Shown one piece after another: positions 1 to 64,000 of a DNA stretch of 64,000 bases. Numbering within the stretch: position 1 is the stretch's first letter; every line of letters begins with the position of its first letter. Origin of the DNA: Eledone cirrhosa (Eukaryota); NCBI GenBank assembly GCA_964016885.1, contig OZ024757.1, positions 18,476,001 through 18,540,000 on the forward strand. The letters are read 5' to 3'. The translations under genes were made by a program, and so were the position numbers. Below the pieces are notes generated by a model, which was given only the letters and a program-made list of their open reading frames with translations, had not been told where the DNA came from and made no database searches.

Positions 1-437
1 ACTGTTAGTTGCTAGGTTTAGTGTTTTGTATCTTACTCAATGCTTTGTTCTTAATTAAAAATGATTTTACTTTAGATGTAATTAATCATGTAATTATGTT
101 CTTAATTATGTTCTTAATTTAATTATTGTTGTCGTTATTGTTGTTGTTGTCTTTGTCGTTGCTGTTGTTATTGTCGTTGTTGTAATTTTTGTTGATGTCG
201 TTGTTATTGCTGTTGCTGTTATTGTTGTTGTTGTTGTTTAGCTTCAGTTCAGCCTTAATCAAACGGAAATAAGTTGAAACAACAAATGTCCTACGGCCTT
301 TCTGTGTTACTATAACACAAATATATCTAGGAGTACATTATCCAATGTGATCATAATCTACCTTTTAGGATTTGATGAATATTTTAAGGTGATACCCCTC
401 CCAGATAGACAGGTGGGGGGGGGTGTTGGTAGAGTCG

Positions 438-1010
438 TTAGAGTGCGCTGCTCAATGCATCTTGAAGTTGTTTGGCCGAGAAGATCATGTCAACTGTGCC
501 TCTGCCATTCCTAAAGCCACATTGCTGTTGAGGTACATCCTGAGTCCCAATGTGCTGTATCAATCTGTCCAACAATATCCTGCACAAGATCTTCCCAGCC
601 ACAGATAGCAGTGAGATGCTTCTGTAGTTGCCACAGTTATCTATGCCTCCCTTTCCTTTGTAAAGTACCACCATCAATGCCTCTTTCCAGTCCTGCGGTA
701 GATCTTCATTCCAAACATTCACAAAGAGATCAGTGAAGCAGTTAAAGAATTTATCACCAGCACACTTGAAAATCTTGTCACTCAGTCCCATCCATTCCAG
801 GTGACTTGGCAATGGCCTTCAAACCACCTCATCAAATGAAGGAGGATTAGTCATTGCCAGCTTTTAGGTCTGGATGGAATCGACCGGATGAACTCATCAT
901 CAATTTCTGATGGTCTGTTGAGAAGCTCATCAAAATGGTTATGCCACCTGATCAGGATTTCCTTTGGAGCGAGGTGGTCATATTTGTTGGACCATACACC
1001 TCCCTGAGCA
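438..1010 (-). mobile_element. RTE-clade LINE reverse transcriptase fragment (degenerate)
   Basis: ORF 438-812 contains LPQDWKEALMVVLYKGKG..NCGNYRSISLLSVAGKILCRILLDRL..QCGFRNGRGTVDMIF, the N-terminal RT motifs of RTE LINEs; frameshifted upstream. Confidence 0.9.
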
Positions 1011-1054
1011 GATTGTATAAGAGCTTTGTATCATGTCTACATACATATATACAT

Positions 1055-1365
1055 AGGATTAGAATACTGGAGCGTGTTTGAGTCAAACACCCTCTTCGTA
1101 TTATAGAAATGACAGTAAAAGGTATAGCTCAATGCAGTTAAACAGAGCCAAAAAATTAAGATTTATATAATTTTGTTGTTTATTATATAATTTTGTTGTT
1201 TATTATTTGTTATAAGTGTTTCTTGTAATTATATCATAGTATTGCCTCATGTATATTGAGTAGATGTATTAGTATTATTTTTCACTATTACCATGCTTAT
1301 TTTTAATATTCAAACTTCTAATAGGGCTTAATTTCTGTGTAATAGAACATAGATATGTGTATTGT

Positions 1366-1402
<37 letters not shown>

Positions 1403-1826
1403 ACATATATACATGTATATATTGTACCTTTTGATTTTTAATTTGGAATTTTAATGTTGGTATAAATATATTATTATTATAATGTATTATATTGTGTTAT
1501 ATATAATTCCTGCTCTATATAACCAAATTTGTTTAGATTTAGGTTGGTAGCTTTGGACTATATTTGTAATATGGTTCTTAATGTTATCTACATCCTTAGT
1601 TATTATAATTTTATTATTTTTATCTTTATTTTCATTTTTATTATCGTATATCTTTGCAAGACATTAGTGTATGTACACTCCATATTCTTCAGAGTTTCTG
1701 GCTTGTATCTGCCGATATTACCTCTTGTTGTTTTGATTGCCCTGATGAGTCCTTAATAGGACGAAACATTGTCGGCTAATAAAAACTTTTGATGTATTAA
1801 AGGATTCTTTGTTTTACTCTCTTAAT
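1055..1826. mobile_element. Hammerhead-bearing short repeat, family H1 (Penelope pLTR-like), with inverted 3' tail
   Basis: 1692-1826 matches 42722-42855 directly; 1055-1160 is the reverse complement of 42850-42958. Confidence 0.75.
1736..1780 (+). ncRNA. Type I minimal hammerhead ribozyme (H1)
   Basis: GCC-CTGATGA-GTCCT taat AGGAC-GAAAC-att-GTC^GGC: full core, 5-bp stem II, short stem III, GUC triplet, AATAAA at 1778-1783. Confidence 0.9.
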
Positions 1827-1981
1827 ACATATATACATACATAGATATATACATGCATACACATATACACACACACATACATACATACATACATACATAC
1901 ATACATACATACATACATACATACATACATACATACATACATACATACATACATACATACATACATACATACATACATACA
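1827..1981. repeat. (TACA)n microsatellite
   Basis: Direct reading. Confidence 0.98.
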
Positions 1982-1982
1982 A

Positions 1983-2978
1983 ACTGCATGCTTATCAGTA
2001 AAAAATCGTGCATGGATATGGTGCCAGGAAGCTCCAGAGTGAGAGTAATATAGATAAGGAAAGTAGTCTATCTTGGACCAAAAACCGCTATATTGGCTCC
2101 CACTTTGAAGGATACGCTTTTGCAATCCAAGAACAGGAAATCAACACGAAATGCCTGATTCACAAAAGAGATAGGGATGCAGGCAAAACACCTAGATGTG
2201 ACAAGTACAGACTCTGCAGAATTAACATCGATGATGTTACCCATGTCATAAGCAGCTGTCCAAAGAAGTCATCGCAGTACTATCTACCTATGAGGCATGA
2301 TGTAGTGGCCAAAACACTGTACAATGCAATCCGTAGAAAAGATAGCCCCGATAATAAACACATTAAAAGCTACAGCAATGTGGAAAGAGTACTGGTAGAA
2401 TGTTCCAATAAAATGCAGGCATAACAGACCAAATATTATGATATGGGACAGGGAAAAGAAGGCATGTACAGTAGTGGAAATTAGCTGCCCAGCAGATGCC
2501 AATATAATATTAAAGATTAGCGAAAAGGAGAATATTTATGCAGAACTGATGAGAAATCTGCAGATACTCCACCCTGATTATACCTTCAGATTTATACCTG
2601 TGATTATTGGGGCACTGGGGTATGTTAGTAACTGCCTCAATACAAATCTTGAGAAGTTGGGCTTCATAGGAACAGAAAGAACACAACTAGTTAGGGAATT
2701 ACAAGTACAATCCATTAATGGAACAGTAAAAATATGTAAAACATTCCAAAAATGTTGCATCTAATAACTGCATATACACGTACAGATACAAAGCATAAAC
2801 ACATGCACACATACAACTCAAAACATCCACACATACAATAACATCCATATCTACACATGCATGCAGGCATATCTACTTAGTTGATGTTGTGTAAATTCCA
2901 ATGAGAGAGTCTAAATTCCAATGTTAGAAACCGACTCTCTATTGGTAAAAATTTATGAAATTATAAAACCAGAAAATC
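1983..2978 (+). mobile_element. R4/Dong-type LINE 3' portion (restriction-like endonuclease), degenerate
   Basis: GYAFAIQEQEINTK, zinc-knuckle remnant RLC..VTHVISSC, RHDVVAK, then RPNIMIWD..VVEISCP..KENIY (PD-(D/E)xK-type endonuclease); frameshift near 2400; 3' UTR hairpin ccaatgagagagtc/gactctctattgg. Confidence 0.85.
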
Positions 2979-3180
2979 ATACATACACACATACATTCAT
3001 ACACACATATACATACACATACATACACACATATACATACATGCGTACATAAACACACACATACATACAAACGTACATAAACACACACATACACACATAC
3101 ATACATAAACATGCACACATACATAAATACATACACATATACATTCATACATACATACACACATACAAACATACATAAAT

Positions 3181-3213
<33 letters not shown>

Positions 3214-3414
3214 TACATACATAAACATGCACACATACATAAATACATACACACACATATACATTCATACATACATACATACACACATACATACATACAT
3301 AAATACACACACACACATACACATATACATACATACATACATACATACATACATACATACATACATACATACATACATACATACATACATACATACATAC
3401 ATACACACACACAT
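2979..3414. repeat. (CATA)n/(CA)n compound microsatellite
   Basis: Direct reading. Confidence 0.97.
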
Positions 3415-4013
3415 AATTGATACGTGATGTTTCTGTGACCATGTTTAACCCTAAGAAATACACAACACCTGTTCCATTGTTCCATACAATAAAACTCCAT
3501 AAAGTTATGGAAGACAATAGAGGAAGAAAATTACTAACATTACATAATCCATATATTTTTTCACAACAATGGAATTTTGATGGATGGTTATTTGTCGGCT
3601 ATTAATTGTTGTTCATCATATTGGCATTTGTTTATATTTCCTGCCACCATCTTGTAATCCCAGACTGCAGATAATGAGTGCAAGTTTATCCCATGGGTTT
3701 TAACAACGAGATCAAATAAAATTACTCCTGAGGCGGCTTCCATACTGAAGTGGAAGAAACAAACAGAAACGGGGCAGGGGGAGACAGGATGGCGGAGTTG
3801 GGGCGGACGGGGGGAGAATAAGAGGGAGAAGACAGGAGAGAGAGAAGGGAGAGAAGAGAGGGAGAAAGATGACATGACTGTAAATGTGAGAGAGAAGGGC
3901 AGTCATTGACTTTGTGTTTTTCTCTATAACCTGCAGCTTACATTGGTTTACTGATGTCATACGCAAACTTTTCAGTTCACTAAGTTTACTTCTATGTTTC
4001 TTTCAGTGAGTGC

Positions 4014-4045
<32 letters not shown>

Positions 4046-4420
4046 ATTGTTTCTACTATTGGCACAAGGCCAGCAAATTACCCAGTACATTACTGGTACT
4101 TTATTTTATCCACCTCGTAAGGATGAAAGGCAAAACTAATCTCTGAGGGATTTGAAATCAAACCATAACGGGTCATAACTCTATGCTGCAAAGCATGGCG
4201 TCCGACCCTCTACCGATACTGCCAATCCATGACTAATAATTGTTTCTACTTTTGGTACAAGGCCAGCAAATACTCCAGTACATTACTGGTACGTTATTTT
4301 ATCGACCCCGTAAGGATGAAAGGCAAAGTTAACCTCGACGGAATTTGAACTCAGTCCGTAAAAGGACGTAACTGTGCTGCAAAGTATGGCGTCCGACCCT
4401 CTACCGATGCTGCCAATCCA
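4046..4420 (-). mobile_element. Two adjacent tRNA-derived SINE copies
   Basis: On the minus strand: A box TGGCAGTATCGG, B box GTTCAAATCC-like, body ctttgcctttcatccttacggggtcgataaaataaagtaccag shared with about 20 copies in the window. Confidence 0.9.
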
Positions 4421-4505
4421 CACCAGTAATGTACTAGGGTAGATTTAATCGACTTCCCCATTCGAAATGTTATCTTTATCAGTGCGATGACAAAATCAGT
4501 AGAGC

Positions 4506-4705
4506 NNNNNNNNNNNNNNNNNNNNNNNNNNNNNNNNNNNNNNNNNNNNNNNNNNNNNNNNNNNNNNNNNNNNNNNNNNNNNNNNNNNNNNNNNNNNNNN
4601 NNNNNNNNNNNNNNNNNNNNNNNNNNNNNNNNNNNNNNNNNNNNNNNNNNNNNNNNNNNNNNNNNNNNNNNNNNNNNNNNNNNNNNNNNNNNNNNNNNNN
4701 NNNNN
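4506..4705. other. Assembly gap (200 N)
   Basis: Run of n. Confidence 1.
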
Positions 4706-4868
4706 TAAAATTTATTCTGGGATCAATTTTTGTCGACTTAATCAACGCTGCACTCCAGCATGACCGGACGGAGTCTAATGACTGAAACCAGTAAAAGATT
4801 GAAATTAAAATATTTCAGTCAATTTTAGCTGACGCAATCACCATTAATCGATCAGTTGTTTTTATCGA

Positions 4869-5498
4869 TTGGAAATACAATAATTGTTCCTACTTTAGGC
4901 ACAAGACCAGCAATTACCCCTAGTGCATTACTGGTACTTTATTTTATCGACCCAGTAAGGATGAAAGGCAAAGTCAACCTCGGAGGGATTTGAACTCAGA
5001 TCGTAAAGGGACGTAACTATGCTGGAAAGCATGGCGTCCGACCCTCTACCGATACTGCCAATTCACCGCCCTTTTGGAAATACAATAATTGTTTCTACTT
5101 TTGGCACAAGGCCAGCAATTACCCAGTGCATTACTGGTACTTTATTTTATCGACCCCGTAAGGATGAAAGGCAAAGTCAACCTCGGAGGGATTTGAACTC
5201 AGATCGTAAAGGGACGTAACTATGCTGGAAAGCATGGCGTCCGACCCTCTACCGATACTGCCAATTCACCGCTCTTTTGGAAATACAATAATTGTTTCTA
5301 CTTTTGGCACAAGGCCAGCAATTATCCCAGTGCATTACTGGTACTTTATTTTATCGACCCCGTAAGGATGAAAGGCAAAGTTAACCTCGGCGGGATTTGA
5401 ACTCAGAATGGCAAGGACCGTAACTCTATGCTGGAAAGCATGGCGTCCGACCCTCTACCGATACTGCCAATCCGCCGCCCTTTTGGAAATACAATAAT
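4869..5498 (-). mobile_element. Head-to-tail triplet of the tRNA-derived SINE
   Basis: Three ~204-bp units bounded by four copies of ttggaaatacaataat. Confidence 0.92.
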
Positions 5499-5765
5499 AA
5501 TACATACACAGTGGTACTCATACAGATAAAAAATAAATCTTTTAATGATCGAACTGACAGTATTGAAAGTAGGTCTTCGATGGATGAAACCGCTTCAACT
5601 ATCAAACCAAAACGACACGTGACATTGAAAAAACGTCCTTAATTCTTTCGTTTCTATATTTCTAATGGGACATTACTTATGATCCTCAAATAATTTTGAA
5701 AAATAATTAACAAATTCGAGGGATTTAATAATATAACTAACTTTCTCATTATTAAGTTAGTGTTG

Positions 5766-8262
5766 AATCCCGCTAAGGTCAGCTTTGCCTTTCATCCTTC
5801 CAGGGTCTATAAAATAATGTACCAGCTATGTATTAGGGTTGATTTAATCAACTTCGCTCTTCCAGGGTCTATAAAATAATGTACCAGCTATGTACTAGGG
5901 TTGATTTAATCAACTTCGCTCTTCCGGGGTCTATAAAATAATATACCAGCTATGTACTAGGGTTGATTTAATCAACTTCGCTCTTCCGGGGTCTATAAAA
6001 TAATGTACCAGCTATGTACTAGGGTTGATTTAATCAACTTCAATCTTCTGGGGTCTATAAAATAATGTACCAGCTATGTACTAGGGTTGATTTAATCAAC
6101 TTCGCTCTTCCGGGGTCTATAAAATAATGTACCAGCTATGTATTAGGGTTGATTTAATCAACTTCAATCTTCCGGGTCTATAAAATAATGTACCAGCTAT
6201 GTACTAGGGTTGATTTAATCAACTTCAATCTTCCGGGGGTCTATAAAATAATGTACCAGCTATGTATTAGGGTTCATTTAATCAACTTCGCTCTTCCAGG
6301 GTCTATAAAATAATGTACCAGCTATGTACTAGGGTTGATTTAATCAACTTTAATCTTCCGGGGTCTATAAAATAATGTACCAGCTATGTACTAGGGTTGA
6401 TTTAATCAACTTCATCCTTTCGGGGTCTATAAAATAATGTACCAGCTATGTACTAGGGTTGATTTAATCAACTTCAATCTCCCGGGGGTCTATAAAATAA
6501 TGTACCAGCTATGTATTAGGGTTCATTTAATCAACTTCGCTCTTCCAGGGTCTATAAAATAATGTACCAGCTATGTACTAGGGTTGATTTAATCAACTTC
6601 GCTCTTCCGGGGTCTATAAAATAATGTACCAGCTATGTACTAGGGTTGATTTAATCAACTTCGCTCTTCCGGGGTCTATAAAATAATGTACCAGCTATGT
6701 ATTAGGGTTGATTTAATCAACTTCATCCTTTCGGGGTCTATAAAATAATGTACCAGCTATGTACTAGGGTTGATTTAATCAACTTCATCCTTTCGGGGTC
6801 TATAAAATAATGTACCAGCTATGTACTAGGGTTGATTTAATCAACTTCAATCTCCCGGGGGGTCTATAAAATAATGTACCAGCTATGTACTAGGGTTGAT
6901 TTAATCAACTTCGCTCTTCCGGGGTCTATAAAATAATGTACCAGCTATGTACTAGGGTTGATTTAATCAACTTCGCTCTTCCGGGGTCTATAAAATAATG
7001 TACCAGCTATGTACTAGGGTTGATTTAATCAACTTCATCCTTTCGGGGTCTATAAAATAATGTACCAGCTATGTATTAGGGTTGATTTAATCAACTTCAA
7101 TCTTCCGGGGTCTATAAAATAATGTACCAGCTATGTACTAGGGTTGATTTAATCAACTTCAATCTTCTGGGGTCTATAAAATAATGTACCAGCTATGTAC
7201 TAGGGTTGATTTAATCAACTTCAATCTTCTGGGGTCTATAAAATAATGTACCAGCTATGTACTAGGGTTGATTTAATCAACTTCAATCTCCCGGGGGGTC
7301 TATAAAATAATGTACCAGCTATGTATTAGGGTTCATTTAATCAACTTCGCTCTTCCAGGGTCTATAAAATAATGTACCAGCTATGTACTAGGGTTGATTT
7401 AATCAACTTCAATCTCCCGGGGGGTCTATAAAATAATGTACCAGCTATGTATTAGGGTTCATTTAATCAACTTCGCTCTTCCAGGGTCTATAACATATTG
7501 TACCAGCTATGTACTAGGGTTCATTTAATCAACTTCAATCTCCCGGGGTCTATAAAATAATGTACCAGCTATGTATTAGGGTTCATTTAATCAACTTCGC
7601 TCTTCCGGGGTCTATAAAATAATGTACCAGCTATGTATTAGGGTTGATTTAATCAACTTCAATCTTCCGGGGTCTATAAAATAATGTACCAGCTATGTAC
7701 TAGGGTTGATTTAATCAACTTCAATCTTCCGGGGTCTATAAAATAATGTACCAGCTATGTACTAGGGTTGATTTAATCAACTTCGCTCTTCCGGGGTCTA
7801 TAAAATAATGTACCAGCTATGTACTAGGGTTGATTTAATCAACTTCGCTCTTCCGGGGTCTATAAAATAATGTACCAGCTATGTATTAGGGTTGATTTAA
7901 TCAACTTCAATCTTCCGGGGTCTATAAAATAATGTACCAGCTATGTACTAGGGTTGATTTAATCAACTTCAATCTCCCGGGGGTCTATAAAATAATGTCC
8001 CAGCTATGTATTAGGGTTCATTTAATCAACTTCGCTCTTCCGGGGTCTATAAAATAATGTACCAGCTATGTATTAGGGTTCATTTAATCAACTTCGCTCT
8101 TCCGGGGTCTATAAAATAATGTACCAGCTATGTATTAGGGTTCATTTAATCAACTTCGCTCTTCCGGGGTCTATAAAATAATGTACCAGCTATGTACTAG
8201 GGTTGATTTAATCAACTTCATCCTTCCGGGGTCTATAAAATAATGTACCAGCTATGTACTAG
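5766..8262 (+). repeat. ~62-bp minisatellite (~40 units) derived from the SINE body
   Basis: Unit ggggtctataaaataatgtaccagctatgtactagggttgatttaatcaacttcgctcttcc, preceded at 5766-5800 by SINE sequence aatcccgctaaggtcagctttgcctttcatcc. Confidence 0.95.
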
Positions 8263-8922
8263 TCCTGACATAAAATTGTTAAGAAAGAATTCTAGATAAA
8301 TGTAATCACTTTAAGATTAAATAAATAGTTTTGTATTGTAGAAGCAGGGTCCTAAGTCGTATGGGGCACCATATTAACATAGGACGTTTCTAGGGTATTT
8401 CTTAAACCTGGGGAGTCCATCTCCTCTCCAGGTCTGAATACAGCTCATTTCTTCCCTTCCAGAGAATGATAGACCGAGAGTGAGACAGAGAGATGGGGTT
8501 GGTGTTGACCCCAGTACTAGAGAGAGAGGGAGTCGACACAAGTAATAGAGAGGGGTCGACACGAGTAATAGAGAGAGAGAGAGGAGGTCGACCCCAGTAC
8601 TATGGAGAGATGGAGGTCGACACGAGTAATAGAGAGAGAGGGGGGGTCGACACGAATAATAGAGAGAGAGGAGGTCAACATCAGTACTAGTCAGGTACTG
8701 TTTATCGACTCGAAAGTATGAGAGACACAGTTGACGTCTGCGAGATTTCAACGAGAGTCATAACGAATACCGCCAAGCATTCTGTCCGACATTCGCCACC
8801 TTATAGCAAAACAGTTAATCAAAACGGAACTTCAAATCTAATTTGCTTTACTCTTAGTGAAACTTTATTTCAATTATGACTAATTCAGTGTTTCCATATA
8901 TTATTCTATTTCGACTCTATAG

Positions 8923-9789
8923 ACCTTCCTGTATCTCCTGAACAGTCTGTAAATATAACACAACTCTTTCTAGACCTTCCCGTATCTCCTAAACAGTCTG
9001 TAAATATAACACAACTCTTTCTAGACCTTCCCGTATCTCCTGAACAGTCTGTAAATATAACACAACTCTTTCTAGACCTTCCTGTATCTCCTGAACAGTC
9101 TGTAAATATAACACAACTCTTTCTAGACCTTCCCGTATCTCCTGAACAGTCTGTAAATATAACACAACGCTTTCTAGACCTTCCCGTATCTCCTGAACAG
9201 TCTGTAAATATAACACAACTCTTTCTAGACCTTCCCGTATCTCCTAAACAGTCTGTAAATATAACACAACTCTTTCTAGACCTTCCCGTATCTCCTGAAC
9301 AGTCTGTAAATATAACACAACTCTTTCTCGACCTTCCCGTATCTCCTGAACAGTCTGTAAATATAACACAACTCTGTCTAGACCTTCCCGTATCTCCTGA
9401 ACAGTCTGTAAATATAACACAACTCTTTCTAGACCTTCCCGTATCTCCTGAACAGTCTGTAAATATAACACAACTCTTTCTAGACCTTCCTGTATCTCCT
9501 GAACAGTCTGTAAATATAACACAACTCTTTCTCGACCTTCCCGTATCTCCTGAACAGTCTGTAAATATAACACAACTCTTTCTAGACCTTCCCGTATCTC
9601 CTGAACAGTCTGTAAATATAACACAACTCTTTCTAGACCTTCCCGTATCTCCTGAACAGTCTGTAAATATAACACAACTCTTTCTAGACCTTCCTGTATC
9701 TCCTGAACAGTCTGTAAATATAACACAACTCTTTCTAGACCTTCCCGTATCTCCTGAACAGTCTGTAAATATAACACAACTCTTTCTAG
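8923..9789 (+). repeat. 17 x 51-bp tandem array; candidate amplified phase-1 coding exon encoding (DLPVSPEQSVNITQLFL)n
   Basis: Exactly 867 nt between ctatAG (8921-8922) and GTatgg (9790); plus-strand frame has no stop. The array is certain, exon status is inferred. Confidence 0.6.
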
Positions 9790-10204
9790 GTATGGTTGGG
9801 TTAGGATAAGTTTTTTTCTGATTTTTTTTTTTTATTTCACAAGCAAAAATCAAATTCCCAACGTACAAATTTCAAATTTGTTCGTGAATTTATGTTAAAA
9901 ATTCCAGTAAGTTATCTGTAAAACCCAATAAAGTGGACTGACTGAATTCTTTTCAGCAATTTCTATTCTTTTCAGTTTGACATTGTCATTCTCTGGACAA
10001 ACAACATTATTCTAGTTCTTACTTAGAATTATGTCTCCCCCGCCATGCTTTTAAGGTTGTGACGCCAGAACCCTCCTGCCGTTATGGTTGATGTGTCACA
10101 GTTCTATCTCACCAGCCCAACAGGCTTTTGTGTGTATTTCACGTTTTCCTGTATACCGAAGTTTTTGTTCACTTTTGTCCTTGTTTGTGTTTGTTTCGGG
10201 GGGG

Positions 10205-10340
10205 GGGGGGGGCTGTATACACCATAACTGTTATACACCATAACTTTTATACACCATAGCTGTTTTCCACCATAGCTGTTACGCCCTATAACTGTTGTAC
10301 CCCATAGCTGTTATAGACTATAACTGTTACAGACCAAAAC
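10205..10340. repeat. Degenerate ~15-bp tandem repeat (ccataactgttatac-like)
   Basis: About 8 imperfect units following a G run. Confidence 0.7.
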
Positions 10341-10663
10341 TAGGCTTTTTCAGTCATTTTTCTCGTCAAAATGGAGTATATGTTAAATACATATGCGAGC
10401 AATACACGGAAAACTACGGTGTTCTTGAGCGGTGGCACATCCGTCCCCCTTTTTGTTTCCTTACTTCCATGATATTGCAGTGTTTTCATGTTGACTGGTC
10501 AGCAGATGCAAATAAAGACCCAACAAGTAAAACCGACCAACCACCATGATGTTTTCCAGCAGACCTGACTGTTTTTTTTTATACACTTGTATACTGGACT
10601 CGAAACACGCACCAATTTACTTCAAATCAAGTACTTAACTATATTATTTACTACTTAGAGAAG

Positions 10664-10775
10664 ACACGTGACTTAGTAGTTAGAGAATTAGATCCGCAGT
10701 TGTGAGGTTACGAGTTCAATTCCCAGACCGAGCTCTGCGTTATGTCCTTGAGAAACACATTATTTCACGTTGGTC
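10664..10775 (+). mobile_element. Second tRNA-derived SINE family, 5' part
   Basis: gtgacttagtagttag A-box-like and gagttcaattcc B box; homologous to the minus-strand copy at 56148-56258. Confidence 0.7.
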
Positions 10776-11147
10776 TTTCTGCCAGGAGTTGCGACCAGAA
10801 GATATTATCAGCAATAGAAAGACCAAGGAAACATTGTGTCCTTGGTCCGATTTGACGAGTTTCGCCCCACGATGTAAACGGACGAAGTCTGGCATGCTGT
10901 CGATCGACTTCCTAACTATATTACTAACCGGAAATTTGCGGCAATTCTGTCTTCCCTACCTTGTGGAAACAACATCTGACAAAACATCTGACAAAACAAC
11001 GAAGGTAAGCCGCAAACCTGTTCAAAGTTTTTTTAATTCATCTTGAAATTGTCAAAAGCTTTTTTTCTTGTTTATCCTCACAATTAATTTAACCCTTTTC
11101 TTCACTCACAATATATTTGAAATAAAATACATTTCATTTCAAATATA

Positions 11148-11646
11148 GATTGGCAGTGTCGGTAGAGAGTCAAGCACCATGCTTTGCAGCATAGAGTTAC
11201 GGTCCTTCACGGTCTGAGTTCAAATTCCCGCCGAGGTTAACTTTGCCTTTCATCCTTACGGGGTCGATAAAATAAAGTACCAGTCACGCACTGGGGTCAA
11301 TTTAATCGACTTCCCCCTTCCCCCAAATTACTGGCCTTGTGCCTATATAAGAAACCATTATTTATACTTCCCTCATACTCCCCCTCCTTCTCCTCTCTTC
11401 CTACTTCAACACGTTCACTAATCATAATAATTCGGACTTCTACTATAAGCACAAGACTAGCAATTTGTGGCAGGGAGGGGGTCGATTAAATCGACCCCAG
11501 TGCATTACTGGTACTTTATTTTATCGACCCCCGTAAGGATGTAAGTCAAAGCTAATCTCGGCGGGATTTGAACTCAGAATGTAAAGGGGCGTAACTCCAT
11601 GCGACGAAGCGTGGTCTCCGACGCTCCTACGACTCAACCAACCCAC
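11148..11646. mobile_element. Two SINE copies in opposite orientation (+ 11148-11358, - 11438-11646)
   Basis: Match to the SINE consensus of this window. Confidence 0.85.
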
Positions 11647-12201
11647 CGTTCTTATACATAATAATAATAATCGTCATTTCTTTTATTGGCCACAAGGGCC
11701 CAGAAATTCGGGGGACATTAGAAGGGAACCCAACTGAAGATAATGTTTCACCTCTACAGTTTGTTTTAAAATATGTGAAACGTTGATTAATTTACTCAGA
11801 AAATCCCTATTGAAAATCAATCTCACACACACATACACACGTGTGTGTGTGTAAATATATGTACTTATGTACAAACCTATCTACAAACGTGTGTGTGTGT
11901 GTGTAAATATCTATATATATGTATAAATGTATGTATATATATACACACATTTATACATATATATATAGATATTCACACACACACGTGTGTGTGTAAATAT
12001 GTATATATATATGTATAAATGCATATATATATATATATACATATATATAAATATTGTTTTTAAAAAAGTTTTTTCTGTTTTTCTATGAAAAAATTCTATT
12101 TTTTACATTTTTTCTTATTTTCTTTATATATTTTTTTTCTTTATATATATATATATATATACGATATTAATAAATGGAAACTATATTTATAAAACCATAT
12201 T

Positions 12202-12266
12202 TATTTCATTATACATATTTCAGGGATACCACATTAAATTATGGTATGCCTTCATCAGATAAAATA
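12202..12266 (-). ncRNA. Type I hammerhead ribozyme (H3)
   Basis: Minus: UAUUUUAU-CUGAUGA-AGGCAUACCA..UGGUAUCCCU-GAAA-UAUGUA-UA^AUGAAAUA. Confidence 0.8.
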
Positions 12267-12523
12267 CAATATATAACAGTTTTACAAATAGCTTTGACGT
12301 ACCCTTTTAAAATACAACCATTACTTTTGGAGGCTGTCTGTGTATAAAAGTATAACAGTATATATATATACTGTTATACTTTGGGAGGGTCATGTTGCCA
12401 ATAAGAAACACACGCATCAGTTGCTTTCACTCCAATTTATTATAAATTAAATTTATAAATTTAAGAATTTATAAATTTCCTGTTGGTTGGTTGGTTCCAC
12501 AACCGGACGGTTGTTCATATATT

Positions 12524-12566
12524 GTCAAAGTTCTTTCGTCACACATTCTGTGACCTCTTCAGTGAC
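12524..12566 (-). ncRNA. Type I hammerhead ribozyme (H5)
   Basis: Minus: GUCA-CUGAAGA-G-GUCACA gaaug UGUGAC-GAAA-GAAC-UU^UGAC. Host repeat 12371-12630 is homologous to 33340-33560. Confidence 0.7.
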
Positions 12567-56812: not shown

Positions 56813-57239
56813 GACTAGATGGCTCCGTTATGAGGGGGGGGGGGGGGGGACTGGCCAGTTGGCTGTGCCGATCCCATCTCACAACAGAACTGTATTTTTT
56901 GGGGGAGCCCAACTCATCACACAGAGGGAACCACACTTTAGGAGCCTGGTACTGGATGGCACTGATATAAGGAGCTTAACCCATCCCACAGCGTAGCCAT
57001 GGTTTTGGGGCCCCTCACTGGGTAACACCACAATGAGGAGAGGTGGTCGGTCAGCCATGTGAAACTCATCTCATAATGTTACCACATTTTGGGGACCCGG
57101 AACTGGATGATACTGCTATGAAGAGGGACAGGAGCAGAACCAGACTTTGGGGCCTGGCGTTGGGTGGCACCACTGTGCGAAGGGACTCAAGATACCATTA
57201 TGAGGAGGGAGAGGCCATGTGGGCCGTCACCGAACCCTT

Positions 57240-58016
57240 GGTAGTGGTGGTGGTGGTGGTGGTCATGGTGGTGGTGGTCATGGTGGTGGTGGTGGTGGTC
57301 GTGGTCATGGTGGTGGTGGTGGTCGTGGTGGTGGTGGTGGTCGTGGTCATGGTGGTGGTGGTGGTGGTCGTGGTCGTGGTGGTGGTGTAGTGGTCGTGGT
57401 GGTGGTGGTGGTGGTGGTGGTGGTCGTGGTCATGGTGGTGGTGGTGGTCGTGGTCATGGTGGTGGTGGTCGTGGTCATGGTGGTCGTGGTGGTGGTGGTG
57501 GTGTAGTGGTCGTGGTGGTGGTGGTGGTGGTGGTCGTGGTCGTGGTGGTGGTGGTGGTGATAGTGGTGATAGTGGTGGTGGTGGTGATAGTGTTGGTGGT
57601 CATAGTGTTGGTAATGGTGTTAGTGGTGGTGGTGGTCGTGGTGGTGGTCGTGGTGGTGGTGGTGGTGGTGTAGTGGTCGTGGTGGTGGTGGTGGTGATAG
57701 TGGTGGTGGTGGTGATAGTGTTGGTGGTCATAGTGTTGGTAATGGTGTTAGTGGTGGTGGTGGTCGTGGTCGTGGTGGTGGTGGTGGTGGTCGTGGTGGT
57801 GGTGGTGGTGTAGTGGTCGTGGTGGTGGTGGTGGTCGTGGTCATGGTGGTGGTGGTGGTGGTGGTGGTCATGGTGGTGGTCGTGGTCATGGTGGTGGTCA
57901 TGGTGGTGGTCGTGGTCATGGTGGTCGTGGTGGTGGTGGTGGTGTAGTGGTCGTGGTGGTGGTGGTGGTGGTGGTCGTGGTCGTGGTGGTGGTGATGGTG
58001 GTGGTGGTGGTCATGG
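57240..58016. repeat. (GGT/GTC)n low complexity
   Basis: Direct reading. Confidence 0.95.
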
Positions 58017-58454
58017 TAAATCAATAGAAAACTGTTCACCATAACATTATCGAACTGTTGATGATATTGATTATATATGTCCTGTTGCTGGGAACAATAA
58101 CACACACATACACATACACACACATACATATACACATACATATACACACATACATATACACACATACATATACACACATACTGACACATACATATACACA
58201 CATACTGACACACACATACACACATATAAATATACACGTACATATACACACATATAGAAACACACATATACACATATATACACACATACAGACAGATGCA
58301 TATACACACATATACACATGCACATACAGACACAGACACACACACACATAGACACCTACATATACACAAACAGACACTCAGACAGTGATATACACAGACA
58401 CACACACACACACATACAGACACACATACACACATACACACACACACATACACA

Positions 58455-58523
<69 letters not shown>

Positions 58524-58865
58524 CAATATTTACACACCCAAATAATTATATACACCCACTCACATTTTGAAAAGGCACGTAGGATATTTCATGCGTAATT
58601 ACGCACACACACACACACACACACACACTGTGCCACACACGACACACGGTGACACACAGACACACACGTAGACACATGCACACACACATAGACACACACA
58701 CAGAGCCAGACACACACATAGTGACATAGTATCAGCAATGGAAAGACCAATGGAAACACAGTTTCCTTGGTCCAATTTGATCAACTTCTTTCATTTTTTA
58801 CACAGGATGAAGGGACAGATTTTATCGTCTGCATTTAAAATGAGCATTTTGATGTGTAAATTTCT

Positions 58866-59285
58866 TCTTCTTGTGGCTCCACCTGGAGTGACACGCTGGT
58901 CTCTGAGTTACGCACTTTATCAAGTAACGTTACTCCAAAGACCCTTCGAAGGAACCCCATTTCAGCCTGTTGTATCTGCTATCATATCCCTTCGGTCATT
59001 ACCCAAGATTCATGACTACAGGTAAGGGTTGGCATAAATACTGAATTGAAGATAGCTACTTTGGCTTTTATACCTACCGCCCTCCCTTCTGATTACTGAA
59101 TGGTGAAGCTGGCGCATTACTGCACCAGCTCCCTGCAATTCCTGCACTTAATTCAGCCTCCCACCTTCCATCACTCGTGAACACAGCCCTTGAACTTCTC
59201 TACCTTCTTCAGTGGAACTCCATTGTAAACTGAACTGTGCAGGCTTCCTTGAGAGGGCCAGTGTCTCAGTCTTTGCAGCACTCAG
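58866..59285 (-). mobile_element. RTE LINE C-terminal fragment
   Basis: Minus translation VFMPTLTCSHESWVMT..QQAEMGFLRRVFGVTLLDKVRNS with stops. Confidence 0.8.
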
Positions 59286-59299
59286 CATCAAACCATTTA

Positions 59300-60490
59300 A
59301 GAGTAGATGCTGGGAAGCAGAGACTAGAAAGAAAGGGTCTCAAAGTCAACCTGACAAAGAAGAAAAGGTCCTCGTAAGTAGATGAGAAAACAGAACCCCG
59401 ATCCCCTCAGGGAAATGGCCTTTATGTAGGAAAGGTTTAGGTAGGAACTCCATTCTCTGCCACAAATGCAAAAATGGGTACACAAGAGATGTAGCGGGAT
59501 CTCAGGAAGTTTAGCAAAGAATGTCGGCTTCATATGTAGCAGTTGCGCTGGGACAGCAAGCAGCAAACGGCCACAAGAAACAAGCACCACCAAACCCTGG
59601 GAGGGCTCTGTAGAAACAGTAGACAGCTTCTGCTACCTAGGTGACCGAATTAGCAGCGGAGGTGGGTGTTCGGAAAGTACAATAACTAGGGTAAGAACGG
59701 GATGGAAGAAGTTCAGGGAGCTACTGCCACTGCTAGCTGCAAAAGGCTTTGCCCTCAAAATGAAAGGCAGACTGTATGATGCGTGTATACGAACAGCAAT
59801 GTTACATGGTAGTGAGACCTGGGCACTGTCTGTAGAAGACTTGCATAGATTAGAAAGAAGCATGCATGCTCCAATGGATGTGTAATAATAATATACTCGA
59901 ATGGTAAAGCATAAACGATTTGAGAGAGAGACTGAGCATAGGAAGAATCAAATGCTGTATGCAGGAGAGGAGGTTGCGTTGGTATTGACATGTGATGCGT
60001 ATGAAGGATGACAACTGCATAAAAAGGTGCAGAGCACTAGAAGTCGATGGAAACTGCGGAGTGGGGAGACCCGAGAAGACCTGGGATGAGGTGATAAAAG
60101 CCGACCTTACCCAATTGCACCTCTCAAGGGCAATGACACGCGACCGTGACCTCTGGCGTCACGCAGTAATACAGAAGACCTGACTTCCCACCCACGGGTA
60201 CAAGCCGAAGCTGAAGCATATAGACAATATGCCCCTCCCCCCTCCCACAGTAAAGTGGTTGTGTAGGTATCATGACAAAAAAGCACCCAGCCCACACTGT
60301 AAAGTGGACGTGTAGGCGTCACGGAAAAAAAACACCCAGCACTCACTGTAAATAAGGTTGGTGTTAGGAAGGGCATCCAGCTGTAGAAATCAAGCCAGAG
60401 TCAGTTCCTGTATGAGCAAGGCATGGTCAGCCGACTGGACACTGGCCACAACAGGACAACCCGTCTAACCCATGCTAGCGTGGAAGAACG
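59300..60490 (+). mobile_element. RTE LINE 3' portion with Cys/His (PHD-like) insert and 3' UTR
   Basis: KWVHKRCSGI..FICSSC, VDSFCYLGD, LHGSETW, GRPEKTWDEVIKADL..DRDLWR; frameshifted. Confidence 0.88.
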
Positions 60491-60873
60491 CTGTGGAATT
60501 AATTGATACAGCGTATCCTGTCATTATGGGACACCCTGTATTTGTTTCTAGAATGTTCCATGTCTGTTGCTGCCACTGGTTTTCCTTATGTGACCATCCA
60601 GTGACACCCACCCATCCCCACCCCATTCATCCACCCATCTTACCTGTATGGAATTGCATACCTGTAACACAATCCGATACATTAACTAATTGACTGTTAT
60701 CGATCTCTTTGGCAATCAATCAATCAATATTTAGCTGTGTGGGAGGGTGTGGTAAAGAGGGTAGAGTGGGGGTGTTGACATTCCCAGTCAAAGTTTTGTC
60801 CTCCATCCTTTTCTCTCTCTCTCGTTCTCTCTCTCTCTCTCTCTCGTTCTCTCTCTCTCTCGTTCTCTCTCTC

Positions 60874-60914
<41 letters not shown>

Positions 60915-60954
60915 CCAGGCTTCATTCTTGACTTCTCTCAACTCTATAGAAGCA

Positions 60955-62310
60955 AACAACACCACCACCAACAACATCAATACCACCACCACTATTTACA
61001 CCACTACCACCACCACCATTTACACCACCACCACCACCATTAACACCACTACCACCATTAACACCACCACCACCACCATTAACACCACTACCACCATTAA
61101 CACCACCACCACCACCATTAACACCACCACCACCATTAACACCATCACCACCACCACTACCACCATTAACACCACCACCATCAATACCACCACCACTACT
61201 ACCATTAACACCACTACCATTAACACCACCACCACCATTAACACCACCACCACCATTAACACCATCACCACCACCACTACCACCATTAACACCACCACCA
61301 TCAATACCACCACCACTACTACCATTAACACCACCACCATCAACACCACCACCACCATCAACACCACCACCACCATCAACACCACCACCACCATTAACAC
61401 CACTACCACCATTAACACCACTACCACCATTAACACCACCACCATCAATACCACCACCACCACCACCACCATTAACACCACCATCAATACCACCACCACC
61501 ATCAATACCACCACCACCACCACCATTAACAGCACCACCACCACCATTAACAGCACCACCACCATTAACACCACCACCATCAATACCACCACCACTACCA
61601 TTAACACCACCATCAATACCACCACCACCACCATTAACACCACTACCATTAACACCACCACCACTACTACCACCACCATCAATACCACCACTACTACCAC
61701 CACCATCAATACCACCACCACCACCACCACTACCATTAACACCACCACCACCATTAACACCACCACCACCATTAACACAACCACCATCAATACCACCACA
61801 ACCACCACTACCATTAACACCACCACCATCAATACCACCACCACCACCATTAACACAACCACCATCAATACCACCACAACCACCACTACCATTAACACCA
61901 CCACCATCAATACCACCACCACTACCACCACCAGGAGGAGAGAGACAGGGAGAGGTGGAGGAGAGAGAGTGAGAAGAAATAATCGAAGTGTCCACCAATC
62001 GAATTCAATGAGTTTCTATCAGTTGTGTAATCTACTATATTGATTGATTTTATCATCATCATCATCAACATGTCATAGACACACAAACACCACTTGTACC
62101 ACCACCACCACACTACCACTTGTACCACTACCACCACCACCACCACTGTTACCAACACCATCATCACCATTGTCACCACCACCACTACCACCACTACCAC
62201 CACCACCACTGTCACCAACACCATCACCACCATTGACACCACTACCACCACCACTGTCACCACTACCACCACCACTGTCACCACTACCACCACCACCACC
62301 ACCACTTCAA
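60955..62310. repeat. (ACC/ATT/AAC)n low complexity
   Basis: Direct reading. Confidence 0.95.
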
Positions 62311-62689
62311 CAATAACAGTCACGTATATGAAGCTACCCCATGTAACATGTCTATATAGCTGGTGTGACTATTTCATTTGACTCTACCACTATATATATA
62401 TATACACACACACACATATATATATATATATACACACATATATATATATATACACATATATATATATATATACACATATATATATATATATACACATATA
62501 CATATACACATATATATATACACACATATATATATAAAACAGTGCCCTGCGGTGGCGTTGAAACCATTCCAAGGTAGGTTACCCTTCACATTTATTACCA
62601 CAGCCCCACATTATCATTGTCTGCCACTTCACAGCTGTACAACAAATCTATTTCACTGTCTGTCTGTTTATCAATATATCTATCTATCT

Positions 62690-63047
62690 ATCTCTTTAGA
62701 AGGAGAATCAGGGTGGAGAGAGAGGCACTGCACCCCAGTAAATTTACTGAAAGGTGGGTGAATGAAGCGAAAATGGCCCGAGTGATTGAGCCTTCTCTGT
62801 TTATAAGCCTGTAGGTTAAAGAAGAGAGCAAAAGGAAGAAGGGAGCACTTGTACAACACGCTCCTCGAGTTGAGGGTTGTTCTATCGACGGGGTATTAAA
62901 CAACCCATTTGTAGCGCCTCCCCCCTATTGGGGATTTCGATTGTTGAAATTGTTTGTTTTTATATTTTTTACACGACTGTATGTAAAATCCCCGGCATGT
63001 CTTTGTATTGTCCCCTTTCTTGTTGCGCCCTTGTGGCTAATAAAGAA

Positions 63048-63120
<73 letters not shown>

Positions 63121-63830
63121 CATCTGTCTGTGGTGCTGTACCCCAGCAAGTTTTATGAAAGGTGGGTGAAAGTGCCGAGAATGGCCCGAGTGTGAATGGG
63201 CCTTCTCTCTATATCAGCCTGTAGGTTGAGGAAAAGGAGGAGGAGAGGAAAGGAGTACAAACTCTTCGTACTGCTGGAGATGAGGGTTTCACATTTTTTC
63301 GGGGGGTATGTGTTACCCATATGAACTGTCTCCCCCTATTGGGGAAAATCGACTAATTTTTTTAATTACATTTGTGATAACATTTTACACGTTTTTATTG
63401 TATGTAAACTTCCCCCTTTGTATTTGTCCCCTTCTTTCTCTCCGGCGAGCAACTGATTCGTTTTTTTCAAATATCATTTTGGAAGGAGAATCAGGATGGA
63501 GAGAGAGGTGCTGTACCCCAGCAAATTTTATAAAAGGTGGGTGAATGTGGCAAAGATGGCCCGAGTGGTTGGGCCTTCTCTCTATATAAGCCTGTAGGTT
63601 GAGCACTCATGGTGCTCCTGGAGATGAGGGTTGTACATTTTCTCGGGGTGTGTACAACCCCTGTGTAACGCCTCCCCCCCCCCCGCCCCCTATTGGGGAT
63701 TTCAATTGTTATTTGTTATTTTATTAATAGTTTTATTTTCATATACCTGTATGTAAACTCCCCATTTGTATTTGTCCCCTTCTTTTGTGCCCTTGTGGCT
63801 AATAAAGAAATTTATCTATCTATCTATCTA
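62690..63830 (+). mobile_element. Three stacked L1/Tx1-like 3' ends at (TATC)n
   Basis: FYERWVKVPRMARV-type ends; 3' UTR ends aataaagaaa followed by (TCTA)n in two of three copies. Confidence 0.65.
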
Positions 63831-63881
63831 CCTATCTATCTATGTATCTGTCTCTCTCTCTATATATATATATATTTATAT

Positions 63882-64000
63882 AGGAAAATGCTTGACCCCG
63901 ACGGCAGAGCTCAAGCCGTTACAACGGCTAATTCTGGACTATATATATATATATAGTGGAGGAAATGTGGTAATGAACCAGGTGGACCATAACGCACCAA
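63882..64000. mobile_element. Family P fragments
   Basis: Half palindrome, (TA)n, then start of the unique arm. Confidence 0.75.

What the first reader, a model, noticed from the sequence alone, without database searches (positions are those of the whole stretch)
1055..1826. Recurrent architecture: the element's 3' tail is inverted and placed in front of the ribozyme-bearing part (H1 example)
The colinear copy at 42722-42958 shows the normal order. Here the forward part stops at cttaat (1826), and the missing tail sits upstream as a reverse complement (1055-1160), overlapping by the same cttaat. The same geometry recurs in H2 (28497-28727, 37227-37560), H3 (44644-44942), H4 (37589-37686) and H6 (41566-41652). 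Inverted pLTR segments are known for PLEs. Five families with overlaps ranging from a few nt to ~78 nt suggest one shared mechanism such as twin priming or fold-back template switching (inference).
Basis: partly seen in the sequence, partly recalled or inferred. Interest (0 to 1): 0.75.

Follow-up and report, generated by a model that had tools for sequence, protein, structure and literature searches.

The report
Two-start Penelope insertion, tail-only arm
This is a real, young insertion of a Penelope-like jumping gene in its already described back-to-back layout, and across the genome its two halves end at two fixed points 101 bases apart, which likely means both cut DNA strands prime copying of the element's RNA, each just before its own small hairpin.

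Summary
Observation confirmed. 1055-1826 is one insertion with a 12-bp target duplication. It derives from the 3' end of an autonomous 4.86-kb Hydra-type Penelope-like element (898-aa RT + GIY-YIG ORF, type I hammerhead). Read on the minus strand it is the published PLE layout: an inverted 5'-truncated copy lacking the tail, then a sense copy with the tail, here cut down to the tail alone. The breakpoint is fixed: 21 of 25 inverted arms start at 'cttaat' (site 2), 101 nt before the normal end (site 1). H2, H3 and H6 also have fixed second sites; H4 does not fit. The 'overlap' is only how far the sense arm ran (-97 to 2,109 nt). Fold-back fails: in 25 of 48 pairs the inverted arm reaches further than the sense arm. 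Both H1 sites lie 6 nt before the same bulged hairpin, 53 and 154 nt past the predicted ribozyme cut. Best reading: priming from both nicked strands at two hairpin-marked sites (inferred). The layout is known; I did not find this mechanism in print. This scan has reported it before, in this genome and in others.

The parts
1043..1054 (.). left copy of 12-bp target-site duplication ACATATATACAT (14 bp if the shared AT is counted)
   Evidence: TSD peak across copies
1055..1161 (-). sense arm = tail only (unit 4755-4861), ending at start site 1
1127..1148 (-). bulged GCTC...GAGC hairpin beginning 7 nt after site 2 (unit 4768-4789)
   Evidence: window position converted from unit coordinates
1163..1202 (+). 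inner junction: 20-nt tandem duplication of the tip of the inverted arm
1183..1826 (+). inverted arm (unit about 4115-4761), 3' UTR/pLTR of the PLE, ending at start site 2 (cttaat)
1736..1780 (+). type I hammerhead ribozyme, predicted cut after 1773
   Evidence: Rfam RF00163, 31.7 bits (gathering 34), E 1.7e-6
1827..1838 (.). right copy of the 12-bp TSD
42722..42956 (+). colinear single-arm H1 copy of a second subfamily (unit 4628-4862; site 2 at 42855, site 1 at 42956) in (TA)n
28497..28727 (-). H2 two-arm insertion, overlap about 23 nt
37227..37560 (-). H2 two-arm insertion, overlap about 85 nt
44644..44942 (-). H3 two-arm insertion, overlap about 15 nt
37688..37955 (+). colinear H3-family copy (normal order)
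41566..41652 (-). H6 two-arm copy; inverted arm stops about 8 nt short of the family's fixed site
37589..37686 (.). H4 palindrome: both arms end at the same base, no tail; does not show the geometry

Best explanation
The insertion is a two-armed copy of a Hydra-type Penelope-like retrotransposon, likely made when its endonuclease nicks both strands of an (AT)n target about 12 bp apart and each nick primes reverse transcription at a different fixed site of the element RNA. Site 1 (unit 4862) and site 2 (unit 4761) each lie 6 nt upstream of a GCTC-stem-TT bulge-GAGC hairpin, which likely positions the RT (inferred). The two cDNAs stop at independent points and are joined head to head by end joining (inferred). 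This gives an inverted arm without the tail, a sense arm with it, and a TSD. In this copy the site-1 cDNA stopped just past site 2, leaving the tail alone, possibly because it met the second RT on the same RNA (weakly supported). SHOWN: fixed ends, TSD, independent arm lengths, common source of both arms, hairpin spacing. INFERRED: the priming order, one RNA versus two, the role of the hairpin, any dimer.
For: Fixed ends: 21 of 25 inverted arms among 38 tail-selected insertions end at unit 4761-4763. There are 629 site-2 and 1,174 site-1 exact (TA)n junctions, controls 0. Pairing: of the first 84 listed site-2 junctions, 48 pair with a site-1 arm, 33 are single arms, 2 are the two ends of one site2-site2 insertion, and 1 runs into an N gap. 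TSD: interrupted duplications peak at one length, 6 of 55 pairs against 0.07 expected from shuffled flanks (6 of 72 after adding mostly pure-TA pairs). Independence: arm lengths are uncorrelated (rho 0.02, n=48); the inverted arm reaches further 5' in 25, less far in 21; only 4 have inner ends within 25 nt. Same source: 41 rare variants are shared by both arms against 0.19 on permutation (66 pairs). Hairpin: GCTC starts exactly 7 nt after both sites in H1, and an ACTC...GAGT version follows site 2 in H2 and H3. Other families: inverted arms end at one site in 21 of 25 (H2), in 18 of 18 own arms (H3), and within q68-76 in 11 of 17 (H6). Biochemistry of another PLE: both strands are cut and extended, two RT start sites bound the tail, and the protein is predicted to be a dimer (PMC11167929).
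Against: In PMC11167929 the start site did not differ between strands, and no link to inverted copies was tested. In 35 of 48 pairs the sense arm runs through site 2, so on one RNA the arms would have to be copied sequentially or by strand displacement. Shared variants also fit two RNAs from one source locus, or gene conversion between arms. Most flanks are pure (TA)n and give no TSD information; 16 of 22 impure pairs did not match at 14 nt, several fitting only 12 nt or less. The pile-up of sense arms at site 2 is modest: 5 of 19 local ends, p about 9e-4 under a uniform model; none of 30 site-1-selected loci; genome-wide loss 17.5% across site 2 against 11.4% upstream, confounded by a subfamily variant and a longer span. 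The hairpin offset is not exact in H4 or H6, and site-1 hairpins could not be checked for H2 or H3 (no tandem read-through fetched).
Confidence: 0.7

Rival explanations
1. Dual priming: two separate RNA molecules (for example on a dimeric RNP), one copied from each nick, with site 1 and site 2 chosen by strand or subunit.
For: Both arms often copy the same kilobases (overlaps up to 2.1 kb) and their lengths are uncorrelated. One site2-site2 insertion exists. The mechanism is described for L1 (PMC2837659).
Against: 41 shared rare variants and no clear cross-subfamily pairing in a 130-nt test require the same source locus. No facing site1-site1 pair was seen by eye among the first 100 listed site-1 junctions. 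The modest stop at site 2 is easier to explain on one RNA.
Confidence: 0.15
2. Fold-back or self-priming: one cDNA or an antisense RNA folds on itself and copies back (the self-priming proposal of PMC3846280; the first reader's 'fold-back template switch').
For: Some junctions are palindromic (L003, L275). Shared private variants were T>C in 10 of 27 against 10 of 67 unshared (p 0.03), which antisense A-to-I editing could give.
Against: A fold-back of the site-1 cDNA cannot give an inverted arm that reaches further 5' (25 of 48). A fold-back of the site-2 cDNA cannot supply the tail. In the window copy neither arm contains the other. Only 4 of 48 pairs have matching inner ends. 33 site-2 arms stand alone, so site 2 is itself a priming site.
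Confidence: 0.08
3. L1-type twin priming at a chance internal microhomology (AU in the RNA pairing with the AT overhang).
For: Site 2 ends in AT in H1, H2, H3 and H6, and the target is (AT)n.
Against: The RNA is AT-rich throughout, yet the site is fixed in each family. Three arms start 1-2 nt beyond the AT (4762-4763). Equal 6-nt spacing to the hairpin at both sites puts the AT in the templated part.
Confidence: 0.04
4. Assembly artefact or post-insertion inversion.
For: The window's own junction is not spanned by any listed read or contig. The region is microsatellite-rich.
Against: Hundreds of dispersed junctions at one base, a TSD around the whole unit, and raw reads of another study with a tail ending at the same site.
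Confidence: 0.02

Closest known systems
EN+ Penelope-like insertion unit with inverted pLTR, one-sided tail and TSD (Adineta Pen2a, PMC3846280; general scheme PMC8557442 fig. 2; PMC8969392)
   Same: Inverted 5'-truncated copy adjacent to a sense copy, tail on one arm only, partial tandems, short TSD (8-10 bp there), hammerhead in the pLTR.
   Different: Tail is 101 nt in H1 and about 85 nt in H2/H3, against 30-40 bp described (about 35 in H6). TSD is about 12 bp. The published explanation was self-priming or endonuclease resolution.
Hydra clade of C-terminal EN+ PLEs (PMC8557442, section 11)
   Same: DKT, CxCX5C linker, no CCHH in the GIY-YIG core, CxxC and CxH near the C-terminus, canonical hammerhead, (TA)n target.
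   Different: Unit is 4.86 kb against generally <3 kb. The motif is RWR rather than RWK. There is a roughly 100-aa low-complexity insertion after the thumb relative to most homologues.
Poseidon PAc of Anolis (PMC11167929)
   Same: Two internal RT start sites bound the tail; AT-rich target; both strands cut and extended; the ribozyme cut is not the start site.
   Different: There the sites are close together in one AC-rich stem-loop inside the ORF start. Here they are 101 nt apart, each before its own hairpin copy, and upstream of the ORF start.
L1 twin priming / dual priming (as summarised in PMC2837659)
   Same: 5' inversion within a TSD; the window copy, with a few-nt overlap, has exactly that shape.
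   Different: The second priming site is fixed rather than any internal annealing site; arms usually overlap by hundreds to thousands of nt instead of carrying a deletion; there is no poly(A).

Membership tests
EN+ Penelope-like element | Single ORF with RT and C-terminal GIY-YIG endonuclease | tested here: met
   898-aa ORF in L062 with YRDD and VY...YIG, aligned to homologues. Pfam and PDB sequence searches gave no significant hit, so the domain names rest on motifs.
EN+ Penelope-like element | Partial-tandem pLTR, 5' truncation, inverted copies, one-sided tail | tested here: met
EN+ Penelope-like element | Type I hammerhead in pLTR | tested here: met
   (31.7 bits, just under gathering 34; E 1.7e-6); cleavage not tested
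Hydra clade | DKT motif, CxCX5C linker, CCHH absent, CxxC/CxH flanking the C-terminal E/N | tested here: met
   DKT 129, CNCRVSANC 749, one Cys only between VY and YIG, CNLC 847, CPH 875 (features)
Hydra clade | RWK motif | tested here: inconclusive
   RWR at 38; RWK and RWR both occur among homologues
Hydra clade | (TA)n target | tested here: met
Hydra clade | Generally short (<3 kb; descriptive, not strict) | tested here: not met
   unit 4,862 bp with a 2.1-kb 3' region
Hydra clade | RT phylogeny groups with named Hydra families | not tested
   No named reference proteins were held; the paper's supplements were not opened.
Neptune/Nematis | CX2-5CxxC linker and CCHH motif in the EN | tested here: not met
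L1-type twin priming product | Variable internal priming site, near-abutting arms with deletion | tested here: not met
   site fixed; 35 of 48 sense arms pass it
Non-LTR retrozyme (for H1) | Short non-coding tandem unit with hammerhead, no ORF | tested here: not met
   H1 is the 3' end of a coding 4.86-kb unit. H6 does show a 434-439 bp tandem unit.

The most novel reading that the evidence does not exclude
Hydra-type PLEs integrate by programmed twin priming. A staggered double nick of about 12 bp in (AT)n gives two primers, and two copies of one bulged hairpin on a single RNA each load an RT 6 nt upstream. The PLE 'tail' would then be simply the spacing between hairpins, and tail-only copies such as this one would record the first RT colliding with the second.
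Probability: 0.35. Interest if true: 0.72.

Novelty: new member of a known kind. Interest (0 to 1): 0.47.

Why it matters
How PLEs make inverted copies and a one-sided tail is named as open in PMC8557442 and only partly answered in vitro in PMC11167929. This family gives an intact ORF, hundreds of young insertions with base-exact ends, and two hairpins 101 nt apart. That makes the two-site, two-strand model directly testable by mutating one hairpin at a time. Tail-only copies are the most discriminating class, because neither arm can be a copy of the other. The layout itself is ordinary for PLEs.

Tried and rejected
Whole-window Rfam scan was swamped by microsatellite matches; the hammerhead was found by a local scan.

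Ribozyme cut as breakpoint: rejected. The sites are 53 and 154 nt downstream of it, and only 1 of 52 inner ends in unit 4600-4750 lies at 4709, 4 within 4709-4713 (the cluster at 4627-4629 is query bias).

Neptune/Nematis assignment (my first reading): dropped on motifs.

Empty allele or second assembly of the locus: a duplicate contig covers part of the window, but the piece fetched lacked the site, and a flank search found only the window itself above 86%.

Read support for this exact junction: none listed, and no long reads were offered; no RNA holder listed.

TSD in H2 and H3: uninformative (2 single hits among 15 pairs, 0 among 15).

Arm-to-arm identity over 130 nt was too coarse and was replaced by the rare-variant test.

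The H2, H3 and H6 samples and the first H1 sample were selected for full colinear 3' ends and so under-sample tail-only copies.

Of 100 listed site-2 junctions, 84 were analysed (80 fetched plus 4 already held). Two further held ones and 14 unfetched ones were left out.

Literature: searches found no paper applying twin priming or paired hairpins to PLEs. The original twin-priming paper was not held, and older subscription PLE papers are not searchable.

Full report
OBSERVATION. Window 1055-1161 is the reverse complement of the end of the colinear copy (42849-42955, 92.5%), and 1693-1824 matches its start (42722-42853, 92.4%). The forward part also extends upstream through the AT-rich stretch 1183-1700, which belongs to the same element. 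The unit is flanked by a direct repeat, ACATATATACAT, at 1043-1054 and 1827-1838. A type I hammerhead lies at 1736-1780.

WHAT IT IS. Searching with the tail gave pairs of hits about 4.85 kb apart. These are tandem full-length units of 4,862 bp, one with an intact 898-aa ORF. The protein has YRDD, DKT, a CxCX5C linker, a VY...YIG core without CCHH, and C-terminal CxxC/CxH. It has 331 unnamed homologues. These motifs, the hammerhead and the (TA)n target match the Hydra clade as described in PMC8557442 section 11. I took the Hydra lead from earlier notes and checked it by motif, not by tree. On this unit the window copy is a sense arm 4755-4861 plus an inverted arm from about 4115 to 4761.

THE LAYOUT IS KNOWN. 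PMC3846280 (parts 1-4 of 5 read) gives as the typical Penelope structure a direct pLTR, an adjacent inverted pLTR, a 31-bp tail on one of them and a 9-bp TSD, and proposes self-priming. PMC8557442 (passages; section 11) and PMC8969392 (passages) describe the same layout. PMC11167929 (parts 1-2 of 4) shows in vitro that a PLE protein cuts and extends both strands and starts at two sites that bound the tail. I also saw passages of PMC2837659, PMC9977147 and PMC13282606, and part 1 of 5 of bioRxiv 10.64898/2026.07.22.740005. No supplements were opened; those of PMC8557442 and PMC11167929 may bear on tail lengths and end maps.

FIXED ENDS. Among 38 insertions selected on the tail alone (40 hits, two tandem pairs merged), 25 have an adjacent inverted arm. 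Of these, 21 start at unit 4761-4763; the other four are trimmed or nested. Exact junction motifs number 629 for site 2 and 1,174 for site 1, with reversed controls 0. Of the first 84 listed site-2 junctions, 48 pair with a site-1 arm (four of them tiny, assigned by eye), 33 are single arms, two are the ends of one site2-site2 insertion, and one runs into a gap. Site 2 is thus a priming site in its own right. In 30 loci each, inverted arms end at one family-specific site in H2 (21 of 25), in H3 (18 of 18 own arms; four distant or low-identity hits not counted) and in H6 (11 of 17 within 9 nt). Tails are 101 nt (H1), about 85 nt (H2, H3) and about 35 nt (H6).

DISCRIMINATING MECHANISMS. The overlap is not a mechanistic constant. 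It runs from -97 to 2,109 nt and arm lengths are uncorrelated (rho 0.02). In 25 of 48 pairs the inverted arm reaches further 5' than the sense arm, and only 4 have matching inner ends. A fold-back of the site-1 cDNA cannot give the first result, and a fold-back of the site-2 cDNA cannot give a tail. The window copy, where the arms share 6-7 nt, is the cleanest case. Inner junctions show short microhomology or filler (gaps -21 to +69, n=39), as expected for end joining (inference). Interrupted TSDs peak at one length (6 of 55 against 0.07 expected). This length is 14 if the AT of cttaat is counted and 12 if it is templated. I prefer 12 because L034 and L082 fit 12 but not 14, and because of the hairpin spacing. 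Many impure pairs fit neither length, so the stagger may vary. Both arms come from one source: 41 shared rare variants against 0.19 on permutation, with 94 unshared. This cannot separate one RNA from two RNAs of one locus, or from gene conversion.

WHAT MARKS THE SITES. It is not the ribozyme: the predicted cut is 53 and 154 nt upstream, with no pile-up of ends there. Following a lead from earlier notes, I found GCTC...TT-GAGC bulged hairpins starting exactly 7 nt after both site 1 (in tandem read-through) and site 2. Only one other RCTC...GAGY match exists in the unit, and by eye it lacks the inner stem. ACTC...GAGT versions follow site 2 in H2 and H3, where the shared AT letters allow the same spacing. 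H4 and H6 fit less well.

THE TAIL-ONLY CLASS. Five of 48 pairs have the sense arm stopping at 4758-4761 (5 of 19 local ends, p about 9e-4). Raw RAD-seq reads of three runs show a tail stopping at the same place and running into other sequence. However, none of 30 site-1-selected loci do so, a contig shows a tail-only copy in plain TA, and the genome-wide excess is small and confounded (17.5% against 11.4%). A collision with the second RT is therefore possible but weakly supported.

VERDICT. The feature is real and not an artefact, although this junction itself was not read-spanned. It is a new member of a known kind with a known layout. The added value is mechanistic: two hairpin-marked start sites used on opposite strands (0.7), which I did not find in print and which is directly testable. 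The scan has reached the same reading on other DNA (53 notes in at least 15 genomes; several in this genome). Those notes are not counted as support.

Noticed in passing
L330/L331, L313/L327 (H6 family); window 55552-55834: H6 occurs as 434-439 bp tandem units with a hammerhead-like core and no ORF seen, yet has the same two-site footprint: a candidate retrozyme mobilised by PLE machinery.
   Followed up: partly
L191, L278, L074, L279: Arms primed at site 2 run through a whole unit and into the next (up to about 6 kb), so the template is a multimer or circle, or the RT jumps.
   Followed up: partly
L271/L272: One insertion has both arms ending at site 2 (no terminal tail).
   Followed up: partly
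L171, L293, L182, L200: Sense arms of only about 4-30 nt; some apparent single site-2 arms may be pairs with a vanishing first arm.
   Followed up: partly
H1 pairs, unit 4345-4761: Private variants shared by both arms are T>C in 10 of 27 against 10 of 67 unshared (p 0.03): RT error in the source copy or antisense editing.
   Followed up: partly
L062 ORF residues about 490-630: Roughly 100-aa low-complexity insertion between thumb and linker relative to most homologues, reminiscent of the N-rich inserts of Adineta Penelopes.
   Followed up: no
window 37589-37955: H4 palindrome directly abutted by an H3-family copy; H2, H4 and H3 copies are chained through TA tracts from 37227.
   Followed up: partly
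L001, L241 (contig C1446): An unplaced 80-kb contig duplicates part of this window at 100% in two tested stretches (likely haplotig).
   Followed up: partly
window 4037-5498, 19154-19339, 31288-31474, 33680-33864, 46509-46697, 47490-47918, 50981-51164: A dispersed and tandem family of about 185-200 bp units, not examined.
   Followed up: no
window 19613-19721, 53547-53651, 36276-36368, 31184-31287: Short near-perfect palindromes, some shared between loci (19538-19721 with 53465-53651), not examined.
   Followed up: no
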